Sequence record: NC_103192.1
Length of the DNA: 64,000 bases
Source of the DNA: a phage
Strand: one strand, 5' to 3'
Below are positions 1-64,000 of the stretch, one piece after another. The position numbers were made by a program, and so were the translations under genes. The notes beneath the pieces were generated by a model. The model saw only the letters and a program-made list of their open reading frames with translations. It was not told the DNA's origin and searched no databases. How positions within the stretch are numbered: the first letter of the stretch is position 1; the number at the start of each line of letters is the position of its first letter.

Positions 1-951
1 TATTTAAAAGTTTTGATGGACGAGATTTTTGGTCGTGCAAATCAGTTAAATACCATATCGATGACCACAAATTCCCCTTCGGGATTTAAGGCAACAGGAG
101 CCACAGTTTTCTCCACAGCAAACTTTTTGCTAGTATATGCAAAAGATCGCACCCAGAAACCGCTTAACAAAATCTATATACCTAAAGGGTATGATACAGG
201 ATATAACAAATACCTATTAAACCCGGATGACCATTATAAAAATTGGACGTGGTGCGGTATTGCCGATGCGTTTGCAAAGGCCAATGGCTATAAAGATGCA
301 AAAGAAGCCAAGAAAAAACTGCCTGATACATTCGATGATGAATTAGCACAATTCGCAATTGATAATGCAGAACGTGTATTTCAATCTGTTGCAATTGGCG
401 GTGGTGCTAAAATAAAGAGAAAAGAAACTATCGAGAAGTCAAAGAAAGACAGGGATAAGGTTTATGTACATCCAAATGAAGATGTTGAAGGATTTTATAT
501 CGCAAATGGTAGGCAAATGGTCTTTTACTCCAACAGGCTTTTGGAAATTGACGGTGAGATGCAACCTGCGGAACTAATAACTGATGTTTGGACAGACATT
601 AGTTGGAATGGGATAGCAAATGAAGGTGGCGTTAGTTTCAAAAATGGGAAAAAACCAGAAGCGCTTTTGAAGCGAATTTTCGAAATGTGTACGCGAGAAG
701 GTGATTTGGTATTGGATTCATTCGGTGGTTCGGGAACTACTGCTGCTGTAGCTCACAAGATGAAAAGACGTTGGATCTCAATCGAGCTAGGTGATCATTG
801 TCATACCCATATTATTCCGCGCTTGGAAAAAGTGATCGATGGTGAAGATCAAGGTGGTATTTCTAAGTCTGTAAACTGGCAAGGTGGTGGTGGCTTCCGT
901 TATTACAAACTTGCCCCGACCTTAATTGCGAAAGATAAGTCTGACCAATAA
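1..951 (+). CDS. DNA methyltransferase (N6-adenine/N4-cytosine, beta-class-like), C-terminal part; 5' end probably outside window
   Basis: Reading frame open to window edge; SAM-binding motif I-like DSFGGSGTT near C-terminus; no DPPY-type motif IV inside window, so catalytic N-terminal part presumably upstream. Confidence 0.6.
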   Translation, partial: YLKVLMDEIFGRANQLNTISMTTNSPSGFKATGATVFSTANFLLVYAKDRTQKPLNKIYIPKGYDTGYNKYLLNPDDHYKNWTWCGIADAFAKANGYKDAKEAKKKLPDTFDDELAQFAIDNAERVFQSVAIGGGAKIKRKETIEKSKKDRDKVYVHPNEDVEGFYIANGRQMVFYSNRLLEIDGEMQPAELITDVWTDISWNGIANEGGVSFKNGKKPEALLKRIFEMCTREGDLVLDSFGGSGTTAAVAHKMKRRWISIELGDHCHTHIIPRLEKVIDGEDQGGISKSVNWQGGGGFRYYKLAPTLIAKDKSDQ

Positions 952-964
952 AGAGTACAATCAA

Positions 965-1270
965 ATGATGAAACGTTATAAACCATACACTTTTGAAATC
1001 GATTTCGAACTTGACGATATGTTCACTGTGGAAGCTCAGGCAGTTGTCCAGTTGCCAGACCCAGAGTGCCGTGATTCTGATGTTGACTATTACGGATTTA
1101 GACAAATTACCGATGTGCATGTTTACCACAACGGTGAAGAGGTTGACTTTCACCAACTGCCAAACGATATGCGCCACTCAATTTACAAACGTGCAGCCCG
1201 TGAACTAGAGTCCTATCTGGATGCAGCGACGACAGCAGCTGCATTTGCTGAAGAAGTGGGAGGTTTCTGA
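965..1270 (+). CDS. hypothetical protein
   Basis: ORF in track (926..1270); start moved to first ATG past upstream gene stop. Confidence 0.45.
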   Translation: MMKRYKPYTFEIDFELDDMFTVEAQAVVQLPDPECRDSDVDYYGFRQITDVHVYHNGEEVDFHQLPNDMRHSIYKRAARELESYLDAATTAAAFAEEVGGF

Positions 1271-1668
1271 TGATTACAGGTGTGAAGATTATCCAATACC
1301 ACTTAACCAAATTGGAAGATGCTGAAAAAGAGCTTGCAGAAGTTCTGAATAGTGGATATACTTTACTATCATGCGCCTGCTCAGACACCTACGTTGTGTG
1401 GACACTTATCCGGAAGGAAGAGCCTGCAGGGATCTTGGTGCCAAACCCTAAGATTATTAGTGAGGTGGATGACTATTCCCAGGACGGCCTGCCAGAAGGC
1501 TGGGAAGTATGGGAAGGTGGTGAAAACCCTGCACCAGGTAAGTGGGTAAAATATAAACTACGTAGTGGTGCACAGTACGCTGACTACTCTGATGACCTAG
1601 ACTGGAGTCATTCTTCACCAGGATCGTCTGCAAGTTCATATGATATCGTTGCTTTTCAGGAAGAATAA
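1270..1668 (+). CDS. hypothetical protein
   Basis: 132-aa ORF, ATG overlaps upstream stop (coupled). Confidence 0.5.
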   Translation: MITGVKIIQYHLTKLEDAEKELAEVLNSGYTLLSCACSDTYVVWTLIRKEEPAGILVPNPKIISEVDDYSQDGLPEGWEVWEGGENPAPGKWVKYKLRSGAQYADYSDDLDWSHSSPGSSASSYDIVAFQEE

Positions 1669-1680
1669 GGAGATAGTGTT

Positions 1681-2163
1681 ATGTCAGATTTTATGTGGAA
1701 AGTAGGTTACGCAGCTCCTGAAATGTGTGAGGCTTGCTTTGTGAAAATAGGCCGCGAGGATATCGACAAAGTGATCCTTAAGTTTCGTGATGTGGCTGTG
1801 ATCGGCAACCGAGTGCTTAAGCACTTAAAGAATCTGAAGCTCACCAAAAAGAAGTTCTTCGGACTTTTCGAAGAGAAAGTCGATGCTTGGACCCATTGCA
1901 TTCAGGAAGCTAAATCTCACTACAGTGCTATCGTTACCCCAGAACGGGTAGCCAAGATGGAAGGATTTATCAACAGCACAGAGTTTGAGTGCTTAAAGGC
2001 GGCTCTTGATAGTTATCCAAAGTGCCTCAAACACCTTGACAAGTATGTGGAAAAGGATGGGGAAATGTATCTCACCCTGGACGCATACTATGAGATGCAA
2101 GAAATTTTAAATTTAGATTTGACATTGGTATCCACCGAGTATACAATAGGTATCCGGGTTTAA
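1681..2163 (+). CDS. hypothetical protein
   Basis: 160-aa ORF preceded by AAGGAGA RBS. Confidence 0.6.
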   Translation: MSDFMWKVGYAAPEMCEACFVKIGREDIDKVILKFRDVAVIGNRVLKHLKNLKLTKKKFFGLFEEKVDAWTHCIQEAKSHYSAIVTPERVAKMEGFINSTEFECLKAALDSYPKCLKHLDKYVEKDGEMYLTLDAYYEMQEILNLDLTLVSTEYTIGIRV

Positions 2164-2171
2164 CACTAGGC

Positions 2172-2196
2172 CCTGCCCGAAAGGGTGGGGCTTTTT
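2172..2196 (+). terminator. rho-independent terminator (GNRA-loop hairpin ccctgccc-gaaa-gggtgggg + T-run)
   Basis: 8-bp stem with GAAA tetraloop followed by CTTTTT; identical copy at 14251. Confidence 0.6.
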
Positions 2197-2214
2197 GCAT
2201 TAGGAGACAGCAAA

Positions 2215-2979
2215 TTGAAATTTATCTACAAAGAACACCACCACAAAGGTGTTGTGTGGAGTCTATTTGACGGGTCTGGTGGTGCAGTCATTGACTGGGC
2301 TAAAGCTGGGTATCTGTGCCTGTGCTTTAACGCAGAAGGTGCTGACCATGGTAGTTATGCAGAGGTGATAACCGATCATCCTAACATTCACTACGTTGAT
2401 TATTGGATTGACCCGTGGTTCCCTCAAGAAACTTTTTGCATGTACCCAGCTCCAGACTTTATTCTTGCATTTCCTCCGTGCACGCATTTAGCAGTATCAG
2501 GTGCTGCACATTTTAAGAAAAAGCTGGCTAAGGACCCTCTGATTCAAATTAATGCTGTAAAAGATGCTCGGGTTGCAGAAGAGTTGGGAGAGATTTACGA
2601 TTGCCCGTGGCATGTAGAGAACCCTGTAGGGGTTATGTCCACACTGTGGCGAAAACCTGATTACCGTTTTCATCCTTCTGATTATGGCGGGTATTTACCA
2701 GAAGATGATGTAAACCCGTGGTTTCCTGAATTTATAGCTCCACGTGATGCCTACCCAAAAATAACTTGCGGTTGGATAGGCAATGGATTTATAATCCCAG
2801 CCACAAAACCTGTCCCGCAAATAGTGGATGCGGTTAGTGGTTATTCTATGCAACACGCTAAGCTAGGTGGAAAGAGTGCAAGGACGAAGATGATTCGAAG
2901 CCTTACACCACGTGGCTGGGCAAGAGCTGTATTCTTAGCAAACGAGACTGTAGTAAGGAGCAGAATTAATGGGCAGTAA
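2215..2979 (+). CDS. putative DNA (cytosine-5)-methyltransferase-like protein
   Basis: Motif I-like LFDGSGG, motif IV-like FPPCT (Pro-Cys), motif VI-like HVENP; TTG start 7 nt after TAGGAGA RBS; short for a canonical C5-MTase. Confidence 0.5.
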   Translation: MKFIYKEHHHKGVVWSLFDGSGGAVIDWAKAGYLCLCFNAEGADHGSYAEVITDHPNIHYVDYWIDPWFPQETFCMYPAPDFILAFPPCTHLAVSGAAHFKKKLAKDPLIQINAVKDARVAEELGEIYDCPWHVENPVGVMSTLWRKPDYRFHPSDYGGYLPEDDVNPWFPEFIAPRDAYPKITCGWIGNGFIIPATKPVPQIVDAVSGYSMQHAKLGGKSARTKMIRSLTPRGWARAVFLANETVVRSRINGQ

Positions 2980-5047
2980 ATTCATGGCATCTGCATATAA
3001 CCGCTATGGAGAGCCTAACCCAGTTGCAACAAGATACAAAAGCGGAGGCAGTATGAAACGAGACTATCGTGATGAAAAAGAGGTCGAAACTGTAGAAGCT
3101 GTTTTAGAAAATACTAAAATTGTCCCTGTTCCACAACAAAATATCGGACTGATGGCTGCACAATATTTTGGGGTGCGATCAGCATTGTCTCAAGAAGACG
3201 GGGTAACGGTCACTGCAACATATTTCCCATATTACGACCGCTACGGTAATCTATCCGGTTTCAAAAAGCGCGATTGGTCTAAGCCGAAAGAGCAGAAAGG
3301 GCACTGGTCTGTAGTAGGGATCGTGAAGGCCAGCTCCCAGATGTTCGGTCAAAAGCTGTGTGCATCCTCCAACAACCGTAAACAGATTAACGTTTGCGAG
3401 GGGGAGGGTGATGTTATTGCAGCATGGCAGGCTGCATATCAGATACAAGTAAAAGGGATTCTCACCAATGCTAAAGCCCCAGCGAAGGTGAAGCAGTGGG
3501 CTAAAGAAGTCCAGGATGGGATCGATGCAGTTATCAACGGCGGCGATCTGGCAGGAAAACCCTGCCTGCCTTTTGTTGGAATTAACTGCGGGTGTGCAAA
3601 CGCCGTAGACACTTTTGCGAACAATGAGAAATTTATCCGTAGCTACGGAACAGTGGTCCTTGCAATGGACAACGATGCAGCTAACGAGGTAGAGAAGCAA
3701 AAACACGTTATCAAAGGTGTTGAAGCCACACATAATATCGCAGCATTTTTGATGGCTGATAACGTTTACCACGTGGAATACCCAGGTGAGGTAAACGACC
3801 CTGATGGTGTAAAAGATATCCGTGACATGCTGAAGGCTAAAAAGCTGGAAGATATTGTCAACATGTTCCGTCACCCAGTCAAATATGTGCCTGATGCTGT
3901 ATCTGATTTAGAAGACTTCTCCATTGAATCTCTTCGTAAGAAGACTTCTAATGGCGTAGATATCAGTGCGGAGTTCCCTAAATTGCAGAAGATGCTGAAA
4001 GGACTCCACAAAGGCACCTTGATGATGCTGACAGGACCATCTGGTGGCGGTAAAACAACTGTAGCCAAGAAGCTGGAACACTGTATTGCAAGATACTTGA
4101 TGGATCCAACATGCCCTAAAGCTGATGATTATGAAGAGGATGATCGCCTGTGCCTGATTCACCTTGAAGAGGATCCAGAGGAAGCAATCAACTCTCTATA
4201 TGCTAACCAGTTAGGGTTTGATGTTAAAGAGTTTGTTGAAGACCCCAGTCAGTTCCTGACCGATCAGGAGCATGCTGAGATTCATCAATCTTGGGCCAAG
4301 GCCGGAAAAATCAAAGTGTTCAAACATTTCGGTTCTATCCCTGTAGATGAACTGATTACCAAGCTTAAACAAATGGTATGTCTGTATCATTGCCGTTACA
4401 TTGTGCTGGATCACCTGTCCATGGTGATTTCAGGGCTTAATGTTAAGGATGAGCGCAAAGAACTTGACATGGCTATGACTCAACTAGCCGCGTTCTGTAA
4501 GCAGTTTAATGTGTTTATCCTGGTGATTGCTCACCTGAAGCGCACAGAGATTGTACCTCCGAAGGATAAGGATGGAAATCCGTTACCTTTCTGGTACCCT
4601 GTACGAAAAGAGAACCTTCGCGGTAGTGCCGGATTGGAGCAACTTAGCTGGGTGGTTGTCGGGGTAGAGGCAGAGGAGATGGTGGATCGTTCCCGTGGAC
4701 GTGTCCGACTGGTAGGTCTTAAAAACCGCCCAGCAAAAACCTTAGGTATTGCAGACACTCTAGTTATGGATCCCCACACAGGCAAGTTCCATGATGCCAG
4801 CAACTGGTACTGGGACAAAGAAATGCAGATGTTTACAGACGGGGAAGGTGGGGAGGTTGTTTGGAGACCTCAGGCTATGTTTGAGGATCAGGAGCATGCA
4901 GTTGTAGAAACACCTGTGGGCAAGGTTGTGGCTGATAAGGTTATAACTCCTGCTGTTAACCCTGTTGACACACAGGAAGATCTTCAGTACGATGATCCAT
5001 CCTCTGACCCGGTCCCTGGTTTTGAGGATGATGAAACGCCTTTTTAA
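2969..5047 (+). CDS. DNA primase-helicase (T7 gp4-like: TOPRIM primase + DnaB-family helicase)
   Basis: TOPRIM motifs VCEGEGD and VLAMDNDAANE; Walker A GPSGGGKTT; Walker B-like IVLDHL; 692 aa. Confidence 0.85.
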   Translation: MGSKFMASAYNRYGEPNPVATRYKSGGSMKRDYRDEKEVETVEAVLENTKIVPVPQQNIGLMAAQYFGVRSALSQEDGVTVTATYFPYYDRYGNLSGFKKRDWSKPKEQKGHWSVVGIVKASSQMFGQKLCASSNNRKQINVCEGEGDVIAAWQAAYQIQVKGILTNAKAPAKVKQWAKEVQDGIDAVINGGDLAGKPCLPFVGINCGCANAVDTFANNEKFIRSYGTVVLAMDNDAANEVEKQKHVIKGVEATHNIAAFLMADNVYHVEYPGEVNDPDGVKDIRDMLKAKKLEDIVNMFRHPVKYVPDAVSDLEDFSIESLRKKTSNGVDISAEFPKLQKMLKGLHKGTLMMLTGPSGGGKTTVAKKLEHCIARYLMDPTCPKADDYEEDDRLCLIHLEEDPEEAINSLYANQLGFDVKEFVEDPSQFLTDQEHAEIHQSWAKAGKIKVFKHFGSIPVDELITKLKQMVCLYHCRYIVLDHLSMVISGLNVKDERKELDMAMTQLAAFCKQFNVFILVIAHLKRTEIVPPKDKDGNPLPFWYPVRKENLRGSAGLEQLSWVVVGVEAEEMVDRSRGRVRLVGLKNRPAKTLGIADTLVMDPHTGKFHDASNWYWDKEMQMFTDGEGGEVVWRPQAMFEDQEHAVVETPVGKVVADKVITPAVNPVDTQEDLQYDDPSSDPVPGFEDDETPF

Positions 5048-5061
5048 TGTTTAACAAAGAG

Positions 5062-5090
5062 TGGGAGGGGTAGTACAACCGCCTCCCCTT
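5062..5090 (+). terminator. possible weak terminator/hairpin (gggagg...cctccc)
   Basis: 6-bp GC stem, short T-run; overlaps RBS of polymerase gene. Confidence 0.3.
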
Positions 5091-5105
5091 TAAGGAGAAC
5101 TGTAT

Positions 5106-8100
5106 ATGAGCATGTATAGCTTCGATTTTGAGGCCTCCGGGCTTTTGGAAGATCCAGATCTTTATTATCACTGCGGCCTGTTTAAAGAGCTGAATAAGAA
5201 CCGTTTTATGCTGTTCCTCCCTCTAAATGACCGCACACACTACTCCGAGGAGGATATAGAGAAGGCTAAGAACTTTATTCTGGCAAAGAAAACTCTTTAT
5301 AAAGATTTTGAAGTTCGCATAGCAGATTTTTCAGAGTTGGAAGGTTGGCTTACAGGCAATTCTGACTGGTCACCAACAGCTTTGAACTGCCATAACTGCT
5401 ACAGTTATGACTTTATGCTGATGGAGAGATTATCCGGTATTCATTTTGATATGTTCCGTGATCCTAAATGCATGGGTACTATCAACGATCACCAGGTTAA
5501 CCTGTTTGATACGTTGGCGATGAGCCGAATCTTGTGGCCTGATCGCCCTTTACCAAAAGGTTGCCCGGACGCTGTATTCAACCCGGTTACTAAGAAAATG
5601 CAGCCTGTTGGTCCTCACGGCCTTATGGCATGGGGCTACGCTCTTGGTAACCAGAAAGTTCAAATTGATGACTGGCGCGATCTTCCGCTGTGGAAGTATG
5701 TGGATCGTGTATTTGAGGACGTTATCATCCAGGAGCTGCTCTGGAAAGAGCTAGTAGCGGAATCAAAAGGTGTATTCTACGGCAAATCTGACATGCAGAA
5801 CTTCATGTATGACCCTGCCAAAGAGAAGCCTAAAGGATTCAAGAAGATTACCTGGAAGAATGCATTACGCCGAGGCATGCTGCAGCACTTCCTGATGGAG
5901 CTGCAGGCCCGTCAGGGTGTGTATTTCGACATAGATGGGGCTATTGCTTTACGTGACCGTTGCGATGCGTGGATGAAAGAGATCGCTGATCGTGTTGAAC
6001 CTCAACTCCCTTTAAAAGAGTTGTCAATATCTCAGCGGCCCAAGTTCCCTGAAAAGCCGTTTAACCAAGATGGGACAATCTCCAATAATGGTTGGAAATG
6101 GTTAAAAGATAAGCTTGGCTACCCTGTGGACATGAGCGCTTTAGATTTCAAAGCCCCACCTAAGCGAGCATTTACCTCCACAGGAGATGTCAGTAAGATG
6201 GGGATAAAATGGTGTGAAGAGATGGGCTGCAAAGACCCCGATAAGATGGCTGCTTTCTTGAGAGGCTATATTAAGGGCACTTCCACACCACAACCTTTAC
6301 CTAAAGAGCTGATGGATCAGGCAATAAGTGATCTACAGCAGAAGCGAATGCCTGACTGCAAGATACCTATGAAAATCAGCAATCAGGACGACATTAAGCG
6401 ATACCTGATCAGTGCTGGTTGGCTTCCGACAATGTGGAGAACTAAGGATGTAACTAAAGACAGCAAGAAGAAAGCTCTACCTGATGCAGATGTTGATGCA
6501 CGAGTATATGCATATATGGACGAGCTTTTAGAGTCAGAGTATTGTGACCTAATTATCAACTTCTGGAACAAAACTGATGCTAAGTTTCAGACAACAGTGC
6601 ACAAGTTCCGAAGCTTTCCTAACTCCGAAAGGATTAAAAAGGAAGTATTCGGGAAAATACGCAGAAAAGCTAGGGCACTTATTACTTCCCCGCAACTGAA
6701 AGATACGTTTGGACACCTATGCCCGAATCTTGAAAGATTGAACGGAGAGATGGCTAAAGATATCGTCTTGTGGTTATCATTGCGAAACCGCAGATCGGTA
6801 CTTGATCCAATCAAGGAGGATAAGGTTGATACTGGTCTTCTTAATCACCCACGTTTGAAGATTGACCATAAGCTTCCTGCTAAAAGCTCTGGATTAACAA
6901 ACACTTCCCGACAGAAACACAGTATTTGTGCAAACATGCCTAAACCATCTCCTAAAGTGGTTATGGGTAAAGAGATGCGTAGTCTGTGGGGTGTTCCTCC
7001 AGGATACTTTGAGATCGGTATTGACGGGTCTAACTTGGAGCAGCTTATCGGGGCTTGGGGTGCCTTTGAGTTCGACAACGGCCTGTATTACGATGTTGTA
7101 AGTAACGGCGATGCACACTGTTATTCAGGAGATACACAAATTCTCACGGAGAAAGGGTGGGTGAGGTTTGAAGATCTTGATCCGGGAACACAAGTGTTCC
7201 AGTACGATCACAACACCTCGTCGATGAACCTTGTTACTCCATTAAATTACGTTAAGCGTAGTTATTGTGGGGATATGTATCATTTCCACAACAGCGGTGT
7301 GGATTTTATGGTTACAGATCAACACAGGATGCTGACCGTGGATCACAGAAGCAATAAATTGTTTGAAGATTTGGCAAAAGACCTGAAAGCAGGTAAAGGG
7401 TCTAATTCAGGAAGAAGGTTTATCCATGCGGCAGAGTTTTATGGGAATACAACCTTATCTCCTGCCCAGGTTAATTTGCTTATTGCTATTCACGATGATG
7501 GGCACTTGCATACAAATAAGGACGGCAGCATCGTGTGCAGGATTCAGGTCGGGAAGGGCAGAAAAGTTGCAACGCTTTTAGATACTTTTTCTGCTCTAAG
7601 CCTTAGTTATGTAGAGCAGAGCGGGAAAACCACAAAAGGGGGCTTACTGGCGAGAAGGTTCCAATTCCACGTTCCGTCCTGGGTATTTGAGTTTTTGGAC
7701 AGCAATAAGGATTTCACCTACAACCTGATGGACCTTGATAAAGAATCTAAAAACCTGTTTATAGCTTCTTTATCTAACTGGGACGGGTGGGTATCTTCCG
7801 AAGGTGGAAAAGTTGCCTACTACTCTCAGGCCGAGTGCAGGAAGAAATCTGTAGAGGTTGTGTCTGCGCTGGCTACTCAGTGTGGTTTACGGAATAATAC
7901 GGTAGCGATTCACAAAAAAGGTCGTTCCGTACAGCACAGAATCACGATTGGTAGCAAACAGAGAGCAGGGTTGCTGACACTATCTAAAGAGTCTGTCGAG
8001 GTGAGCGGTTCTTTGGTTTATTGCGTTACCGTCCCTTCTGGAGCAATCATTGTGAGAAGGAATGGTAAAGTGGCAGTGTGCGGTAACTGTAATAACGCCA

Positions 8101-8498
8101 AAGCTTACTCTTCTGTAGCAGGCAAGGAGATTTCCCGTAACGATGGTAAGCCTGTCACGTACGGTGTTATGTACGGGGCACAAAAAGATAAAGTTGCAGA
8201 TATGCTGGACATCTCTCCAGAGTTGGGACAAAGGGTAATCGATGCGCTTTGGGATGCCAACCCCGGTCTTAAGGGGCGTAAAGAGGATCTGGAGAAATTC
8301 TGGGAAGCAACTGGTAAGAAGTTTATCTACTCTTTTGATGGTCATGCCATCTGGACCCGATCTAAACACTCTTTACTTAATGCATACCAACAAAATGGTG
8401 GTGCATCGTTGTGTGACTTAGTTGGGATACTCATGCACCACCAAATGGTGAAGCGTGGGTGGTACGATGAAGGTGTTCGCCGTATTATCTATTACCAT
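5106..8498 (+). CDS. family A DNA polymerase, exon 1 (contains intein 7119..8087)
   Basis: 3'-5' exo motif FDFEASGL; Pol A motif A IGIDGSNLEQ and motif B RNDGKPVTYGVMYGAQ flanking intein; ORF stop 8502..8504 lies in intron. Confidence 0.85.
7119..8087 (+). mobile_element. intein (about 323 aa) with LAGLIDADG-type homing endonuclease-like insert, in DNA polymerase between motifs A and B
   Basis: N-terminal block CYSGDTQILTEKGW, C-terminal ...VYCVTVP...VCGN followed by +1 Cys; internal LLIAIHDDGH and LFIASLSNWDGW dodecapeptide-like motifs; exteins rejoin to ...SNGDAH|CNNAKAY... matching T7-like spacing. Confidence 0.75.
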
Positions 8499-8826
8499 AA
8501 ATAACATTGTGGCTTCGTGCAGTGATGCACGTCGAAAACCTCTTTAATTGACGGGAAGGCTAAGTTGACTTTTACACCTAAACATGGTAAAAGCTCGATA
8601 TGCTAATCCGCAGCGAAGCATCCGAGAGGATGAACGTTCAGAGACTATCGAAAGCATAGCTCCAGCATAGTTTGGTGTGAAGAAGCGAGTAGAGTAGGCC
8701 AGCAAGTGCGGTCGAAATGAGAGGTGCCTTGGTAACAAGGCAGTGAGATAGTCCGATCCATACGGGAAACTGTATGGCTATGCACGTAATGGTGCGGGGT
8801 AGCTTAACGACCTACCTGAACTATTG
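8499..8826 (+). ncRNA. group I self-splicing intron (no ORF) in DNA polymerase motif C
   Basis: Exon ends on U (..YYH, cat) with IGS-like GUGG at intron nt 10-13; core elements P-like ttgacgggaagg, Q-like aatccgcagcg, R gttcagagactatcgaaagc, S gagatagtcc; terminal G at 8826; splicing restores YYHDEYQLQV (Pol A motif C HDE). Confidence 0.75.
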
Positions 8827-9180
8827 GATGAGTACCAACTTCAAGTACCTGACACACCGAAGTATAAGACTGTGTACACCTTCGACACAATCGAAGAACT
8901 GGAAGCATTTAAGGCAGAGCAGGAGGCCAAACTTCATGTGTTCGACGGTCATAAGTACAAAAAGGCACGCAAGGATGAGGACGGAAACGAAGTGGTTGAC
9001 AGAGACGGAAACACGGTGTACGATCCTATCCTGAACGATGACGGAAAGCTTGAACTTATCTGGAGCCCTGTGGGTGAAATGGTGGTGCATTGCTTCTGGC
9101 AAGCTTCTAAAATGATGGGCGTCCCATTCCAGATCACAGGTGAATACTTGTGTGGGGCTAATTGGGGTAGTTGTCACTAA
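8827..9180 (+). CDS. family A DNA polymerase, exon 2 (C-terminal 117 aa)
   Basis: Begins DEYQLQV completing motif C; ends ...GANWGSCH, which I recall as resembling the T7 DNA polymerase C-terminus. Confidence 0.8.
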   Translation, partial: DEYQLQVPDTPKYKTVYTFDTIEELEAFKAEQEAKLHVFDGHKYKKARKDEDGNEVVDRDGNTVYDPILNDDGKLELIWSPVGEMVVHCFWQASKMMGVPFQITGEYLCGANWGSCH

Positions 9181-9229
9181 TGTAAACTATCAACACATGG
9201 AAGTGTTGTTGAGCAAAGAGGAGACTTTT

Positions 9230-9514
9230 ATGGTAGTAGAACCAACAAAAACATTTACATCCATGACTATCCCTGTTATTATGCAGGTGGAGTGTGTTCA
9301 GGTATCTCAAGTGTGGCCTGGCACTAAAATCCCAACAGGGCCTGATTTCTTTCAGGTTGGGAAAGTGTATAATGTCTGGAAGGCACCAGATTGTTACCCT
9401 TTCATTAAAGATGACCGTGGGATGCTGTGGTATCTTGGAAATGATTTGACACTGCACCTTGGGAATGCTATTATTGCAGTATTCAGACTTAACAAGAAGG
9501 AGACCGATCAATGA
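9230..9514 (+). CDS. hypothetical protein (paralog family KDdxGxxWfl)
   Basis: ATG after AAAGAGGAG RBS; shares IKDDRGMLWYLG motif with next two genes. Confidence 0.55.
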   Translation: MVVEPTKTFTSMTIPVIMQVECVQVSQVWPGTKIPTGPDFFQVGKVYNVWKAPDCYPFIKDDRGMLWYLGNDLTLHLGNAIIAVFRLNKKETDQ

Positions 9515-9738
9515 CAACTTTGGTTAAAGCTACTTTTGTAGAAGAAAAGATGACAGACCTGTCCTTCTTTAAAGAAGGAAAGACCTACGAGGTTTATTAC
9601 GATAAAAATCGTGCAAACAAGATGATTAAAGACGAGGAAGGGATTGCCTGGTTTATCTCCCATCTGGCAAACGGTGAGTATCATATCTACGGAACCACCC
9701 TGCTTGCCAAGTTTGTAGCTGTTGAAGAGGATCTATGA
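9511..9738 (+). CDS. hypothetical protein (paralog family KDdxGxxWfl)
   Basis: 75-aa ORF, RBS AAGAAGGAG; IKDEEGIAWFIS motif. Confidence 0.55.
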   Translation: MTTLVKATFVEEKMTDLSFFKEGKTYEVYYDKNRANKMIKDEEGIAWFISHLANGEYHIYGTTLLAKFVAVEEDL

Positions 9739-9929
9739 AAGTAAAGTATCTGGCTGAAGGTATGAGTAGGTATTTTACCCTCGGAGAGGAGTATTGGCCC
9801 TTTACGGAAAATGGAGATGTATACGTGAAGGATGACCAAGGTGTGCCGTGGTTTCTGCACCATAATGGGTTGGGGTATTCCATCTACTGTGGTGCAGTGA
9901 ACAATACAACCCTTGCAGAGTTTGTCTAG
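9735..9929 (+). CDS. hypothetical protein (paralog family KDdxGxxWfl)
   Basis: 64-aa ORF, coupled start; VKDDQGVPWFLH motif. Confidence 0.55.
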   Translation: MKVKYLAEGMSRYFTLGEEYWPFTENGDVYVKDDQGVPWFLHHNGLGYSIYCGAVNNTTLAEFV

Positions 9930-9939
9930 AGGAGGCAGA

Positions 9940-10311
9940 ATGTTAGTAAAAGGTACCCACACAGTCAAGCAACGTATTGAAGTTGAGATCGATGATTGTG
10001 AGCTGAAGCATATTTTGCGGTCATGCTCCAACGTTTTGCTCCTTAGTGTTCTCCAGGAGCGAGCGGAGAACGAGTTCTTAAATGCACTGGCAGGCCGTCC
10101 TGGTGACTTCTGTGTACGTAAACGTGGAAATAACAAACCGTGGCTATGGGAAATCGATGCCAGCTGGGATTACCACAAAAATGAGGGTATAGATGAGCCT
10201 ATTCGCGAACTGACTGAAAACGAAGTTCAGATGTACGAAGATGTTTGCCAGTGGGCAAAAAGTCAACAAACCTACCTTGATCCTTGGTGGATGATTGAAA
10301 ATAGTCGTTGA
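9940..10311 (+). CDS. hypothetical protein
   Basis: ATG after GAGGAGG RBS. Confidence 0.55.
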   Translation: MLVKGTHTVKQRIEVEIDDCELKHILRSCSNVLLLSVLQERAENEFLNALAGRPGDFCVRKRGNNKPWLWEIDASWDYHKNEGIDEPIRELTENEVQMYEDVCQWAKSQQTYLDPWWMIENSR

Positions 10312-10336
10312 CAACAGGTCGGGGTAGATGTAAGAT
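10308..10336 (+). promoter_or_regulatory. sigma70-like promoter (TTGACA-17-TAAGAT)
   Basis: Consensus -35 and 17-bp spacer; 26-bp upstream context nearly identical to promoter at 18908. Confidence 0.5.
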
Positions 10337-10387
10337 ACCCCACACAAACAGAGCGTTGATTTTTAAATAACTAAGGAGACTGCCAAG

Positions 10388-10642
10388 ATGAAAATTACTT
10401 TGAAGCCAGAATGCGTTGCAAATGACCTAGCTTTTAAGGATTGCACAGTCGGTGCAATTTATGAAGCAGAGTTTTGTGAGAACCCTCTGGTAAAAGCCCT
10501 TCTGGAAGAAGGGGCCCCTTTATCACAAGAAGAGATTGATGAGCTGGAAAACTCAGCCCAGTGCCTTACCTTTAAAGATGATGAAGGAGACTCTGTCTGG
10601 TGCACTGTTAATGAAGTAGTTTTTGTAAAACCTGAGCATTAA
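10388..10642 (+). CDS. hypothetical protein (tandem paralog pair, AFxDCT...GDxVxCT)
   Basis: RBS AAGGAGA; paralogous to 10706..10966. Confidence 0.6.
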   Translation: MKITLKPECVANDLAFKDCTVGAIYEAEFCENPLVKALLEEGAPLSQEEIDELENSAQCLTFKDDEGDSVWCTVNEVVFVKPEH

Positions 10643-10645
10643 TAC

Positions 10646-10674
10646 TTGACAACATCGATAGGGCCTAATACAAT
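10646..10674 (+). promoter_or_regulatory. sigma70-like promoter (TTGACA-17-TACAAT)
   Basis: Consensus hexamers, 17-bp spacer. Confidence 0.5.
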
Positions 10675-10705
10675 GGCTCTATCAAAACGGAAGGGGACCA
10701 CAGCA

Positions 10706-10966
10706 ATGACCAAACAATATCAACGAATTAAAGCCAAGGTTAAGCCAGACTACTTGGAGAAGGACTCTGCTTTTCGGGACTGCACCGCAGACAAAGTTTA
10801 CACAGGTGCTGTTCTGTTAAACGATGAATTTGAAGTGGATGTTCTTGGCAAAGAGGCCGTTATCGAAGATGACAACGGGGACTGTGTTTTCTGCACCACC
10901 CGTGAGCTGGAAGTCTTAGAATACTTCGGTGAAATCTTCAACTCATTAGATGACGAGGAAGTGTGA
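10706..10966 (+). CDS. hypothetical protein (tandem paralog pair)
   Basis: Start at internal ATG with GGAAGGGG RBS (track ORF begins 10646 inside promoter). Confidence 0.55.
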   Translation: MTKQYQRIKAKVKPDYLEKDSAFRDCTADKVYTGAVLLNDEFEVDVLGKEAVIEDDNGDCVFCTTRELEVLEYFGEIFNSLDDEEV

Positions 10967-11367
10967 TGAAAAACATTTGGGATATTAGTATCTTTGAAGC
11001 CTCTGAGCTTGACGGTGCCGATGGGGTTATTATAGTTTCTGATGGAAAGGCAACATTGACCTCTGGACTGACCTATGAGGACACTACCTACGCATTGGGC
11101 GATCTTGCCTTGTTGAAATCAACAGGTGACTCTCTGGAAGAACGTCTGCAAGGATTTGCCTTTAAAGAAGGCACAAGCACCACACTGATGTGCACTACAC
11201 GCACTGTTCAGTTGGGCAACGGGGTCTATATGGTCATTGCTGTGTGCCCCAAATTCAGCAACATTAATAAAGATGATGCTGACGCTGTCAACGACGTGGT
11301 TGTCCTCTTCGTTGGTGACGCTATGGCAGATCTGATGAATGCAGGAGAAGCAGCAAATGAAGACTGA
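10963..11367 (+). CDS. hypothetical protein
   Basis: 134-aa ORF, coupled start. Confidence 0.5.
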   Translation: MMKNIWDISIFEASELDGADGVIIVSDGKATLTSGLTYEDTTYALGDLALLKSTGDSLEERLQGFAFKEGTSTTLMCTTRTVQLGNGVYMVIAVCPKFSNINKDDADAVNDVVVLFVGDAMADLMNAGEAANED

Positions 11368-11659
11368 AAACATCAACCCAACAGGATTCTTGAAAGTATA
11401 CCGTGAACTGCTATATACTACAGAGGACAGTGTTCTAGAGTACCCAGAATACCTTTTGCTGTATAAGTATCTACAGGAAGCTGGTGAAAATCTACCAGTT
11501 AGTGCAGAAGGCGGTCCAAACTGGGTCTACAGCGCATGGAGAAAGGTTGACATTCTCCCAGATCCAGGAAAAGATATGGTAGTTTGGCAGCTTATCAACA
11601 ACATCGGGATTCCAATCTTCGACGAAGCTGTTAAAATCTATTTTGAACTTGACGATTAA
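11357..11659 (+). CDS. hypothetical protein
   Basis: ATG after AGGAGA RBS. Confidence 0.5.
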   Translation: MKTENINPTGFLKVYRELLYTTEDSVLEYPEYLLLYKYLQEAGENLPVSAEGGPNWVYSAWRKVDILPDPGKDMVVWQLINNIGIPIFDEAVKIYFELDD

Positions 11660-11676
11660 TATCAGGAGACCTTAAG

Positions 11677-11922
11677 ATGACTGAAGTAGTTGCTCGCGCA
11701 GGACAGAAAGTACGTTGTGTTGAAGTGGGTTTTGGTGGCAAAGGGTGTCAAAACTTGACTCAAGGTAAGGAATACACTGTTGTTTCTGGCGGTGGTGACA
11801 AAAGTATTGTGTTCGATGACCATATTCTGGATGTTGAAAACTTTGAAATAATTGATGATGATGGTGATCCGATCACCTGCCTGCTGGACGGGAATTGGGG
11901 AACTTTTGAAGTGATTGGCTAA
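11677..11922 (+). CDS. hypothetical protein
   Basis: RBS CAGGAGA. Confidence 0.55.
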   Translation: MTEVVARAGQKVRCVEVGFGGKGCQNLTQGKEYTVVSGGGDKSIVFDDHILDVENFEIIDDDGDPITCLLDGNWGTFEVIG

Positions 11923-12005
11923 CAAATACCTATTGTAATTTGCAGAAGGGGATGCTAAAATAGTGTCTCCTTCTATGTTGTTCAAATAAAATCGGAGATT
12001 CCATA

Positions 12006-12371
12006 ATGGAACAAATGAACGATCAAACGTCGGTTGCGATGAACGAGCAAGAACAACCTCAAGAATTTTTCTTAGGGTTAAGTAAAGATCAAGTGTCTCT
12101 TCTGCTAGTGCTTTCTTCTTTCATGGGAAGACTTCAGGAGCTTACACAACAGCCAGAGGCTGAACAATTATTCCAGGCGCTGCGTGAAGAAGAAAAATAT
12201 CGTCGTTTGGACTATGCCTTAGGTTGGGTAGCTCAACAACGAGATATGCTGATGGCCCTCTCTGGGACCACAAGTTTTGCAATGGGCCTGTTGGCTCAAG
12301 TTCAGGACAAATTAATTCAAGCAGGGTTTGCACACACAGCAAACACCAACGAAGAACAAGGAGACAAATAA
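12006..12371 (+). CDS. hypothetical protein
   Basis: RBS GGAGA. Confidence 0.55.
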   Translation: MEQMNDQTSVAMNEQEQPQEFFLGLSKDQVSLLLVLSSFMGRLQELTQQPEAEQLFQALREEEKYRRLDYALGWVAQQRDMLMALSGTTSFAMGLLAQVQDKLIQAGFAHTANTNEEQGDK

Positions 12372-13639
12372 TGAGTGTTATTCAACAATTTGCCAACCCG
12401 ATGAATCCGCGTGAGACTGTTTTACTGGCTCACGGCATGATTAAACGTGTTAGCATCAAGCCTATCAAAGGTGCTGATCCTACAACAGGTATTAAAACCA
12501 CTGTGTGGCAAGGTAAGAAAATTGAATCCAGCCACACCATTTCTTTACTGATTTCTGAACTGGATTCCTCTGATAACCTGCTTCAAGGTGGTGAAGAAGT
12601 CTGGATCAGCATGGGTGATAAGCTGCTTAAGCCTGGTCATCAAGACTCCGTCTCTGTTAAAATTGATGACAAGTGGGAAACAGTAACGCCAGGATGGATC
12701 GTAAATATCCCTTTAAAGGCAAATGAGCATAACGGTAAGACCTACTACAAAGGCTCACTGGCTAAAATGGTTAAGTTGGGGGCAGGAGAGGCTCCAGCAG
12801 CGACTCAGCAGCAAAAACAGCAACAAGGTGCACAATCACAAGGTCAGAAGCAGAAACCTCAGCAGAATGCCAATCAGGACGTTTTACGCATCTATGGCGA
12901 TGTGACTCAGATTGTTGGCAACGTGGTTACTGTTAATGACCACAAGATTGGCGAAGGTGCCATGGTTGTCACTGATGAGCAGCTTAAAGATCTGGTGGTA
13001 GGTGGTCGTGTTGCAGCCATTGTTGACAAAGACACCGGAAACATTATCAGTGGTTTCAAAGCCTATCCACCTAAGGCAGAGAACGGCACTCAAGGCTCTG
13101 GTGGCAAGCGTAAATCCTCTTACGACCCTATTGGTGTAGAGACGGGGCACAGCATTAATGCGTTGCAGATCATCTTGGATCGCGGGTTTAAGGTAGACAA
13201 TCCTTTAGACGTAGCTAAAACACTACACGTGGTCACCATTGAGCTTAAGAAAGAGTACGCTCAAGCCACCAACCGAACCGAAGATGAAGTGGGTGCCAGT
13301 GTCGGTAATGCGGTGTTGAACGCTTGTCGCCGTATTGACAAGAAAACGAAAGTTGATGATTTTGCAGCGGCAATTACTGCAGAAGCAAAAGATGTCTTGA
13401 CTAATCTGGCTGAGCCGTTGTACGATTGGATCAAGAACGGTGCTGGAGCCACTGACCATCAAGAGCCTCAAGCTGCCAAACAGGAAGCCACCCCACAGCA
13501 AAACACTGTAGACGCTCCTCCTGTAGATGATGCGGAAGACGACCCGATGGATCAGAATCCGGCACAGTATGAGTTCGATGACATACCTTTCGCTCCGGTG
13601 GGTTTGCAATATGGCAAAAGTAGAATCCACGCATTGTAA
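12371..13639 (+). CDS. single-stranded DNA-binding protein-like (Gln-rich linker and acidic DDIPF tip)
   Basis: Q-rich low-complexity linker followed by acidic tail ...[22 protein letters not shown] resembling bacterial SSB C-terminus; ORF continues 15 codons past IPF. Confidence 0.6.
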
Positions 13640-14234
13640 GAGGTGCATCAAGTGTGGAGAGGTGAAAAACCTCTCCGAGTTCTACAAACATCCAAAGATG
13701 TCTGACGGTCATCTTAATAAGTGCAAAGAGTGTTGCAAGAAGGCCAGCAGGGAGGCTGACCAATTTTCCCACGACTCTTCAGAAAAAGGTGTGATCCGCG
13801 TGTTGTACAAGACTCAAAAGTGCAACAGTAAGAAGAGAGGTCACCCACCTCCGACTTACACCAAAAAAGAGTTTAAGGAGTGGCTATACCTAAACGGTTA
13901 CAAAGAGTTGTATGACCAATGGGTAGCCAGCGGATACGACAAAAGGAAAAAGCCTTCTTGTGACAGGATAGATGATTTCAAAGGGTACTCTTTTGATAAT
14001 ATCCGTTTAACGACTTGGGGAGAAAATAAAGACAAGCAGACAGAGGATATTCTGTTACATAGAAGCACCAGCGGTAGACGGTGTAAAAATGTAAGGAGGC
14101 TGGACATGAATGGCAACGTTCTTAAAGAATGGGTATCCCACAATTCTTGTAGAAGAGAAACCGGAATATGTGTTGATTACTACATTCATGAAAAAATTCC
14201 AGCCCCAGATGGATACCTCTACGAATACTTTTAG
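13611..14234 (+). CDS. putative HNH homing endonuclease with N-terminal zinc finger
   Basis: [18 protein letters not shown]...CKECCK N-terminal Cys cluster; [25 protein letters not shown] resembles HNH IDRID..GY..N motif. Confidence 0.55.
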
Positions 14235-14250
14235 CACCTAACTAACATAG

Positions 14251-14278
14251 CCCTGCCCGAAAGGGTGGGGCATTTTTG
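14251..14278 (+). terminator. rho-independent terminator (identical hairpin to 2172)
   Basis: ccctgcccgaaagggtgggg + CATTTTTG. Confidence 0.6.
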
Positions 14279-14296
14279 TATAAGGAGATCTGAAAA

Positions 14297-14713
14297 ATGA
14301 CATTAGAAGATATCATTGTTAAACCTGAGAACTATGACCAATACAACCTGTCAACTCAATCTGTAGACCTCGGATGCGCCACAGTCAGTGCATGGCTGGT
14401 TAACGGAAAAGAGCTTGACGAGTGCCTGGAAGCTCACATGTCTATTAACAAGTTTCTGGATGAAAATACTCACTGGCTTGAGGGTGCAGGAGTATATGCT
14501 TCATGGTTGGAAAGTATGGGATTCGACTACCAATCTGAAGAAGGGTGGTGGAGCTATTTAGCTATCTGCCCAGAGACGCTGCAATGCTTCATGAAATATT
14601 CTGAAGATTTGGAGTACCGGGCGGTGGTTGATAGTGCTATTGCCCGTTATAGCCGTAAACCTTTTTCCCACGACATTAAAACTGTGGAAGAATTTGTTGA
14701 AGTTTTCTGTTGA
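14297..14713 (+). CDS. hypothetical protein
   Basis: RBS AAGGAGA. Confidence 0.6.
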   Translation: MTLEDIIVKPENYDQYNLSTQSVDLGCATVSAWLVNGKELDECLEAHMSINKFLDENTHWLEGAGVYASWLESMGFDYQSEEGWWSYLAICPETLQCFMKYSEDLEYRAVVDSAIARYSRKPFSHDIKTVEEFVEVFC

Positions 14714-14809
14714 CACAGGTTGGAAGGTGTGTAATTATAACCTTGTAGAGCTGGAGGACGTGATGAACGAAGAAAACTGGGATGTATAACTAACAGGAGG
14801 CCACTGCCC

Positions 14810-15007
14810 ATGATTTATCGAATCCGTGTAAGAGAAGATGCACCAGGCTGTTACTTTGACTGGCGTGGGTGGTGGTTTCTCCACCCAATGGATGGACTCA
14901 CAGATAGAATGCTAGATGCTGCCCTTTACACAGATACTGACATAGAGTATAATCTTTACTTGAAGGATGGTATCGATAACGGCCTGTTTGAAGCAATTCC
15001 TGCGTAA
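14810..15007 (+). CDS. hypothetical protein
   Basis: RBS CAGGAGG. Confidence 0.5.
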   Translation: MIYRIRVREDAPGCYFDWRGWWFLHPMDGLTDRMLDAALYTDTDIEYNLYLKDGIDNGLFEAIPA

Positions 15008-15075
15008 GAGAATGTGATCGCCATGTTTTATGATCTCCCTGTAGCACCACCACCTGTTGAACCTGGAGAACCAAG

Positions 15076-15501
15076 ATGATTTATGAAATGCCAAAACTGA
15101 TTCGTGACGATGCACGAAACGCCCACACCTTTATTATGGGCAAGCGCATGGATATTATTTGCCACAAAGATTTCTGGGAAGGGAGCTACTTCACAGAATA
15201 TTTTGGAAAAATGGATGATGGCCTACTGATCCAGTTCTACACCGATGCGGAAAACAACATTAATTGGGAGTTCGAGACCGAAGATATCCATAAACTTTTC
15301 ACCTTCCTCAATATTAAGGTTAAGGCCAAGTTTGAAGAGGGTGAGTGCGACGATTGTGGATTTTATGAGGTAACAGATTTCTATCTTCCTAGTGGTAAAA
15401 ACCTTTACTATGAAAGCCACTTCGGTAACTCCAATATGCCACAGTGCTGGACTGAGTTTTTTGAAGTTGTGGAAGAGGAGCTGGAATATCGTGATTATTG
15501 A
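15076..15501 (+). CDS. hypothetical protein
   Basis: 141-aa ORF. Confidence 0.55.
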   Translation: MIYEMPKLIRDDARNAHTFIMGKRMDIICHKDFWEGSYFTEYFGKMDDGLLIQFYTDAENNINWEFETEDIHKLFTFLNIKVKAKFEEGECDDCGFYEVTDFYLPSGKNLYYESHFGNSNMPQCWTEFFEVVEEELEYRDY

Positions 15502-15949
15502 TACTGTAGAGGGAGATTTAATCTCCCTTTTTAAGAGCGGTGCTGGTCACCTGATCCACGGTTGTAACTGCTTCCACACAATGGGTAAGGGGATAGCAAA
15601 ACAGATTGCCCGTGAGTTCCCTCAAGCATTGGCAGCTGACAAAGAGACCAGATATGGTTGCCTAAGTAAACTGGGTGCGTTCTCCCGCTGGGAGCACTTA
15701 TCTCCGAGAGGTATTGTCTACGGAATCAATCTGTATACTCAGTTCTACCCAGGACCTAATGCTGAATATTTCTCAATCCTGAAAGGCTTTGAGCTAGTCA
15801 ATAAGGTATTCAGTGGATCGACTTTACCATTCTACATCCCTAAGATCGGGTGCGGCATAGGCGGTTTGAAGTGGGAGCACGTAGAGGACGTTATTAACCT
15901 TGCCACTTTTGATATAGATATTATCGTGGTGGAGTACAAAGAGTGTTGA
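15491..15949 (+). CDS. macro-domain protein (ADP-ribose binding/processing-like)
   Basis: Pattern IIDTVEGDL...AGHLIHGCNCFHTMGKGIAKQIAREFP resembles the macro-domain N-terminal core (V.GDI...AIVNAAN...GGGV); GTG start overlapping upstream stop after GAGGAG. Confidence 0.6.
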   Translation: MIIDTVEGDLISLFKSGAGHLIHGCNCFHTMGKGIAKQIAREFPQALAADKETRYGCLSKLGAFSRWEHLSPRGIVYGINLYTQFYPGPNAEYFSILKGFELVNKVFSGSTLPFYIPKIGCGIGGLKWEHVEDVINLATFDIDIIVVEYKEC

Positions 15950-15974
15950 CAGATATATTTTAAGGTGGTATAGT
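15946..15974 (+). promoter_or_regulatory. sigma70-like promoter (TTGACA-17-TATAGT)
   Basis: Consensus -35, 17-bp spacer. Confidence 0.5.
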
Positions 15975-16003
15975 CACCACAACGATTAAGACAGAGGAGC
16001 ACT

Positions 16004-16198
16004 ATGGAGACTAAAATCTTAATTCTAGCTGTGATAGATACAACAGAAGGAGCCATGTTTGAATCTGCAGGAGGGTATTTCTACCTGCCCTACGGAAAAA
16101 GAACTTCCGAGCCGAGTAAAGATTCAATCCTCAAAGTGTTCCCGTGTGCTTTCTGGCTGGAGATTCTGGTAGAAGATTGCAGAGGACTAGGGAGATAA
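16004..16198 (+). CDS. hypothetical protein
   Basis: RBS AGAGGAG. Confidence 0.5.
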   Translation: METKILILAVIDTTEGAMFESAGGYFYLPYGKRTSEPSKDSILKVFPCAFWLEILVEDCRGLGR

Positions 16199-16200
16199 TT

Positions 16201-16395
16201 ATGAGAAACAAGAAAGAGCTTTACTCTGGTGAGTGGATAAACGATCAACAGGTAGGAGAGGTAACCTGCTTCCGGTGCTTTACTCGGTACAATCTTAAAA
16301 CTGCACCAAAAAGTGTTCCAAAGACTGATGGTTATTACATAAAAGAACCTCATTGCCCAAAATGTAAATGCCGATTGTACTGGAGCAATCTGTAA
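16201..16395 (+). CDS. hypothetical zinc-ribbon protein
   Basis: CFRC...CPKCKC Cys pairs; RBS GGGAGA. Confidence 0.5.
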   Translation: MRNKKELYSGEWINDQQVGEVTCFRCFTRYNLKTAPKSVPKTDGYYIKEPHCPKCKCRLYWSNL

Positions 16396-16399
16396 GAGG

Positions 16400-16427
16400 T
16401 TGACATCTGAAAACTGTAGTGTATAAT
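16400..16427 (+). promoter_or_regulatory. sigma70-like promoter (TTGACA-16-TATAAT)
   Basis: Perfect hexamers. Confidence 0.55.
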
Positions 16428-16458
16428 ATACGCATAAACTAACAGAGAGTGATGTATT

Positions 16459-16650
16459 ATGGTAATTTTTAACCGAGATGGTATCATAGTTAGACAGCAC
16501 CCGTTCCTTGAATACTATCAAATTGAGCAATGGTGTTATGGTGATTGCAGCCATTCTTATGGGCAAAGTTGGGGATATCGTACAGTTTTTGAATCAACAG
16601 ACATTGATAAGGTAAGACAGAAAGTTTTAGAACTTATTAACAACAAGTGA
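16459..16650 (+). CDS. hypothetical protein
   Basis: 63-aa ORF. Confidence 0.5.
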   Translation: MVIFNRDGIIVRQHPFLEYYQIEQWCYGDCSHSYGQSWGYRTVFESTDIDKVRQKVLELINNK

Positions 16651-16657
16651 GTATGAT

Positions 16658-16990
16658 ATGGTAACATTAGAAAGACGTAAAGCTATCGCCGCCACACTGG
16701 CAGACATCTTTTGGGATTGCAACTTAAAAGATACCCGAAATTGTGGCGCATCTGTAGATGTATTATTCCCACGGCCCACCATTGTTGCAATGGGAAACCT
16801 GTTAAACGTGGTGTACGGAGCATGGGACAAAGAAGGTGGATTCTATATCTGGCAACCTGACTACGGGGCCTGGAAAGAGGTAAGGGGTGCGGATGACTTT
16901 GGGCCTACAGTTGCTAAGATGGATGGCTGGGAAATTTATGTTGGAAATGACATGAAGCTGAAAGGCGAGATTGTTTACTGGCTACCTTAA
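16658..16990 (+). CDS. hypothetical protein
   Basis: 110-aa ORF. Confidence 0.55.
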   Translation: MVTLERRKAIAATLADIFWDCNLKDTRNCGASVDVLFPRPTIVAMGNLLNVVYGAWDKEGGFYIWQPDYGAWKEVRGADDFGPTVAKMDGWEIYVGNDMKLKGEIVYWLP

Positions 16991-16999
16991 GGGTAAAGT

Positions 17000-17245
17000 A
17001 TGAACACAGAGTGGACATTTGTAGACGGCGTTAAAAACATGCCTCTTGGAAAGTATATCGTAGCCATGGCTGATAAGGATGGCAATGTGGATTTCGGAGC
17101 TTGCGAGGTTGTTCTTGCAGGATCTGGTAACTATGTGGACAAAACCGGGATAATTAACGGTCAGTTCTACTTTGATCACAACCCTGTTGTAGCGTATATG
17201 GCTATGCCAGAGTTTAAGTTCCCAAAGGAGGGTGCTGATGTTTAA
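17000..17245 (+). CDS. hypothetical protein
   Basis: 81-aa ORF. Confidence 0.55.
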   Translation: MNTEWTFVDGVKNMPLGKYIVAMADKDGNVDFGACEVVLAGSGNYVDKTGIINGQFYFDHNPVVAYMAMPEFKFPKEGADV

Positions 17246-17435
17246 GCTTAAATCCGCATGGAACATTGCTGTGGGTGATGAGATCCGTATCCCAGGGGGA
17301 AAGACCATTATGAAGATATCTCGTATCGAGTACGAAGGTGATCGTGTATTTCATATCTTTGCAGAAGATGGTCGAGAAATTTATATACAGGCAGGCTCTC
17401 ACATCTATATTCGTAAGAAAGGGGACGACAAATGA
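17238..17435 (+). CDS. hypothetical protein
   Basis: ATG after AAGGAGG RBS. Confidence 0.5.
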   Translation: MFKLKSAWNIAVGDEIRIPGGKTIMKISRIEYEGDRVFHIFAEDGREIYIQAGSHIYIRKKGDDK

Positions 17436-17761
17436 CAGAGATCATCGTTTCAACTGCAGGGTATGTATTCCTGACAATCATTGCACTGACTATTTTGGTG
17501 ACAGTGTATGGGTTTGTTATCCTTCCTATCCTTGAGACATTTAGTTTGTGTCGGTGTTGGAGAAAAGCTTACGGTCCACAACCATGGAAGGACTGGCCCC
17601 ACCTGGTGCGCTTAGCGTTCTCTTATGCTTACGATCACTCCAGCAGTGCATGCATAACCGGATACCACGCCCACAACTGGAGCTGGGAAGGGTTGAGGAA
17701 ATGGAATGTTACAAAGACCATACCTCTGCGCATGTACAAACCTAAAAACAAAGACAGCTGA
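17432..17761 (+). CDS. hypothetical membrane protein
   Basis: Hydrophobic N-terminal segment VFLTIIALTILVTVYGFVILPIL. Confidence 0.55.
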   Translation: MTEIIVSTAGYVFLTIIALTILVTVYGFVILPILETFSLCRCWRKAYGPQPWKDWPHLVRLAFSYAYDHSSSACITGYHAHNWSWEGLRKWNVTKTIPLRMYKPKNKDS

Positions 17762-18061
17762 TACTTGAAAATTCCTGGCATATCAAGTATAAGGGGGATT
17801 TCTAAAATGGATTTCCTCCTTTTGATATTTCACCAGGCTGGATATTTTAAAATCCTTAGAAAATCAGAAAATGGATCGAAAACTAAAATGGATTTTTTCA
17901 AGACAGGCACGATAAGCTGCGCTGCTCATTCTATCATTCGCACCGTACTTCAAATCACAGTTCCAGATTTTCCACACACACTCTCGCCCATCTAACAGGA
18001 CTTTCCCAACTTACCTTCGACCTTTTATGACAATAAGTTAATTATTATCAGTAAGTTTTGA

Positions 18062-18250
18062 TACATCTCTCTCAGTACTCGATCTGTTTTTCATTTCAAA
18101 GATTGGATTTTCTGAAAATTTTTCTCGATAAATTTCTCAGTACTCGATCTGTTTTTCGTTTTCTGAATTGGATTTTCTGGAAATCGTTCCAGCTCTCGAC
18201 CTGAAATTTTTGGGGACGAAATCGATTTTTCGTTTTCAGAAATGGATTTT
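18062..18250. repeat. tandem iteron-like repeats (about 65-bp unit with TTGGATTTTCTG and CTCAGTACTCGATCTGTTTTTC cores)
   Basis: tctcagtactcgatctgtttttc at 18070 and 18137; (a)ttggattttctg(a/g)aaa at 18101 and 18167; further aaatggatt copies at 17806-17890 and 18241. Confidence 0.5.
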
Positions 18251-18363
18251 TAAAATTTCTATATGGGAATATTTTAGTGGATACTATTTTATAGGAAATT
18301 GTTACGGAGGGTAATTAGCATGCTAACTAAATTTATTAAATGCGAAAAGTTCTCATTTAGAAT

Positions 18364-18557
18364 TTTGAATGATAATCATTCTCGTTTGCAGAATAACGGG
18401 CACCCCCGGTGATTGTCTCCCGGCCCCTGTTGCCCCGGCTTGTTATTATAGTATCACACAGGACAAAGAAAGCAAAGACTTTTTGCATAAATTTTTAAAT
18501 GATAATGATAACCGTTCTCATTTTATGCAGCGCCCATCCCCGGTGGTTGTCTCCCCC
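18364..18557. repeat. two direct copies of about 62-bp element ending CCCCGGTG(A/G)TTGTCTCCC
   Basis: 18364..18425 and 18494..18557 align (tt.aatgataat.at...ctc.tt..gcag...cccc.ccggtg.ttgtctccc); inverted third copy at 27746. Confidence 0.5.
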
Positions 18558-18907
18558 GTCACCGGTGCCTGCCGTCCTTTCGATAGGTATATTGTGCCAC
18601 CTGGCGGGGCCGCTGTCAACACTTTTCAAAAAAAAAAAATTCTAACCTGATGCGCTAACCGTTGCAACCTGGCGGGGCCAGCCTGGCAGGTCCGCGCTAT
18701 AAAGTAAGCAGCTACAGAAGAGGTACAAAAATGAAAAGTAATATAATCCCCTGGAAAATGTAGCGATCAATGCCGCTGAAGTTATCGCCCTGGTTGAAAA
18801 GGCTATGGCGGGAGCGTTGGAACATAAAGAAGAGTACGAAAAAATGGTGGTTAACCTGGCGGGGGGCGGCAGGTGGATTCTATCATAAAAATAATTTAAA
18901 ATAGTCG

Positions 18908-18935
18908 TTGACAACAAGGTTAATCATGGTATTAT
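18908..18935 (+). promoter_or_regulatory. sigma70-like promoter (TTGACA-16-TATTAT)
   Basis: atagtcgttgacaaca context identical to 10301..10316. Confidence 0.55.
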
Positions 18936-18986
18936 TACCCTACAAGGTGAACAACACCACACTAATTAACAGAGAGGATAAAAATC

Positions 18987-19184
18987 ATGAACGCCTACGG
19001 AATTAAAGTACGTCGCAACACTCGCCAGGTGGTCACCGATCAAATGGTTTGCCGGGTGGATGTAACCATCAACAACGGGCAAGGCCTTTATAAATTCTGT
19101 CGCGGTCAGAGCTATACCCTGCAACAGCTTAATCGTTGCGCCCTGACAAAAGGTCAGATCAACCACTGGTTTAATAAAAAATAA
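18987..19184 (+). CDS. hypothetical protein
   Basis: RBS AGAGAGGA. Confidence 0.55.
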   Translation: MNAYGIKVRRNTRQVVTDQMVCRVDVTINNGQGLYKFCRGQSYTLQQLNRCALTKGQINHWFNKK

Positions 19185-19187
19185 ATA

Positions 19188-19216
19188 TTGACATGTAGTC
19201 TGAAACAAAACATACT
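19188..19216 (+). promoter_or_regulatory. sigma70-like promoter (TTGACA-17-CATACT)
   Basis: A-rich upstream tract. Confidence 0.5.
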
Positions 19217-19248
19217 GAAAGCACAAAAGGCACTAAGAGGATAAAATC

Positions 19249-19647
19249 ATGAAAACCACAACCTTTAATTTTGACAATGCTGACTTCTCTTTTTCTGATG
19301 TTAAAAGCTGCCGCCGTGATCGCGGATTCTACAAGGCCTATAATCTGGTTGGCCTGGACGATGATAATAATTTGCACGAAGTAGCGGAGATCCGGTACTA
19401 TGCCGCCGCCAGCGGTAACACTCACTACTGCGTTTTTTGGATACACGACAACAAGAACAATAAGTACGGTTATACTGGCGGCAAGGCGAGCGGTCACGGT
19501 TATGATAAAGCTAACGCAGCACTTGAGAGCGCATTAAATGCTATGGGGATCACTGCCGACGGCTGGATCTACGAAGAAGGGTTTTTGTCGGCACTTGCTG
19601 ACCACCTAGGCTATAAAAAGCACATTGTAACATGTGCCCACGAATAA
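19249..19647 (+). CDS. hypothetical protein
   Basis: RBS AAGAGGA. Confidence 0.6.
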   Translation: MKTTTFNFDNADFSFSDVKSCRRDRGFYKAYNLVGLDDDNNLHEVAEIRYYAAASGNTHYCVFWIHDNKNNKYGYTGGKASGHGYDKANAALESALNAMGITADGWIYEEGFLSALADHLGYKKHIVTCAHE

Positions 19648-19659
19648 AAAAAAAAATTA

Positions 19660-19687
19660 TTGACACGCTGCAAAATTCAAGTAAACT
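19660..19687 (+). promoter_or_regulatory. sigma70-like promoter (TTGACA-16-TAAACT)
   Basis: Preceded by A11 tract. Confidence 0.45.
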
Positions 19688-19735
19688 ATGCACAAAAGGC
19701 GGGAATGTTTCCCGCCAACACAAAGGAAAAAGATC

Positions 19736-20131
19736 ATGAATAAGAACGTACGCCGCATCATGAACGAACTGGCAAACGATGAAAAAATTATTGACATGCA
19801 TTTAGTCAACATTTGCCGCCGTTGTGTAACATATAACAACCGCGCCGCAAAAGCGCGTGAGATGAACGCAAAAGGCACCTTAAAGCCCTTTCAGGTGGTT
19901 GTAAAATCTATAACTAATGCAGCAGGCCAGGCGCATGACCACAACAACGAGAGCGCTAATATTGATCCGTCTTACGTAATGAAACGGATCCGGACTTGCA
20001 AGAATAAAGAGCAGGTGTATAACGTCATAGATTGGCTGGACTCCCTGGGCGATGTGGTTTACAATAGGTTTTCTGCAGCTATCGAGATCCAGCTTGACAG
20101 ATTGGACGGGAAAGTACTAAAAACTTATTGA
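19736..20131 (+). CDS. hypothetical protein
   Basis: Internal ATG with AAGGAAAAAGA RBS. Confidence 0.55.
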   Translation: MNKNVRRIMNELANDEKIIDMHLVNICRRCVTYNNRAAKAREMNAKGTLKPFQVVVKSITNAAGQAHDHNNESANIDPSYVMKRIRTCKNKEQVYNVIDWLDSLGDVVYNRFSAAIEIQLDRLDGKVLKTY

Positions 20132-20132
20132 G

Positions 20133-20178
20133 TTTATTTTTAGATGGCCTTGACACCAGGGCCATCAATAAAGTAAAC
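20133..20178. repeat. conserved 45-bp intergenic module, copy 1 (T-tract + palindrome GATGGCC-N10-GGCCATC enclosing TTGACA)
   Basis: tttatttttagatggccttgacaccagggccatcaataaagtaaac; near-identical at 20763 and 24499. Confidence 0.6.
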
Positions 20179-20210
20179 TAATCTCAGTTAGGCTAAAAGG
20201 AGGCTTGAAG

Positions 20211-20330
20211 ATGAGCACTACACGCCAGCACACAAAGGTAACCATCATCGTTTGCATCATTGGTTACATCCTGGCGCAAATGTTGATGGGTAGCGCCAAT
20301 GATTTCGCAAAATTTTTCTTAAACTTCTAA
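20211..20330 (+). CDS. small hydrophobic peptide (39 aa), not in ORF track
   Basis: AAAGGAGG 7 nt upstream of ATG; MSTTRQHTKVTIIVCIIGYILAQMLMGSANDFAKFFLNF. Confidence 0.45.
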   Translation: MSTTRQHTKVTIIVCIIGYILAQMLMGSANDFAKFFLNF

Positions 20331-20358
20331 TTGACAAGCTAACTTAAATCAGTATAAT
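20331..20358 (+). promoter_or_regulatory. sigma70-like promoter (TTGACA-16-TATAAT)
   Basis: Perfect hexamers. Confidence 0.6.
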
Positions 20359-20410
20359 ACTAAGCACATAAACGGGAAAACTTCCCAGAACACCAAAAGG
20401 AGAAAACATT

Positions 20411-20761
20411 ATGAATACTTCCATCACTATGACCGCCGAAGAAAAAGCCCTGCAGATCGCCGCTCTGAAAAAACAGATTGCAGAACTTGAAGACAAGATC
20501 GACAATTTTGAAATCGACGAAGACAAACACGACGATAAATATGATGAATGGTTAGACGAGATCTACGGCGAAATCATGATCGGAAACATTTCTTTTCTTC
20601 CGTCGCGTATCCTCAAGGAGCTAGATCCTATCGCTTACCGCTGCGGATTTAGCGACTACATCGACAGCCTAGATATTGAGGACGATGAAGAATACCAGGA
20701 ATTGCAGACAGAGCTCGAAGAAGTGAAAGAGGAGCTTTCAGAGCTGGAAGAAAACGAGTAA
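20411..20761 (+). CDS. hypothetical acidic coiled-coil protein
   Basis: RBS AAAGGAGA. Confidence 0.6.
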   Translation: MNTSITMTAEEKALQIAALKKQIAELEDKIDNFEIDEDKHDDKYDEWLDEIYGEIMIGNISFLPSRILKELDPIAYRCGFSDYIDSLDIEDDEEYQELQTELEEVKEELSELEENE

Positions 20762-20762
20762 A

Positions 20763-20808
20763 TTTATTTTTAGATGGCCTTGACACCAGGGCCATCAATA
20801 AAGTAAAC
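20763..20808. repeat. conserved 45-bp intergenic module, copy 2
   Basis: Identical core to 20133. Confidence 0.6.
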
Positions 20809-20850
20809 TTTATACTGTTAACACTTAACCAATACAGAGGAGTTAAAACC

Positions 20851-21096
20851 ATGGCCGCACTAATTACCAAATATTATGCCCCTACCAACACCAAAAGCGC
20901 CCGTATCATGGTAAAAGGCTTCGGACGTAAAAAGGTGTACACCTGGGATTATTCCCTAGACATGGAAGACAACTACACCAACGCGATGACAGATTTTATT
21001 AATGAGCTGAACACGCGGATCTTGACAAATTATAAAATTACCGATATTGCCTATGTAGGGGAAGGCGGGATCTGTTTTGTCGGTATCGTCAAATAA
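20851..21096 (+). CDS. hypothetical protein
   Basis: RBS CAGAGGAG. Confidence 0.6.
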   Translation: MAALITKYYAPTNTKSARIMVKGFGRKKVYTWDYSLDMEDNYTNAMTDFINELNTRILTNYKITDIAYVGEGGICFVGIVK

Positions 21097-21099
21097 ACT

Positions 21100-21145
21100 G
21101 TTTTTTCGGTGGTCCTGGTAGCAGGGCCATCTATAAAGATAGTTT
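21100..21145. repeat. degenerate variant of 45-bp module (hairpin retained, no TTGACA)
   Basis: ttttttcggtggtcctggtagcagggccatctataaag. Confidence 0.35.
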
Positions 21146-21172
21146 ATCAACACAATGAAAGGAGAAAGTAAC

Positions 21173-21520
21173 ATGATCAGCGGGGCAAGTTTTATTATTG
21201 GCGCTATTGCTACGGCTTTAATTGTAAACAAGATCCAGGATAAAAAGGAAAGTACCGCCCTTGCAGAATATCCATTTTGGACATTCAACGATAATGAAGA
21301 TTATATTGTAAAGTATAAAAATAAAGAAGGTGACCAAGTAACACCGCGACCGATCCCGGCTTACAAAATGCAGGAAACACTGTACCGCCTGGAAGCGGGG
21401 GGCGCAAAAATTGTAGACTTTTGGGGATACGATCACACAGATCAGGAAGTTATAAAGCGCCGTATCCGGGCTATTCAGGCCAATATCGAAGTTAGTAAGG
21501 GGGGAATATATGAAGATTAA
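21173..21520 (+). CDS. hypothetical protein with N-terminal hydrophobic segment
   Basis: RBS GAAAGGAGA. Confidence 0.55.
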   Translation: MISGASFIIGAIATALIVNKIQDKKESTALAEYPFWTFNDNEDYIVKYKNKEGDQVTPRPIPAYKMQETLYRLEAGGAKIVDFWGYDHTDQEVIKRRIRAIQANIEVSKGGIYED

Positions 21521-21707
21521 TTTTGAAAAGATTGTAAAGCGATCTCATGATTCCGAAGAGCTGCCGGAACGCCGCCAGCGTAACAATAAACTGAATAAGC
21601 CAAAAAGATTTGGGAAGATCTGGCGGAATCATTATGATCGCAAATTACCGGGCCTGCTTTTGGAACGTGAACGACAGGCGGAACGATACCGCCACAAAGG
21701 CAAATAA
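21510..21707 (+). CDS. hypothetical basic protein
   Basis: 65-aa ORF. Confidence 0.45.
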   Translation: MKINFEKIVKRSHDSEELPERRQRNNKLNKPKRFGKIWRNHYDRKLPGLLLERERQAERYRHKGK

Positions 21708-21715
21708 CAACCAAC

Positions 21716-21741
21716 GCCCCGCCATTGTGCGGGGCTTTTTA
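21716..21741 (+). terminator. rho-independent terminator
   Basis: gccccgc-cattgt-gcggggc + TTTTTATTT. Confidence 0.6.
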
Positions 21742-21888
21742 TTTCTATCCTACGAATAGCGCCCCTGGTTGGCCCCACAAACGCCACAAAAGCCCCTACC
21801 TATGCAATCCCCTTTCTTAATCTGAAAACATCACCCAGGGCCGTTTTATGGCGTTAAAAATATTATTGACAGTTATTTTATTTAAAGC

Positions 21889-21917
21889 TTGACACCTTGG
21901 AATAGTCCGGATATACT
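21889..21917 (+). promoter_or_regulatory. sigma70-like promoter (TTGACA-17-TATACT)
   Basis: AT-rich UP-like region with second TTGACA 23 bp upstream. Confidence 0.6.
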
Positions 21918-21952
21918 AGCCACATCAAAGCAAGAAGGAAGGAGTAAACGCC

Positions 21953-22213
21953 ATGCGTAAATTGAAAAATTTTGATAAGGTCGATGCAGTACTAAATAAT
22001 TTTTACTACTGCAATAATAAAGCCGTTTGGTGGCGTGATAGTTCCACCGATAAAGTTAAAGCGCGCTTTCTCCAGGGGCACTGGCAAGGCCGCCCAGTGA
22101 TTAAAATCTTGGGGCAATTGGTAGCGTTTAAAAATTGCCGCCGTGTTGATGACGTTGAAGAGATTTTAAACATTTTGCGCCACAATAATTTAAAAAATAG
22201 TGTTGACAAGTAA
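21953..22213 (+). CDS. hypothetical protein
   Basis: RBS AAGGAAGGAG. Confidence 0.6.
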   Translation: MRKLKNFDKVDAVLNNFYYCNNKAVWWRDSSTDKVKARFLQGHWQGRPVIKILGQLVAFKNCRRVDDVEEILNILRHNNLKNSVDK

Positions 22214-22230
22214 GTATCAATAAGTATACT
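22203..22230 (+). promoter_or_regulatory. sigma70-like promoter (TTGACA-16-TATACT)
   Basis: Overlaps 3' end of upstream gene. Confidence 0.55.
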
Positions 22231-22285
22231 TAAACACAGGCGGGAAAACTTCCCGCCACTAACAAAGAAAATAGGAGAAAATATC

Positions 22286-22909
22286 ATGACCACCGTTAAC
22301 ATTACCACAGGTTACAATTTAGCTTTCGACGTGCTGACCGACGAACAAAAAGAAAAAGCCGTTGAAATGGTCCGAGAAAGAGAAGAACACAGCGGGGATA
22401 ACTTTTTTGCAGAAAGTGTAATTGAAGACTATAAAGAATATGTCTTTCCAGAGTATGGCCTTGAAGATACCAAGGTACATTGGTCCGGCTTTTGGTGTCA
22501 GGGTGACGGCGCGTCAATCAGTGCGGAAAACGTGGATTTAGAAAAATTCTTGCGTAAAGTCAAGTCTCTGACTAAATTTCGCTCAATTCGTCACTTGTTC
22601 GGCACAATGCACGATGGCGAACTATCCGCAAGTGTTGAGCGTGATCCATATAGCCGCTATAGCCACGAAAACACTGTAAACGGGTACATCGATACTACAT
22701 GGCTAGACCTGACCGCCAAACAAGAAGATAAAGTGGAAGATTTGGAAGAACTGATCACCGAGACGGTACGGGAGCTATCCCGCAAGGTTTACGTAGACTT
22801 GGAAGCGGCCTATTTGGAGCAATTCACATCTGAAAACCTGATCAACCTTATTAAGGACAATGATTGGCGGTTTGATGTAGATGAACATGGCGAGATGACT
22901 TTTTCATAA
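22286..22909 (+). CDS. hypothetical acidic protein (207 aa)
   Basis: RBS ATAGGAGA. Confidence 0.65.
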   Translation: MTTVNITTGYNLAFDVLTDEQKEKAVEMVREREEHSGDNFFAESVIEDYKEYVFPEYGLEDTKVHWSGFWCQGDGASISAENVDLEKFLRKVKSLTKFRSIRHLFGTMHDGELSASVERDPYSRYSHENTVNGYIDTTWLDLTAKQEDKVEDLEELITETVRELSRKVYVDLEAAYLEQFTSENLINLIKDNDWRFDVDEHGEMTFS

Positions 22910-22917
22910 ATAAAGTG

Positions 22918-22946
22918 TTGCAATAACCTAAAAACCTGCTATATTA
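22918..22946 (+). promoter_or_regulatory. sigma70-like promoter (TTGCAA-16/17-TATATT)
   Basis: Near-consensus hexamers. Confidence 0.45.
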
Positions 22947-22998
22947 AAACTCAAGGGGGCAAGACGTTTGCCCCACACAAAACAAAGAGGAAAACATT

Positions 22999-23379
22999 AT
23001 GAAAAACACTACTAAAGCTATTGACACCGTTATGTTTAACCTGGTTACCTTTCGCGAGGATATGAAAGATCTTCCACGTGAAACAGTGTGCGATCACATT
23101 GAAAACTATCGCAAACTAATCAAAGAGTTGCCTTTAAAACGTGACCAGTATGCGGCTAACGCTATGCTCAACGCCATGATCAAAAAGATGATTCAGTGTG
23201 ATTTAACCCTGGCCTATGATTATGCAGGTGGTCGTTTTGCAGTATATAATCAGCCCGTGCCTGGTATGGGCACCACCGAAGAATTGCACGCGCTCAATCT
23301 AAAACAAGACGTGTGGGATAGTATGCCTCGCGTGGTGGTGTGGGCAGAAAGCGGAAAGATTTACGGCGATAATTTTTAA
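22999..23379 (+). CDS. hypothetical protein
   Basis: RBS AAAGAGGAA. Confidence 0.6.
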   Translation: MKNTTKAIDTVMFNLVTFREDMKDLPRETVCDHIENYRKLIKELPLKRDQYAANAMLNAMIKKMIQCDLTLAYDYAGGRFAVYNQPVPGMGTTEELHALNLKQDVWDSMPRVVVWAESGKIYGDNF

Positions 23380-23391
23380 TCAAGAACAGAC

Positions 23392-23417
23392 GGCGGCATA
23401 TTTGCCGCCTTATTGTT
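23392..23417 (+). terminator. possible terminator (ggcggc-atattt-gccgcc + T-rich)
   Basis: 6-bp GC stem. Confidence 0.4.
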
Positions 23418-23445
23418 AAACAGAACTGCAAAAGAGGTACATAGA

Positions 23446-23817
23446 ATGGAATTTATTATTTTGGCTGTATTAGTTGCCTTGTTTAACGCCTGGATCGCTG
23501 GCAAGATGGGTAGATCCGCCTTTTTATGGTTTATTATATCTATTTTCCTGGGGGTGGTTGCAACTATTGTATTAGTTATCCTTGCAATTGTTGACAAGGG
23601 CGATAATAGAAAGGGTAAAGTATTTTCAGACCTGTACGACGCTCAAACGTTTGTCAACGCATATTATAGTGATCTTCCAGTCTCCCTACGCTGCAGCCTG
23701 GCACAACAAGTTTTCGATGAGGCTAAAACCAGAGATCAAGCCCATGAGATATGTTTAACTGAGGCGGATCGCCTATTTGAGAGGAATAGAAAATATGTGG
23801 GCCAACCGTTTAAATAA
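23446..23817 (+). CDS. hypothetical membrane protein
   Basis: Two hydrophobic helices; RBS AAAGAGG. Confidence 0.55.
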   Translation: MEFIILAVLVALFNAWIAGKMGRSAFLWFIISIFLGVVATIVLVILAIVDKGDNRKGKVFSDLYDAQTFVNAYYSDLPVSLRCSLAQQVFDEAKTRDQAHEICLTEADRLFERNRKYVGQPFK

Positions 23818-24040
23818 TGCCACGTTAATTAATCCCTTTAGTGAAGATTTGAAGCCAGCCGCCTGGCGTGATGGATTCAATACCGAACGCTTTATTTTCA
23901 GGCCTGATCTTGAGGAATTTTATAACAATGGATCGAACAACGACAGAGATAATTTTTCTTGTGATGTGCGTAGTGATGGTACTCCTGGGGGCCATTGTAA
24001 ACCACGTCACTACTACCAGGAGGAAAGGGGGAGACGATGA
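23795..24040 (+). CDS. hypothetical protein
   Basis: ORF with GAGGAA RBS, overlaps upstream gene. Confidence 0.35.
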   Translation: MWANRLNNATLINPFSEDLKPAAWRDGFNTERFIFRPDLEEFYNNGSNNDRDNFSCDVRSDGTPGGHCKPRHYYQEERGRR

Positions 24041-24161
24041 CACCCAAGGATAAGCCACGCACCGATAAGGCGCGCCGTGTTATGGTGTGGCTGGAGATCA
24101 TCGCCCTTGAAATATTGTTAGGCGTAGGGATGTACTTTATCGCTATAAGTAACTAAGAACG

Positions 24162-24187
24162 GCCCCCGATCATGGGGCTTATCTTTT
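24162..24187 (+). terminator. possible terminator (gcccc-cgatcat-ggggc + TTATCTTTTT)
   Basis: Short GC stem with T-rich tail. Confidence 0.45.
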
Positions 24188-24295
24188 TAAAAAATTTTTC
24201 TTCTAGGGTGTTGCAATCCGGTCCGAGATGTGGATAATGACAATCAACGGGGAGCCAATCCCCACCAACACAAAAAACCAGAAAGGAGAAACAAA

Positions 24296-24496
24296 ATGAG
24301 CAACAATATCCGCGTTATTAACTTCAAAAAAGAAGAAAAAATTGCCGTGCTGATTGACGGTCAAGAAATCTTCAAGGGCGATTATGAAGATCATCAAACG
24401 GCGATTAGTATCACTCGCGTGATCGGTTACCATAATTTCTACCCCCAAGGCGCTGAGGCAGCAGTTAAACGAATCAAAGAGATTGTAGGCCTGTAA
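24296..24496 (+). CDS. hypothetical protein
   Basis: RBS AAAGGAGA. Confidence 0.55.
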   Translation: MSNNIRVINFKKEEKIAVLIDGQEIFKGDYEDHQTAISITRVIGYHNFYPQGAEAAVKRIKEIVGL

Positions 24497-24498
24497 AA

Positions 24499-24544
24499 TT
24501 TATTTTTAGATGGCCTTGACATCAGGGCCATCAATAAAGTAAAT
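24499..24544. repeat. conserved 45-bp intergenic module, copy 3
   Basis: tttatttttagatggccttgacatcagggccatcaataaagtaaat. Confidence 0.6.
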
Positions 24545-24587
24545 TTAAACCCTGTTAAAATAATCAGTGCAAAAAGGAGTAATGATC

Positions 24588-24887
24588 ATGTTTATACCCG
24601 CCAATAATCTTTATTTCTTTGATGGTCAGATCGTAGACGGTGTGGAAGTCGAGATCACTGGATGTCAAGGCGGTCAGGCAATGATCTTTCGCAATAGTGC
24701 CTTTAACGATCAATTCATTACAATGACCATGGAAGTTAAAAAGCTGGACGATAAGAAAACGCTCATTGACTATTCCGTGAAAGATCATCCAGACTACCAC
24801 ATGATCTATGGTGATTTGTGCATTGTTGACCGTGACAAGGTGGGCGGCATTGTGATCGCTATTGTGAACGATGTTTTCTCAAACTAA
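24588..24887 (+). CDS. hypothetical protein
   Basis: RBS AAAAGGAG. Confidence 0.6.
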   Translation: MFIPANNLYFFDGQIVDGVEVEITGCQGGQAMIFRNSAFNDQFITMTMEVKKLDDKKTLIDYSVKDHPDYHMIYGDLCIVDRDKVGGIVIAIVNDVFSN

Positions 24888-24904
24888 TTTCAGCAGGTGA
24901 TTTT

Positions 24905-25255
24905 ATGAAAGTAAAACTATATTACCTTAATGAGCTTAACCCCCTTGCCCAGGTCCGCGCCCTGGCTAATACCTTGATTTGTGAGAAATCTGCATATTGT
25001 GTTGAGCTTAACGCCATGCGTGAACGTCTTAAAGGGGGTTACTTTGACATCCATGCTGCAATCAACGGCCTGAATATGGGATTTATACGCTTACGTAACA
25101 GCCGCCGGAATCTGGCAAGAATGGAACAAGATCCGGCCCACCTTCGTAAGCTGGTTATTGAAAACCATCTGATGTTTAATGCCGAGGGTGATTATTACCA
25201 TTTTCACCGCAAACGCTGGTACCGTGGCGGCAATACAGGCAAGAGTGCAAAATAA
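24905..25255 (+). CDS. hypothetical protein
   Basis: 116-aa ORF. Confidence 0.55.
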   Translation: MKVKLYYLNELNPLAQVRALANTLICEKSAYCVELNAMRERLKGGYFDIHAAINGLNMGFIRLRNSRRNLARMEQDPAHLRKLVIENHLMFNAEGDYYHFHRKRWYRGGNTGKSAK

Positions 25256-25292
25256 GGCCCCAGGCAGGGCCTGCAGCGATATAATCACATAA

Positions 25293-25325
25293 AGGCTATG
25301 CGGTTGCATGGCCTTTATTATTTTA
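25293..25325 (+). terminator. rho-independent terminator
   Basis: 9-bp stem aggctatgc/gcatggcct, loop GGTT, then TTATTATTTT. Confidence 0.55.
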
Positions 25326-25456
25326 GCGTTACAGCGGCCTCCAAGGCGCTTAAAAATTTTTAAAGAAGTACTTGCATCAAGCCCTACAATATGGATAATA
25401 GGACGTGTCAGGGGGGCGGCCCCCAATCATTAACCAGATAGATAGGAGTTAAAACC

Positions 25457-25741
25457 ATGGCTATTGTTACCGCTGGCGATGTAGTAGAAATGGAAGCAAA
25501 ATACTTAAAAGCTGGTATGCATATCATCCGCAATGATCTTGATCTGGTCCTCACTATGGTTGATTATAACCCTGGTCAAGATTATCCAAGCGTTGACTAC
25601 TTTTTCCAGTATGTTGATGAAGAATTAAAAGAGGATGAGGCTTATCGGGGTGAATTTTGTAATTTCTTTTGCCCTGATGAGGTTGTAAAAGTTATTTATC
25701 AACCTGGCGTACCTTTCCCGTTGCACGCTATCAATAAATAA
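25457..25741 (+). CDS. hypothetical protein
   Basis: RBS GATAGGAG. Confidence 0.6.
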   Translation: MAIVTAGDVVEMEAKYLKAGMHIIRNDLDLVLTMVDYNPGQDYPSVDYFFQYVDEELKEDEAYRGEFCNFFCPDEVVKVIYQPGVPFPLHAINK

Positions 25742-25807
25742 ACCTGGAGGGGCCGATAAGGCCCCCACCCAACCTGAGATTATGAAAATAAAGAGAGACA
25801 AATCATC

Positions 25808-26041
25808 ATGATGGAACAAATTAAACGCGCTGAGGCTATTAATGGCAATGTGATCTATTTTGTCAGCAAAAACGAAAAAGGCGTACCATATGCGGCGGTA
25901 ATAGTACAGCCTGACGGCAATTATTGGTTTACTGTATACGGATCTTATTCTTTCGGGCGTCCGGTGCATGATAGAATTTTGAAAGTAGCGAACCCCACCG
26001 GGAAGAATATCACGGCAGAAAAATTTTTTGAAAATAATTGA
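25808..26041 (+). CDS. hypothetical protein
   Basis: 77-aa ORF. Confidence 0.55.
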   Translation: MMEQIKRAEAINGNVIYFVSKNEKGVPYAAVIVQPDGNYWFTVYGSYSFGRPVHDRILKVANPTGKNITAEKFFENN

Positions 26042-26066
26042 CAACGTTTTAAATTAGTTTAAGATG
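26039..26066 (+). promoter_or_regulatory. sigma70-like promoter (TTGACA-16-TAAGAT)
   Basis: Shares taagatgtatcacgtagggc downstream context with promoter at 27394. Confidence 0.5.
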
Positions 26067-26119
26067 TATCACGTAGGGGCAAGCGCCCTATTAAACGCAA
26101 CAAGAAGAGGATAAACACC

Positions 26120-26359
26120 ATGAAAAGCAGTAAAGGTTATAACGGTTGGAAAAACTTTAATCAGTGGAACGTTGTTCTGTGGATCAATAATGACGAAAGT
26201 ATGTACTTTTTCGCCCTGGGCCTGATTAATGAGTGTGGTAATAAAGGTGCGGCGGCTGATTTGATGTGCTACCGTTTGAAACAGGAAGGGATCACCCATA
26301 CCCCTGACGGTGTGCCTTATACTAAAACCAATATCCGCGCCGCTATGGTTGGAATGTGA
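26120..26359 (+). CDS. hypothetical protein
   Basis: RBS AAGAGGA. Confidence 0.6.
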   Translation: MKSSKGYNGWKNFNQWNVVLWINNDESMYFFALGLINECGNKGAAADLMCYRLKQEGITHTPDGVPYTKTNIRAAMVGM

Positions 26360-26368
26360 TAAAATAGC

Positions 26369-26396
26369 TTGACACTGTTTTTTATTCTGGTATAGT
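26369..26396 (+). promoter_or_regulatory. sigma70-like promoter (TTGACA-16-TATAGT)
   Basis: Consensus -35. Confidence 0.55.
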
Positions 26397-26448
26397 TTAT
26401 CACATAGGGCGGCAATAGTGCCGCTCACAACTAAAAAGGGAAATCATC

Positions 26449-26643
26449 ATGGCGCTTAAAAAACTAACAAGCAATACTCGTTGGGATGAAATCGACGGGG
26501 AAGTTTACATTTTTGCCCGTAAACCAGGGGATCAAAAATGGTCAAAGGCTTTTACTTGCCACCCTGCAACAATAGATCTAATAAAAAGTAAAGGTTTACG
26601 TGAAGCAGTAGCGAGAAGTTTACTGATCCCTTATAAAAAATAG
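26449..26643 (+). CDS. hypothetical protein
   Basis: RBS AAAAGGGAAA. Confidence 0.55.
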   Translation: MALKKLTSNTRWDEIDGEVYIFARKPGDQKWSKAFTCHPATIDLIKSKGLREAVARSLLIPYKK

Positions 26644-26644
26644 T

Positions 26645-26672
26645 TTGACAATATCGCACTAACCTTTAAAAT
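26645..26672 (+). promoter_or_regulatory. sigma70-like promoter (TTGACA-16-TAAAAT)
   Basis: Consensus -35. Confidence 0.45.
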
Positions 26673-26703
26673 GTTCTCTGTTACGTATCTTTAAAGGTGT
26701 AAC

Positions 26704-26883
26704 ATGTTCCAATCAATCATTGATGTTCTATCAGTCGCTAACAACGTGATGAACGTCATTACAATGATTAAACTTGTTGCGTGGTTTGTTTCTGGGGATT
26801 ATCGCTATACTAAGTGGCGCAAGCCAACCATAAAAGACGTAGCAAAGATCTTGTTTGAAGCAATGACAGAATATTATCTATAA
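26704..26883 (+). CDS. small hypothetical protein (59 aa), not in ORF track
   Basis: ATG after AAAGGTG; occupies otherwise empty gap between two promoters. Confidence 0.4.
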   Translation: MFQSIIDVLSVANNVMNVITMIKLVAWFVSGDYRYTKWRKPTIKDVAKILFEAMTEYYL

Positions 26884-26896
26884 CGATTATTTTTTG

Positions 26897-26925
26897 TTGA
26901 CATCTTGGGATTGCTCTTTTACTAT
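26897..26925 (+). promoter_or_regulatory. sigma70-like promoter (TTGACA-17-TACTAT)
   Basis: Consensus -35. Confidence 0.5.
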
Positions 26926-26979
26926 TAACGTGACTCGAAGGCCGTAACTGGTACGGCCTGATTCGAAAGGTGAATTAAT

Positions 26980-27180
26980 ATGAAACGTTTTACTTATGGC
27001 GTTGTTGGTGGGTATGTATCTAACCGTTTTTACAATACCGAGCGTGGTGCTAAAAATGCCGCTACCCGTGAACATGGCAATAGTGTGAATTTACAAATTG
27101 GTTATATTAGCAACATTAGTGGTATGTTTATTCCGGTTGCTCAACGCGGCATGTATTGCATAAACTGGATGCCAATGTAA
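26980..27180 (+). CDS. hypothetical protein
   Basis: RBS GAAAGGTG. Confidence 0.55.
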   Translation: MKRFTYGVVGGYVSNRFYNTERGAKNAATREHGNSVNLQIGYISNISGMFIPVAQRGMYCINWMPM

Positions 27181-27195
27181 AAAGGAGTAATAAAA

Positions 27196-27387
27196 ATGAA
27201 TGCCGAACAAGTTAGAAAGGTATTGGCGGTACTGCGTTATCATAATCATAGAAAGGTCATAGACGATCCTGATTATGTTGATTCAAGCCTGGAAGAAGGC
27301 ACATTGCAAGCTATAAGCCATATGCAAGAATTGCTTAAGCGTATGACAGAGAAAAACAGATCTGATTATATAGGTGACGAGATCTAA
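27196..27387 (+). CDS. hypothetical protein
   Basis: RBS AAAAGGAG. Confidence 0.55.
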   Translation: MNAEQVRKVLAVLRYHNHRKVIDDPDYVDSSLEEGTLQAISHMQELLKRMTEKNRSDYIGDEI

Positions 27388-27393
27388 AATAGC

Positions 27394-27421
27394 TTGCACA
27401 ATGTATCTGATAGTGTAAGAT
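27394..27421 (+). promoter_or_regulatory. sigma70-like promoter (TTGCAC-16-TAAGAT)
   Basis: Downstream context gtatcacgtagggcggcaatggtgccgctcacaact repeated at 26396. Confidence 0.45.
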
Positions 27422-27471
27422 GTATCACGTAGGGCGGCAATGGTGCCGCTCACAACTGGAAGGAAAACACC

Positions 27472-27675
27472 ATGACTACAGCTAACCGCCTGATCGCCGT
27501 CCTGAACAAAGCAAAGGCTAACCGCCTGGATGTTCAAATCAAAGATCAAGCAAATGGCGAGATCCTTGCTACGGTGTCCGATGGCGGTTATGTATCGGAA
27601 TCATTTTTATCAGGGAGCTTAGATCATCTTGTTTGGAAATTAGAAATTATCGTGGAGGATATGCAGATCATCTAA
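27472..27675 (+). CDS. hypothetical protein
   Basis: RBS GGAAGGAAA. Confidence 0.55.
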   Translation: MTTANRLIAVLNKAKANRLDVQIKDQANGEILATVSDGGYVSESFLSGSLDHLVWKLEIIVEDMQII

Positions 27676-27682
27676 TCTTTAC

Positions 27683-27713
27683 AAAACAGGGCTTGCAATG
27701 GTCCTGTTTTTTG
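27683..27713 (+). terminator. rho-independent terminator
   Basis: aaaacagg-gcttgcaatggt-cctgtttt + TTTG. Confidence 0.55.
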
Positions 27714-27745
27714 TTATACTTATTCTACGGCAGGCACCTGGCGAC

Positions 27746-27765
27746 GGGGGGAGACAATCACCGGG
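27746..27765. repeat. inverted copy of CCCGGTGATTGTCTCCC element
   Basis: gggggagacaatcaccggg is reverse complement of motif at 18404 and 18538. Confidence 0.4.
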
Positions 27766-27796
27766 CCTGCCTGTCATATAAGAACTATAAAAACCG

Positions 27797-27825
27797 TTGA
27801 CATCTGCCATGGGGTGGGGTAACAT
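27797..27825 (+). promoter_or_regulatory. sigma70-like promoter (TTGACA-17-TAACAT)
   Basis: Consensus -35. Confidence 0.45.
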
Positions 27826-27879
27826 TTATCTTGAAGGGGCAAAAGTGCCCACACAACAACCAGGAGAGAGGAAAACATT

Positions 27880-28152
27880 ATGTCAAGCTGGATTAATCAA
27901 GAAGTCGAATCACGTTTTAACGCTATTTGGGATCTCATCGAAAAAGAAGACGGAACATCAAGCCCCTACCTCAACAATTTGGAATTCCATTTTGTGGAAG
28001 CGATGAACGCAGAACATGATCACGAAGGTGGTGCGGATGAGTTCGCTAAAGGTTATGGCTTCAACAGCGCCAACGAAATGATCGAGGCGGTTGTACTCCA
28101 GGCTGAGGAAGATTATCAATTAAAAACGCTTGAATTTTGCCGCCGTAAGTAA
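27880..28152 (+). CDS. hypothetical protein
   Basis: RBS GGAGAGAGGAAAA. Confidence 0.6.
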   Translation: MSSWINQEVESRFNAIWDLIEKEDGTSSPYLNNLEFHFVEAMNAEHDHEGGADEFAKGYGFNSANEMIEAVVLQAEEDYQLKTLEFCRRK

Positions 28153-28211
28153 TAAGATAATGACACGGGCCAAAAGGCCCACCAAACCAGAACCGCATAG
28201 AGGTAAACATC

Positions 28212-28475
28212 ATGAAACGTCTTGACCAGCTCAAACTAGTTCAATATATGGCTTATCGTGTTCTTGAAGTACAGAAAGGTAGCAAAAAAGAGGTTTGCGA
28301 AAAAGCGTACAAGATCTTTACTCGTAAAAAAGATGATTGGATGTTACGCCAGACCAAAAAAGCCGATATCCTGGGGTACCTGGAAGAAGAGATCCGACTT
28401 GAAGAGCAAGAAGAGATCCGCCGTAGTGAGGCAGATTATCAGGCAGCTTGGGAAAACTGGATGAGCAACAAATAA
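28212..28475 (+). CDS. hypothetical protein
   Basis: RBS AGAGGTAA. Confidence 0.6.
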   Translation: MKRLDQLKLVQYMAYRVLEVQKGSKKEVCEKAYKIFTRKKDDWMLRQTKKADILGYLEEEIRLEEQEEIRRSEADYQAAWENWMSNK

Positions 28476-28540
28476 TACAACAAGTTACGGTCAGGGGGTA
28501 ATAAAGCCCCTTGATCACATAAAAATTATGCTATCCCTGG

Positions 28541-28569
28541 TTGACAGGGATCGGCAGTTTTGCTATATT
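28541..28569 (+). promoter_or_regulatory. sigma70-like promoter (TTGACA-17-TATATT)
   Basis: Consensus hexamers. Confidence 0.55.
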
Positions 28570-28618
28570 CTTTTTTGAAGGGAAGTTGTAAGAAAATTAA
28601 CTAAGAGGTAAAAACACC

Positions 28619-29038
28619 ATGAACATTAAATCTAATAATCCGGCATATAGCTTTGATAACGCTTTTTGTCACGGTCCGGCGGCGAAAGGATTCGAAATCG
28701 ATGGTAAACTAATTATTGTCAATGTTGACGGGGAAGAGGTTGCAGTATATCCGGTGGCAGACGTTAAAAGCCGTTTGCAATGCCGCATGGATGTTACCGC
28801 CTACCAGCTTGATCCGGTCCGCATAGTTGCCCTGGTCCTGGAGGAAGAGATCAAAGCAATGCACCACAGCAACAAGTTTATTGGTGACGCTCAAGATAAT
28901 ATGAAGGTGTGCCGCCATAAAGTTAATGAAGTGCTTAAAGAATATGGCTTTAAAGATCTGATGATCAAACGTGAGGAAAAATTCCGCTACCGTAACGACC
29001 TGGCAAATCGGATTTTTGAAATATACGAATCATTATAA
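28619..29038 (+). CDS. hypothetical protein
   Basis: RBS TAAGAGGTAAAAA. Confidence 0.6.
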   Translation: MNIKSNNPAYSFDNAFCHGPAAKGFEIDGKLIIVNVDGEEVAVYPVADVKSRLQCRMDVTAYQLDPVRIVALVLEEEIKAMHHSNKFIGDAQDNMKVCRHKVNEVLKEYGFKDLMIKREEKFRYRNDLANRIFEIYESL

Positions 29039-29057
29039 TTTCTTAACTGAATTATCA

Positions 29058-29086
29058 AGGGGCTTAAAGGCCCCTTTCTTTTTGTC
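29058..29086 (+). terminator. rho-independent terminator closing plus-strand block
   Basis: aggggc-ttaaag-gcccct + TTCTTTTTG. Confidence 0.65.
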
Positions 29087-29639
29087 TGCTCTTCTCCTAC
29101 CATAAACGGCCCCACCCGGCAAGTGGAATAATTGACTAGCCAGCAATTGCCTGCACTGTACAAACATACAGGTAAAATAGTTATTGCATAACCTTTCATT
29201 GTGTGGTAGCAGTGCCATTTTTACACGTTTTTCCTTCCAAAATTGCACGTAATGCCGCTATTGCATAAATTTTAACCTGATGCATATCTTCAATATCTTG
29301 TCAACAACTAAAAATCTTTATAAGTCATACACTTACACCACCACAAAAGCGTGTTCTACGTGAAAAATCGGGTGTAACTATAGCCGCCAGATCTCAGAAT
29401 TTACGTACGCTCACCAGTCTATAGCCTGCTAAGTATTTATTCCAACCATAGAATAACGGAATAGTCAATACCTGCATAAAATAATTATTCGTGTAAACTG
29501 CATAACATAAATCAGCCAGGGTGTCAACATTTTTCGTAAACATCTCGAAATTATCACGATGAGTTATCATAAACAGAGAAATCTTTAGTCGTCTAATGTT
29601 TACTGTACATTACTATACTGGCTGGAATCATTAGATGAC

Positions 29640-30140
29640 TAAGAGAAAGATAAGAAATAGTTAACAATGTAATTGTTTTACCTGTAACAATAAGGCAACT
29701 ATGCAAACGAATGGCATGGCGCGACGGAGTCGCGACATAATATAAAAGCAGTAACCATCACCCCCGTGATAGTTTGTCTGCAAACTATTAATCAGATCAT
29801 AGTTGCCTTGTAGTTAGTTAATCATGACACAATAAGCAAGGCAACTATAGATCTGCTAATAGTTGCCCTGCTTTTATATTATGTCATAGAAACACCCGAA
29901 GGGGTGACCGAAGGTCACCTGGCCTAGCCAGTGAAAGATTATTAACTTGTTAATTGTTAACTTGCTAATTGTTTTCATGCAAACGAATGTCATGGCTTAT
30001 CATATCTGCGTGAACAGTGAAACATGGAAATGATAAATATGTGAACAGTTATCCATGTAAACTATTAGACATGCAAACAATCAGGTGTGCAAAAGTGACA
30101 TAGTATGTCACCAGTATGTCATAGTATGTCAGACAAGTTT
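29640..30140. repeat. repeat-dense non-coding region (alternating GGCAACTAT/ATAGTTGCC sites, palindromes, short direct repeats)
   Basis: GGCAACTAT at 29695 and 29840, inverted at 29792 and 29862; palindrome GGTGACCgaaGGTCACC about 29905; gcaaacgaatg(g/t)catggc x2; ttaacttg(t/c)taattgtt x2; agtatgtca x3. Confidence 0.5.
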
Positions 30141-31616
30141 TTCTCCTCTTTGTCAAGTGCTGCATGGAAAATTTACAAACTGGTATGGTAGCATTTTTGC
30201 GGCCCTGTTTACATTCAGGAGTGTATGTATAATCCTTGTTGTGTGGGCGTTTAGACGTCTGGACGGTCAGAAGTCCGCAGGTTAATATCTAATCTATTGG
30301 TTGCTAACTATATCCCACACAAATAGTAAGAAATATAATTGTTATATGCGTAAACAGTAACTCATGTTATCAATCCATGTATGGATCGCCAGTGGTGCGC
30401 ATAATGGGTATTATGTTAAATTGCCCGTAATGATAACCATTCCCACAATGATAGGTATTCTCATTCACCCCCACAAGATAGGTTGCAAATGTTGTGCCAC
30501 TGTGTGAACGGCCTCACCTATTAATTTGCCCCACTGCCTCGATATTTGAGAATTGTTATAAGAATGAGAAGTATTCCCATTCCGTCCGCCTGGCAGCACT
30601 CCAGTCGCTAACGCTCTCGGGCTGAGAGCTATGCTCGATGCTACCGGCTCCTGACAGGGAGGCACTCCTGTAGGACAGGTCAAAATCGGGGCATAACTGG
30701 ACCCCCCTTCAGATATTTCTGGCTGACTCTTCAGGTCTGTGTGGGAAAAGCCAACCTCTCCGGCAGAGGGGAGGGGGTCAATTAAAAAATTTACGTGGTG
30801 TATGAAGCGCTCTTCAGGCAAGGTGTGTATTATGGGAGGAATCACTCTTCAGGTGATGATATTTGTGGGTGTGATATTTGCTGGAAAGCCAGATATGACG
30901 GGACTCCCGGCGGGGCAGGGGTAGTACAGACAGGGAAAATGTGGAGAATGTGGTGGGTAAATTGATCAGGCAGGTAGAGTATGAAATATGTTACAGGTAT
31001 GTTAAATATGGAGGGTGAATATCTGTAAGATTTGTGTGTAAAATCAAAGACTTAAGTGGTGTTGTGGTATTTTCTATAAATAATTCAAGTTTAATAGGTA
31101 ATATTTGTCTCTATCCACTTTGTGTGGTAACCAGATTCAGATGAAATTGGTTTACAAGTGTATACATAATATACAAATTAAAGATACAAGAAACCCCCCT
31201 CCCCCTTCGGCTACCATTCACCTTTTCCTCTGACTGGTACTTAAACACTTATTCAGACTCTTCAGGTTATCACCCATATATCATATGGCAGTGACTGGTG
31301 TCCTCCGGCCCCTCTTTCGTCACCCGTCCGCTTCGCCATGCTAATGCCATAGCCAAAGGTTCGGTTGTTCACCCTGTTCACTCAGGTGTATCTCCATACC
31401 CCTTCAAACCGAAGAGAACAGAAAACCCGAATTACTCGGTAAAAGAAAAGAGAAGAACTTAATTTTATCAGGATAGGCAAGAATGTCAAGGCATGACTGC
31501 TCACTAAACAAGCAAACAGTCATGTGTGGGAGGTAAGTGATTGTGGTGGTAGGAAATTTAGTTGAAAGATGTGTTATAGGTGCTTCCAGCACTTTAGCCG
31601 GGCAGCTAATTGTGTG

Positions 31617-31832
31617 TCAGTCCAGCGGTTCATCTACTACTTCACTGAAATCAATGTTCAGAGTCTCTTCCCAACCATCGATCTCAGCACAAGAGTGGAG
31701 TTCTTTAGGGTTTACTCCCAAAGCCTCAGCAACAGAGTCTATATTTAACACCTCTGGCAGGTATGATTCATCGAATTCAAGGTAAATCAGGCCACGAGTG
31801 TTGTCAGCTCCACCAAATATTTCTATCTTCAT
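31617..31832 (-). CDS. hypothetical small acidic protein (EIVEE-tail paralog family)
   Basis: RBS AGGAG; MKIEIFGG start and acidic C-terminus like array members. Confidence 0.55.
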   Translation of the reverse strand: MKIEIFGGADNTRGLIYLEFDESYLPEVLNIDSVAEALGVNPKELHSCAEIDGWEETLNIDFSEVVDEPLD

Positions 31833-31952
31833 AAAATCTCCTCTGGAAATGAGAGTGTGAACAGGGTTATACGTTCCAATGCACTGGAATTTATATACGT
31901 TTGCCTCTTCAGGCCATGCTTTAGCATGATAAACTTGTGTGGGCTCGGTACT

Positions 31953-32366
31953 TCATAGTCTGCCACCTCTGAACTCTTCGTTCTCAGGCATGATAGAGAA
32001 CCAGATGGCTATGATGTCCTCCCACGTCAGGTCATCAGCCTCAGGATCTACCTGGAGCGAAGATGGAGAATCTTCAGAATTGAAGTTTTTCTCTTTCACT
32101 GTCTCAGCCAAGGGACATATAGTCACTCCTTTGGATGCCTCTTCAGATGCATGTGTGTTTATCATGTTCCACCCGTGAGTATTCCGGCAACAACTGCTAT
32201 GGACGTAATGATCATCAGGATCACCACCAAAACCTCTGACAATGTTTTCATTGTGCGCTCCATATTCTCCAAATGATGTGTGGATACTATCACAGGAGCG
32301 GTAATGTGTCAACAGAAACGCCGCGAGGGTTTGGTTAAAATCCGAGCGTATGGTGATTTGGGTCAA
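31953..32366 (-). CDS. hypothetical His/Cys-rich protein (start uncertain)
   Basis: ORF from track; no convincing RBS. Confidence 0.3.
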   Translation of the reverse strand: MTQITIRSDFNQTLAAFLLTHYRSCDSIHTSFGEYGAHNENIVRGFGGDPDDHYVHSSCCRNTHGWNMINTHASEEASKGVTICPLAETVKEKNFNSEDSPSSLQVDPEADDLTWEDIIAIWFSIMPENEEFRGGRL

Positions 32367-32471
32367 AACGGACGTGCGTTCTCGCTACGCTCGAAAGAGA
32401 GATTTGTTCGTAGGAAGCTCTTAAACGCTCTGTAATGAGATTAACTGCCCAAGGTATGCAATCGTGCACCA

Positions 32472-32500
32472 GATAAAGAAAAGGACGCCACAGAGCGTCC
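32472..32500 (-). terminator. rho-independent terminator (minus strand)
   Basis: ggacgc-tctgt-ggcgtcc followed by TTTTCTTTAT on minus strand. Confidence 0.5.
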
Positions 32501-32525
32501 TAGGTGTCTTAAATTTGATATTTTG

Positions 32526-32825
32526 CTATACCCATGAGGGCTTATCAAGGTTGGAGTAGCTGAAAGGTGTCAAAAGGTGACTGTCAAAATCCCTCAAACT
32601 ATCCAAATCTTTTTCCTCGTCCTGACACCATCTGTGCCTACATTTATTGTTGTAGTGCATGGAATGCATAGCGTTCTGCAACTTAACAGGCACAAGTGAT
32701 TCAGGAGTAGATAGTATTGTAGGGTATGCCAGAACCACCTCAAACAGTGGAAATACATCGAAACTAAAGTCTACCTCTGCAGAGGTTGATGGCATATAGG
32801 AGTATTTAGCCGCCTTTGTAGACAT
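32526..32825 (-). CDS. hypothetical protein
   Basis: ATG with AGGTGG 4 nt upstream. Confidence 0.5.
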   Translation of the reverse strand: MSTKAAKYSYMPSTSAEVDFSFDVFPLFEVVLAYPTILSTPESLVPVKLQNAMHSMHYNNKCRHRWCQDEEKDLDSLRDFDSHLLTPFSYSNLDKPSWV

Positions 32826-32833
32826 AATCCACC

Positions 32834-33160
32834 TCACACAGGTTTGATAATACCTTCACCGAATAACTCTTCATATTTAATCTTATCAGGATCCCACTCC
32901 TGGATAATTTCGAAGACAATGTCCAGCCCAGGAATAATCACTTCTCCAGTATCCAGTCTGGCAAGAACAAAACCGGAAGGTTGAATGGTTTCCCAGTTGC
33001 GACGATTAGAATAGAGAACTTCGAAAATATCACCAACCGCAATCTGTTGATCAAGGTGCTCAAGATTCTCTTTCATATAAACGCAGCGTATTTTCCGTGC
33101 AGGCCACAGGCCCCCTGCATCACGTTCATTTAGCTCTTTTACAGTAATCGGCATTAGCAT
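32834..33160 (-). CDS. hypothetical protein
   Basis: ATG after GGAGGAG RBS. Confidence 0.5.
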   Translation of the reverse strand: MLMPITVKELNERDAGGLWPARKIRCVYMKENLEHLDQQIAVGDIFEVLYSNRRNWETIQPSGFVLARLDTGEVIIPGLDIVFEIIQEWDPDKIKYEELFGEGIIKPV

Positions 33161-33182
33161 TTCTGATCTCCTCCATAGATAG

Positions 33183-33209
33183 TAAAAAAGAGGGGCCAAG
33201 ACCCCTCTT
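33183..33209 (-). terminator. rho-independent terminator (minus strand)
   Basis: agagggg-tcttggc-ccctct + TTTTTTAC on minus strand. Confidence 0.55.
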
Positions 33210-33214
33210 CGTTG

Positions 33215-33520
33215 TTATTCTGCAGAGCGTTTGAACAGAATGTCTGCTTCAGACATGTGCTCAACCTCTTCTTCGATTTTAGCTCGACGTTTTTCAGCTT
33301 CGTAGCGGATATCGAATTCAGTAGCCACCAATGACTTGATAAACTTAGGAGAATACAGGTGATCCTGTTTCTCGACAATAATAATATCCTTGATAGCGTC
33401 TTTCAGATCTTTAATCTGAAGCTGAAGTTCCACCAGCTCTTCAATTGTTTTACGGAGGCGATCACGCTCTGCAGTGTCAGAAGGAAGAGAGGTGAACAGT
33501 TCAACTTTAGATTTAGCCAT
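33215..33520 (-). CDS. hypothetical coiled-coil protein
   Basis: RBS AAGGAGA. Confidence 0.6.
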   Translation of the reverse strand: MAKSKVELFTSLPSDTAERDRLRKTIEELVELQLQIKDLKDAIKDIIIVEKQDHLYSPKFIKSLVATEFDIRYEAEKRRAKIEEEVEHMSEADILFKRSAE

Positions 33521-33548
33521 AGTAAGAGTCTCCTTATGTTGTTTTAAA

Positions 33549-33800
33549 TTAACGTTCTACAAAAATACCGTTCAGTTCAATAACCAGGAATTTCTGGTCT
33601 TCACTATCGTCACGTGCCAGCACCTCACAGACGTAACGGTCATCTCCGTCATCATCACAGTCAAATACAAGGCTGAGGACTTTATCATGATAAACCTTCG
33701 CCACCACTGCCTCGTAAGTATTGCCGATTGTGAATCCAAGATAATCCCCGATGCATTTGACAACAACATGGTCGCCAGCATTTAAGTCAATCTTCGTCAT
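33549..33800 (-). CDS. hypothetical protein
   Basis: Internal ATG with AAGGGG RBS. Confidence 0.5.
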   Translation of the reverse strand: MTKIDLNAGDHVVVKCIGDYLGFTIGNTYEAVVAKVYHDKVLSLVFDCDDDGDDRYVCEVLARDDSEDQKFLVIELNGIFVER

Positions 33801-33955
33801 TACTGTGCCCCTTGGGTGAGAATATGGTATGTAAAACTTTAACCAGAGATGTGAATAACGCCCCAAAACACACCGATAGCGCTAAAACGGATAAGGCCAT
33901 CATTAAAGCTTCAGTAAAATCAGTCATTCCTCACCTCTTGTTAGTCACTATACTA

Positions 33956-34219
33956 TCATTTATCCTTGTCGTCAAGAACTTTTTTAAATCTTTCAGGGAT
34001 ATCTCCCGTTCTTAGATAGTTCATGACCTCGCAAGGTTCCCACTTGAATTTCTTACAGAGCAGGGCGGCTGAGATTGTTTCATTGCGAAAAGAAAGGATA
34101 TTAATATCCCACTCTGAGAACCCCAACTTCCGAAGGGTAGCTACAGAAATCCTCACCGCAACCCAGCAGCAAAAACATGCAACAAACGCCACTGCTATAA
34201 CCCACATCAGGATGTTCAT
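33956..34219 (-). CDS. hypothetical membrane protein
   Basis: N-terminal hydrophobic helix; RBS GAGGTG. Confidence 0.55.
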   Translation of the reverse strand: MNILMWVIAVAFVACFCCWVAVRISVATLRKLGFSEWDINILSFRNETISAALLCKKFKWEPCEVMNYLRTGDIPERFKKVLDDKDK

Positions 34220-34308
34220 ACAAGCACCTCACTGAAATACAAGGCATAGTGTCAAGGTTACTGACCAGCAAATAATTAACAGTGCCGTTGCAACCTTGGC
34301 AAGATTTA

Positions 34309-34596
34309 TCATAGTGCCTCTAAGATTTCATATCCTTCGGGTCGGAATACAAGCCACTCTGTGGCTCCGTTTGGTCGATACGCTTTATACAGAACAACCT
34401 GGTCTCGGCACATGCACATGGCTACATAGTTTTCATCCACACCTGCAGCCTGCATTGCATCTTCTTCTCCGGCAACTGCTTTGCTTACAACTTCCTTGGT
34501 AGGCAGGTGTGCGATCAGCTCGTCACCATCATTAATTCCAAAATGGCTGAGTTCGCCGTTGGTATCTTTAATCTTAATCTTAACCAAATCTTTCAT
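34309..34596 (-). CDS. small acidic protein (EIVEE-tail paralog family)
   Basis: C-terminus PEGYEILEAL; coupled to upstream gene (ATGA overlap). Confidence 0.55.
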   Translation of the reverse strand: MKDLVKIKIKDTNGELSHFGINDGDELIAHLPTKEVVSKAVAGEEDAMQAAGVDENYVAMCMCRDQVVLYKAYRPNGATEWLVFRPEGYEILEAL

Positions 34597-34925
34597 TAGT
34601 CTTCCCCCAGGTTCAAAGGTCCTAAGATTTCATATGCCAGATTAGAAGTTACAAGAGGGTCTTCTGCGTCTTTAGTATTATACCACCCGTGAATAACCAG
34701 AGTCCCACTTTGTTTCATGTCCAACTGGAACTCTTCTGCCGTTTCCTCATCCAGCTCCAAGATTTCCATAAGGTATTTGATGTTAGGGAGGTATGCAGCT
34801 GTTACAGTCCCCTCTACCAGACCTTCAGGCCAACCTACATCCGGATGACAAGTAGGAACCAAGTTGGTCAACTTAATGGTGTACGCTTTTTCTGCACGAG
34901 CCTTCAGTAACGGGTCAATCTTCAT
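34596..34925 (-). CDS. small acidic protein (paralog family)
   Basis: 109 aa; coupled starts. Confidence 0.55.
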   Translation of the reverse strand: MKIDPLLKARAEKAYTIKLTNLVPTCHPDVGWPEGLVEGTVTAAYLPNIKYLMEILELDEETAEEFQLDMKQSGTLVIHGWYNTKDAEDPLVTSNLAYEILGPLNLGED

Positions 34926-35275
34926 TATTCGTCCTCCTCTTCGGTGCCTGCTTCCAGTAATAAGTTAAGAATATCTTCTGCACAAGGCTCATAGAACTCT
35001 TGGCCTTCATTATCGATGATTTTGTAGTCATCTCCACGAATAATCAGGGGATCACTCTCAAAATTATCGAGACCTTTAACAACGACAACACGATCGATTG
35101 CCATCATTGTAAGAACTTTATCGACATCTTCCTCTGCTACACCATACTGCAGCAGAATGTCTTTGGTAGGAGGAACAGCATCCACCACAACGCCGTTACC
35201 AAAACCTTCTGGAAGTTTAGCTAAAATATCTTCCGGAACCACATTCACATCAAAACCGGTAATTTCTACTTTCAT
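34925..35275 (-). CDS. small acidic protein (paralog family)
   Basis: MKVEITGF start, acidic C-terminus EEEDE. Confidence 0.55.
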   Translation of the reverse strand: MKVEITGFDVNVVPEDILAKLPEGFGNGVVVDAVPPTKDILLQYGVAEEDVDKVLTMMAIDRVVVVKGLDNFESDPLIIRGDDYKIIDNEGQEFYEPCAEDILNLLLEAGTEEEDE

Positions 35276-35536
35276 TTACAGCACCTCTTCGTCAACTACT
35301 TCATAAAAATGGCCTGGGATTGCAATAGCGTTCTCACCTTCACCTACAAACACAGTTCCGTCAAGAATCAACATCATAAGAATTTCTGTAATATCCTCTT
35401 CCGGAACGTTGCCAAAACCTTTAATCAACTTATAGGTCGGGATATCCGCCTCTAGGATGTCTCCATCTTTAGAACGGAAATCAACACCTTCCTGAATCTC
35501 TGCCGTTTCAAGGTTTTTCAATTTAATCTTCATCAA
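35276..35536 (-). CDS. small acidic protein (paralog family)
   Basis: MKIKLKNL start; C-terminus FYEVVDEEVL; RBS TAGGAGA. Confidence 0.55.
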   Translation of the reverse strand: MMKIKLKNLETAEIQEGVDFRSKDGDILEADIPTYKLIKGFGNVPEEDITEILMMLILDGTVFVGEGENAIAIPGHFYEVVDEEVL

Positions 35537-35563
35537 TCGGTCTCCTATCTTGTTAAGATGAAG

Positions 35564-35592
35564 GTATTATTGCACACAGGGTTGGTGTTGTC
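35564..35592 (-). promoter_or_regulatory. sigma70-like promoter on minus strand (TTGACA-17-AATAAT) within near-palindrome GGTGTTGTCAACACC
   Basis: Read on minus strand: gttgacaacaccaaccctgtgtgcaataat. Confidence 0.5.
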
Positions 35593-35612
35593 AACACCTG
35601 TGTGGCATAAAA

Positions 35613-36008
35613 TTACTGAAACAGTGCAGATAAATTACCTTCTGGTGGAAACTTATCTGCCAAGAACGGAGTCAGAACAGTGGCCTTCTGGAGATCTGGA
35701 GTCCACTCGTTGTTCAGAACATCCCAGTAGTACGCAATGTTACTGTGTGGGTGCCGCATTACGAACTTTTTCCCTTCGTAGTCATCTGAAACCTCTACAG
35801 AAGAAATAACAACAGAATCTTCAAGGGTTTCTTCATAGAAAGATCCGCCTTCAAATTTCCAACGAGATGCAAGAGCCCCTGCCTTGAACGCTGCAGATAA
35901 CGGACTGTCGGCAAGAACATACATTTCTTGCATTCTGTCGCTGCGATCTTTGCTTCTTACGTTGTATACAGTATCTGAGCTATACTCAACACGGTATAGG
36001 CTTACCAT
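35613..36008 (-). CDS. hypothetical protein (paralog of 37815..38213)
   Basis: Shared ...HP.S...YYW......WTP... signature. Confidence 0.55.
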   Translation of the reverse strand: MVSLYRVEYSSDTVYNVRSKDRSDRMQEMYVLADSPLSAAFKAGALASRWKFEGGSFYEETLEDSVVISSVEVSDDYEGKKFVMRHPHSNIAYYWDVLNNEWTPDLQKATVLTPFLADKFPPEGNLSALFQ

Positions 36009-36340
36009 TACCGCACCTCCTCAATAACTTCCACATCTGAACCCACCACAAATGCAAAAGGACAGGTTTCATGAAAGACATCCGGATCTCCACCAAGCTT
36101 GCTAACTATCTCTCCACCACTGATAAACACAAGCTCACCAATATTCATCAGATTGCTAAAATAGTAGCCATAATGATTGAAGAATGCAGCTGGGTCAGGT
36201 AGACTGGTGGCCTCAAGCTCTACATTGCTTGAGATCACTTTCTTATCATACCCTCTCGCCTTTTGAGATGCAAGATCTGCAGAATCCTCAGGCGACCGAA
36301 GATGCACAGGAATTGTTTCACCAATAAAGCGTACTTTCAT
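36008..36340 (-). CDS. small acidic protein (paralog family)
   Basis: Start at MKVRFIGE ATG after GGTGA; C-terminus VGSDVEVIEEVR. Confidence 0.55.
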   Translation of the reverse strand: MKVRFIGETIPVHLRSPEDSADLASQKARGYDKKVISSNVELEATSLPDPAAFFNHYGYYFSNLMNIGELVFISGGEIVSKLGGDPDVFHETCPFAFVVGSDVEVIEEVR

Positions 36341-36344
36341 ATTA

Positions 36345-36608
36345 TCACCCAACAACCATAGCTTCAAAAGGAGTCATAAACGAATAAACAGCATCATCAT
36401 CTGCTTCAGGAAATGCCCCCAAAGCCTTCATGTCTGAGCCTTTAACAAATACAAGGTTTTGATCAAAAGCTTCTTGTGGATCAATCCGGTACATATTTCG
36501 TAGGGTATCACTTACCTCATCATCGAGAGGCGAGTATGCTGTGCACGTTTTTCCAATCAAGCTTTGAGAATCAGGGTATCCACCTGAAGTTTTAAAATAA
36601 ACAATCAT
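36345..36608 (-). CDS. small acidic protein (paralog family)
   Basis: LVFVKGSDMKALGA resembles VVLVKGKDLLAAGA of paralogs; RBS AAAGGTGAG. Confidence 0.55.
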   Translation of the reverse strand: MIVYFKTSGGYPDSQSLIGKTCTAYSPLDDEVSDTLRNMYRIDPQEAFDQNLVFVKGSDMKALGAFPEADDDAVYSFMTPFEAMVVG

Positions 36609-36700
36609 ATAGTCTCACCTTTGGTAAGAGATGGGGATTCCTTTCCCACAAATAATTACAAACCTTTCTTGTAGAGGAAAGTATGCTAACCCAAGCAGGA

Positions 36701-36970
36701 TTACTCTTCTACAATCTCATACACATCCGGAGTTACAATCAACTCTTCCCCGTTACCTGGTGCAACAAACACTACCAAACCTTCAGGTGTGTGCTTTTTA
36801 GCCATCTCGATGACATCTTCTCGCAGAGCTGGCTCCATCAGATCAAAACCTTCACCCAGGGCATCACGAACCACCTTCATGTAGTCAACTGGTTGTGCTT
36901 CAACGATCATGCCTTCAACCAGTCCACAGTTTTTGTCTGCCAGTTCAGTTTGGAATAATTTAATTTTCAT
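36701..36970 (-). CDS. small acidic protein (paralog family)
   Basis: MKIKLFQT start, C-terminus VYEIVEE; RBS GAGGAG. Confidence 0.6.
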   Translation of the reverse strand: MKIKLFQTELADKNCGLVEGMIVEAQPVDYMKVVRDALGEGFDLMEPALREDVIEMAKKHTPEGLVVFVAPGNGEELIVTPDVYEIVEE

Positions 36971-37002
36971 TTAGAGGTCTCCTCAATTATTTGATATTAA
37001 TA

Positions 37003-37104
37003 GCCGTAACCTAACACATTAACTACAACTGCGATTGCAAACATAATTCCAAAGCATGCAATCTCTACATTTGGGATTAATTTCTTAATCGTGCCCATTG
37101 TAGC
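37003..37104 (-). CDS. possible small membrane peptide (33 aa), not in ORF track
   Basis: GAGGTG upstream of ATG; hydrophobic MGTIKKLIPNVEIACFGIMFAIAVVVNVLGYGY. Confidence 0.3.
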
Positions 37105-37113
37105 ACCTCAATC

Positions 37114-37425
37114 TCAAAAGTCAATCTTTACTTTACCTTTTCCCTTACCTTTCTTTCCACCGCATTTAGCCAACTGGCGTGCTGCAACATCCACCATACG
37201 GTCAGTTGCCTCGTAAGCATCACTACCTTTAGCTTTGGCGATAACTTCTTTTCCAGAAGTGTCAAAAATGAAAGCCATAACTTCCTGGTGATCATTTTCA
37301 ACTTTTACACTCACACGTGCATAGTTGGCAGAGGGGTGCAAACGCTCCAGCTTGGACATTTTGTTGGAAATGAAAGACACCATACCTTCAGTGATCTCTA
37401 CGTTGCCAGTGATTTCAATTTGCAT
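37114..37425 (-). CDS. hpf: ribosome hibernation promoting factor / RaiA (YfiA) family homolog
   Basis: MQIEITGNVEIT...KLERLH...V.V..E......A.I...G.EVIAKAKGSDAYEATDRMVDVAARQLAK + Lys/Gly tail: spacing and residues match HPF/RaiA pattern as I recall it. Confidence 0.7.
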   Translation of the reverse strand: MQIEITGNVEITEGMVSFISNKMSKLERLHPSANYARVSVKVENDHQEVMAFIFDTSGKEVIAKAKGSDAYEATDRMVDVAARQLAKCGGKKGKGKGKVKIDF

Positions 37426-37444
37426 AATGTGTTCCTTTTAAAGA

Positions 37445-37462
37445 AGAGGGACCAACCCCTCT
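37445..37462 (-). promoter_or_regulatory. stem-loop in hpf 5' leader (agagggg-ttggt-ccctct), possible attenuator or upstream-gene terminator
   Basis: Lies between predicted promoter -10 (37472) and hpf RBS; only short U-run follows. Confidence 0.4.
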
Positions 37463-37471
37463 TTGAAAACA

Positions 37472-37500
37472 ATGATACTAAATCTGAAGCGTTGTGTCAA
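37472..37500 (-). promoter_or_regulatory. sigma70-like promoter on minus strand (TTGACA-17-TATCAT) upstream of hpf
   Basis: Read on minus strand: ttgacacaacgcttcagatttagtatcat; second TTGACA 23 bp upstream. Confidence 0.45.
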
Positions 37501-37506
37501 CAGTTT

Positions 37507-37797
37507 TTACAGCTTGTTGTCAATAGTATCTAAAATATCTACAGCAAGATCTGCCATTTTTCGAACATACTCTGCAAACTCAACAGGATCCTTGATCAAA
37601 GAATTCACAGGGTCGTACCCTAGAGCGTTCAAAATGGCTGCAGCATCTACAACCTTCTCATCATTTGCGAAGATCTCTCCGTCAAACTTGTAGGTCCATT
37701 TTGAGTCAACCTTAGCAGAGCAGGGTTTGTCCATGCTTGTTACACCATCATCTTTAAACTCTCTTGAGTTATCAGTATCCAAAACTAAATCCATCAT
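37507..37797 (-). CDS. hypothetical protein
   Basis: 96-aa ORF. Confidence 0.5.
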   Translation of the reverse strand: MMDLVLDTDNSREFKDDGVTSMDKPCSAKVDSKWTYKFDGEIFANDEKVVDAAAILNALGYDPVNSLIKDPVEFAEYVRKMADLAVDILDTIDNKL

Positions 37798-37814
37798 GTA
37801 AGTACCCCACTATT

Positions 37815-38213
37815 TCAGCTTATCTTTTCTTCAACAACCCCATAGCTTGGGGCAGAGTCAAGAGCTTTCTGGTTCAAAAGTGGTGTAGCAGAATCTGCAA
37901 ACGGTGTCCAGGTTTTTGTTCTGGCATTCCAGTAATGCTTCACTCTGGAATCAGGATGCACTATAACAAAAACTTTTTCACTTGTCAACACATTAATTTC
38001 TTCCACACCCTTACTGACAATTTCTCCGTCATAGCCCCCAGTCTGGTATCCTTCGTACCAGGTTCTTGCATAGGCATAGCCAGCCTGCCAGCATGCAGCC
38101 TCCTCCGAGGTGGAGACTACGTAGAAGTCTTTCTCAAATTCTGGGATACGCCCTTGCTTTACGCTCCAAGCTCCGCGAATTTTCATTGTAACTTTGAACA
38201 GTTTATTTTTCAC
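37815..38213 (-). CDS. hypothetical protein (paralog of 35613..36008)
   Basis: Shared VHPDSRVKHYWNARTKTWTP signature. Confidence 0.5.
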   Translation of the reverse strand: MKNKLFKVTMKIRGAWSVKQGRIPEFEKDFYVVSTSEEAACWQAGYAYARTWYEGYQTGGYDGEIVSKGVEEINVLTSEKVFVIVHPDSRVKHYWNARTKTWTPFADSATPLLNQKALDSAPSYGVVEEKIS

Positions 38214-38225
38214 AACGGTTACCCA

Positions 38226-38480
38226 TCACAGCTCTACAATATCTGCATCTGACCCTACCCCAAAGGCATAATAGGACTCTTCCCCGAAATAATATTCAGG
38301 TGCACCAGCGGTGATCAGGTCTGATCCTAAAATAAACACCACGTTGTGGCCTACATAACTGTGATGTTGCCGCACAGGATCATCCCACGGCAACCCTTCA
38401 AAGTATACCGCAGGGACGACCTTTCCTTTCAGGAAGGATTGCCCCAAGTAGACGTTAGAATCAAGAATTTTAACCTTCAT
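38226..38480 (-). CDS. small acidic protein (MKVK...DL.AAGA paralog family)
   Basis: MKVKILDSN...DLITAGA...SDADIVEL; RBS GGAGGA. Confidence 0.55.
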   Translation of the reverse strand: MKVKILDSNVYLGQSFLKGKVVPAVYFEGLPWDDPVRQHHSYVGHNVVFILGSDLITAGAPEYYFGEESYYAFGVGSDADIVEL

Positions 38481-38694
38481 GATCGTCCTCCACTATCTCT
38501 ACATCCTCACCTAGGGCAAAGTTGTAGTCCCACTGGCTGTCAAAGCAGTCCTGAGATGCACCAGCGGCAATAAGATCTGCCCCTTTTATTTTTAAAAGGT
38601 CAGGGTAATCTTCGTTAGGGACAGCAGTAAACACTTTTCCTACTAAAGGCTCCTGACCAATATAGAAGCTTGAATCTAAAACTTTAACTTTCAT
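38470..38694 (-). CDS. small acidic protein (MKVK...DL.AAGA paralog family)
   Basis: MKVKVLDSS...DLIAAGA...EDVEIVEDD; RBS GGAGA. Confidence 0.55.
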   Translation of the reverse strand: MKVKVLDSSFYIGQEPLVGKVFTAVPNEDYPDLLKIKGADLIAAGASQDCFDSQWDYNFALGEDVEIVEDDHEG

Positions 38695-38975
38695 CAACGG
38701 TCTCCATCAGGTGGTTGTGGGACGTAAACACTGTTACGAATATCGTCAGCAGTGTAGTAATAAGTGGTTCCAACCCTGTCTCGGGCTGCAATGTACTCTG
38801 CTATACCAATAAGTGCCATTGATTTGGTGGCATATCTTCCCAACTCGTTAGCTCCCCAGTAGAATTTAGACCAATATGGGATAAGTCCAAACAAATATAC
38901 CTTTTGTCTCACTTCCCAATAGGTCTCCTTACTACACACCTTGAACTCCACATCTGTATCGCAAATCTTTTTCAT
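38694..38975 (-). CDS. hypothetical protein
   Basis: Internal ATG after GAAGAGGA. Confidence 0.45.
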   Translation of the reverse strand: MKKICDTDVEFKVCSKETYWEVRQKVYLFGLIPYWSKFYWGANELGRYATKSMALIGIAEYIAARDRVGTTYYYTADDIRNSVYVPQPPDGDR

Positions 38976-38977
38976 TA

Positions 38978-39271
38978 CTAGTCCTCTTCTGTGGTTGGAT
39001 TGGTAGTAAGATATTGTGCATTGGCCGGAGGTACACCAGACATCTTCCACACAATCATACATTTATACCCAGGAATTCTCCTAAAAGATGCTCCTGAGGT
39101 ATCCGTGCAGGAATATTTCCGTTTACCGAACCCGTTCTCAAGCATGATCCAGTATCCCGTGTCTTTATCACCTGGAATTGGTGATCCATCATCGTCCACC
39201 CACTGAATGGACCACGGCACGATGGCTACAGCTTTATATTTAAACTTTTTAAACCACTCAAAAAGTTTCAT
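38978..39271 (-). CDS. hypothetical protein
   Basis: 97-aa ORF. Confidence 0.5.
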   Translation of the reverse strand: MKLFEWFKKFKYKAVAIVPWSIQWVDDDGSPIPGDKDTGYWIMLENGFGKRKYSCTDTSGASFRRIPGYKCMIVWKMSGVPPANAQYLTTNPTTEED

Positions 39272-39456
39272 AATTCAGCCTCGCTTGGCAACTCTTCTAC
39301 CTTAACATGCCGAAAAGTGTTACCGTAATGGTTGATCCATGACATCAGCTCGCTTTCTTGCTCTTCCTCTGGGATGAACTCTCGAATGCTGACAAGTTTT
39401 AAGAAAACCCAATCACAATCTGCACCCATTCTACCAGACAGACAATAGTGCTTCAT
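39268..39456 (-). CDS. hypothetical protein
   Basis: RBS GGGAGGG. Confidence 0.45.
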   Translation of the reverse strand: MKHYCLSGRMGADCDWVFLKLVSIREFIPEEEQESELMSWINHYGNTFRHVKVEELPSEAEL

Positions 39457-39474
39457 AAAACCCTCCCGCCTGGT

Positions 39475-39669
39475 TTAGAATATTGCTTCTTCCATTGCAC
39501 CTGAGAGCAACAAAGAGGTAATCTGGCTAACATTCATCTCAGACTCCACTTCCTCTCCTTTGAAAGGTTCGCGGCAGAATAGGACTGTTTCAGGACTTTT
39601 ACTTCGAACAATATAATACAAATCATTCAATGTGTTGTAGTAATAAGTGTTAAAACGTAAGTTTTTCAT
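39475..39669 (-). CDS. hypothetical protein
   Basis: RBS GAAGAGGA. Confidence 0.5.
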   Translation of the reverse strand: MKNLRFNTYYYNTLNDLYYIVRSKSPETVLFCREPFKGEEVESEMNVSQITSLLLSGAMEEAIF

Positions 39670-39953
39670 TTTCTAGTCCTCTTCTTAGATTTTTGGGGAG
39701 AAACGCTTTCTGCAATACGAGACAGACGTTCTTCTGAAGCCTTACCTACTCCAGGTTTTTTGAGTGGATTATCTTTATGACCACAATCCAACTGGATATT
39801 GGATACCTCTCCAACTTTGTAAGTCAATTCTAGCAAAAGGTTGTCGTCCTTGTCAAATGTTTTTACGATAAATTTTTTATCGTTCTCCTGAACTTCATAT
39901 CTGGTACCTGCAGTATACAGCATGGTGCCATCAGCATAGGATATCCAGATCAT
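39666..39953 (-). CDS. hypothetical protein
   Basis: RBS AAAGGAGG. Confidence 0.55.
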   Translation of the reverse strand: MIWISYADGTMLYTAGTRYEVQENDKKFIVKTFDKDDNLLLELTYKVGEVSNIQLDCGHKDNPLKKPGVGKASEERLSRIAESVSPQKSKKRTRK

Positions 39954-40297
39954 TGAGCCTCCTTTTGCTGCAACAGCATTAACTCTTTGTTAGAGATCTT
40001 TACTGCTGTTTTTATTGTTCCATCTTCACGAAACCACGACCAGAACTCTACAGTGTCACCACTATCAAGTAAAGCATGCCCATGGTAAAAATCTTTGTCC
40101 TTAGACAGTTTCTCATCTATATCTGCATCAACACATTCGTGATCCATAGCATTTTGCCTGAACGCATCGGTTATGCCAATGCACGCCTTGCTCTCAAGAC
40201 TGGTATATCCGATATCTTTTAATTCAGTTTCCCAAGTCCAGTACCCTATAAAAGCTAAAACAGCTACCCACAGTAATAACGTTTTAATCTTTGGCAT
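39950..40297 (-). CDS. hypothetical exported protein (signal-peptide-like N-terminus)
   Basis: MPKIKTLLLWVAVLAFIGYW hydrophobic leader; RBS AAGAGGTA. Confidence 0.55.
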   Translation of the reverse strand: MPKIKTLLLWVAVLAFIGYWTWETELKDIGYTSLESKACIGITDAFRQNAMDHECVDADIDEKLSKDKDFYHGHALLDSGDTVEFWSWFREDGTIKTAVKISNKELMLLQQKEAQ

Positions 40298-40359
40298 TCT
40301 CTCTACCTCTTTCTTAGTTTATTTCACTATGGCACATCCTTTGTGCCATATCTCAACTA

Positions 40360-40830
40360 CTACTTAAATAGTAGTTCAAAATAGTGCAAAATTAACAGAA
40401 GTTGAACTACACCTAGTGCAACGGCGAGTATGTTAATCTTAGAATCGAAAAACTTCTTAACTTTTACTCTAAAAGGTTCCTTAATGTCCTTTACGATCCT
40501 ATCTATAGATGACCTCATATCTCTGATTACCATCCTGAACATTAAAGACGGATGCTCCCCCATCTCTGTAACGGAATCGAAAACATACTCTCTTCGGTCA
40601 TAAGGGCCGCCAGCTCTGCGTATTAACCTCTCCACAGAGACCTCGAACGTCACACCTGTAACGTAATCATCTATAACAAGTCGTGACGGGTCTTTACCTT
40701 TACTATCAAGAGGTATCAAAGTTATCTTTCCAGATTTTGTTAAAATTTCCCCTTTTTCAAGCAAGGTGTACCAATGCTCTCTGCCAAGACTGTTGAGGCA
40801 CGTTTTTACATATTTAACAAACATCGTCAC
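40360..40830 (-). CDS. hypothetical protein with C-terminal hydrophobic segment
   Basis: RBS GAGGGG. Confidence 0.55.
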   Translation of the reverse strand: MTMFVKYVKTCLNSLGREHWYTLLEKGEILTKSGKITLIPLDSKGKDPSRLVIDDYVTGVTFEVSVERLIRRAGGPYDRREYVFDSVTEMGEHPSLMFRMVIRDMRSSIDRIVKDIKEPFRVKVKKFFDSKINILAVALGVVQLLLILHYFELLFK

Positions 40831-41012
40831 CCCTCATCGCACGTCTGATATAACCACTCTATAAAATCTTGATACCATTCGCCCTCTGAGCGCTCCGTAG
40901 GCCAATAATCTTCACCCTCTCGTGCATTAAAATCTGAGTATTCAACTTTCCACTCCTTTACCAGCTCGTGGAGAAGGTTTTCAGCCTGCTCTAAAGATTT
41001 ATTTTTTACCAT
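40827..41012 (-). CDS. hypothetical protein
   Basis: ATG after AAAAAGGAGA. Confidence 0.5.
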   Translation of the reverse strand: MVKNKSLEQAENLLHELVKEWKVEYSDFNAREGEDYWPTERSEGEWYQDFIEWLYQTCDEG

Positions 41013-41095
41013 TGCTGTCTCCTTTTTCAAGATAGTTATACATCAGAACTGCACCACCTAAGATGGCTACCAGTAACAATATCCCAGATAGCATC

Positions 41096-41248
41096 TCAAT
41101 AAACATGGCTTGAAACACTGGAAGGTCTCCCTAAATTAACGCACCATTTTAAATACATGCTCTTTTCCCATAAAGGTGCCTGGCTAAGATCTGCGTAGAA
41201 CGCAATCTCTTTAAGAACAGTATAGATAGTTTTAGGTGCGGTCTCCAT
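41096..41248 (-). CDS. hypothetical small protein
   Basis: Internal ATG after GGAAGGAGAG. Confidence 0.4.
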   Translation of the reverse strand: METAPKTIYTVLKEIAFYADLSQAPLWEKSMYLKWCVNLGRPSSVSSHVY

Positions 41249-41459
41249 CCCTACTCTCCTTCCTGATATTCTTGTAGTAATCAACTAGGCACATTATTAC
41301 GATGAAGATAACAACAGGCCAAAAAGGTGCAGCAGTGATGATGGTGATAAAATCATCAAACTTCACCCTTCGTCTGGACACGATGCATACACCTGTCAAG
41401 AATACCGCTGTTATAACGGACATTACCAGGTAACCTATTAGCACAACATTTATACTCAT
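41232..41459 (-). CDS. hypothetical membrane protein
   Basis: Two hydrophobic segments; RBS AGGGAGGA. Confidence 0.55.
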   Translation of the reverse strand: MSINVVLIGYLVMSVITAVFLTGVCIVSRRRVKFDDFITIITAAPFWPVVIFIVIMCLVDYYKNIRKESRDGDRT

Positions 41460-41489
41460 TGGTCCTCCCTTTGTAGGTTAAATTGTATA

Positions 41490-42023
41490 CTACAAATGGT
41501 CGCTGAGGGTGTCAAGAAAATTATCCCGTTCTTTCTCAGAGTTTTCATGTGTGTAGCTGAAAAACATATCGAGAATAACCTTATTGATATATTCCAGCTC
41601 CTCTGTGTTCAGATGCTTAGCAGGATCTACAATGACATCCCAAATATCATACAGACCACACTCATGATACCCATAACGCCACTCAATTGTCAAGCTGAGC
41701 GGCAAATCTTTACCTTCACAAACAACCTTCCATCTACATATGTTGGTATCTGGTCGTACCTGTGCACGGTACACCTGCACAAAATCCAATTTGAATTTGA
41801 GGTACTCGTCATACAATTTAAGCACAAAGCTCTCGATTTGTGGAGACACTTTTGCAGCAAACTGTGCGTATTTGTACTTGCACTGGATGATCTTTCTGCG
41901 TTTTGCAGTTAAATTTTTTGCCGCCAGTTGTTCTTCAGTGTATCTCCACCTACGATCAACAAACGCAACAGGGTCTTTGTCCCCATAGAGGTCTTCCCAG
42001 TTAATCAGAAGCATACCTGTCAC
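41490..42023 (-). CDS. hypothetical protein
   Basis: RBS GGAGGAG. Confidence 0.6.
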   Translation of the reverse strand: MTGMLLINWEDLYGDKDPVAFVDRRWRYTEEQLAAKNLTAKRRKIIQCKYKYAQFAAKVSPQIESFVLKLYDEYLKFKLDFVQVYRAQVRPDTNICRWKVVCEGKDLPLSLTIEWRYGYHECGLYDIWDVIVDPAKHLNTEELEYINKVILDMFFSYTHENSEKERDNFLDTLSDHL

Positions 42024-42253
42024 TCCTCCACAACTTCAAGGCCTTTACCGCCTCGCTCTGGCAGATTACTTAAAGATAGGTAATACATATAATCAGGAGA
42101 GATCCTGCCAGACTCTGCACCTGCAGCTAGTAAATCCTTCCCTTTAACCAGGACAACATTCTCGTTTGCAGATAGCCGTTTTGCTTCCACAATTTTACCA
42201 ACACAGTCAACCAAGGAAGGGTACCCTAAATCTGTAAGAAATTTAACTTTCAT
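42020..42253 (-). CDS. small acidic protein (MKVK...DL.AAGA paralog family)
   Basis: MKVKFLTDL...DLLAAGA...GLEVVEE; RBS AGGAGG. Confidence 0.55.
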   Translation of the reverse strand: MKVKFLTDLGYPSLVDCVGKIVEAKRLSANENVVLVKGKDLLAAGAESGRISPDYMYYLSLSNLPERGGKGLEVVEE

Positions 42254-42290
42254 GCTACCTCCTACCTACCGTCCCTGGTAAGATAAATTA

Positions 42291-42689
42291 TTACTGAACA
42301 GAGCGCGGTGCTGGGAAGGATAACTCTTCTAAAGAGAAGATTTCATTTCCTACCACCCAAGTTGCTGGGTCATCTGGATCAACAGGTTGGACAATCATTA
42401 CCTCATCCGCCTCGCACACACGTTTCCCACCCATAGTAGCGTCAGCCACTAACATACGCGGCTCTTCAGAAATGCACAGGTAGCCACCTCGGCCCACTGT
42501 TCCTTCCACGGGATCCTGCCCTTTGACCACAATGAATACCTTCTCTCCTGTGGAGATATTACTTTTCACACTAACAGTTTGACCAACTTTAGATGTACCG
42601 ATCTTGGTGGCTTCAAACATTAAATCCCGAATTACTGTTGCATAGTTGCCGGACACTTTCTTACCTTCTTTAGTAATCTCAATCTTCAT
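42291..42689 (-). CDS. hypothetical protein
   Basis: RBS AAGGAG. Confidence 0.6.
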   Translation of the reverse strand: MKIEITKEGKKVSGNYATVIRDLMFEATKIGTSKVGQTVSVKSNISTGEKVFIVVKGQDPVEGTVGRGGYLCISEEPRMLVADATMGGKRVCEADEVMIVQPVDPDDPATWVVGNEIFSLEELSFPAPRSVQ

Positions 42690-42925
42690 AATCTAGGCTC
42701 CTTAAATGAATCTATGTAATCAATTAAATCCCAAGCATCGCGATGGGCTGTCAGAGGGTATACTTCTCCGAGAGGGATCATAGCAATAAGTCTATCAAAA
42801 ACCCAGTCTGGACGCAACATTTTATGGTGATATTCCCACTCACCTTCTACAGATTTTTTCTGAGTGATCAGGATCTCTGTGTAGTGTTTCGCCTGTCTTG
42901 AGTAGATTGAAAATGACTTGTACAT
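42686..42925 (-). CDS. hypothetical protein
   Basis: ATG after AGAGGGGG. Confidence 0.5.
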   Translation of the reverse strand: MYKSFSIYSRQAKHYTEILITQKKSVEGEWEYHHKMLRPDWVFDRLIAMIPLGEVYPLTAHRDAWDLIDYIDSFKEPRL

Positions 42926-42961
42926 AAATGACCCCCTCTTGTTGAAAACAACAATACACAA

Positions 42962-43246
42962 CTACCAGGTTACTGTCAAGTAGGCAACCGTATTATTTTT
43001 CTCTGGGGAGATGCCAACAACATCTACCTGCAGACCTCCTGCCCTTAAATCTCCAACAATGTGCGGGAAGTAATCTGAGAAATGCGAGGGTAGATTTATC
43101 GAAAATCCGCACCCCAGAAAGCCTGCTAACGCTTTATTTTGTATCTCCCCTACAATCGCATCATAAATGGAGTTAAGCTCGTCAGGGAGCGTTACAGGGC
43201 GTTTTAGCGCCAGCTGGTGTAATTTGTCCTTAGCACTCATTTTCAT
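42962..43246 (-). CDS. hypothetical protein
   Basis: Start adjusted to ATG past upstream stop. Confidence 0.5.
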   Translation of the reverse strand: MKMSAKDKLHQLALKRPVTLPDELNSIYDAIVGEIQNKALAGFLGCGFSINLPSHFSDYFPHIVGDLRAGGLQVDVVGISPEKNNTVAYLTVTW

Positions 43247-43776
43247 TTCAGGTCTACCTCTGGGGGTGCCAACCACATAAACGGCGGCAAGTCTAAACGG
43301 TTTTTCTTATCCCACACAAAATATGCATATGCTTGCCCGTCAGTTCTGCCGTTTGATTGAAATGATGGACGCTTAGATATTGTGATCACAGTAGTAGGTG
43401 CATTATCAAGCCACCATTCAAATCTGGCTTTGCTTTCCAGAAAATTAAGACGTAAAAGCATAATAACTACGTCAGCATCTTTCAACGCCTTGTCTACAAA
43501 CTCACGAGCCAGGCTGTATGGTGGGTTGGTGATAATACAGTCAACATGGTTGTATTCTGTATTCAGATAGTCAACACCTTCTTGTATTTCTCCCCATGCA
43601 GATCCTAACGGCATACGGGAGTAGAACACACCTGAGGCACTATTCCTGCAAGGCTCTAAGTAGGTCCAGTCTTCTGGGAACGGAATAAGGTCATACAGCC
43701 CTTCTGCACACCACTCCGGTGTCACATACTCATCGTAGGCGTTACGTTGTTCATCAGGTTTTCTAGCACAAGTCAT
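43243..43776 (-). CDS. small DNA N6-adenine methyltransferase (phage Dam-like)
   Basis: Motif IV IITNPPY; about 177 aa, as in short phage Dam-type MTases. Confidence 0.7.
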   Translation of the reverse strand: MTCARKPDEQRNAYDEYVTPEWCAEGLYDLIPFPEDWTYLEPCRNSASGVFYSRMPLGSAWGEIQEGVDYLNTEYNHVDCIITNPPYSLAREFVDKALKDADVVIMLLRLNFLESKARFEWWLDNAPTTVITISKRPSFQSNGRTDGQAYAYFVWDKKNRLDLPPFMWLAPPEVDLK

Positions 43777-43788
43777 GCAAATCTCCAG

Positions 43789-43816
43789 ATCGTAAAAGCC
43801 CTCCGAAGAGGGCTTT
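43789..43816 (-). terminator. terminator-like hairpin (agccctc-ttcg-gagggct)
   Basis: 7-bp stem, U4 tail on minus strand; downstream of ClpP-like gene. Confidence 0.5.
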
Positions 43817-43827
43817 AGAATTAATGT

Positions 43828-44877
43828 TTAAGCTTCTTCGACAATTCCTGCACCCAGGATTTTTTCATTGAGCTCTTTTGCTGTTTTAATAATATTGTCC
43901 ACCAGACGCTTGCGCGTCTTATCTTTCACCTTAACCTCTTCACCGCCGTTCAGAGTAGTCTTCAATTGAGACAGAATATCCTGAAGTTCAACGACAGAGA
44001 ATCTCTGCAGATCTTCTGAAGTAATCTCACCCAGGGCAATTCTGACGGTCTCGCCACTCTCCATCTGCAGATTCAGGAACACAGTGTGAACATCACCTTT
44101 CGAACCACCCGCTTTTGCAGATTCAACAGCATGAACTAACTCATCTAAAGATGTGCACTGGTGAATCTCCGGAAGACCTGCTTCACCTAACACGCCTTCT
44201 TCATCACCTTTTGCCAGAAGCTTTTTCGGTTTTTGTCCGTTCTGGATGCGTTGTATGTTGCCTTCATCCAGAATAATAGCTCCAGTGCGTGCTGCCAGCT
44301 CTTCTCCGTCCAACCACACTTCGCCACCAGCTGTGATGGATGCGATCTCATCTTCTGTTAGCACCCCACCGTAGTATTTTTCGATCAGGCGTTCAAAACG
44401 TTTTTTCCAGTAGCTGACCTGAGTATTCATGTTCACACCGTTACCATAAGTGCCACCTTGATAGTAGTGGAACATAAACTCTGTGTCCGGAGCCACAGTA
44501 CGTTCTTTACAACCAAGCCATAAGATTGTTCCAGCAGAGCAGCACATCCCTTCAGCATGTGCAACAACGCTTGCCTGAGACTCGCGGAATGCCTGCAGAT
44601 AGGCCATTGCAATGTGCACGCAACCCCCAGGGCTATTGATGATCACCCGAATGCTTTCTTCCGGCTGAGCCATACGGATCGTCTGCAGACGAGACATATG
44701 ATCTTGTAAGTCTTCCAAATCGTCGATATAAAGAACGTGGTCAACAACAGGTGTTGGGTAGCTGTATGTTTCCATAATACCACCCGGCATACCAAACATT
44801 TTATTACTCATAGGTTCGAAACCGTTCTGTTTTTCTTTCATGCCGTGTACCATGGTGCTGCGAGGTGTTAAATTCAT
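43828..44877 (-). CDS. ClpP-like serine protease (peptidase S14 family)
   Basis: INSPGG motif, Ser-containing GMCCSAG, His in FMFHYYQGG; C-terminal extension. Confidence 0.65.
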   Translation of the reverse strand: MNLTPRSTMVHGMKEKQNGFEPMSNKMFGMPGGIMETYSYPTPVVDHVLYIDDLEDLQDHMSRLQTIRMAQPEESIRVIINSPGGCVHIAMAYLQAFRESQASVVAHAEGMCCSAGTILWLGCKERTVAPDTEFMFHYYQGGTYGNGVNMNTQVSYWKKRFERLIEKYYGGVLTEDEIASITAGGEVWLDGEELAARTGAIILDEGNIQRIQNGQKPKKLLAKGDEEGVLGEAGLPEIHQCTSLDELVHAVESAKAGGSKGDVHTVFLNLQMESGETVRIALGEITSEDLQRFSVVELQDILSQLKTTLNGGEEVKVKDKTRKRLVDNIIKTAKELNEKILGAGIVEEA

Positions 44878-44937
44878 GAGAAATCCTTAATATTGGAAGT
44901 TGAAAGCTATTTATTTAAACCTGATTCACATTTACCT

Positions 44938-45249
44938 TTATTTAGCAATCACTAGGGAGTACTTACGATTGTCAGAAGCATCACAGCTCAATGATTGCCA
45001 GTCTACCACATACCAAGTATCATTGTCAACAATTACTTTATCGCCTGTTCTGTAGCAGGTGCTGCTTTCAATAATCCGAGACTCGATAAAGAATCTGTGT
45101 CGGCGCTCACGTAGCAACGCTAAGTTGATTATATTACCACCACTGTCCTTGATCCACACATTCTTGGATCCTTTATTTGCCAAAATTGTCTCGCCGTTAT
45201 AGACAAACAGGCAGTATATTTTATTCAGTCTCTCTTGTATTGTAGCCAT
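44938..45249 (-). CDS. hypothetical protein
   Basis: RBS AGGAGAAGGAG. Confidence 0.55.
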   Translation of the reverse strand: MATIQERLNKIYCLFVYNGETILANKGSKNVWIKDSGGNIINLALLRERRHRFFIESRIIESSTCYRTGDKVIVDNDTWYVVDWQSLSCDASDNRKYSLVIAK

Positions 45250-45279
45250 ACTATCTCCTTCTCCTTGTCTTGTCCGGTA

Positions 45280-45308
45280 ATAATATCTAAATCTTACCTG
45301 TTTGTCAA
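45280..45308 (-). promoter_or_regulatory. sigma70-like promoter on minus strand (TTGACA-17-TATTAT)
   Basis: Read on minus strand: ttgacaaacaggtaagatttagatattat. Confidence 0.5.
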
Positions 45309-45352
45309 CAACTGTTTTAGATATCTAAGGGTGGAATAACCACCCTTCTGTA

Positions 45353-46141
45353 TTACTCGGAAACAGGGGTCCAAATATGATTTGCACGATCCTCAATAAG
45401 ATTGAGTGCAATCTGACGACCCAACCCGGAACGAACAACATCGTCTGGACTATCAAAGCTGATCATTCCAACCTCAGGATCTGGATGACGAGTAAAGAAA
45501 TCCGTCACCCATGCAAGGCCAGATTTACCAGGGATGTCACGTTGGCTATTATCGCCCATAATTACAAGGGTGGCCTGATCAGAGATCCTTGTGATAATTG
45601 ACAACATTTCTTCAGGGTTAGTTTGCTGTGCCTCGTCAATCAGGACAAAGCATCGCTCATCGAAACTACGACCACGAATGCTTTCAACCTCACAAATCTC
45701 GATACGGCTGTTCTGACCGTCTCCCAGCATTGCGGCAAAAGCACCTTTGCCAACACGACGACAAATCGTGTCCATCATGCTTCGAAGATAGGGCCACAGT
45801 TTCTGCATTGCATTTCCAGGTTTAAATCCTGAAGTCTTTCCTGTCTGAACGTAAGGACGTGCAACAATGATCTTATCAATCTCGTTCTTACGCAGAAGAT
45901 CACCTGCATATGCAGATGCCATAAACGTCTTACCGGATCCAAACACACCGTTTACAATAATAATCTTACGTGACCCTAGATAATCAAGATACTTTTGCTG
46001 CTTTTTATTCATTGGTCGGAGAGCTGGAGCGGTGTGCTCTCGTTCGTCAGCAAATTTCTCAGCAGCCTTACGCAGGCGATCAGATTTGCGAGCCTCTCTA
46101 GCTTCATCCCGCATGCGTTTTGTTTCTTTAGCTCGACCCAT
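45353..46141 (-). CDS. phoH: PhoH-like ATPase
   Basis: Walker A GVFGSGKT; IMGDNSQ (PhoH-type ILTGDPTQ-like); LIDEAQ Walker B. Confidence 0.8.
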   Translation of the reverse strand: MGRAKETKRMRDEAREARKSDRLRKAAEKFADEREHTAPALRPMNKKQQKYLDYLGSRKIIIVNGVFGSGKTFMASAYAGDLLRKNEIDKIIVARPYVQTGKTSGFKPGNAMQKLWPYLRSMMDTICRRVGKGAFAAMLGDGQNSRIEICEVESIRGRSFDERCFVLIDEAQQTNPEEMLSIITRISDQATLVIMGDNSQRDIPGKSGLAWVTDFFTRHPDPEVGMISFDSPDDVVRSGLGRQIALNLIEDRANHIWTPVSE

Positions 46142-46179
46142 GTTGGGACTCCTTTCAGATTGAGATGTGCCAAGTACTT

Positions 46180-46530
46180 TTACTGCAACAGTTTTTCAAT
46201 AGCCGCTTCCATGCTGCTTGCAACAGCCTGAACTCGGATATTCATCTCTTCTTGGTGGATCAGCTCCTTAAGCTCTTTAATGGTAAATTCTTTAGAGAAA
46301 CCCTCCACCATAATCTTGTGCAAGGCTTCTTGCGTGTCTACTTGCAAGAACTTTTCCAGTTTGTTGGCAGAGGCTTCTAAATCAGCCCGAATACGAGGGT
46401 CATCTGTGCGATTAAGCATTAGGCGTAAGCCATCAAGATTAGTAGAAATAGCGTCTGCATGTTGAGTAACTAACCGTGGCAAAATGAGATCTACAAACTT
46501 ATTAGCTAAATCGATACGTTCTTGTGTCAC
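46180..46530 (-). CDS. hypothetical protein
   Basis: GTG start overlapping upstream stop, GAGGGGG upstream. Confidence 0.5.
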   Translation of the reverse strand: MTQERIDLANKFVDLILPRLVTQHADAISTNLDGLRLMLNRTDDPRIRADLEASANKLEKFLQVDTQEALHKIMVEGFSKEFTIKELKELIHQEEMNIRVQAVASSMEAAIEKLLQ

Positions 46531-46640
46531 TGTTGCACCCCCTCTTCATCCTCATGATGTTTCTTTTCACGCTTGTGTTTTTTCTTAAGCTCAAGCGCAA
46601 TCTCTTTTTTGTACGCCTTCTTCAAGGCCTTTTTAGCCAT
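46527..46640 (-). CDS. small basic protein (37 aa), not in ORF track
   Basis: AGGAGG 7 nt upstream of ATG; MAKKALKKAYKKEIALELKKKHKREKKHHEDEEGVQQ. Confidence 0.35.
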   Translation of the reverse strand: MAKKALKKAYKKEIALELKKKHKREKKHHEDEEGVQQ

Positions 46641-46669
46641 TTGGCACCTCCTCTGCTTTCATTACGCTA

Positions 46670-46699
46670 ATTATAACCAACTTAACAAGACTTTGTCAA
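46670..46699 (-). promoter_or_regulatory. sigma70-like promoter on minus strand (TTGACA-18-TATAAT)
   Basis: Read on minus strand: ttgacaaagtcttgttaagttggttataat. Confidence 0.45.
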
Positions 46700-46702
46700 C
46701 AA

Positions 46703-47194
46703 TTAGTCAACCTGAACCCAACCGCCTGCTACCTTTTTAAACATTCTTTGGTTATCACTGCCTCGGAATGGTTTCTTGGTTGGTAAATCTTTTACATACT
46801 TTCCATCAATGACGATATCAGCCAGTTTAAGAACATCACTAGAGATATGCTCAAATGTGAACCCAGTATACACAAGAATAGTTTTCTTGTCACCAAACTT
46901 TTCCTTAATTCTCCTCATAAGGTTGATAATATCTGGCTCATTATAAGTAGCCAAAGGCTCTCCACCAAGTAAAGAAATACCGCATACAGATTCATTGTCT
47001 AAATCCAACAAAATTTTCTGCAAATCTTCTTCGGTGAACTCTCTTCCTTTATCTTTTGACCAAAATGCTTGATTAAAGCAACCAGGACAAGCGTGTGGGC
47101 ACCCAGATACCCACAAAGCTGTCCTAATACCTGGCCCCTCGGTGTAAGATATCTCTGTATACCCGACAATATTCATACATACTCCGCATCGCAT
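46703..47194 (-). CDS. nrdG: anaerobic ribonucleotide reductase activating protein (radical SAM)
   Basis: Cys cluster CPHACPGC near N-terminus; 163 aa. Confidence 0.8.
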   Translation of the reverse strand: MRCGVCMNIVGYTEISYTEGPGIRTALWVSGCPHACPGCFNQAFWSKDKGREFTEEDLQKILLDLDNESVCGISLLGGEPLATYNEPDIINLMRRIKEKFGDKKTILVYTGFTFEHISSDVLKLADIVIDGKYVKDLPTKKPFRGSDNQRMFKKVAGGWVQVD

Positions 47195-47289
47195 TTAGGA
47201 CAATGCCAAATAAAATCGTCCAGTGCCTTACACCAACGAAGATTGCAATGACAACCACACTTGCAGATTTTATAGATACCCGATGACAT
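47174..47289 (-). CDS. possible small Cys-rich zinc-ribbon peptide (38 aa), not in ORF track
   Basis: AAGGAGG upstream of ATG; CKCGCHC...HCPKC; overlaps nrdG start. Confidence 0.3.
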
Positions 47290-47341
47290 ACTGCACCTCC
47301 TTAGTTAATAGCATATTTAAAATATGCATATCTTTCTACGA

Positions 47342-48277
47342 TCATTTACCGCAGATCTCTTTATACGCTGCTTCCACTATGCTGAACACCTCAGGCCTGT
47401 AGTAGAAGAATTCGGTGCTACCATTAAATTTTACAGGAAAGTTTATTTTACACTTGTTGAAAATCTCGTGCACAGATTTTTCTACACTTAGCATGTTTTT
47501 AGTCGATCCGCTCCATGTTTTCAATATATGTAAATCATGTAGACCCGCGCCAGATGTATGTGCGCTTTTTAATATCTCATCCTTTCTATTATCAACACGG
47601 ACGCTCACACCTATCTTCATGAGTGTAGGCAATTCTAGATCATCAACCATGATGTAAAGTTTACCACAATCGTGGGATAAAAATCCACTTTTGGTGCATT
47701 TAGGACATCCTCTCCCTCCTAAATGCTTGGTAGGGGATTGACAGAAATCTCCATGGTCTGTGCAAACAATTGTAACCTTGATGTGTGAATTCACATACCT
47801 AACTTTAGAGTAATCATACTTGTTCCCGTGGACAGCCACAGCGTCCTGGATAAACTCTTCAGTGGTCTTTTTCATAGATCCGCCACATCCTGGACAGCCG
47901 TGACCACGCTTAAGGCTACCAGGAGTAGCTGACCATTCGTGGTTGCAAACTTTGCAACGACATAATACTTTATTACACCCTGTAGTGATCTCTTCTAATA
48001 TTTCAATATAAGTATTTTTCTTCCCTATGTCCTCAACCCACTTTTCATGAGGTTTGGTTTTACTTTGTGCTATTTTTAGCTTCCTGCATTCAGGACACCC
48101 GCATTTTTGATTTAGATGTATATCAGGTGTTTGGGCAAAGTGGGTGCCGCAGTGCTTACATATTATCTCCACTTTATCTTTACAGGTTTTATAGTCCACA
48201 AGAGAGTAGTCGTATTTATCACCATGTTTCTCTCTAGCCCTCCCTATAAATTCCTCCGTTGTCAGTCGTCTGGTCAC
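47342..48277 (-). CDS. putative free-standing homing endonuclease (repeated Zn-finger modules + GIY-YIG/T5orf172-like C-terminal domain)
   Basis: Two copies of module TEEFI..A...HG.KYDYS.V.Y...C..HG.F...P..HL.G.GCP.C; located between nrdG and nrdD; GTG start with AAGAGGA RBS. Confidence 0.5.
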   Translation of the reverse strand: MTRRLTTEEFIGRAREKHGDKYDYSLVDYKTCKDKVEIICKHCGTHFAQTPDIHLNQKCGCPECRKLKIAQSKTKPHEKWVEDIGKKNTYIEILEEITTGCNKVLCRCKVCNHEWSATPGSLKRGHGCPGCGGSMKKTTEEFIQDAVAVHGNKYDYSKVRYVNSHIKVTIVCTDHGDFCQSPTKHLGGRGCPKCTKSGFLSHDCGKLYIMVDDLELPTLMKIGVSVRVDNRKDEILKSAHTSGAGLHDLHILKTWSGSTKNMLSVEKSVHEIFNKCKINFPVKFNGSTEFFYYRPEVFSIVEAAYKEICGK

Positions 48278-48344
48278 CGCTAAATCCTCTTGGTTGCTAA
48301 TCTATGTACTAAGTGTGCCACATCCTTGTGGCTTTTGTCAAGTA

Positions 48345-49307
48345 TCAGCAACTACAACTTCCATAGTGCTTCACTCGCTCGATAACTTCCGCTTGCTTAC
48401 CTGTGTTATACGGCCTACTGTTCGGGCTGGAGAGATAGCCAGACACTCTTCGGATCACTGAGATATATTGTTCATCGTGGCATCCGCACGCAGGGCAGCA
48501 GAACCCTTTAGCTGTTGCACTGAACTCACCAGAGAAACCACACTTGAGACATTTATCCACAGGTTGGTTAATACCAAAATACATAATATGTTTATACCCG
48601 AAGTCAACAAGAGCCTCTAAAGCATCTAAGTTGTTTTTCAGATTTGGTGTCTCTATGTACCCAATGTTGCCACCAGAGGAGATCATAGCAAAACCTTCCT
48701 CATACTTCCACTTATCAAAAGGTGAGCTATTGATCCATACTGGCTGGTGGAAACTGTTGGTGAGGTATTCATGCTCGTGCTTCAACACTTCAGGATATTC
48801 ACGATCCAGGCAGGTTGCAGCCTTATAGCATAAACTCTCAGAAGGGGTGCCGTACAAGCTAAATGCTAGTCCACTTTCCTTCTTATATCGCTCACAAGCA
48901 TCCTTCATGTGCTGAAGGATTCCAAGAGCTAAAGCCTTGTCACCCTCTCTGCCCAAAATCTGACAGGTTTCATACACACCAATATACCCAATACTGATGG
49001 AAGCGTACCCGTCATAGAAGAGTTTATCGATACTCTCTTCAGGATCCAGGCGAGCAAGAGCTCCTTCACACCACATGATAGGATTCTGCCCGGCCTTGGT
49101 GCCTTTCAGACGGTTAACCCTTACAAGGTGAGATTCATATGCCAAATCCAGATACTCGTCAAGAACGGCAAAGAAATCAACACCTTCCGTCTTAGCTTTT
49201 GCCGCAATCATTGGTAGGTTAAGGCTAACAACACCCAAGTTGAATCTGCCAAGGTATTTCTCCTCGCCTGTTACAGGGTCGCTATATTTCGATAAGAAAC
49301 TTCTACA
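48345..49307 (-). CDS. nrdD: anaerobic ribonucleoside-triphosphate reductase, exon 3
   Basis: Glycyl-radical motif RRVSGYL and C-terminal Zn ribbon CLKCG...CPACG; junction inferred ...SMG|CRSF..., intron ends on G at 49308. Confidence 0.75.
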   Translation of the reverse strand, partial: CRSFLSKYSDPVTGEEKYLGRFNLGVVSLNLPMIAAKAKTEGVDFFAVLDEYLDLAYESHLVRVNRLKGTKAGQNPIMWCEGALARLDPEESIDKLFYDGYASISIGYIGVYETCQILGREGDKALALGILQHMKDACERYKKESGLAFSLYGTPSESLCYKAATCLDREYPEVLKHEHEYLTNSFHQPVWINSSPFDKWKYEEGFAMISSGGNIGYIETPNLKNNLDALEALVDFGYKHIMYFGINQPVDKCLKCGFSGEFSATAKGFCCPACGCHDEQYISVIRRVSGYLSSPNSRPYNTGKQAEVIERVKHYGSCSC

Positions 49308-50069
49308 CATTATGTTCAAGGTGGTTCGCAAGGCCACCCCCGCACCTTTACGTGCTGCTGCATGTCCCCATGCAGATCAGACTATATCTTCACACTTAGT
49401 GTGTCTACCATTTCGAGTGTCATCAGCTTACACCCTACACCGCTACATTCATCACGGTTAGTCGTTAGGCATTTCGTAACAGAACTCGTAATCATAGTTA
49501 TTAGGTGCACCACGTTTCAGGATAGCAGATATTCTTTTTCTATCTATTCCTAAAACATCAGCACAACATCTCAGACTCTTAAAGTGAATAACCACACCAG
49601 TTAATTTGTGGGTGGCTTTCACCCCGTGACATCTTGTGTAAAAAGCATAACAGTTGTTGTCGTATCCTTCTTGAGTATTGTCTGGGCAAGCTCCCCACTC
49701 AAGGTTGTATACGCTGTTATCTTTCCTGTTGTCACCTTTGTGCTTAACATATGGTAAATTGTCTGGATTTGGTAAAAACGCTTCAGCAACAAGTCTGTGA
49801 ACCCTTAGGCAAACAGTCTTTTTGTTCTTGCGTATCCTGACAAGACGGTAACCTGTGTTTATCTCTTCCCACGAATGAATAATTCTTTCATTTTCGTATC
49901 GGGTGCAATAAACATTGCCCATCTCGTCAATTTCATAACCTTCAAAATCACGAATTTGTTTTCTCATTTCAGGACTCCTCTTAGTCAGGAGTTCTGTTAC
50001 GTTTAGCACGGGATTGTCCGTTCTGGAGTTTCCCCGTTTAGATAGATTTTACATGAGCAGTTATAGTTT
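49308..50069 (-). ncRNA. group I intron 2 of nrdD, with HNH ORF between Q-like and R-like elements
   Basis: Exon 2 ends on U (..atg ggt); P-like aaacggggaaac and Q-like caatcccgtgc in 5' part; R-like aacgactaacc and S gaagatatagtc in 3' part; last nt G. Confidence 0.6.
49458..49967 (-). CDS. intron-encoded HNH homing endonuclease
   Basis: VHRLVAEAFLPNP...VKHKGDNRKDNSVYNLEW HNH motif; ATG after AAGAGGAG. Confidence 0.75.
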   Translation of the reverse strand: MRKQIRDFEGYEIDEMGNVYCTRYENERIIHSWEEINTGYRLVRIRKNKKTVCLRVHRLVAEAFLPNPDNLPYVKHKGDNRKDNSVYNLEWGACPDNTQEGYDNNCYAFYTRCHGVKATHKLTGVVIHFKSLRCCADVLGIDRKRISAILKRGAPNNYDYEFCYEMPND

Positions 50070-50378
50070 ACCCATGCTTGTTACTTTGCCGTCTGTTGAA
50101 CCTGTCACTTTTCTATTTAGCGGTACAGATACGAAGTCGGGATAAATCCGCTCTGCAGAGCATTCCAGAGCCAACCGTTTCAAATCATAGTTAGGATCCC
50201 CAGGATTCATGTTGACACCCTCTTCTAGGAAGAACAGCACTTTAGGGAACACAGGTGTGATACGTTCTTCACCAAGACCCATTTTGTGGACTTTCAAGTA
50301 ATTTTTGGTAATCATTCTACCAAAGACCGAGGTATCCAGTCCTAAACTTAATGTGATGAATGGAGTCTGCTGTCTCCT
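50070..50378 (-). CDS. nrdD: anaerobic ribonucleoside-triphosphate reductase, exon 2 (5' boundary approximate)
   Basis: In-frame region with no start codon; ...SLGLDTSVFGRMITKNYL..GLGEERITPVFP...EEGVNMNPGDPNYDL matches what I recall of NrdD internal conserved region. Confidence 0.55.
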
Positions 50379-51175
50379 CCCTGTGTTTCCACAGGGCCAG
50401 ACTATCTCTTACTCTACTTCAATAAGATAATAACCCTTTATTGTGAGATGCTTACCTTCGGCATTTCCTTCGATAGCCCTATGAACGTTACCTACGTTCA
50501 AATTTAAGGCTTTTGCACAGGCATAGAGTGAAGGATATTCACCAACCAAGGTTTTCCCTTTGTATGCCTGCACTTTCCTATAGCACTTACCTGGACAAAG
50601 TCCTGTTCGGAAAGCATGTCTCTTATTATCTTCCGGCAAAACCCACTCTAGGTTAGACGGATGATCATTCAATGTATTGCCATCTTTATGATTCACTTCC
50701 CAGTTTTCAGGGTCTTCTGGGACATCTGGCAAACAATACAAGGCAACAACCCTTGAGGTTTGGATTCGAATCTTTTTACCTTTGTGGTTGAAAGAGTACA
50801 TATAACGGCGTTTAACATGCTTGTTACCTTTTCCATAACCTCCCCACAATATTGGGTGTAGCATTCCACGTTTTCCGTATACGTTTCCAACCTCATCAAT
50901 CACATAGTTTGACTCTTCACCATTAAGAATGATCTTTTTCATAGAGCCTCTCCATTTCGAAGTTAGTATTTCAACTAACCCCTACACTACTTGGTTCAGA
51001 AATGTTTGTCAAGCATCTCTGCCTTTCGTTAGTCGTTACAACCGTTCCAACTCCTGTAAGAACTAGTCACGGGATTGGCGTAGCTTTCGCCTTAGCGTTC
51101 CCCGTTAGCCGGATTTACCGACCCCTCTTATGAGGTTAGGAGAGTTTTACAACGGCCAGTTTGTTAACCGTTGAC
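50379..51175 (-). ncRNA. group I intron 1 of nrdD (core in 5' 220 nt, HNH ORF in 3' extension); boundaries +/- about 15 nt
   Basis: P-like ggctaacggggaacgc, Q-like caatcccgtgac, R-like gtaacgactaacgaaagg, S-like ggttagttg upstream of ORF; architecture as I recall for T4 nrdD (sunY) intron. Confidence 0.55.
50409..50942 (-). CDS. intron-encoded HNH homing endonuclease
   Basis: VNHKDGNTLNDHPSNLEWV HNH motif; RBS GGAGAGG. Confidence 0.75.
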   Translation of the reverse strand: MKKIILNGEESNYVIDEVGNVYGKRGMLHPILWGGYGKGNKHVKRRYMYSFNHKGKKIRIQTSRVVALYCLPDVPEDPENWEVNHKDGNTLNDHPSNLEWVLPEDNKRHAFRTGLCPGKCYRKVQAYKGKTLVGEYPSLYACAKALNLNVGNVHRAIEGNAEGKHLTIKGYYLIEVE

Positions 51176-52027
51176 AGAAGTTAACGTATTGATTTGATAG
51201 AGCAAAGTCTGCATGCTGTCAAATACGTCTTTATCTGTCATTTGCATTGCAACAGTCTCAGCATCTGGCAACCAATGTTCCTGGCAAAATTTAAGGTTCT
51301 TCTCATAGGTCGCTTCAGCATACTGTGCCAGATAATGATCAATATGACTCATGGTCTGACCGCCATATTGAGCACTAGCTACTGCACTAGAGATTTGGCT
51401 AAGGATTGTTGTTGCAACCCCTATTGACTTCGGCTTACTGACATGGGCGTTACCAATGTTGAATCCGTTTTCCAACATATCTGGATAATTTACCAAACAA
51501 CAGTTTGTTAACGGACTGATCAAATAGTCAAGATCATGCACATGGATGAAGCCTTTGTTGTGCTCTTCGGAGACACGGTCTGGCAGGATCTGTGTTGATG
51601 CAAGGTGTTTGCTAAGGATGCCTGCAAGCAGGTCACGATGAGTATGCACATGATTAGTAGGCTTATTTGCGTTTTCTTTTGTAAATTCATCACAAGTACG
51701 ATCCAAGAAGCCACTAATATCGGCAAGCAGTTTTCCACCTGCCTCTCTGTTATTATCTCTTGTCTGTCTATACTGGATGTATTCTCTGGCTGCACATTTT
51801 AAACCCATATCCATAAGAGCATCTTCAACAAGGATATGGATATTTTTTACAGAGATCGTGCACTGGTCAGTTGGCAGATTGTTGGCAACAACTTCATTAA
51901 CCGCACAGGCAATCCGGTAAGCTTCTTCTTCAGTATGTCCAGACTCAAGTAAGGCGGACTCTGCCGCCTTGATCACCTTAATTCCGTTATAGACCTCTTC
52001 TCTACCGTCCCGTTTTACAACTTTCAC
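51176..52027 (-). CDS. nrdD: anaerobic ribonucleoside-triphosphate reductase, exon 1 (3' boundary approximate)
   Basis: ATP-cone VVKRDGREE and IHVHDLD region; ORF stop at 51164 lies in intron; GTG start after GGAGAG. Confidence 0.75.
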
Positions 52028-52302
52028 TTTTTCTCTCCAAAACCATTCTTAACAAAAGAGATGAAATCATCGGCACCGCCTATATGGGCACTTTCAAGAT
52101 TACTTTCTAAGAAGATCTGCGGCAACGTTCTGGGTACGATTGGACTGCACTTCTCAATAAGCTCTTCTTTTGTGTAACCCTCGCCAAGTGTCTTATATAC
52201 AAAAGGCAGACCTTTACTGACTGCAAATTCTTTTGCTCTTACACAATGTGGGCAGTTATCTTTACCGTAAATAATAAAGAAAAAAGATTTTTCACAACTC
52301 AT
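52024..52302 (-). CDS. glutaredoxin-like protein
   Basis: CPHC active-site motif near N-terminus, 92 aa; adjacent to RNR genes. Confidence 0.7.
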   Translation of the reverse strand: MSCEKSFFFIIYGKDNCPHCVRAKEFAVSKGLPFVYKTLGEGYTKEELIEKCSPIVPRTLPQIFLESNLESAHIGGADDFISFVKNGFGEKK

Positions 52303-52305
52303 GTA

Positions 52306-53394
52306 TTAAAACTCCCAAATTTCTTCTTCAGCGTCGTTAACAGTTGTGTTGACTCGGTAGTCAGTGTTCGACATTTCTTGGTTCGCCGTCTGTTGCAATG
52401 AAGGTTTCATCCACACCTGCATAAACGGTAGCGGGTCCTTTGTTGGCGGCACAAAGTCTTTGTCGATGTTGTAGTAATCATAAATCGGTGAGCAGTTATA
52501 ATCAACCCATTCTTTAAGTAATGGTGAGTTAAGACCTATAATTGCTCTTCCTTCGCTGAAAATATAGTCACTCCAACCGTACTCCTTGGTCCGCACTTCA
52601 TCAAGAATTTCTTTTAACTCACTTTTAATCTCAAGAAAGCTTTGCTCCCATGCAGGATCATCAAGCAGGATATCGATGATAGCAAAATCACCTTTCGAAT
52701 GCAGCATTTCATCAAGCATAATTTTTTGAACAAGTTGTGCCACTTGAACAAAAATACCTTGCTCAGCTACTGCAAACGTACATGCAAAACTTGCAATAAA
52801 CTCAATGCTTTCTAGAGCTAAAAGTGCAAAAAGTGCTCTAAGGATACATTTCCGTACAACATCTTCTTCAACACTGGAAGGATCCAGTCGGTATTTTGCA
52901 CCAATAACCTCAAGCTCTTGCATATATTTGACAATAACTCCAGACCTGCTCAGCACGTTCTGGTTTTCCTGAATCTCTTCTATAATCTCACGAGCATTAG
53001 GAAGGCATTGTCTAACAATCTCTGAGTAAGTTAGTGCATGAAGAACCTCAATCTCAGACTGCTTCATCAACAAGGTGAAAAGCTCACTATTGGTGATAAA
53101 TGGTGAAAACAGACAAATGATAGATCTTGCTGCAACACTGTCTGCCTCCCATTGCCACATCAGTGTCTGCACCATTACATCGTAAGTTGACTTTGAGCAT
53201 GTTACGAAATCCGAAATAGACTGTGACAAATCTACTTCGTCCTCTGCCCAATCTTGTTCTTTTTGTTTTTTGTATAGTTCAAACAGCTGTGGGTACTTTT
53301 TGTTAATAGAGTCGTACATCCCCATCTGCTGTCCTAAAAACAGCGGATAATCACCAGTTTTATGAGCAGTGTTCTCAGTATTAAATACAGCCAT
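52306..53394 (-). CDS. nrdB: ribonucleoside-diphosphate reductase beta subunit (class Ia)
   Basis: 362 aa with di-iron ligand-like E/H spacing (EIEVLHALTYSE, ESIEFIASF); adjacent to nrdA. Confidence 0.85.
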   Translation of the reverse strand: MAVFNTENTAHKTGDYPLFLGQQMGMYDSINKKYPQLFELYKKQKEQDWAEDEVDLSQSISDFVTCSKSTYDVMVQTLMWQWEADSVAARSIICLFSPFITNSELFTLLMKQSEIEVLHALTYSEIVRQCLPNAREIIEEIQENQNVLSRSGVIVKYMQELEVIGAKYRLDPSSVEEDVVRKCILRALFALLALESIEFIASFACTFAVAEQGIFVQVAQLVQKIMLDEMLHSKGDFAIIDILLDDPAWEQSFLEIKSELKEILDEVRTKEYGWSDYIFSEGRAIIGLNSPLLKEWVDYNCSPIYDYYNIDKDFVPPTKDPLPFMQVWMKPSLQQTANQEMSNTDYRVNTTVNDAEEEIWEF

Positions 53395-53402
53395 TATTCT
53401 AC

Positions 53403-53425
53403 CTCTAAAATGGGGCCGAAGCCCC
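53403..53425 (-). terminator. hairpin between nrdA and nrdB (ggggc-ttcg-gcccc + AUUUUA)
   Basis: GC stem with UUCG loop on minus strand; may be partial terminator or processing site. Confidence 0.45.
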
Positions 53426-53433
53426 TTTTTAAA

Positions 53434-55749
53434 TTACAGTGCACAACTTTCGCAATATGGATCTTCAACTGAACTATCTGCAATCAAAGGATAGTTCTTT
53501 CTGGTTTCATCTTCAGCCTGTTTCTTCGCGTGAAGCTCCTCTGTCAAAGAGTCACCAGCACCAACCCGAGAGTTTAAGTAATACCATGTCTTCATCCCGA
53601 ATTTAGTAGCACGGATAAGATACCCAAGCTGCTCCTTCATTGAAATTTTACCATCTTTCAACTTGGTGTAATCAATATATAGGTCAGCACTGATTGCCTG
53701 TCCTGTGAATTTTTGAATCACAGCATACATATCAATCATGTCGTTAGTATCAACGTCCCAAGCCGAGGTATAATACTCTTTCAGTTCATCATATTCAGGA
53801 ACGATAAACAGCACCTGCCCTTGTGGTGACTTTTTAAAGATAATGTGTTCACGGACAGGATAAACCCCGTTAGTGGTGTTTGTTGCCAACGAAGAGCTTT
53901 CATTAGGCATGTATGCTTCAAGAACGCTATTACGTAGTCCACCGTTTTCAATAATTTCTTTACGTAACCCTTCCCAATCCTGCTTAAGAGAAGGATCTTT
54001 CACCACACTATCGACCTCTTTGTTATAAGTGTCGATTGGTAACCAACCATCTGGGTATTTTGTTTTATGCATCCACTCGCAGACACCACGCTCTTTTGCC
54101 AATCGTAAACTTGCCTTATGCAAGCTGTAGCTGTGGAGCTCTGCAAGATCGTGAACAAGCTGTTTACTTTCAGGAGATCCGTAAGCAACCTTGTGGCTGG
54201 CAATAAAATGTGCAACATTGGTAAGGCCAACCCCGATGGATCTGCGTTTTTTAACAGTGCTCTCCATATTTTCATACGGATATGTCATGATTTCCATAAC
54301 ATTGTCAATCATAAGCACAGTGTAGTATGCAACATCCTCATACTCCTCTGGGGTAACCCTTCCCGCTACAAGAGATGACAGGAAGCACAATGCAACTTCG
54401 CCATCATCAACATCGTACTTGAAGATATTACGCATATCTGAATAGCCTTTTGTCGGGAGGGCTATTTCTGCACACAGGTTACTTGAATAGATTACATCTT
54501 TAAAAGGTGTATGTCTATTCATCTCATCTGTCCAGTACACATACAGTCTGCCTACCTCGGTACGCTGCGTGATCAGTTCAACAGCAAGGTCTCTAGCACG
54601 GATCCATGTTTTAGGAATGCTGTCATCTTTAGCGATACGATCAACCTCTGCATCAAACTCCTCCATAGACATGGTGAAGATACCCTCGTGCAGTTGAGGT
54701 GCGTGCTTATAAGAAACAAGCATCCAATCTAAATTCTTAGCCACACGGTTGATAAATGATCTATTAATACCTATAGAGTAGTCCATGGTGTTGATTCTTT
54801 TTGAAGCAACAGTCATAGGGTTTCTCAAACGGATTAGCTCATCAATCTGCGGGTCTAGTGCAAGGAATGATACCGTTGCCGAACCTCCGCGTGATTGTTG
54901 TCTATTCTCCTTAACCCCGGCATCAATGCCTCGATAATATGGAATCTTACCCATGTGTTTAATAGTGTTACCACGAACACCATCGCCTGCAGATCTTGAG
55001 GATAAGTAGTAGCCGATACCTGCCTGGTTAACCGTCATTGTGTACGCAACTTCACGTGCCACACCAATGGATTTTGCTGTATCGTCAGCTTTTATTACAC
55101 AACAAGATGCATACCCTGTCTTACCTGTGCGCAGCCCGTTTAAGTACGGTGTCGGGGCATTGATCTTTAAGTCGGACAGATAAGTGTATAATTTTACAAC
55201 ATCGTTGATACGACGTTCTTTCGGCATATTCTTCATGACAGCCATTGCTATCCCCATAAACATCATCTGGGGAGATTCAAACAAGGTGTCTTTAAGAGTA
55301 TCCTTGATCCCGTATTTGTCGCGAAACTGTTTAAGGACTGCATAGCCATAACCGAGATCTTTACTGTGGTCAATAACAGCGTCTAAAGTGTTTAGCTCGG
55401 TAAAGCTATAACCCATATCCTCCCAATAACCTTTCTCAACCATGTCATTGTAAAATGATGGTAAGGAAGGGATCTTTGTAAACCCTCCAAAAGCCTCTTT
55501 ATAGATCTGACCAATAAGAACACGACCAGCCATACGGGAATGTGCTTCGTCTTTACGGCTAACACAAGAGTCTATAATAGCTTGGTTAACTTCTTTGGTT
55601 GTACATCCATCATACAACCGCTTGTAGGCATCCAGTGCAATATGTGACCAATTGCCGTTACCATCGTCACCGAAAATAGCTGCCTTATTTAAACGTTCTG
55701 GATCGAATGCCACTTCACATCCGTTGCTTTTAATTACCTTGGTGATCAA
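53434..55749 (-). CDS. nrdA: ribonucleoside-diphosphate reductase alpha subunit (class Ia)
   Basis: 771 aa; N-terminal ATP-cone; active-site region NLCAEIALPT. Confidence 0.9.
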   Translation of the reverse strand: MITKVIKSNGCEVAFDPERLNKAAIFGDDGNGNWSHIALDAYKRLYDGCTTKEVNQAIIDSCVSRKDEAHSRMAGRVLIGQIYKEAFGGFTKIPSLPSFYNDMVEKGYWEDMGYSFTELNTLDAVIDHSKDLGYGYAVLKQFRDKYGIKDTLKDTLFESPQMMFMGIAMAVMKNMPKERRINDVVKLYTYLSDLKINAPTPYLNGLRTGKTGYASCCVIKADDTAKSIGVAREVAYTMTVNQAGIGYYLSSRSAGDGVRGNTIKHMGKIPYYRGIDAGVKENRQQSRGGSATVSFLALDPQIDELIRLRNPMTVASKRINTMDYSIGINRSFINRVAKNLDWMLVSYKHAPQLHEGIFTMSMEEFDAEVDRIAKDDSIPKTWIRARDLAVELITQRTEVGRLYVYWTDEMNRHTPFKDVIYSSNLCAEIALPTKGYSDMRNIFKYDVDDGEVALCFLSSLVAGRVTPEEYEDVAYYTVLMIDNVMEIMTYPYENMESTVKKRRSIGVGLTNVAHFIASHKVAYGSPESKQLVHDLAELHSYSLHKASLRLAKERGVCEWMHKTKYPDGWLPIDTYNKEVDSVVKDPSLKQDWEGLRKEIIENGGLRNSVLEAYMPNESSSLATNTTNGVYPVREHIIFKKSPQGQVLFIVPEYDELKEYYTSAWDVDTNDMIDMYAVIQKFTGQAISADLYIDYTKLKDGKISMKEQLGYLIRATKFGMKTWYYLNSRVGAGDSLTEELHAKKQAEDETRKNYPLIADSSVEDPYCESCAL

Positions 55750-55997
55750 TTTGCTTCCTCCACTTCACTAACGTATTTATCAAGGCAGGTATCAGTATCT
55801 TGCTGGATAAAAGTATCCTCTTCTACAGAGATATTTATAATTTTACCTGTATACTCGTCATAATAAACATCATCATACATTTTAATATCGTTTGTCAGGC
55901 CGTTGAACCAAAGCCAACCAACATATTCTGCCCGACTTGCAAAACCAAGATCCTTCCACTTGGAGTTATGGCTCATCTTCACCACCTTAGCTTTCAA
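55746..55997 (-). CDS. hypothetical protein
   Basis: 83-aa ORF coupled to nrdA. Confidence 0.5.
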   Translation of the reverse strand: MKAKVVKMSHNSKWKDLGFASRAEYVGWLWFNGLTNDIKMYDDVYYDEYTGKIINISVEEDTFIQQDTDTCLDKYVSEVEEAN

Positions 55998-56487
55998 TAC
56001 CGAATAATTTTTCTAGGCGATGCAGATCTTCAAAATTGAAAGGTTCATCAACAATATGAATATCTTCAGCCTTTTCAGATTGTTTTGTATACTTTCTTAC
56101 ATTAACACGATCTTCTACTGGGATATCATACGGAAGATCTTGCACAAGCATTGCCTCACCAGGTGCTTTATCTACATCTAAAATATCTACACCGTTATAC
56201 ATTTGTGGGTATCTAAAGTCTGCACGCATGACACCAGCAAATACATCTGCCTTTCGATAATGGGTTGGCTTATTTTTGCATCGAACGTTTTTTCCACGGA
56301 GAACATCAATATTTTTTAAATCAAACCCTACGGCAAAGAGTGCAGCTCGGAGACCGTTTCGTGTGCGAACGTTAAACCCAGGGACGGTAGCTAGGAAATC
56401 TAAAGTAACTGAAATAAATGTCTTTTTAGGAATCATAACATTACTCATATCTGTCTCCATTTCTGGCTCACCAACAAAGTGAGCCAT
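55987..56487 (-). CDS. hypothetical protein
   Basis: 166-aa ORF. Confidence 0.5.
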   Translation of the reverse strand: MAHFVGEPEMETDMSNVMIPKKTFISVTLDFLATVPGFNVRTRNGLRAALFAVGFDLKNIDVLRGKNVRCKNKPTHYRKADVFAGVMRADFRYPQMYNGVDILDVDKAPGEAMLVQDLPYDIPVEDRVNVRKYTKQSEKAEDIHIVDEPFNFEDLHRLEKLFGIES

Positions 56488-56546
56488 TATTATAGATTAT
56501 CTGATACTATTAGTCAACACAAAAGTTACCTATCGCTGTGATAGGA

Positions 56547-57530
56547 TTAACCTTTCACGAAGTGGTTATTAAGCAGTTGTCTGTGCTGAACCCACCCACA
56601 AAAGTTGGCAGACCAGAATTTACCATCACGGTCTTGATGGGTTACACCTTCCTGCCAAACACAGCTGTCTTGTGTGATTTCACATGAAGACAGGTAGTAG
56701 TTTAAACGTTCCATTGCGTTATCGTGATCCATAGGTGTTGCCTGGTGCTCGTAAGGGCTTGCATGGATACGATCCCCACCAATCAATTTTTTAGCCACAC
56801 TGTCTGCCTTTTCAAACGTGCTGTCAATATTTCGATAAGATACTTGTGCACAGCAACTAGCACTGATAGACAGAGCTTCTTTAGTATCGAGAATGCAGAG
56901 CTTTCCTTCTGTGTCACGTACAGCGTAGTTAAACTCTCCGTCCAAATAAACGTGCTCTACATATGGAGTGTGCCATTGCCCTGGTTTAAGGATTTCAGGA
57001 GTGCTATTCACAAGAGCTTCCCACATACAATTAGCCAACATCTGAATCGTAGGATCCGCATCGTGCCAGCAACGGAGATGGAAAAAATTATTCCACTCTG
57101 TGCTTGTTACAACTGTTTTCATGCGCTGAAACGGCTCCACTAAGCGGTTACATACTTGTTTATGGTAACCAGCAAGGGCGAACTTCTCTGCATGCCAAGC
57201 GGCGTTTTTTGCAGCTTCTTTCCAAAACTCTTCAGGGGTTAGCTCCATGTCAGTGTACTCTACACGGATCTTTTGATCGTGTTCTCCACCATCTTCCATA
57301 CCTCGCTTATTTACACCGAAGCGAACTGGCATTGCCGGATTCTCCACAATCTGCTGCAGCATCTTGCCGACAGGAACTGCACGGGAAGACATGGCGTTTC
57401 GGCTGAACACTCGGTGCGTCATAAGCTCTGAGTGAATAATTCGAGGATACTCTAGCTCAAAAGTGGTGATACGCTTACCTTTCTCGGAAATGCTGTCAGC
57501 AATGATCTTTGCAGTGCACAGTTTTAGCAT
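56547..57530 (-). CDS. thyX: flavin-dependent thymidylate synthase (ThyX family)
   Basis: ThyX signature-like THRVFSRNAMSSR (RHR..S....S.R pattern). Confidence 0.7.
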   Translation of the reverse strand: MLKLCTAKIIADSISEKGKRITTFELEYPRIIHSELMTHRVFSRNAMSSRAVPVGKMLQQIVENPAMPVRFGVNKRGMEDGGEHDQKIRVEYTDMELTPEEFWKEAAKNAAWHAEKFALAGYHKQVCNRLVEPFQRMKTVVTSTEWNNFFHLRCWHDADPTIQMLANCMWEALVNSTPEILKPGQWHTPYVEHVYLDGEFNYAVRDTEGKLCILDTKEALSISASCCAQVSYRNIDSTFEKADSVAKKLIGGDRIHASPYEHQATPMDHDNAMERLNYYLSSCEITQDSCVWQEGVTHQDRDGKFWSANFCGWVQHRQLLNNHFVKG

Positions 57531-57730
57531 TATTTAGCTCTCCTTGTTTTAATTTTGGAAATTTCGTCTGGGTTTATGTTGGCCTTAAATGCAAGGTATC
57601 TGTTAAACATATCAGAGCACATGTCTTGGGTGATCCTGGAGGCATACACCAGCTTACCGCCCAGATCATACACCTCTATCCAGTCACCGTATCTGACTAC
57701 AGGATCGCCACCTTTAGAACATCTGCCCAT
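57530..57730 (-). CDS. hypothetical protein
   Basis: 66-aa ORF. Confidence 0.45.
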   Translation of the reverse strand: MGRCSKGGDPVVRYGDWIEVYDLGGKLVYASRITQDMCSDMFNRYLAFKANINPDEISKIKTRRAK

Positions 57731-57731
57731 T

Positions 57732-58325
57732 TCAAATACCTTCTAAAAACTTCCCTATTTTGTACCAGCTGTTAGCGGTATAGTCAACACTAACCTTCAA
57801 CTCCTCGAATTGCTCGTAAGGAGTGTCTTTTAAGATTTTAATAACTTCAGGACGTGAAGCGAATTGATTCAGGTATTCATGCCTGTCGTCAATTATAACA
57901 TCTACAGCCACATTACCTTTGAAATGTGTGGCGTAGAAGCCGTGACCCTGGGTGTGATCGTCCAGATCCATAAAATCGCTGGTCCAACGCTTTAAGAACC
58001 TTGATTTAGATGCAAGGTGACCTTTCTTACATACAGAGATAAATGCAAGCTTGTGACCACGAGCCACCAAATCTTTCATAACCTCAATAGCCCCCTCTTC
58101 AGGCTTAAGAAAGTCGTAGAGGAACGGGTCACTCCAGAAATCAAAAGGCCCTATGATGTTTTCTTTGGGGCGATCAGGCCAATACTTTGACAGATCGTAA
58201 TACATCAGTCCGTTAGAAGGTTTAGCGACTGTCTTGCTGGCTGGACCATACAAACGCTCTAGCCATTCCCACCATGCTGTTCCTGAGTCTACCAGTGTTA
58301 AATCTACATCAATTCCGATCAGCAT
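57732..58325 (-). CDS. HAD-family 5'-deoxyribonucleotidase-like phosphatase
   Basis: DxDxT motif IGIDVDLTLVD; later VIIDDR. Confidence 0.65.
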   Translation of the reverse strand: MLIGIDVDLTLVDSGTAWWEWLERLYGPASKTVAKPSNGLMYYDLSKYWPDRPKENIIGPFDFWSDPFLYDFLKPEEGAIEVMKDLVARGHKLAFISVCKKGHLASKSRFLKRWTSDFMDLDDHTQGHGFYATHFKGNVAVDVIIDDRHEYLNQFASRPEVIKILKDTPYEQFEELKVSVDYTANSWYKIGKFLEGI

Positions 58326-58330
58326 TGTTC

Positions 58331-59890
58331 TCAGCCCTCTTTAGCATCAATATACTTGCACACAATCTCAGATGCGCACTCCCAAGGAGCTCCCTCGGGG
58401 TTAACAACATCAAACTCGATACCTTTTATCCCGTTCTTCTCTAAGCTAAGGTAAGTTCTGGAATCATTTCCCCAATCATATCCTGCACGGTGGATACGGA
58501 ACAGTAGAAGATCGCCACCTGTGCTGTATGCGTACTCGCCAAGGCATGCCAGCTCCTCTTTGAAGCCACCGTCGGAGTAAACAACAACCCCTTTACCTTC
58601 AGGGAAATCTTTCTTCAAGGATGCGACTGCGGCCTTACCGAAAGCATCTTCACCAAAGATAGGTTTAATCAGATTTTCACTACAATGGATCATCCATTCT
58701 CGCGGAGAAACATGCTTGCCGTCTATCATTAAGAACGGGCACGGTTCTTCTTTGTAGCGGCGATCATAAAGTGCATTCCACAACTGTGGTGAAATACCCG
58801 CTGCCTTAATTGCCACACTGAATAGCATTTCCTTTACCTCGCGGTGATGCGAGTTTGGAATGGCTTCCAACAAAAGATCTGCGATATGGTCTTTTCCACT
58901 GTTACCTGTTAAAAACACCATACCGTTTTGTCTTGCCACCCAAAATCCGGTTGTTGTGGTAAAGCAGTAACACTTACCCCCAGGTAACTCCTCTTTGTAA
59001 GGTTGAAAAGCTTTATCTGGATTATCATATCCGCCACTTTTACGCATCGAATAAGAGTCTGACTTTAGAATTTTTACCGCATAGCAAACGCTACGAGTTC
59101 TGCTCTCTTTATCACACTCCCTTTTGTAGTTATCTATTTCAATTTTGGCCTTTCTTCCACATTTTGCTGCTAAAAGCTGAAACAGATCTGCCTCCTCTTT
59201 AGAAGTGGTTGAGAAAGATTTGTATTTCTCGCACCCATCCCATTTCAGCATCTCGTTTAGTAGTTTTTCACTAGCATTAGAAGAGAGATTCCACCAATGG
59301 CTAGGTATACCATCTTTCTTCATGAAAGGGCTGTTGTAAATGAAAAAACGGGTGTAGCCAGGCATACTATCAAACTCTTTTTCGGAAAAGGTTACTCCAG
59401 TTCTTTTAAATAAGTATCGTAGCCTCTCCTTTTTACGGTCCTTTTTAATATTAAACATCAAAACACCCTCCCGATTTTTAACCTCAGAGGAGTCTGCTAA
59501 GATTGCAACTCTAAGCAGGTCAAAATCGTCAACATCCTCTCCAGATTCTTGATGGAAGGTGGCAGGTATATATCCATCGTAGCCAGTTTTGGATTCCAAA
59601 GTTATCTCTGACCACTCTCTAGCAATTCTTGATCCTCTTCTGTTTTCATACAGAACTTTGTGGTTAGGTGTTAAAACCATGGACCATGTGGCAAAAACGC
59701 CCTTTTCAAAAACTGGAGTATTGCCTTCAATAAATTCAGGTATCTCCCAATGCATTGCCCCAAATTTATCGCACACTGCCACGAAATCATTATCAAAATC
59801 TTCTATACTTTTCCACCCAGATTTGGTGAGGAACTCTGTACCACTCGGGACGCAGCACGGTGGAGCGTTAAGAACAATAATATCCATCAA
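58331..59890 (-). CDS. deoxynucleoside monophosphate kinase precursor (contains intein 58901..59854)
   Basis: Exteins MMDIIVLNAPPC + SGKDHIADLL... give P-loop LNAPPCSGKD, resembling T4-type dNMP kinase N-terminus (LSGVKRSGKD). Confidence 0.7.
   Translation of the reverse strand: MMDIIVLNAPPCCVPSGTEFLTKSGWKSIEDFDNDFVAVCDKFGAMHWEIPEFIEGNTPVFEKGVFATWSMVLTPNHKVLYENRRGSRIAREWSEITLESKTGYDGYIPATFHQESGEDVDDFDLLRVAILADSSEVKNREGVLMFNIKKDRKKERLRYLFKRTGVTFSEKEFDSMPGYTRFFIYNSPFMKKDGIPSHWWNLSSNASEKLLNEMLKWDGCEKYKSFSTTSKEEADLFQLLAAKCGRKAKIEIDNYKRECDKESRTRSVCYAVKILKSDSYSMRKSGGYDNPDKAFQPYKEELPGGKCYCFTTTTGFWVARQNGMVFLTGNSGKDHIADLLLEAIPNSHHREVKEMLFSVAIKAAGISPQLWNALYDRRYKEEPCPFLMIDGKHVSPREWMIHCSENLIKPIFGEDAFGKAAVASLKKDFPEGKGVVVYSDGGFKEELACLGEYAYSTGGDLLLFRIHRAGYDWGNDSRTYLSLEKNGIKGIEFDVVNPEGAPWECASEIVCKYIDAKEG
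58901..59854 (-). mobile_element. intein (about 318 aa) inserted in P-loop of dNMP kinase
   Basis: N-block CVPSGTEFLTKSGW (compare polymerase intein CYSGDTQILTEKGW); C-terminus ...GFWVARQNGMVFLTGN followed by +1 Ser; internal LLRVAILADSS LAGLIDADG-like motif. Confidence 0.7.
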
Positions 59891-60090
59891 AAACCTCCGT
59901 GGTATTCTTCAACTGCATCAATAATACTTTTACACTTATCTACCAGCTCGTTAGCCACTACAGCATCGTCTTCCCAAACAGCCTCCTCAATCTGATCAAG
60001 CAGTGATCGCATCTTACCCATCATTTCTGGGATAAAGTCTTCTGAAAAGCTGTCTGGAATTGTTAACTTTAGTGTCATTGTGGCCTCCAA
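59887..60090 (-). CDS. hypothetical acidic protein
   Basis: 67-aa ORF. Confidence 0.45.
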   Translation of the reverse strand: MEATMTLKLTIPDSFSEDFIPEMMGKMRSLLDQIEEAVWEDDAVVANELVDKCKSIIDAVEEYHGGF

Positions 60091-60105
60091 TCATACTATG
60101 CGTTA

Positions 60106-60564
60106 TTAGAAGTTTGTTTTTACACGTCCCTTTTCATCAACCTCGTTGTTAGCTAAAAGCGTTACAAAGTCTGTGAAACGGACATGAAGAACTTTTTTCT
60201 TATCAAGGTATCCTAAAGCCACCCCTGAGAAATTTAGCATCAAAGGGGCTAAAGAAGCTCTGGCACTGAAATGCCGTTGTTCTACCCTTCCAACACCCTT
60301 AGTGTAGGATGGGTTAAGATTGTAAGTTCTGAATCCTAGTTTTGTTGGAGCTTTAGAATTAAAAACAACTTTATAGCGTTTCTTACTCAACTTATGCTCC
60401 AGGATAAGCATTCCCTTATCACCTTTGATAAGTTGAAAATCTGTAAAGTGCTCTTTTAAGACGAAAGGTAGTGCCAGTCCCATCGCCTGTCCTCTTTGTA
60501 CCGCTGTCTCACCAAAAGCTTTTGCATCAGTAAGTTCTTTGGTCAAGTCTATGCTTTTGATCAT
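60106..60564 (-). CDS. hypothetical protein
   Basis: 152-aa ORF immediately downstream of MTase, overlapping its 3' end. Confidence 0.5.
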   Translation of the reverse strand: MIKSIDLTKELTDAKAFGETAVQRGQAMGLALPFVLKEHFTDFQLIKGDKGMLILEHKLSKKRYKVVFNSKAPTKLGFRTYNLNPSYTKGVGRVEQRHFSARASLAPLMLNFSGVALGYLDKKKVLHVRFTDFVTLLANNEVDEKGRVKTNF

Positions 60565-61375
60565 ACCTGGTCTCCAAAATGTATTGTAGTTCTTTCTTAC
60601 CTATACTCTTCATTCCAGCAGTCTTACCTGCTTCTTCTTGAAAAGAAGAATAGCATTCAGCAAACACTCTGTCAACACCGTCAACTAAAGATTTTATGAA
60701 ATATGTTGATTCTTCAGATTTTGGGTCATCATCCCCCAATACTTTTCCAGCATTATACCCAACACGTCTTACACAGAAGTCGTAGTCATCTGGTGTGCTA
60801 AAAGAAAATAACTTATTCTCTCCAATCTCTACAGGATCCCTATTGCACGCCTTTTTCTCCCAAATTTGGAAAACACATGGCACGTCATAAGGTTTACCAT
60901 TAAGTAAAAACGAGTTCTTAGGGCACCTTTCGCTGTAGACAAGGTGCATAGACATGTCCAGTTTGTTTGCAAAAAATATTTTTTCAAATGTCCGTGGCAA
61001 GATGAAGGCTATAGCCCCGCCAAGCTCTAGCAATGATGCACAATGGTTAAAGAATTTGCAAGCTAAAGATGAATTCTTGCCAAATGGTGGGTTACCTATG
61101 AAGACATCTGCCTTGGGATGCACCTCCAAGAAGTTTGCCTGAATGCACTGTGTTGGTCCTTCAAATTCAGGATCTGGTACTAGATCGTACGACAGTATCT
61201 TTGAAAATAGTTTTGAAAAAGAACCCCTTCCAGCAGAAGGCTCAACGTATGCACAATTCCCATACTTGTCTTTTACTTTACCAACAAGATATTCTGCATA
61301 CTCAGGGTTTGTGTAATATTTGTCGTTGGACTCTTTCTTGCTCAAAGTGCCTCCAAAAGGAAAAGGGAGGCGCAA
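60527..61375 (-). CDS. DNA N6-adenine methyltransferase
   Basis: Motif I-like VEPSAGRGSF and motif IV IGNPPF. Confidence 0.7.
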   Translation of the reverse strand: MRLPFPFGGTLSKKESNDKYYTNPEYAEYLVGKVKDKYGNCAYVEPSAGRGSFSKLFSKILSYDLVPDPEFEGPTQCIQANFLEVHPKADVFIGNPPFGKNSSLACKFFNHCASLLELGGAIAFILPRTFEKIFFANKLDMSMHLVYSERCPKNSFLLNGKPYDVPCVFQIWEKKACNRDPVEIGENKLFSFSTPDDYDFCVRRVGYNAGKVLGDDDPKSEESTYFIKSLVDGVDRVFAECYSSFQEEAGKTAGMKSIGKKELQYILETRYDQKHRLDQRTY

Positions 61376-61390
61376 GCCTCCCTATAATTG

Positions 61391-62374
61391 TTAGATTATC
61401 TGAATCAGGGTGTTTTTCATTTCTTCTCTGGTGCGGATGTTGTTACGGTCACGAACAACAGATCCACAACCTTCGCAGCGGTATGTTTTAAATGCACTCA
61501 GTTGAGTATACGCCAAAGCTTCTTCCTCGTGAAGGTGTTCTCCACCACAGCGTGGGCAACGAACTTTTGGCTCCTCGTCTTGATAGTACAATGACATGTT
61601 TGGGTGCTGCTTAGCAAACGGGCGAGCCAGCAAATACAGGCCTTCCAGAGACAAGATATCACCAACATTGTACTCCCGCATCTGTTTAAACGCCTCAAGG
61701 TCACCGTGAACACACTTGATCCACATTTCAAATGTGTGGTCAATCAGTTTCTGTCTGGCAAGTTGGAAGTATTTGCATGCATACTCCAAAGTGTTTGCAT
61801 TCAAACGGAATGCCTTCTTGATCATTTTAAGGGTGTCAACCTCTTTGTAGGGGCTTGTTGGAGGCAACCCGTGAAATGCAAATCGTTGGTTGGCCCACCC
61901 GCAGTCAAAACCTGAATTGTGGGCTACTGCTACATCGCATTTATCCAGATAATACCACAAATCCTGAATCAATTCGAGATCATTGTGAATATCCTCATCC
62001 CACATTTTGTAATCTGGAAGAGCGCAGTCAACCACACTAGGGTTGTCTAACCACTTACCTGCGAAAGTTAGCATATAGGGCATAACTTCAATACCACAGG
62101 TTTGAATGTTGGTCTTATAGTGCCCAAAGAACCAGCCGTTTGTTGGGGATGTCTCTGTATCATACACCCAAACTTTAGCACCTTTGTGCTCTTCAAGGAA
62201 GCGCTCCGTTGCTTCTCCTACAATCTCTGACATATTCTCTTGTGCACGTTTAAGCTGTAGTCGGATCCAGCTCTCGCGTGACTCACGGCCTAAAAATTCA
62301 CGAGCAATTTGTCTATTAGTGTATCCCTGTTGCTTTAGTGTTAAAATTTGCTCAAGAGTTAACTTTGTCATCAT
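61391..62374 (-). CDS. putative DnaQ-like (DEDD) 3'-5' exonuclease with C-terminal zinc ribbon
   Basis: Exo I-like VWVYDTETSP, Exo II-like AHNSGFD; CPRCGG...CEGCG. Confidence 0.55.
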   Translation of the reverse strand: MMTKLTLEQILTLKQQGYTNRQIAREFLGRESRESWIRLQLKRAQENMSEIVGEATERFLEEHKGAKVWVYDTETSPTNGWFFGHYKTNIQTCGIEVMPYMLTFAGKWLDNPSVVDCALPDYKMWDEDIHNDLELIQDLWYYLDKCDVAVAHNSGFDCGWANQRFAFHGLPPTSPYKEVDTLKMIKKAFRLNANTLEYACKYFQLARQKLIDHTFEMWIKCVHGDLEAFKQMREYNVGDILSLEGLYLLARPFAKQHPNMSLYYQDEEPKVRCPRCGGEHLHEEEALAYTQLSAFKTYRCEGCGSVVRDRNNIRTREEMKNTLIQII

Positions 62375-62386
62375 CGTTAAGATTCC

Positions 62387-62608
62387 TTAGTAAAACTGAA
62401 GAATGTCTTTTAAAGCGAAGTCACGATATTCGCCCTTGTCTACATCGAAGGCACGCATCAACCACTGCTCTTCTTTATGATACTCTGTAGAGCCAAACCA
62501 TAAATTAGGCTCAGTAACGCAGCGATCTGCAACAACACCTTTCCAGTTACGGTATTTCATCCTGATCAGGACTGAGTCGCAAGGATTGAATACCTTTTTC
62601 ATCCCCAT
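62387..62608 (-). CDS. hypothetical protein
   Basis: 73-aa ORF. Confidence 0.4.
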   Translation of the reverse strand: MGMKKVFNPCDSVLIRMKYRNWKGVVADRCVTEPNLWFGSTEYHKEEQWLMRAFDVDKGEYRDFALKDILQFY

Positions 62609-63152
62609 AGAAATCTCTCTCCTCAGTTTTCTTTATAAACTCCTGCATGTAGAACTCAATAGCCTCATGCTTGGTGCACTCCGGATTAATGACAAGATTG
62701 AGATCTGATTCTGCTCGTGCAATAATCGTAGCTTTAGAGCATCTCCTCAAGAACTTTGTCATATCATCTCTGTAGTTTTTGTGGAGCGGGAAGTCGCTGT
62801 AGTCTTTCTCCAAATAGTCAGCCATCCGGCGCAACGCCTCTGATAAACTGCAATCTGTATACTCGTTACAGTATTTCATCCAGTATTTAAGCACATACCC
62901 CTCAAAGGTATTAGTGCATTGAGACAAAACACCCCTGCAGCGACCAGTCAGATGATCATGATCTAAACAAGGCTTACGAAGTGGTTCACACAAGATCGGA
63001 TCAAGACCATCCTGCTCTTCTGACAATTCTTTCCGAAAGTTGGCTATGTCCTTAGAATCTTTTAGCCACCCGCTATGAACGGGGGCTTTGACAGCTTTCT
63101 TTCTTATTTTACGCTTTGCGATAATCCCTCCAGATGCGCCCTGCCTATCCAA
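62547..63152 (-). CDS. endonuclease VII-like Holliday junction resolvase
   Basis: CLDHDHLTGRCRGVLSQCTN matches Endo VII LDHDH...G..RG.LC..CN signature. Confidence 0.65.
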   Translation of the reverse strand: MDRQGASGGIIAKRKIRKKAVKAPVHSGWLKDSKDIANFRKELSEEQDGLDPILCEPLRKPCLDHDHLTGRCRGVLSQCTNTFEGYVLKYWMKYCNEYTDCSLSEALRRMADYLEKDYSDFPLHKNYRDDMTKFLRRCSKATIIARAESDLNLVINPECTKHEAIEFYMQEFIKKTEERDFYGDEKGIQSLRLSPDQDEIP

Positions 63153-63733
63153 TAAGCATCTGCAAGATCGGCCTTACCTTGTGCCAAATTGATCCCATCC
63201 AGGAACCCAGGTTCAGATACTTCGCAGGCCTTAACCATCAACTTTTTATCCATTGTAACAGGTTTCTTCACAGTATGCTCTTTACCTGTCTTTTTGTCAA
63301 GCTTTTTCTTCTCCTCAAAAGCAAGTTCTTCAGGAAGATGACTACGAGCAAACTTTTTGGCAGTTGTTGGTGTCACTGTGTGGACCTTAAACAGGCCGTC
63401 ATTTTCACAATCAGCTAAGGCATCCCAAAGCATAATTTCAAGACCGTAAAACAACCCAGCCAGTTCACGTGTGGCATCCCCGCGTGATCCAAAGGAAAGC
63501 CCTTCCATAACCACGGTGTCAACGTGATGCGTGTGGATATAATATCTGACCTGTTTGCAGATCCAGTCAATACGCTCAGCAGCTGTTGCAAAAGAAACCG
63601 TCCCTGGTTTCTTCTCTTTTGCAGATGAGCTTTGAGTTCGTAACACAACCTTATGAACAGGCTTTCCATCGTCCCATACAACGCAGGCTGTGTGGGTAAG
63701 AGACTGATCTATAGACAGCAGTCTTTCTCTCAT
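63104..63733 (-). CDS. RuvC-like resolvase/nuclease
   Basis: N-terminal LSIDQSLTHTACVVWDDG resembles RuvC/YqgF first catalytic Asp region. Confidence 0.55.
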   Translation of the reverse strand: MRERLLSIDQSLTHTACVVWDDGKPVHKVVLRTQSSSAKEKKPGTVSFATAAERIDWICKQVRYYIHTHHVDTVVMEGLSFGSRGDATRELAGLFYGLEIMLWDALADCENDGLFKVHTVTPTTAKKFARSHLPEELAFEEKKKLDKKTGKEHTVKKPVTMDKKLMVKACEVSEPGFLDGINLAQGKADLADAYWIGRAHLEGLSQSVK

Positions 63734-63948
63734 ACTGTTTCCTCTTCATGTGGGGAATAAGCTTTGTCTTTGAACAGCACAAGAGAGCAAAGCTTAACGT
63801 CTGTTTCCACGCTGGTAAACATGCATAGCCGCTCGCCCTCAATCAGCTCACAATCCTCTTTTAAAACAGCAGACCATACACGATCATCTGCGTAATCATC
63901 AGTATACAAGATGTATGCAATAGTGTCATCTTCATACAACCGCCACAT
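63730..63948 (-). CDS. hypothetical protein
   Basis: 72-aa ORF. Confidence 0.4.
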   Translation of the reverse strand: MWRLYEDDTIAYILYTDDYADDRVWSAVLKEDCELIEGERLCMFTSVETDVKLCSLVLFKDKAYSPHEEETV

Positions 63949-64000
63949 ACCTGTGGCAACAATAAATGTATTTTTTGTTTTAATGGTCCCTGTTGTATGA

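Follow-up and report, generated by a model that had tools for sequence, protein, structure and literature searches.

Four methyltransferase genes in an rV5-like phage

The window, i.e., the whole stretch of 64,000 nucleotides analysed here, derives from an rV5-like Vequintavirus, a phage of E. coli, and shares 93-99% identity with approximately 120 GenBank phages. It contains four genes encoding SAM-dependent methyltransferases (MTases) of mutually unrelated lineages, hereafter (a), (b), (c) and (d). A sequence-only reading had proposed four MTase-type genes of these classes, and both the open reading frames (ORFs) and the quoted motifs were all found in the sequence (DSFGGSGTT in 1..951; FDGSGG, PPC(T) and ENP in 2215..2979; NPPY in 43243..43776; EPSAGRGSF and NPPF in the ORF ending at 60527), together with profile matches. 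All four genes are kept in about 115 of the 120 rV5-like genomes, and no fifth MTase occurs among the annotations of the equivalent 58 kb of phage JohannBauhin. A Vequintavirus with an MTase count of four was published in 2025 (PMC12210895). Literature searches turned up neither a methylome nor an RsaI digest for any rV5-like phage.

MTase (a) (1..951, plus strand) is truncated by the window edge and comprises the C-terminal 316 codons of a 441-aa protein, the gene measuring 1326 nt in relatives. Motif I (DSFGGSG) lies within the window and motif IV (DPPF) upstream of its start; in the full-length orthologue from MZ501083 (441 aa), IDPPFNT occupies residues 72-78 and DSFGGSG is located near the C-terminus. 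The profile matches of (a) were Pfam N6_N4_Mtase (PF01555, 1.7e-24) and phrog_67 (2e-30), while the orthologue matched the PADLOC MTase_III model PDLC03636 at 6.9e-205, spanning the first 444 of its 575 positions. The neighbours of (a) are a replication-module DNA helicase and small hypothetical ORFs; no Res helicase-nuclease is annotated beside it, and the flanking ORFs gave no match to PADLOC restriction models. By these matches and this neighbourhood, (a) is predicted to be a beta-class N6-adenine MTase of the Type III Mod-like kind and an orphan. No nuclease partner emerged from PADLOC scans of the small ORFs flanking (a), (b) and (c).

MTase (b) (2215..2979, plus strand) is a protein of 254 amino acid residues with a TTG start codon. 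A terminator-like GC hairpin followed by a T-run, read from the sequence at 2171..2196 (plus strand), separates it from the upstream ORF, and a ribosome binding site (RBS), AGGAGA, lies between the hairpin and the gene at 2202-2207. The GTG codon at 2185 was ruled out as a start since it falls inside the terminator, and 2215 is therefore the right start. The protein carries FDGSGG (motif I), FPPCT (motif IV, with the catalytic Cys) and ENPV (motif VI), and its target-recognition region is very short. It matched phrog_757, 'DNA methyltransferase', at 4.9e-87, and had no Pfam match at E<=0.1; two family members (P0059 and P0071) exceeded the PF00145 cut-off of 22 bits with 24.7 and 28.5 bits, respectively, in the N-terminal half only. 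The family profile reached C5-MTases among the PDB sequences only at E ~1, so that a fold search was needed; C5-MTases were the top matches of the AF2 model (pLDDT 90.9). Across 32 diverse members of this family, which counts >4000 clusters, Cys89 and Glu135 are conserved without exception. The small size and the PCT and ENP variants of (b), from which the sequence-only reading had suggested that the substrate may differ, were borne out: the protein is unusually small, yet Cys and Glu do not vary in its family. As modelled, (b) is a minimal C5-cytosine MTase that retains both catalytic residues (Cys and Glu) and has almost no target-recognition domain.

The possibility that (b) is a CmoX-type DNA cytosine C5-carboxymethyltransferase was also considered and rejected. 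SPPC is the signature defining CmoX (PMC12783734), and (b) and its family carry (A/S)(F/W/Y)PPC, with an aromatic residue and no Ser before PPC. The carboxyl group of Cx-SAM is bound in CmoX by an Arg that takes the place of M.HhaI Asn-304; R228 and R233, invariant in the C-terminal IRSLTPRG of the (b) family, are candidates for the residue equivalent to Asn-304. The annotation of the equivalent region of MZ501083, where most genes are labelled 'hypothetical', lists neither cmoA (Cx-SAM synthase) nor the cmoY ligase.

MTase (c) (43243..43776, minus strand) encodes a 177-aa minimal amino-MTase with the gamma-type order YxTP ... EPC ... NPPY. It matched phrog_799 at 8e-67 and, weakly and in both cases below the cut-off, Pfam EcoRI_methylase and Dam; tblastn found homologues in 577 phage records. 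In the family alignment (A6), E41-P42, D79 and N84-P85-P86 are invariant, and the glycine-rich SAM loop (GxG) and helix of distant relatives are deleted from (c). The profile built from this alignment retrieved M.TaqI from the PDB at 2e-4, followed by HsdM and DpnA. The gene adjoins a ClpP-like protease gene in the Vequintavirinae and in the Cronobacter, Pectobacterium and Salmonella relatives that were checked. Overall, (c) is a minimal NPPY amino-MTase and a core gene of the subfamily.

MTase (d) (60527..61345, minus strand), 272 aa long, is a gamma-class type II enzyme of the N6-adenine type and carries the motifs DKYYTNPE, EPSAGRGSF and GNPPFG. A terminator-like hairpin (GGGAGGC-TTGC-GCCTCCC plus a T-run; 61355..61382, minus strand), read from the sequence, lies between the DnaQ-like exonuclease gene and (d). 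The TTG codon at 61375, the start of the maximal ORF, sits in the loop of this hairpin and was rejected, and the start is most likely TTG 61345, as in the databases. The protein matched phrog_5172 at 7e-129 and the PADLOC MTase_II model PDLC03255 at 1.9e-34 over model positions 2-249 of 269. Its homologues form 807 clusters of ~255-290 aa; EPSAG.G and GNPPFG are invariant in the family alignment, and dN/dS values were 0.05-0.085. Compared with PDB sequences, the family profile gave the RNA MTases METTL5/Ta1320 as best matches. Single-sequence PDB searches with (b), (c) and (d) returned nothing useful.

The term 'Dam-like', applied to (c) and (d) by the sequence-only reading, proved loose, as neither matches E. 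coli-type Dam and no Dam family was reached above threshold: (c) scored 19.2 bits, short of the cut-off of 28.1, against PF05869, the phage 'Dam' family, and 16.1 bits against TIGR01712, where the cut-off is 97; (d) matched neither. Both proteins show the gamma-type motif order X (TP) - I (EPxxG) - IV (NPPY/F) in alignments A3 and A6.

The 152-aa ORF adjoining methyltransferase (d)

The ORF at 60106..60564 (minus strand) overlaps the end of (d) by 38 nt and encodes a basic protein of 152 amino acid residues (pI 10.0), with its own RBS and ATG. Its only profile match was phrog_9938, homologues are few, and its only distant relatives directly adjoin (d)-family MTases. A homologue lies beside a (d)-family MTase in L004-L007, and an iterative HMM search detected one in 22 of 80 viral loci, in all of them at <=156 nt from the MTase gene and in upstream, downstream or convergent arrangements; no partner was detected in 46 of the 66 fully flanked (d)-family loci. 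In three loci (L089-L091) the pair is kept together in a different gene neighbourhood, and one protein (P0145) is a natural fusion of a homologue of the 152-aa ORF with a (d)-family MTase. The ORF is under strong purifying selection (dN/dS 0.04-0.07), comparable to that on (d). The notion that this ORF is a partner of the adjacent MTase thus gains support from conserved adjacency, natural fusion and comparable selection, and on these comparative grounds the protein is taken to be the partner of (d). A frameshifted or split gene does not account for the pair, given that (d)-family proteins are complete at ~255-290 aa and that the ORF possesses its own RBS and ATG. No partner homologues were found by tblastn in plasmids, nor any in phages for L011, and a scan of bacterial genomes returned a single MAG contig.

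The ORF had been described as lacking any recognisable motif, which is true for single-sequence searches only: profile-profile comparison connected it to an RsaI-type restriction endonuclease (REase) family. The alignment of the ORF family (A5) with the REase branch (A4) using hhalign scored 92.7% (E 4.4e-7), against 0.8 and 0.2% for the negative controls. The REase branch in turn compares at 99.9% with the 'R.RsaI endonuclease' of cyanophage Syn19, a label that is itself an annotation by homology, and the PADLOC model REase_II (PDLC03550) was matched by all six tested members of this branch and by L099. The 152-aa ORF and its rV5 branch gave no direct match to the REase profile or models, and hhalign against the single Syn19 sequence reached only 5.7%. 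Searches of Pfam and NCBIfam with the partner family yielded nothing significant (weak ERCC4 at E 0.017), the REase-branch profile found only chance SH3 matches among PDB sequences, and the AF2 model of the 152-aa protein, built from 7 sequences, was poor (pLDDT 53.6).

The catalytic columns of the REase branch, D79, (D/E)89 and K91, correspond to L53, K65 and V67 in the 152-aa protein. In Syn19 numbering, columns D51-G52-R53, D79, (D/E)89 and K91 are occupied across the rV5 branch by R/K/H/N, Q/S, hydrophobic, K/R and V/I/F residues instead, and not a single acidic residue or histidine is shared by all 11 members of the branch. The 152-aa protein appears to be related to RsaI-type type II REases and to be catalytically disabled; both its fold and the absence of an active site are read from alignments of sequences 21-32% identical.

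A putative domesticated restriction-modification pair

The four MTases, already annotated in >100 genomes, are ordinary in themselves and are not known to protect broadly; the new part is the two-gene module of (d) and the 152-aa ORF. The account that we regard as likely, from sequence comparison, is that of four separate MTases, one of which forms with the 152-aa protein a domesticated type II restriction-modification (R-M) pair, in which a nuclease-dead subunit would work with the MTase. The methylation targets of the four enzymes are most likely a few short motifs in replicating phage DNA, and protection from such methylation would be motif-specific rather than broad. Seemingly, (d)-family MTases are accompanied in related phages and giant viruses by an RsaI-type PD-(D/E)xK endonuclease; in the rV5 branch, where the catalytic D, (D/E) and K would have been lost, the protein is still basic and strongly conserved. 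We infer that the 152-aa partner may still bind, but not cut, the shared recognition sequence, and that it may act physically with (d), for example in finding or holding unmethylated sites. For this sequence the prediction is GTAC, methylated on the adenine. RsaI recognizes GTAC and cuts it only when it is unmethylated, and some GTAC MTases methylate its adenine (PMC2588503); as the Syn19 endonuclease pairs with a different, beta-class MTase, GTAC is assigned to (d) by analogy. Publications on giant viruses had pointed to GATC (CviAI) as an alternative, which was dropped after the partner family matched RsaI-annotated proteins.

Several other explanations were weighed against this account. If the 152-aa protein were an active REase, the pair would constitute a complete type II R-M system directed against host DNA or co-infecting phages, as in chloroviruses and marseilleviruses. 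Viral R-M systems are documented (PMC7253447). Apparent homology to an REase family and adjacency to the MTase in R-M-like arrangements fit such a role, and some PD-(D/E)xK enzymes take catalytic residues from non-canonical positions. This is nevertheless unlikely in view of the replaced catalytic columns across the rV5 branch, which leave no invariant acidic residue or histidine to the 11 members, of the missing REase profile match for this branch, and of the fusion of the same variant to an MTase. Extensive self-methylation as anti-restriction, as put forward by the sequence-only reading, would make the four MTases a broad protective battery and the 152-aa ORF an unrelated neighbour. Orphan phage MTases are commonly interpreted in this way (PMC12210895), all four genes are conserved, and GC-rich palindromes are avoided in the window, indicating restriction pressure. 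In BASEL phenotyping, however, the Vequintavirinae were reported to be exceptionally sensitive to the R-M systems tested (PMC8594841), so that broad anti-restriction by the four MTases is doubtful and any protection should be narrow and sequence-specific; adjacency, fusion and similar selection, moreover, tie the 152-aa ORF to (d). This battery with an unrelated neighbour is rather improbable.

It is very unlikely, finally, that at least one of (b), (c) and (d) acts on RNA or, like the carboxymethyl-transferring CmoX, transfers a non-methyl group instead of methylating DNA. Against this, (d) matches type II DNA MTase models derived from REBASE (1.9e-34) and its family pairs with an REase, the top matches of the (c) profile are DNA MTases, and (b) has FPPC rather than the SPPC of CmoX, with DNA C5-MTases as its best matches.

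Within the preferred account of a domesticated pair, a more specific and, in our view, unlikely proposal is that the 152-aa protein, as an exapted RsaI-type enzyme without nuclease activity, serves as an anti-restriction device. It might mask unmethylated sites (predicted to be GTAC) in phage DNA that is entering the cell or has just been replicated, or pair with a host endonuclease of its own family into inactive heterodimers, and the co-translated (d) would thereby gain time to methylate. If true, this would represent a counter-defence of the 'poison-subunit or site-masking' kind, with the defence enzyme itself as its source. An apparent REase homologue without catalytic residues, kept by strong selection beside, and sometimes fused to, an MTase in several phage lineages, makes the module a testable case of a restriction enzyme reused for a non-cutting job. 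It would also assign a role to a conserved ORFan, phrog_9938, in a group of phages employed in biocontrol and therapy.

Comparison with known systems

Like the Type III Mod subunits of the EcoP1I/EcoP15I type, the orthologue of (a) shows a whole-length model match and the beta-class motif order DPPF -> FGGSG; unlike them, (a) lacks an adjacent Res and is an orphan in a lytic phage. Solved matches of (b), i.e., M.HhaI, M.HaeIII and the catalytic domains of DNMT3A/3B (PF00145), measure 273-388 aa, compared with 254 aa for (b), which further differs from these C5-MTases in its PCT and ENP variants, its tiny recognition region and its score below the Pfam threshold. Both (c) and (d) share the order TP ... 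EP(S/C) ... NPP(Y/F) with M.TaqI-like gamma-class N6A MTases and with small phage N6A MTases (PF05869, TIGR01712), although both remain below the curated cut-offs, and neither is a relative of the alpha-class E. coli Dam. The (c) profile matches M.TaqI, but (c) itself has neither the glycine-rich SAM loop nor a separate recognition domain.

The module of (d) and the 152-aa ORF resembles the RsaI/CviQI-type (GTAC) R-M systems, including those of chloroviruses, marseilleviruses and cyanophages, in that a small endonuclease-family gene (~160 aa) directly adjoins an MTase gene (~270 aa), with order and orientation varying; the REase profile matched by homologues of the 152-aa ORF is also the one matched by the cyanophage 'R.RsaI endonuclease'. 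In contrast to these systems, the rV5-branch partner is a basic protein without D...(D/E)xK, in some cases fused to the MTase, and DNA cleavage by it is unlikely. It also differs from Syn19 in the enzyme with which it is paired, since the endonuclease of that cyanophage accompanies a beta-class SPPY MTase, whereas (d) is a gamma-class NPPF enzyme.

Methyltransferase genes shared with rV5-like phages

rV5-like Escherichia phages of the genus Vequintavirus (about 120 GenBank records) matched the three regions of the window used as queries, with 93-99% nucleotide identity and, in most records, near-complete coverage of each region. The IMG/VR contig IMGVR_UViG_3300010279_000001 encodes a protein 100% identical to the fourth methyltransferase (MTase) of the window, here (d). 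The sequence-only reading had counted four MTase genes, (a) to (d). All four are of this family by profile, fold or motif evidence, and we have little doubt that they encode MTase-family proteins. The count is correct and already known, because the equivalent region of phage JohannBauhin (MZ501083) has four genes annotated as methyltransferases and no more (bas53_0069, 0073, 0173 and 0193) and a 2025 paper stated four such CDSs for Vequintavirus BME3 (PMC12210895). As first written, the finding is correct but ordinary, and its interpretation partly right. Some 15-20 or more "Campylobacter phage" records with Campylobacter jejuni as host (GenBank MG0656xx; H11-H14, H29, H30, H42-H49, H66) are 93-100% identical to the window phage and appear to be either mislabelled or the product of coliphage contamination.

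The ORF of MTase (a) (1..951, + strand) is truncated by the window start; its orthologue consists of 441 amino acid residues, and its motifs follow the beta-class order, motif IV (IDPPFNT) lying close to the N-terminus and motif I (DSFGGSG) close to the C-terminus. The window fragment matched Pfam N6_N4_Mtase (1.7e-24) and the full-length protein the PADLOC Type III MTase model (6.9e-205, positions 2-444 of 575). No Res-like gene was found near (a), the small flanking ORFs showing no match to restriction models, and the protein is an orphan Mod-like enzyme. The 114-aa ORF between (a) and (b) (926..1270, + strand) belongs to phrog_4240, of function not known; its weak similarity to two DNA methyltransferase PHROGs, phrog_1573 (1.9e-5) and phrog_2060 (0.0075), raises the possibility of a small domain travelling with MTases.

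MTase (b) (2215..2979, + strand; phrog_757, 4.9e-87) starts at a TTG codon preceded by the Shine-Dalgarno sequence AGGAGA, and the alternative GTG at 2185 lies within a terminator-like hairpin, so the coordinates first assigned to this gene are right. The window protein had no Pfam or NCBIfam match; its family is very large, with 4175 clusters of 225-260-aa proteins at E<=1e-3. Across 32 diverse members neither the motif IV Cys (FPPC) nor the motif VI Glu (ENPV) varies, and two members exceed the PF00145 threshold. The AF2 model has high confidence (pLDDT 90.9), and its best Foldseek matches are the DNMT3A/3B catalytic domains (5e-7); on these grounds (b) has a genuine but minimal C5-MTase fold. 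The sequence-only reading had suggested that (b) may have a different substrate. The SPPC signature of CmoX (PMC12783734), one candidate identity, is absent from (b), and the C-terminal IRSLTPRG motif holds an invariant Arg that may correspond to the Cx-SAM-binding Arg of CmoX.

MTase (c) (43243..43776, - strand; phrog_799, 8e-67) gave sub-threshold Pfam/NCBIfam matches to EcoRI_methylase, phage Dam and phage_N6A_met, and tblastn retrieved 577 phage records. The gene adjoins a ClpP-like protease gene in Vequintavirinae and in the Cronobacter, Pectobacterium and Salmonella relatives listed, and homologues were also present in Phapecoctavirus and phi92-like relatives. Alignment with distant relatives gave the motif order YxTP - EP(C/S/A) - NPP(Y/F), and the family profile matched M.TaqI (2e-4), type I HsdM and DpnA in the PDB. 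The protein is a minimal gamma-type amino-MTase, with DNA as its likeliest substrate. The glycine-rich SAM-binding loop and the following helix (11-17 residues) are deleted in (c) and its Vequintavirinae and Vibrio-phage relatives, whereas distant homologues, including those of Campylobacter and Roseobacter phages, keep them (compared with loci L096 and L097); despite this the (c) protein is highly conserved.

MTase (d) and the overlapping 152-aa ORF

The start first given to MTase (d), the TTG at 61375, was abandoned: it lies in the four-base loop of a hairpin (GGGAGGC/GCCTCCC) followed by a T-run, while the TTG at 61345 is preceded by GGAGG and database relatives are 272 aa long. The gene thus spans 60527..61345 (- strand). 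Its product matched a PADLOC type II MTase model over the full length (1.9e-34) and contains EPSAG.G.F and GNPPFG, both invariant across a family of 807 clusters (~255-290 aa) found in phages and many giant-virus MAGs. The best PDB sequence matches of the profile were Ta1320 and METTL5 (5e-4), M.TaqI reaching only 0.5, and we therefore keep action on RNA as a minor alternative for (d). Just upstream of the module, as annotated in relatives, lie genes for a DnaQ-like exonuclease (61391..62374, - strand; weak RNase_T match) and an Endonuclease VII-family protein (62547..63152, - strand; PF02945, 1.4e-7).

The 152-aa ORF (60106..60564, - strand) shares 38 nt with the end of (d) but has a GGAG and an ATG for itself, and its sole PHROG assignment is phrog_9938, of function not known. 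Together, a word-indexed search and HMMER applied to all 1.8 billion representatives recovered just rV5-like orthologues and three proteins of ~134 aa (E 8e-6 to 2e-4), all three encoded directly upstream of, and overlapping, a (d)-family MTase gene: one MTase (locus L004) is 40% identical to (d) (E 8e-56), and the other two loci (L006, L007) show the DK(F/Y)YTN ... EP(S/A)AG beginning of such a gene. In the 395-aa (d) homologue P0145, a domain of the 152-aa type is fused at the N-terminus (hhalign 95.9%, E 5.6e-9). When 80 viral loci encoding (d) relatives were fetched and all their ORFs searched iteratively until convergence, a partner was found in 22, never further than 156 nt from the MTase gene: same-strand partners lay upstream or downstream of it, and convergent ones downstream. 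The pair is intact in pig-gut relatives (80-85% identical protein), with dN/dS against the window of 0.04-0.07 for the 152-aa ORF and 0.05-0.085 for (d). This adjacency, the fusion, the intact pair elsewhere and the low dN/dS argue for a functional, co-inherited partner, and the 152-aa ORF is very probably a true partner of (d); the sequence-only reading had suggested that it could be a partner protein. More distantly related contigs from pig gut and other metagenomes (L089-L091) carry a T4-type RNA ligase gene and an opposite-strand 196-aa ORF upstream of the pair, where the window has the DnaQ-like exonuclease gene, which suggests that the pair moves as a cassette.

The P-loop NTPase/dNMP-kinase-like gene (58331..59890, - strand; no Pfam match) encodes 519 aa, compared with 204 aa in JohannBauhin. 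An in-frame segment of 318 aa (~58904..59857) interrupts the P-loop (NAPP/CCVPSGTEF ... VFLTGN/SGKD), with Cys first, Asn last and then Ser, an intein layout.

Endonuclease homologues among the partner proteins

The partner homologues split into two branches. The first, from giant-virus MAGs and several phages, has as invariants DGR, a D, a (D/E)xK and PS...G.GR; all six members tested matched the PADLOC REase_II model PDLC03550 (8e-11 to 8e-5), as did a Flavobacteriales MAG homologue encoded next to a (d)-type MTase. By tblastn, this branch is 43% identical to proteins of cyanophages Syn19 and ACG-2014j annotated as R.RsaI endonuclease, and the Syn19 protein matched both the first-branch profile (99.9%) and PDLC03550. 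The second branch comprises the window's 152-aa ORF, its marine relatives, proteins from four further loci (L009, L010, L015, L087) and the fused domain of P0145. A profile search had been proposed for the 152-aa ORF. The second-branch profile aligned to the first with 92.7% probability (E 4.4e-7, 111 columns), against 0.8% and 0.2% for two unrelated control alignments; no second-branch member matched PDLC03550.

The second branch has (R/K/H/N)G(Q/S) at DGR, a hydrophobic residue at the first catalytic Asp (L53 in the window) and (K/R)V(V/I/F) at (D/E)xK (K65-V66-V67); only P85, S86, G90, G92 and R93 are retained, and its 11 members share no invariant acidic residue or histidine. The 152-aa protein has a pI of 10.0 (26 K+R against 14 D+E), the endonuclease branch ~6. 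The comparisons show that the family of the 152-aa protein has relatives among type II endonucleases, and that the ORF, under strong selection, lacks the canonical catalytic residues. We consider endonuclease ancestry likely and, with less assurance, take the protein to be non-catalytic. A conserved, apparently nuclease-dead endonuclease homologue coupled to a phage MTase is the interesting part of this gene set, and we found no description of such a partner in the literature searched.

Restriction, GTAC and known systems

The four MTases had been read as a sign of extensive anti-restriction self-methylation. Current knowledge gives that interpretation no support: the BASEL study reported Vequintavirinae as "exceptionally susceptible" to restriction-modification (R-M) systems, with effective protection seemingly missing (PMC8594841). 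The rV5 genome paper makes no mention of methylation or digestion resistance and shows XbaI-digested DNA (PMC3606486). Self-methylation may still protect against R-M systems with matching motifs. GC-rich 6-bp palindromes are strongly avoided: eleven of them, including CCCGGG, CTCGAG, GTCGAC, GCTAGC and TGGCCA, are absent from the whole window, where a Markov model predicts ~37 occurrences in total. The most depleted 4-mers are CTAG, GTAC and CCGG, with GATC at expectation (338 sites).

We propose that the (d) and 152-aa ORF pair would derive from a GTAC-type R-M system, that the GTAC adenines of phage DNA would be the methylation target of (d), and that the partner would bind DNA without cleavage and work jointly with the MTase; such joint action would fit the existence of the P0145 fusion. 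GTAC itself is a tentative choice of target. Only one 4-bp palindrome in the window is more under-represented than GTAC (132 observed, 198 expected), a depletion that we count neither for nor against this choice.

RsaI recognizes GTAC; M.RsaI produces m4C, and the adenine of GTAC is methylated by M.CviQI, M.PabI and M.HpyAXII (PMC2588503). In Syn19 (GU071106, 136007..137307) and a second cyanophage locus (L101), the MTase alongside the RsaI-type endonuclease is a beta-class SPPY enzyme with no relation to (d), whereas in other phages and giant-virus MAGs the partner of this endonuclease type is of the gamma-class (d) family. The endonuclease family has therefore exchanged partners, and one endonuclease family with unrelated MTase partners is the pattern expected for isospecific systems.

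What the first reader, a model, noticed from the sequence alone, without database searches (positions are those of the whole stretch)
7119..8087. Intein with LAGLIDADG-like endonuclease between Pol A motifs A and B
Motif A (IGIDGSNLEQ) and motif B (RNDGKPVTYGVMYGAQ) are separated by about 340 residues instead of about 25. The insert has a canonical intein start (Cys, CYSGDTQ...), ends ...VCGN with +1 Cys, and carries two dodecapeptide-like motifs. Removal gives ...VSNGDAH|CNNAKAYSS..., matching T7-like spacing. Unusually the penultimate residue is Gly rather than His.
Basis: partly seen in the sequence, partly recalled or inferred. Interest (0 to 1): 0.7.

Follow-up and report, generated by a model that had tools for sequence, protein, structure and literature searches.

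The report
Homing intein in phage DNA polymerase
The 969-base in-frame insert in this rV5-like E. coli phage's DNA polymerase gene is a genuine self-splicing intein carrying a LAGLIDADG homing endonuclease, and its odd C-terminal "Gly-Asn" is the norm for a large, little-described phage intein family, so it is a new example of a known kind of element.

Summary
Confirmed. Window 7119-8087 (+) is a 323-aa in-frame insert in the family A DNA polymerase of an rV5-like Vequintavirus. About 117 of 123 related phages lack it, and the boundaries are exact.

It sits directly after the His equivalent to T7 gp5 active-site His506. An AlphaFold model (pLDDT 93.7) matches endonuclease-bearing inteins (TliVMA, PI-SceI), a mini-intein (AceL NrdHF) and LAGLIDADG enzymes (I-DmoI, I-SceI).

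Full-length homologues sit in NAMPT, NrdA, NrdB, PhoH, ThyX and other proteins. About 8,100 cluster representatives match.

The penultimate Gly is not an anomaly. In 155 family instances it is Gly in 91%, and block F position 4 is Cys in 100%. Two relatives with Gly-Asn ends splice experimentally, and changing Gly to His impairs both.

New points:
- Intein-less alleles have Gln, not Cys, at +1.
- All four intein-bearing alleles examined share a foreign 69-nt 3' extein tract that brings the Cys.
- Intein copies are 99.8% identical in polymerases 3.4% diverged, and a second lineage shows dN/dS 0.08. Both indicate an active, mobile element.
- The sequence signature is a hybrid of class 1 and class 3.

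The same gene also holds a group I intron, and a second intein of the same family lies at 58901-59854 (-).

Novelty: new member of a known kind.

The parts
5106..7118 (+). N-extein: N-terminal 671 aa of the family A (T7-like) DNA polymerase, ending ...VVSNGDAH. The His aligns with T7 gp5 His506.
   Evidence: (phrog_17 E=1e-56)
7119..8087 (+). Intein, 323 aa, Cys1 to Asn323
   Evidence: Exact indel against intein-less alleles; full-length homologues in unrelated host proteins; AF2 pLDDT 93.7 and Foldseek hits to PI-SceI and TliVMA inteins
7119..7157 (+). Splicing block A (CYSGDTQILTEKG), with Cys1 nucleophile
   Evidence: Cys in 149/155 family instances; Hint_2 / TIGR01445 N-terminal matches
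7296..7337 (+). Splicing block B (GVDFMVTDQHRMLT): Thr66 (B:7), His69 (B:10), Arg70 (B:11), Met71 (B:12)
   Evidence: T/S 100%, H 100%, R 57% in the family; same H-R-M as AceL NrdHF His68-Arg69-Met70 (PMC7891396)
7425..7931 (+). LAGLIDADG homing-endonuclease domain (about residues 103-271), two alpha-beta-beta-alpha-beta-beta-alpha halves
   Evidence: AF2 secondary structure; Foldseek hits to I-DmoI and I-SceI, TMt about 0.6; Pfam LAGLIDADG_3/_1 on family members; dN/dS 0.080
7467..7505 (+). LAGLIDADG motif 1 (QVNLLIAIHDDGH), putative catalytic Asp127
   Evidence: Asp in 148/155; helix 115-127 in the model
7752..7790 (+). LAGLIDADG motif 2 (NLFIASLSNWDGW), putative catalytic Asp222
   Evidence: Asp in 148/155; helix 208-221 in the model
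8013..8066 (+). Splicing block F (LVYCVTVPSGAIIVRRNG), with invariant Cys302 at F:4 where standard inteins have Asp; no block F His
   Evidence: Cys in 155/155; F:4 is usually Asp in standard inteins and Cys in class 3 (PMC2807308)
8067..8090 (+). Splicing block G (KVAVCGN|C): Cys321 (G:5), Gly322 (G:6, penultimate), Asn323 (G:7), and the +1 Cys codon TGT at 8088-8090
   Evidence: G:6 Gly 91%, G:7 Asn 89% / Gln 10%, +1 C/S/T 99%
8088..8156 (+). Foreign (co-converted) 3' extein tract, shared by all four intein-bearing alleles examined and absent from intein-less ones. It supplies the +1 Cys where intein-less alleles have Gln (CAA).
   Evidence: 22/69 nt differ from Bas59 against 3.5% in the rest of the gene, P=1e-15; dS saturated
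8088..8498 (+). C-extein, part 1 (motif B / O-helix region), up to the 5' splice site of the intron (...TAC CAT)
8499..8826 (+). ORF-less group I intron (328 nt) interrupting motif C between His and Asp of ..YYH|DE..
   Evidence: Rfam RF00028 73.7 bits, E=8e-17; boundaries from the uninterrupted Bas59 gene
8827..9180 (+). C-extein, part 2 (exon 2, DEYQLQV... to the stop codon)
   Evidence: (phrog_8888 E=8e-58), 54: the doubly spliced product is 925 aa, 912 identical to the Bas59 polymerase

Best explanation
Window 7119-8087 encodes a bifunctional intein. A HINT protein-splicing domain (residues 1-102 and 272-323) is interrupted by a monomeric double-motif LAGLIDADG homing endonuclease (about residues 103-271). 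It is inserted in the fingers subdomain of an rV5-like phage family A DNA polymerase, immediately after the active-site His that corresponds to T7 gp5 His506.

The polymerase is made as a precursor that cannot be functional until two things happen: the mRNA loses a group I intron (8499-8826), and the protein excises the intein and joins ...NGDAH to CNNAK... by a peptide bond.

Most likely chemistry (inferred): the standard four-step pathway. Cys1 forms a thioester, the acyl group transfers to Cys+1, Asn323 cyclises, and an S-to-N shift completes the bond. Block B Thr66/His69 activate the N-junction. Arg70 (B:11) takes over the role of the missing penultimate His in Asn cyclisation, as shown for Arg69 of the related AceL NrdHF intein.

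At the DNA level (inferred), the endonuclease cuts intein-less polymerase alleles during mixed infection, and repair copies the intein in. The resident allele has Gln at +1, so a viable conversion must also copy at least the first codon of the 3' flank. In fact a roughly 69-nt foreign tract travels with the intein.
For: Shown by tools:
- The indel is exact and the distribution sporadic: 6 of 123 related phages carry it.
- Full-length homologues (26-31% identity) are embedded in NAMPT, NrdA, NrdB, PhoH and ThyX of unrelated phages. 8,114 cluster representatives match at E<=1e-3, and hosts include DNA polymerases A and B, RNA polymerase and a protease.
- Family residues: Cys1 96%, B:7 T/S 100%, B:10 His 100%, Asn/Gln terminus 99%, +1 Cys/Ser/Thr 99%, both LAGLIDADG Asp 95%.
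- AF2 model pLDDT 93.7, pTM 0.91. Foldseek: TliVMA intein E=6.6e-15, PI-SceI E=5e-14, AceL NrdHF TMt 0.79, I-DmoI / I-SceI TMt about 0.6.
- The profile hits PDB 6zgq at E=5.7e-9.
- The window intein aligns end to end with the mycobacteriophage Bethlehem RDF intein (Cys95...Gly-Asn411|Ser, E=3e-11).

From the literature:
- The Bethlehem RDF intein splices completely, its G316H mutant accumulates precursor, and its endonuclease is toxic in E. coli (PMC5050341).
- AceL NrdHF has the same H-R-M / Cys / x-Gly-Asn residues. G145H kills its activity and R69A slows it (PMC7891396).

Evidence of mobility and function:
- Intein DNA differs from Mangalyan's at 2 of 969 positions, while the exteins differ by 3.4% (P=2e-12).
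- A second lineage (VB-EcoM-WM) is 88% identical in DNA, with dN/dS 0.083 overall, 0.087 in HINT and 0.080 in the endonuclease domain.
- Orthologous inteins 62-76% identical sit at the same site in two IMG/VR contigs whose polymerase is 75% identical.
- Removing intein and intron in silico gives a 925-aa protein, 912 residues identical to the uninterrupted Bas59 polymerase.
- The site is catalytic: T7 H506 is an active-site hydrogen-bond donor (PMC5984650; alignment).
Against: - No experiment on this intein exists. Splicing and DNA cleavage are inferred.
- On the window sequence alone, Pfam Hint_2 (23.1 bits against a 28.4 cutoff) and TIGR01445 (15.7 against 24.5) are below threshold, and no LAGLIDADG model hits.
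- Both histidines that normally assist Asn cyclisation (block F and G:6) are absent. Block F position 4 is Cys rather than the usual Asp, so the assumed class 1 chemistry is not secure.
- The endonuclease's cognate target is unknown. The resident intein-less alleles differ at 15 of the first 30 nt 3' of the insertion site, so they may be poor substrates. General recombination, rather than homing, could also explain the near-identical copies.
Confidence: 0.88

Rival explanations
1. Same element, different chemistry. Splicing is initiated, or obligatorily routed, through the invariant block F Cys302, as in class 3 inteins. A branched thioester forms at Cys302 and is then transferred to Cys+1. 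Cys1 is dispensable, auxiliary, or a redox partner.
For: - F:4 Cys is conserved in 155/155 family instances, more than Cys1 at 96%.
- The only significant solved sequence relative is AceL NrdHF, a proven class 3 intein (E=5.7e-9). It shares His-Arg-Met in block B, Cys at F:4, and (Thr/Ser/Cys)-Gly-Asn at the end (PMC7891396).
- Family members at the very same polymerase site begin with Ala, Lys or Ser instead of Cys, yet keep F:4 Cys and Gly-Asn|Cys (P0047, P0012, P0011). They cannot use class 1 initiation.
- Standard inteins normally have Asp at F:4 (PMC2807308).
Against: - Cys1 is present and 96% conserved, and block B has the class 1 TxxH motif.
- The class 3 Trp at B:12 is absent (Met), and G:5 is Cys, not Thr, in this copy.
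- +1 is Cys, whereas class 3 inteins nearly always have Ser/Thr (PMC2807308).
- Kelley et al. treat the homologous RDF intein as class 1 (PMC5050341). No C1A or F:4 mutants were found in the accessible text.
Confidence: 0.25
2. The intein still splices, but its endonuclease is no longer active on contemporary Vequintavirus alleles. It persists by vertical descent and ordinary homologous recombination, at a late stage of the homing cycle.
For: - Only 6 of 123 related genomes carry it.
- Resident empty sites differ at 15 of 30 nt next to the insertion point.
- No empty allele with the intein-type flank was found in INPHARED or IMG/VR.
Against: - Both catalytic Asp residues are intact.
- dN/dS in the endonuclease domain is 0.080, as low as in the splicing domain.
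- Intein copies are 99.4-99.8% identical inside polymerases 3-3.5% diverged.
- The homologous RDF intein endonuclease is toxic, hence active, in E. coli (PMC5050341).
Confidence: 0.12
3. The insert is not excised. It is a lineage-specific accessory domain, or an in-frame fusion of a free-standing homing endonuclease gene, tolerated within the polymerase fingers.
For: On the window sequence alone, no curated intein model passes its threshold. The penultimate His is missing.
Against: - The endonuclease is flanked on both sides by HINT halves with every junction residue intact.
- The same module occurs in dozens of unrelated enzymes, always bounded by Cys...Gly-Asn|Cys/Ser/Thr.
- It splits the polymerase directly after an active-site His, between motifs A and B.
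- At least six independently isolated viable phages carry it.
Confidence: 0.02

Closest known systems
Mycobacteriophage Bethlehem RDF (gp51; GenBank gp52 'phosphoesterase') intein, Kelley et al. 2016, mBio (PMC5050341)
   Same: Same family. It aligns end to end (317 against 323 aa; blastp E=3e-11). It shares Cys1, block B TxxH, two LAGLIDADG motifs, block F 'V-W/Y-C-x-x-V-P', and a C-terminal (Thr/Cys)-Gly-Asn followed by a nucleophile. It has been shown experimentally to splice fully with penultimate Gly and to carry an active (toxic) endonuclease.
   Different: Only 20% identical. The host protein is a calcineurin-like RDF, not a polymerase. +1 is Ser and G:5 is Thr. The host phage infects actinobacteria.
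AceL NrdHF naturally split class 3 intein (PDB 6zgq; PMC7891396)
   Same: It is the closest solved sequence relative (E=1.7e-5 single sequence, 5.7e-9 profile) and the best mini-intein structural match (TMt 0.79). It shares His-Arg-Met in block B, Cys at F:4, Gly-Asn at the C terminus, and the absence of both assisting histidines. Its Arg69 compensates for the missing His.
   Different: AceL NrdHF starts with Ala1, is split, has no endonuclease, and uses Cys124 (F:4) as the proven first nucleophile. The window intein has Cys1, is contiguous, carries a LAGLIDADG domain, and has Cys at G:5 and at +1.
PI-SceI (Sce VMA1) and TliVMA/PhoVMA inteins: canonical class 1 inteins with a LAGLIDADG endonuclease (PDB 1vde, 7qsu, 7qst)
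   Same: Same overall two-domain architecture and the best whole-molecule structural matches (E=7e-15 to 1e-11, TMq 0.6-0.68).
   Different: 11-14% sequence identity. They have Asp at F:4 and His-Asn at the C terminus, extra DNA-recognition regions, a larger size (360-450 aa), and V-ATPase hosts in yeast and archaea.
Selfish elements of the related Vequintavirinae phage CB7 (Certrevirus), PMC7344957
   Same: Same phage subfamily. Its DNA polymerase gene is interrupted by self-splicing introns with HNH genes (splicing verified by RT-PCR). LAGLIDADG inteins are reported in its helicase and NrdA, and a mini-intein in NrdB.
   Different: No intein is reported in its DNA polymerase. The window has one ORF-less intron rather than two HNH-carrying ones.

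Membership tests
Intein (HINT-domain protein-splicing element) | In-frame insertion in a conserved site of a host protein, absent from close homologues | tested here: met
   Exact 969-nt indel against APECc02, Bas59 and rV5; 6 of 123 relatives carry it; the site is after the T7 His506 equivalent
Intein (HINT-domain protein-splicing element) | N-terminal Cys/Ser (block A) and block B TxxH | tested here: met
   Cys1; Thr66-x-x-His69. Family: Cys 96%, T/S 100%, His 100%
Intein (HINT-domain protein-splicing element) | C-terminal Asn (or Gln) followed by Cys/Ser/Thr at +1 | tested here: met
   Asn323|Cys. Family: Asn/Gln 99%, +1 C/S/T 99%
Intein (HINT-domain protein-splicing element) | Penultimate His (block G:6). 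Typical but not obligatory. | tested here: not met
   Gly322, and Gly in 91% of the family. Relatives with Gly splice, and Gly-to-His is deleterious (PMC5050341, PMC7891396)
Intein (HINT-domain protein-splicing element) | HINT fold | tested here: met
   AF2 pLDDT 93.7; Foldseek hits to TliVMA, PI-SceI and AceL NrdHF; profile hit to 6zgq at E=5.7e-9
Intein (HINT-domain protein-splicing element) | Curated sequence models (Pfam Hint_2 / Intein_splicing, TIGR01445) above threshold | tested here: inconclusive
   Window: Hint_2 23.1 bits against 28.4; TIGR01445 15.7 against 24.5. Three of 9 aligned homologues hit Intein_splicing, best E=7e-7
Intein (HINT-domain protein-splicing element) | Homologous element in unrelated host proteins | tested here: met
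   NAMPT, NrdA, NrdB, PhoH, ThyX, RDF, dNMP kinase, Pol A/B, RNA polymerase beta and others
Intein (HINT-domain protein-splicing element) | Autocatalytic excision with extein ligation | not testable with these tools
   Needs a reporter splicing assay or proteomics
LAGLIDADG homing endonuclease (monomeric, two-motif) | Two LAGLIDADG helices, each ending in a conserved acidic residue followed by Gly | tested here: met
   LLIAIHDD127G and SLSNWD222G; Asp in 95% of the family at each; helices 115-127 and 208-221
LAGLIDADG homing endonuclease (monomeric, two-motif) | Tandem alpha-beta-beta-alpha-beta-beta-alpha fold | tested here: met
   DSSP pattern of the model; Foldseek hits to I-DmoI, I-SceI, I-WcaI and bI3 maturase, E=1e-6 to 3e-5
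LAGLIDADG homing endonuclease (monomeric, two-motif) | Pfam LAGLIDADG model match | tested here: inconclusive
   No hit on the window sequence. LAGLIDADG_3 / LAGLIDADG_1 hit some aligned homologues and many database relatives
LAGLIDADG homing endonuclease (monomeric, two-motif) | Site-specific cleavage of the intein-less allele | not testable with these tools
   Indirect only: dN/dS 0.08 in this domain, and near-identical copies in diverged backgrounds
Class 1 (standard) inteins | Cys1/Ser1 initiates; block F:4 usually Asp; assisting His in block F and at G:6 | tested here: inconclusive
   Cys1 and TxxH are present. But F:4 is Cys (100% of the family), there is no block F His, and G:6 is Gly
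Class 3 inteins | No N-terminal nucleophile | tested here: not met
   Cys1 in the window and in 96% of the family. A few members at the same Pol A site start with Ala/Lys/Ser
Class 3 inteins | WCT triplet (Trp B:12, Cys F:4, Thr G:5) | tested here: not met
   The window has Met71 / Cys302 / Cys321. Only the Cys matches. This resembles the MCT variant of AceL NrdHF (PMC7891396). Family G:5 is Thr 43%, Ser 31%, Cys 14%

The most novel reading that the evidence does not exclude
The window intein belongs to a very large phage/metagenomic clade: about 8,100 clusters at 50% identity. The clade's signature is Cys1 + TxxH-R-(M/C/L/V/I) + invariant block F Cys + (T/S/C)-Gly-Asn. It may be a mechanistic bridge between class 1 and class 3 inteins. 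On this reading the invariant Cys302 is an obligatory branch-point nucleophile, or it forms a regulatory disulfide with Cys1. Cys1 is retained in most members but has already been lost in some at the very same polymerase site. Polymerase maturation, and hence phage replication, would then depend on a two-cysteine relay that could sense redox state.
Probability: 0.25. Interest if true: 0.6.

Novelty: new member of a known kind. Interest (0 to 1): 0.42.

Why it matters
1. Annotation. In all six GenBank phage genomes that carry it, the gene is labelled only 'DNA polymerase' or 'hypothetical protein'. The essential replicase of these candidate therapeutic E. coli phages actually needs both RNA splicing and protein splicing to mature.

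2. Intein biology. The intein-less allele has Gln at +1, and the Cys arrives on a 69-nt foreign tract. This is a clean natural case where invasion of a non-permissive site requires co-conversion of extein sequence. It also suggests why spread is limited to 6 of 123 genomes.

3. Mechanism. The copy is a tractable E. coli-phage representative of a huge Gly-Asn / block-F-Cys intein family. That family's catalytic class is unresolved and curated models largely miss it.

4. Tools. Fast-splicing Gly-Asn inteins with Cys+1, and their LAGLIDADG enzymes, are potential protein-engineering and genome-editing reagents.

Tried and rejected
- A single-sequence search of the 5.8-billion-protein word-indexed database found nothing. 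This was a limit of the word index, not absence: the exhaustive HMMER search found 8,114 relatives, and the profile search found 90.
- Direct Pfam and NCBIfam scans of the window sequence gave only sub-threshold N-terminal HINT hits and a spurious adenovirus penton match. I therefore relied on family alignment, structure prediction and fold search.
- I considered shifted C-terminal boundaries, because MAFFT placed the DNA gap at 7117-8085. I rejected them because the family alignment fixes ...Gly-Asn|Cys, and only 7119-8087 gives the canonical junctions.
- I considered a native-domain reading and a reading as a fused free-standing endonuclease. Both were rejected (see rival explanations).
- Literature searches for an intein in rV5-like / Vequintavirus polymerases or in Pol A generally found no description. 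Tori & Perler 2011 on class 3 inteins with N-terminal nucleophiles is not held, so its results could not be used.
- An IMG/VR scan for an empty, intein-less allele with the intein-type flank (GDAH-CNNAKAY) found none. The same flank with the intein was found in two divergent contigs.
Full report
**1. What is in the sequence**

ORF 5106-8504 (+) encodes 1132 aa with family A polymerase similarity on both sides of a central block (phrog_17 and phrog_8888). The block begins CYSGDTQ... at 7119 and ends ...KVAVCGN at 8087, followed by Cys (TGT, 8088-8090).

Megablast places the window in the rV5-like Vequintavirus myophages of E. coli. Of 123 matching phage records, six cover the insert: Mangalyan, NHEP1, YP-6, 241Ecol014PP, EPFV3-03/2025 and VB-EcoM-WM. 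The rest align over 75% of the query and lack it.

Against the intein-less genes of APECc02, Bas59 and rV5 the difference is exactly 969 nt / 323 aa:
- window: ...NGDAH[insert]CNNAKAYSS...
- intein-less...NGDAH-QNNAEAYTK....

The insertion falls immediately after the residue aligned to T7 His506, one of four active-site hydrogen-bond donors (PMC5984650). Only the quoted spacings are slightly off: 41 and 364 residues rather than about 25 and about 340.

**2. It is an intein**

On the window sequence alone, curated models are weak. Hint_2 scores 23.1 bits against a cutoff of 28.4, and TIGR01445 scores 15.7 against 24.5. All other evidence agrees:

- *Homologues in unrelated hosts.* tblastn finds 201 phage records with a full-length homologue (26-31% identity) embedded in unrelated enzymes. 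These include NAMPT (Staphylococcus Kayvirus, Citrobacter Tr1), NrdA (T5-like Salmonella phages), NrdB (Tenacibaculum and Pseudanabaena phages), PhoH and ThyX (Acinetobacter phages), and many mycobacteriophage proteins.
- *Family size.* An exhaustive HMMER search of 1.84 billion cluster representatives gives 8,114 hits at E<=1e-3.
- *Family termini.* Across 155 full-length instances, the first residue is Cys in 149. The last two residues are Gly-Asn in 131 and Gly-Gln in 10. The following residue is Cys in 107, Ser in 37 and Thr in 10.
- *Invariant or near-invariant columns.* These are Cys1, Thr/Ser66, His69 (block B TxxH), Asp127 and Asp222 (95% each), Cys302 (100%), Gly322 (91%) and Asn323.
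- *Structure.* An AlphaFold2 model built on a 38-sequence alignment has mean pLDDT 93.7 and pTM 0.91. It shows a beta-rich N-terminal part (1-102), two alpha-beta-beta-alpha-beta-beta-alpha units (115-264) and a beta-rich C-terminal part (272-322).
- *Fold search against the PDB.* The top hits are endonuclease-containing inteins: TliVMA 7qsu (E=6.6e-15, TMq 0.68), PI-SceI 1vde (E=5e-14) and PhoVMA. Next come the AceL NrdHF mini-intein (TMt 0.79) and the monomeric LAGLIDADG enzymes I-DmoI and I-SceI (TMt about 0.6).
- *Sequence profile.* A 9-member profile hits AceL NrdHF (6zgq) at E=5.7e-9.
- *Pfam on relatives.* Pfam Intein_splicing and LAGLIDADG_3/_1 match several family members.

**3. The penultimate Gly**

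Gly at this position is the family rule, not a defect.

The window intein aligns end to end with the mycobacteriophage Bethlehem RDF intein (Cys95...Thr-Gly-Asn411|Ser; E=3e-11). Kelley et al. showed that this intein splices to completion. Its G316H mutant accumulates precursor. Its endonuclease was toxic enough in E. coli that only an inactivating mutant could be cloned (PMC5050341).

The nearest solved relative, AceL NrdHF, also ends Thr144-Gly145-Asn146 and lacks both assisting histidines. G145H abolishes its activity because it clashes with block B Arg69. That Arg hydrogen-bonds the C-scissile carbonyl, and R69A slows splicing (PMC7891396).

The window has the same His69-Arg70-Met71. Arg is the commonest residue at B:11 in the family (57%). 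My inference is that Arg70 substitutes for the missing His in Asn cyclisation.

**4. Which mechanistic class?**

The signature is a hybrid.
- Class 1 features: Cys1 and TxxH.
- Class 3-like features: the invariant Cys at block F:4, where standard inteins have Asp (PMC2807308), Thr/Ser/Cys at G:5, and closest kinship to a proven class 3 intein.

Three family members inserted at the same polymerase site begin with Ala, Lys or Ser. They keep F:4 Cys and Gly-Asn|Cys (P0047, P0012, P0011), so they cannot use class 1 initiation.

I commit to class 1 initiation by Cys1 as most likely for this copy. I give about 25% to an obligatory role for Cys302 as nucleophile or redox partner. Only mutagenesis can decide.

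**5. Evidence that the element is alive and mobile**

- The intein DNA differs from Mangalyan's at 2 of 969 positions and from 241Ecol014PP's at 6 of 969. The flanking extein DNA differs by 3-3.5% (P=2e-12 for Mangalyan). That implies recent transfer between diverged polymerase genes.
- VB-EcoM-WM carries a second lineage: 116 of 969 nt differ (88% identity), while its exteins are 96.4% identical to the window's. Between the two lineages dN/dS is 0.083 overall, 0.087 in the splicing domain and 0.080 in the endonuclease domain. Both activities are therefore under purifying selection.
- Two IMG/VR contigs (121 and 139 kb) have polymerases 75% identical to the window's. They carry orthologous inteins (62% and 76% identical) at the same site with the same ...CGN|CNNAKAYS junction.
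- More distant Pol A proteins carry family members at GD(S/P/I)H|...GN|(T/S) (P0008, P0010, P0020, P0023). The site is therefore an old, recurrent home for this intein family.

**6. The +1 residue and the foreign flank**

The three intein-less Vequintavirus alleles I read have Gln (CAA) at +1, which cannot support splicing. T7 has Thr507 there.

The four intein-bearing alleles I examined share a distinct 3' tract. Against Bas59, 22 of the first 69 nt differ, with 15 of those in the first 30 nt. The rest of the gene differs by 3.5% (P=1e-15). In the tract dS is saturated and dN is 0.21, against dN 0.005 and dS 0.17 elsewhere. On the 5' side only two synonymous differences, within the last 10 nt, track with the intein.

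A tblastn search with the spliced 99-aa junction finds no full-length match above 93.9% among 109 intein-less records. A degenerate DNA scan of IMG/VR finds no empty allele with the intein-type flank.

I infer three things. The intein entered rV5-like polymerases from a more distant polymerase, together with a short piece of its own C-extein. Every viable transfer must co-convert at least the +1 codon. The divergence of the resident site may limit cleavage, which fits the 6-of-123 prevalence.

**7. Context in the gene**

The ORF stops at 8504 because a group I intron interrupts motif C (...IIYYH|DEYQ...).
- Rfam RF00028 matches 8489-8776 at 73.7 bits.
- Comparison with the uninterrupted 925-aa Bas59 gene fixes the intron at 8499-8826 (328 nt). 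The 5' exon ends in U and the intron ends in G.
- This intron has no ORF. Mangalyan and APECc02 carry an HNH endonuclease gene in the equivalent intron.
- Removing both elements in silico gives 925 aa, 912 identical to Bas59.

Related Certrevirus CB7 has experimentally verified introns in its polymerase, and inteins in other genes but not in the polymerase (PMC7344957).

**8. Novelty and verdict**

I found no annotation of this intein in the six GenBank records. I found no paper describing an intein in Vequintavirus or other Pol A polymerases in the searchable library.

The kind of element is well known, and so is its Gly-Asn peculiarity (PMC5050341, PMC7891396). This is therefore a new member of a known kind.

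Three aspects are worth following up: the imported +1 Cys tract, the two co-circulating intein lineages, and the unresolved class 1 / class 3 signature. Interest 0.42.

Noticed in passing
window 8499-8826 (+): An ORF-less 328-nt group I intron (Rfam RF00028, 73.7 bits) splits polymerase motif C between His and Asp (...YYH|DEYQ...). Relatives Mangalyan and APECc02 have an HNH homing-endonuclease gene inside the equivalent intron. Bas59 has no intron at all. The polymerase therefore needs both RNA and protein splicing.
   Followed up: yes
window 58901-59854 (-), within ORF 58331-59890 (-): A second intein of the same family (318 aa, CVPSGTEF...CYCFTTTTGFWVARQNGMVFLTGN|S; family HMM E=2e-51). It is inserted in the P-loop (NAPPC|SGKD) of a deoxynucleoside monophosphate kinase; the spliced extein hits phrog_139 at E=1e-42.
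   Followed up: partly
proteins P0047, P0012, P0011: Family A polymerases carrying the same intein family at the same DxH site, but starting with Ala, Lys or Ser instead of Cys. They keep the block F Cys and Gly-Asn|Cys, which makes them class 3-like variants of the family.
   Followed up: partly
L017 and L018 (IMGVR_UViG_3300045988_157310 and _140627): Two large viral contigs from one metagenome have polymerases 75% identical to the window's. They carry orthologous inteins (62% and 76% identical, 331 and 325 aa) with the same CGN|CNNAKAYS junction. They may represent the donor-type lineage.
   Followed up: partly
one search hit list: Seventeen records named 'Campylobacter phage' (host C. jejuni; for example MG065635 and MG065644) are 95-96% identical to this E. 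coli rV5-like polymerase region and are unannotated. They look like mislabelled or contaminating Vequintavirus genomes.
   Followed up: no
L014 (NC_011041 rV5) and L003 (OR062943): Reference annotations fragment the interrupted polymerase into several ORFs (rV5 gp223, gp222, gp221, gp220). None marks the intron or the intein, and exon 2 is unannotated in 241Ecol014PP and VB-EcoM-WM.
   Followed up: no

Follow-up and report, generated by a model that had tools for sequence, protein, structure and literature searches.

Group I introns have been known in phage family A polymerase genes since SPO1. The bnrdE and bnrdF genes of SPbeta, as Lazarevic et al. are said to have reported in 1998, need the removal of both an intron and an intein. 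We take motif C of Pol I to be H881-D882-E883, so that position 881 is the H/DE site found here (a slash within a codon or peptide string marks the insertion point throughout). PMC3428280 gives three insertion sites in phage family A polymerase genes, Pol I 674, 676 and 881; at 881 it places self-splicing introns of subgroup IA2 in the T7-like phages phiI and W31, with an HNH ORF in P6a, in a summary of Bonocora & Shub 2004. For the polymerase intron of CB7, which holds the HNH gene CB7_50, RT-PCR and Sanger sequencing have demonstrated splicing (PMC7344957, Table 3), and CB7 NrdA has both an intron and an intein to remove according to the same table. Polymerase introns in Vequintavirinae are mentioned in the searchable literature by Certrevirus papers only, and the introns discussed in the rV5 paper are those of the terminase only.

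The locus described here lies in a 64-kb stretch of DNA, hereafter the window, from an rV5-like coliphage (Vequintavirus) whose closest relatives in genome sequence share ~94% identity with it over 24 kb. By their published description, the phiI and W31 introns resemble the window intron in their host gene (family A polymerase), in their position (Pol I 881) and in the P7.1/P7.2 elements of IA2 type; their HNH ORF in P6a is shared by the FV3-type sister alleles (FV3, Mangalyan), whereas the window copy is without an ORF. The hosts also differ, the window phage being a 137-kb myovirus (Vequintavirus) and phiI and W31 40-kb podoviruses, and no phage of ~40 kb with homology to the intron is present among the blastn matches listed. 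The spliced intron of CB7, a Pectobacterium phage of the Vequintavirinae, occupies the same YYH/DE site, is near-identical over its first 14 nt and can be aligned through P7, P9, P9.1 and P9.2, but it is 687 nt long and contains an HNH ORF (CB7_50, between CB7_51 and CB7_49), its P7.1 is minimal and its peripheral helices are shorter; CB7 has in addition a second, upstream polymerase intron that the window lacks. Like SPbeta bnrdE/F and CB7 NrdA, the window gene is a single essential gene of replication or nucleotide metabolism that a group I intron and an intein have both invaded. Unlike them, it encodes a family A DNA polymerase, and its two elements are 411 nt apart and assort independently among relatives. 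The intron is of the IA2 phage type and previously unannotated; some of its close relatives bear an ORF, and one homolog is known to splice.

A group I intron with exact boundaries

A covariance-model search with a group I intron model, the check proposed in the original prediction, was positive: the Rfam scan of the 64-kb window matched RF00028 (Intron_gpI) at 8489-8776 on the plus strand with a score of 73.7 bits (cut-off 50; E 8.1e-17). This match is full-length (model positions 1-253 of 253) and is the sole one at the gathering threshold in the whole 64 kb. Deletion of 8499-8826 gives a 3747-nt gap-free alignment, at 94.5% identity, with the polymerase CDS of NHEP1, a relative of the window phage in which this 3747-nt CDS is annotated unbroken. 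The predicted joined exons read ...TATTACCAT/GATGAGTAC..., and comparison with NHEP1 gives ...TATTACCAT/GAY GAR... at the joint (CAT/GAY). Shifting either intron boundary by one base fails to reproduce the intronless sequence and the boundaries are therefore unique, with U8498 as the last base of exon 1 and G8826 as the last base of the intron. The segment 8499-8826 is a real group I intron, precisely placed, and its coordinates (Table 1) are exact. A 3' splice site at G8776, where the Rfam model ends, was considered and rejected: it would leave the mRNA 50 nt too long and out of frame, and the stretch 8777-8816 consists of the conserved helices P9.1 and P9.2, which lie beyond the model end and account for the 50 nt from 8777 to the true 3' end at 8826.

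Several features had been picked out in the original prediction from the letters of the DNA. Its description of an insert that ends in G, of an exon 1 that ends on U and of a GUGG resembling an internal guide sequence agrees with the boundaries given here, the GUGG falling within UUGUGG at 8507-8512. The insert was also described as ORF-less, and it contains only short ORFs (46-86 aa), each on the antisense strand or in another frame; no HNH or other ORF of plausible size and orientation appears within 8499-8826 in the ORF list. The upstream ORF was said to stop at ...IIYYHK and the downstream frame, which runs to 9180, to start (L)DEYQLQV and to end GANWGSCH like a polymerase C-terminus, and both are read in the sequence as claimed.

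Table 1. Features of the interrupted polymerase gene and of its intron, in window coordinates.
Feature	Position	Strand	Basis
Exon 1 of the T7-like family A DNA polymerase, with the intein-coding segment inside it	5106..8498	+	ORF list; NHEP1 gap-free alignment; Pfam DNA_pol_A; T7 DNAP alignment
Intein, 323 aa, CYSGDTQ...VAVCGN, then +1 Cys	7119..8087	+	In-frame insertion relative to FV3; AceL NrdHF match
ORF-less group I (IA2-type) intron, 328 nt	8499..8826	+	Rfam RF00028; intronless allele; covariation-supported structure
In-frame UAA after the first intron codon, where translation of unspliced mRNA ends	8502..8504	+	Read from sequence; Lys-stop conserved in all homologs
P1: exon CCAU 8495-8498 and intron AA 8499-8500 with guide UUGUGG 8507-8512	8495..8512	+	Rfam alignment; pairs in 13 homologs
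P2 hairpin CGUGCA-GUGA-UGCACG, GNRA loop	8516..8531	+	6 of 6 pairs compensatory, 100% paired
P3 5' strand, partner 8719-8725	8538..8544	+	3 compensatory pairs, 90% paired
P4-P5-P5a-P5b domain	8549..8612	+	Pair counts; MFE fold gives P5-P5b
P4, A8551 bulged	8549-8555/8607-8612	+
P5	8558-8560/8602-8604	+	Pair counts
P5a/b	8565-8598	+	Pair counts; MFE fold
P6 8613-8615/8635-8637 and P6a hairpin CAUCC-GAGA-GGAUG 8619-8632	8613..8637	+	P6 covariation, 97% paired; FV3 and 18-1-2 comparisons
P7 5' strand, bulged A8642, partner 8749-8754, P3/P7 pseudoknot, presumed guanosine-binding helix	8641..8647	+
P7.1/P7.1a 8648-8688, GUA-containing linker 8689-8696, P7.2 8697-8713	8648..8713	+	Covariation; homolog comparison
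P3 3' strand	8719..8725	+	Pair counts
P8 hairpin GCCUUG-GUAA-CAAGGC	8726..8741	+	5 of 6 pairs compensatory
P7 3' strand	8749..8754	+	Pair counts
P9 hairpin, GAAA tetraloop	8758..8777	+	100% paired, 4 compensatory pairs
P9.1 8781-8796 and P9.2 8798-8816	8781..8816	+	100% and 98.5% paired; 2 and 3 compensatory pairs
Terminal guanosine (omega-G), 3' splice site	8826..8826	+	G in 14 of 14 homologs; intronless allele fixes position
Polymerase exon 2, DEYQLQV...GANWGSCH-stop	8827..9180	+	NHEP1 alignment; T7 DNAP alignment; exon-flank comparison

The restored polymerase and its intein

The upstream ORF alone (5106..8504) encodes 1132 aa with the C-terminus ...GVRRIIYYHK, and joining the exons gives a 1248-aa frame without an internal stop in which the peptide across the RNA splice joint is IIYYHDEYQLQVPDTPK. 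With intron and intein removed in silico, the protein can be aligned with T7 DNA polymerase chains (PDB 1T7P family) at E 2e-13, which places GIDGSNLE on GIDASGLE of T7 DNA polymerase in motif A and YYHDEYQL on WVHDEIQV in motif C; the Pfam DNA_pol_A match is correctly placed and below cut-off. Removal of 8499..8826 had been predicted to restore an HDE motif, and it does so: CAT/GAT gives YYH/DEY, aligned to motif C of T7. By this reading of the codons, the intron separates the His codon of the catalytic motif from the Asp codon.

The intein is an exact in-frame insertion, comprising polymerase residues 672-994, relative to the intein-less FV3 protein (GDAH/QNNAEAY). It begins with Cys, ends in Gly-Asn and is followed by Cys at the +1 position, where FV3 has Gln. 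Its residues 6-91 match the solved AceL NrdHF intein with E 1.7e-5, while profile matches are weak and below cut-off (Pfam Hint_2, 23.1 against 28.4; TIGR01445, 15.5 against 24.5), and a Pfam search of the intein gave no endonuclease domain, LAGLIDADG or other. Since this intein is real, the earlier proposal that the gene needs both RNA splicing and protein splicing is sound as an inference. The intein is polymorphic, being found in 6 records of a 50,697-record phage collection, where it accompanies the HNH-bearing intron twice, the 276-nt intron three times and an empty intron site once. The combination of intein and 328-nt ORF-less intron is absent from those 50,697 records. The combination in the window is therefore new to the collection, and the two elements assort independently.

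Core secondary structure and covariation

A helix model built from the window sequence was applied to an alignment (A1) of 13 ORF-stripped introns, each with 12-nt exon flanks, which spans five phage genera and in which every intron occupies the YYH/DE site. PVP-SE1 was left out of this covariation set, ORF stripping having misaligned its 919-nt intron, which contains a LAGLIDADG ORF elsewhere. Standard pairs occupy 95.8% of the 826 cells (13 introns, 12 helices, P7 treated as a pseudoknot), compared with a mean of 84.5% (sd 0.7) in shuffle controls and 36-40% when the partners were slid by 1-3 columns. Compensatory changes affecting both sides occur in 30 of the 65 pairs, distributed over P2, P3, P6, P7, P7.2, P8, P9, P9.1 and P9.2, and the covariation score is 0.422 against 0.205, the observed values being reached by none of 500 shuffles. 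When the P3/P7 pseudoknot was mis-nested, P3 and P7 fell to 24-31% paired; thus, the pairing test discriminates.

P7, for which the core model requires a pseudoknot with P3, is 100% paired with 2 compensatory pairs. P1 is invariant, its six pairs being retained in 13 of 13 homologs, and the U8498.G8509 wobble at the 5' splice site is likewise U.G in all 13. P4 and P5 contain some unpaired cells in the alignment (84.6% paired), which are tentatively attributed to a register shift around the bulged A. The P/Q/R/S-like core elements, the guide sequence and the terminal G guessed in the original prediction find their counterparts in P4, P7 and P1 of this covariation-supported structure. A GCUA/UAGC pairing (8780-8783/8800-8803) in place of P9.2 was rejected, as homologs change to GCAA and lose it and P9.2 covaries. 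Folding the single sequence recovers P2, P5-P5b, P6/P6a, P8, P9 and P9.1 with a modest z of -1.95. A putative P10 of 4 bp could form between exon 2 GAUG and intron CAUU at 8505-8508.

Elsewhere in the window, nrdD (48345-52027, minus strand) consists of three exons separated by two HNH-bearing inserts with weak group I matches, and the 3' end of one of these inserts is closely similar to P9.1/P9.2 of the polymerase intron. A blastn comparison of the polymerase intron with the rest of the window returned only an 18-nt match, to the nrdD intron.

Subgroup features and tertiary motifs

P7.1/P7.1a and P7.2 are made up of the ~70 nt that separate P7 from the 3' strand of P3. P7.2 is 96% paired with 2 compensatory pairs, and the P7.1 stem varies among homologs as UCG/CGA, GCC/GGC and UUCC/GGAA. 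We take the P5 internal loop CUAAG...UAUG, by eye, to resemble the 11-nt GAAA-tetraloop receptor; L9 is GAAA in all homologs, L2 and L8 are GNRA loops, and the four loops may make tertiary contacts. The IA2 subgroup is recognised by P7.1 and P7.2 linked by G-U-A, a criterion quoted in PMC3428280, and such a linker is present in the window (CGA-GUAGAGUA-GGCC), in rV5 (GGAA-GUA-GACC) and in GEC_vB_MG (GGC-GUA-GACG). Placement in IA2 is supported by these features of secondary structure, from which the assignment is made.

Alleles and homologs at the insertion site

A blastn search with the intron matched 186 phage records; in 40 of these the match extends over at least 80% of the intron. The polymerase site exists in four states within Vequintavirus. 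It is without an intron in EdH4, V18, Murica, slur16, JES2013, NHEP1 and many others; it holds an intron of 842-843 nt, with a 168-aa HNH ORF in P6a, in FV3, Mangalyan and ~30 other records; the 328-nt ORF-less form of the window is found in SYGMH1 (98.8% identity), HMD-6 (98.2%) and JLBYU08 (94%, 329 nt); and a short ORF-less form of 276 nt, in which the P5a/b and P7.1a elements are reduced, is present in rV5, PDX, YP-6 and 241Ecol014PP. SYGMH1 and HMD-6, which are isolated and viable phages, carry copies 98-99% identical to that of the window in their essential polymerase gene, a point in favour of a functional intron. More distant homologs interrupt the identical ...YYH/DE... site in Avunavirus (Av-05, 18-1-2), Seunavirus (GEC_vB_MG, PVP-SE1), Certrevirus (phiTE, PBES02, CB7), the unclassified Vequintavirinae phage LTH01, Aeromonas phage 4L372D and Pseudomonas phage SPA01. 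Homologs begin with AARUAAYAUUGUGGC or near variants and all end in ...AACNNNUG, and each of the ORF-less homologs is matched by Rfam on its own (64.7-91.2 bits). The GenBank records examined contain split CDSs, some with spurious ORFs within the intron, and none of them carries an intron annotation.

Exon 2 starts GAT GAG TAC CAA in 7 of 7 intron-bearing Vequintavirus alleles, covering all three intron forms, and GAC GAA TAT CAG in 3 of the 4 intronless alleles examined, a difference of four synonymous changes within 12 nt; exon 2 of Murica, the fourth intronless allele, matches the intron-bearing exons. The intronless sites read GATGAGTACCAA (Murica type) and GACGAATATCAG (EdH4 type). The GAUG:CAUU pairing of the candidate P10 would account for one of the four synonymous positions, and the others fit co-conversion, lineage or target variants resistant to the endonuclease.

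Outside P6a, the window intron and the FV3-type intron are ~99% identical, and the two share their insertion site and exon flanks. The FV3-type alleles have a 528-nt segment, closed by a GGUGUAGUU/AACUACACC stem and containing the 168-aa HNH ORF, in place of the 14-nt P6a hairpin CAUCCGAGAGGAUG of the window. The ORF-less intron of 18-1-2 (Avunavirus), ~78% identical overall, has the same P6a stem with another loop. As the stem is common to so divergent an intron, the P6a hairpin is best read as an old ORF-less state and not as a deletion scar, and the endonuclease cassette appears to enter and leave P6a as a module. Lacking a homing endonuclease gene, the window copy would be unable to mobilise itself; it may be inherited vertically, or spread by recombination or through the HNH enzyme of a sister allele acting in trans.

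Proposed splicing pathway and alternative readings

In the pathway that we propose, the gene would be transcribed as a single pre-mRNA, in which the intron would fold into its P1-P9.2 core with the P3/P7 pseudoknot while the guide UUGUGG pairs with exon CCAU and intron AA, setting U8498 in the U.G wobble. A free guanosine bound in P7, at the G8643-C8753 pair adjoining the bulged A8642, would attack after U8498; the freed 3'-OH of U8498 would then attack after G8826, with the short P10 (GAUG:CAUU) holding the 3' exon, to give a ligated mRNA reading CAU-GAU-GAG (H-D-E). On unspliced RNA, ribosomes would halt at the UAA, leaving a polymerase without its catalytic Asp and Glu, whereas the spliced mRNA would yield a 1248-aa precursor from which excision of the 323-aa intein produces a 925-aa polymerase. 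By analogy with the same-site intron of CB7, the 328-nt ORF-less allele probably splices in the window phage, and presumably does so autocatalytically. We estimate at about 0.93 the probability that 8499-8826 is a functional ORF-less IA2 group I intron in the family A polymerase gene of an rV5-like coliphage, placed between the His and Asp codons of motif C.

Against this, the insertion might be a decayed intron that no longer splices, in which case the polymerase would consist of two separately translated chains (1132 aa and ~118 aa) that then assemble. Two CDSs are indeed called by ORF finders and GenBank annotators, a TTG at 8824 lies in the frame of exon 2, and precedent exists in the split NrdA of Aeromonas phage Aeh1, whose halves associate without splicing (cited in PMC7344957), and in one non-splicing CB7 intron reported in that paper. 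However, introns from five genera retain all of the ribozyme helices with compensatory changes, implying selection at the RNA level, and neither the U.G wobble nor the terminal G varies. Upstream of 8824 there is no Shine-Dalgarno-like sequence, the break would part His from Asp-Glu within one catalytic motif, and the same-site homolog of CB7 splices; we regard a decayed intron as very improbable. An origin of the insertion as an artefact of assembly or sequencing, or through chimeric joining, has no point in its favour and is refuted by independent records, as it is present at the same nucleotide in dozens of phage genomes that were sequenced independently, including 40 records with at least 80% coverage, and its likelihood is negligible.

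A further possibility accepts that the intron splices and concerns why it is kept. An occupied site could not be cut by the HNH enzyme of a co-infecting relative, and the ORF-less form might therefore persist as a cheap shield: an old, selected allele that 'vaccinates' the polymerase gene against a sibling's HNH while sparing the cost of the nuclease, and no dead-end remnant. The CAUCC/GGAUG stem in ORF-less alleles of two genera points to an old and maintained state, HNH-bearing, ORF-less and empty alleles occur side by side at 95-99% exon identity, and the clustered synonymous changes in 3 of 4 intronless alleles are what endonuclease-resistant targets would show. Yet the usual homing cycle (PMC1654191), in which invasion is followed by loss of the endonuclease, loss of the intron and re-invasion, predicts the same patterns equally, cleavage by the HNH protein is putative, and the synonymous cluster may mark a lineage or a co-conversion tract. 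We consider protection by the ORF-less allele a speculative and rather unlikely account of its persistence. If it were true, the HNH cassette, the intron and the intein would be three independently assorting modules in the Vequintavirus population.

Significance

The functional ORF-less intron favoured here is a common, polymorphic element of rV5-like phages, of a known kind and at an already described site, and it leaves knowledge of group I introns themselves unchanged. Its consequence for annotation is direct. In essentially every record examined, this rV5-like gene is entered in two or three pieces, each a CDS treated as unrelated to the others ('DNA polymerase' and 'hypothetical protein'), and recognition of the intron turns these into a single 925-aa polymerase with its catalytic motif intact, which corrects the annotation across a popular phage group. 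The locus also brings together all stages of the homing cycle, in the form of empty, endonuclease-bearing and two ORF-less alleles with an intein nearby, and these easily grown coliphages offer a convenient system for the study of intron and intein mobility and of endonuclease-mediated competition in co-infection.

The polymerase intein and its combinations with the intron

Across Vequintavirus genomes, the polymerase intein and intron sort independently of each other. The 323-amino acid intein of the window is inserted after NGDAH, between motifs A and B, with a spacing of 411 nt between intein and intron; its last two residues are Gly-Asn, where His-Asn is usual, and its +1 residue is Cys, at a position occupied by Gln in intein-less alleles. 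Pfam recognised no endonuclease domain in the 200-aa middle part of the intein. When window 7119-8826 was compared with the comparison loci L003, L004 and L005 and with further collection records, intein-bearing Vequintavirus records were found to carry the HNH intron (two), the 276-nt intron (three) or no intron (one), and the pairing of intein with 328-nt ORF-less intron seen in the window was absent from the collection.

Polymerase introns in related phages

In Salmonella phage PVP-SE1 (L013 1501-2419), the H|DE site is likewise occupied by a homologous intron, whose ORF, annotated gp016, is of LAGLIDADG type and not HNH. This ORF lies outside P6a, further 3' (intron positions about 192-785), which indicates that a different endonuclease family colonised the same intron in a different loop. 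A second HNH-bearing polymerase intron is present in Av-05 (L008), GEC_vB_MG (L009), CB7 (L020) and 18-1-2 (L007), where it interrupts the motif B region, with 336 nt (112 codons) separating it from the H|DE site downstream (Rfam match at L009 176-817, 63.8 bits). The window, in contrast to these four phages, lacks this second intron, and its intein is located ~25 codons upstream of the corresponding position.

Codons 1-4 of exon 2 (window 8827-8838), examined together with L016, L017 and L003 against L018, contain four clustered synonymous differences, GATGAGTACCAA versus GACGAATATCAG. All intron-bearing alleles fall on one side of this division and three of four intronless alleles on the other; Murica, which is intronless, has exon sequence of the intron-bearing type. 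The cluster could be a signature either of endonuclease resistance or of co-conversion.

Annotation and record labels

Mechanical ORFs with a start within the intron or at TTG 8824 have been entered in several GenBank records as 'hypothetical protein' genes (e.g., rv5_gp221, rv5_gp222 and FV3_00207), and these genes are artefacts of the intron having gone unrecognised. Approximately 20 MG0656xx records with genomes of 135-143 kb are labelled as Campylobacter jejuni phages ('Campylobacter phage C7, C9, A112b, C12, A147...') and share 95-97% identity with E. coli rV5-like phages across the polymerase locus; the host label looks doubtful and may reflect contamination or mislabelling.

Coordinates of the intein, the nrdD features and the mechanical ORFs
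Feature	Sequence	Coordinates	Strand	Pfam NRDD profile positions
Polymerase intein	window	7119-8087	+	
nrdD exon	window	51164-52027	minus	1-154
nrdD exon	window	50061-50315	minus	180-263
nrdD exon	window	48345-49337	minus	263-562
HNH ORF in one nrdD insert	window	50409-50942		
HNH ORF in other nrdD insert	window	49458-50009		
Mechanical ORF	window	8774-9034	+	
Mechanical ORF	window	8824-9180	+	
Mechanical ORF	L006 (comparison locus)	1731-2184		
Mechanical ORF	L002 (comparison locus)	4790-5050		

Probable related introns in other genes

The anaerobic ribonucleotide reductase gene nrdD (window 48345-52027, minus strand) is composed of three exons, and each of the two inserts between them contains one HNH ORF. 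Both inserts are probably further introns of the same family as the polymerase intron. In the second insert, which holds the HNH ORF at 49458-50009, the 3' end (about 49338-49380) is similar to the P9.1/P9.2 part of the polymerase intron. The Rfam group I matches of the two inserts (27.7 and 32.9 bits) fall below the gathering threshold, probably because of the ORFs inside them.

The P4'-P6-P7 core segment (intron positions 106-156, window 8604-8654) was also matched elsewhere at 92-94% identity in Vequintavirus genomes with an intronless polymerase; among the matches listed, one record has a feature at this site, annotated as the large terminase gene. A weaker match of about 84% occurs in roughly 86-kb genomes of E. 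coli and Salmonella phages, which are probably Felix O1-like. These core-segment matches suggest that a single intron family has spread across several genes and phage groups.
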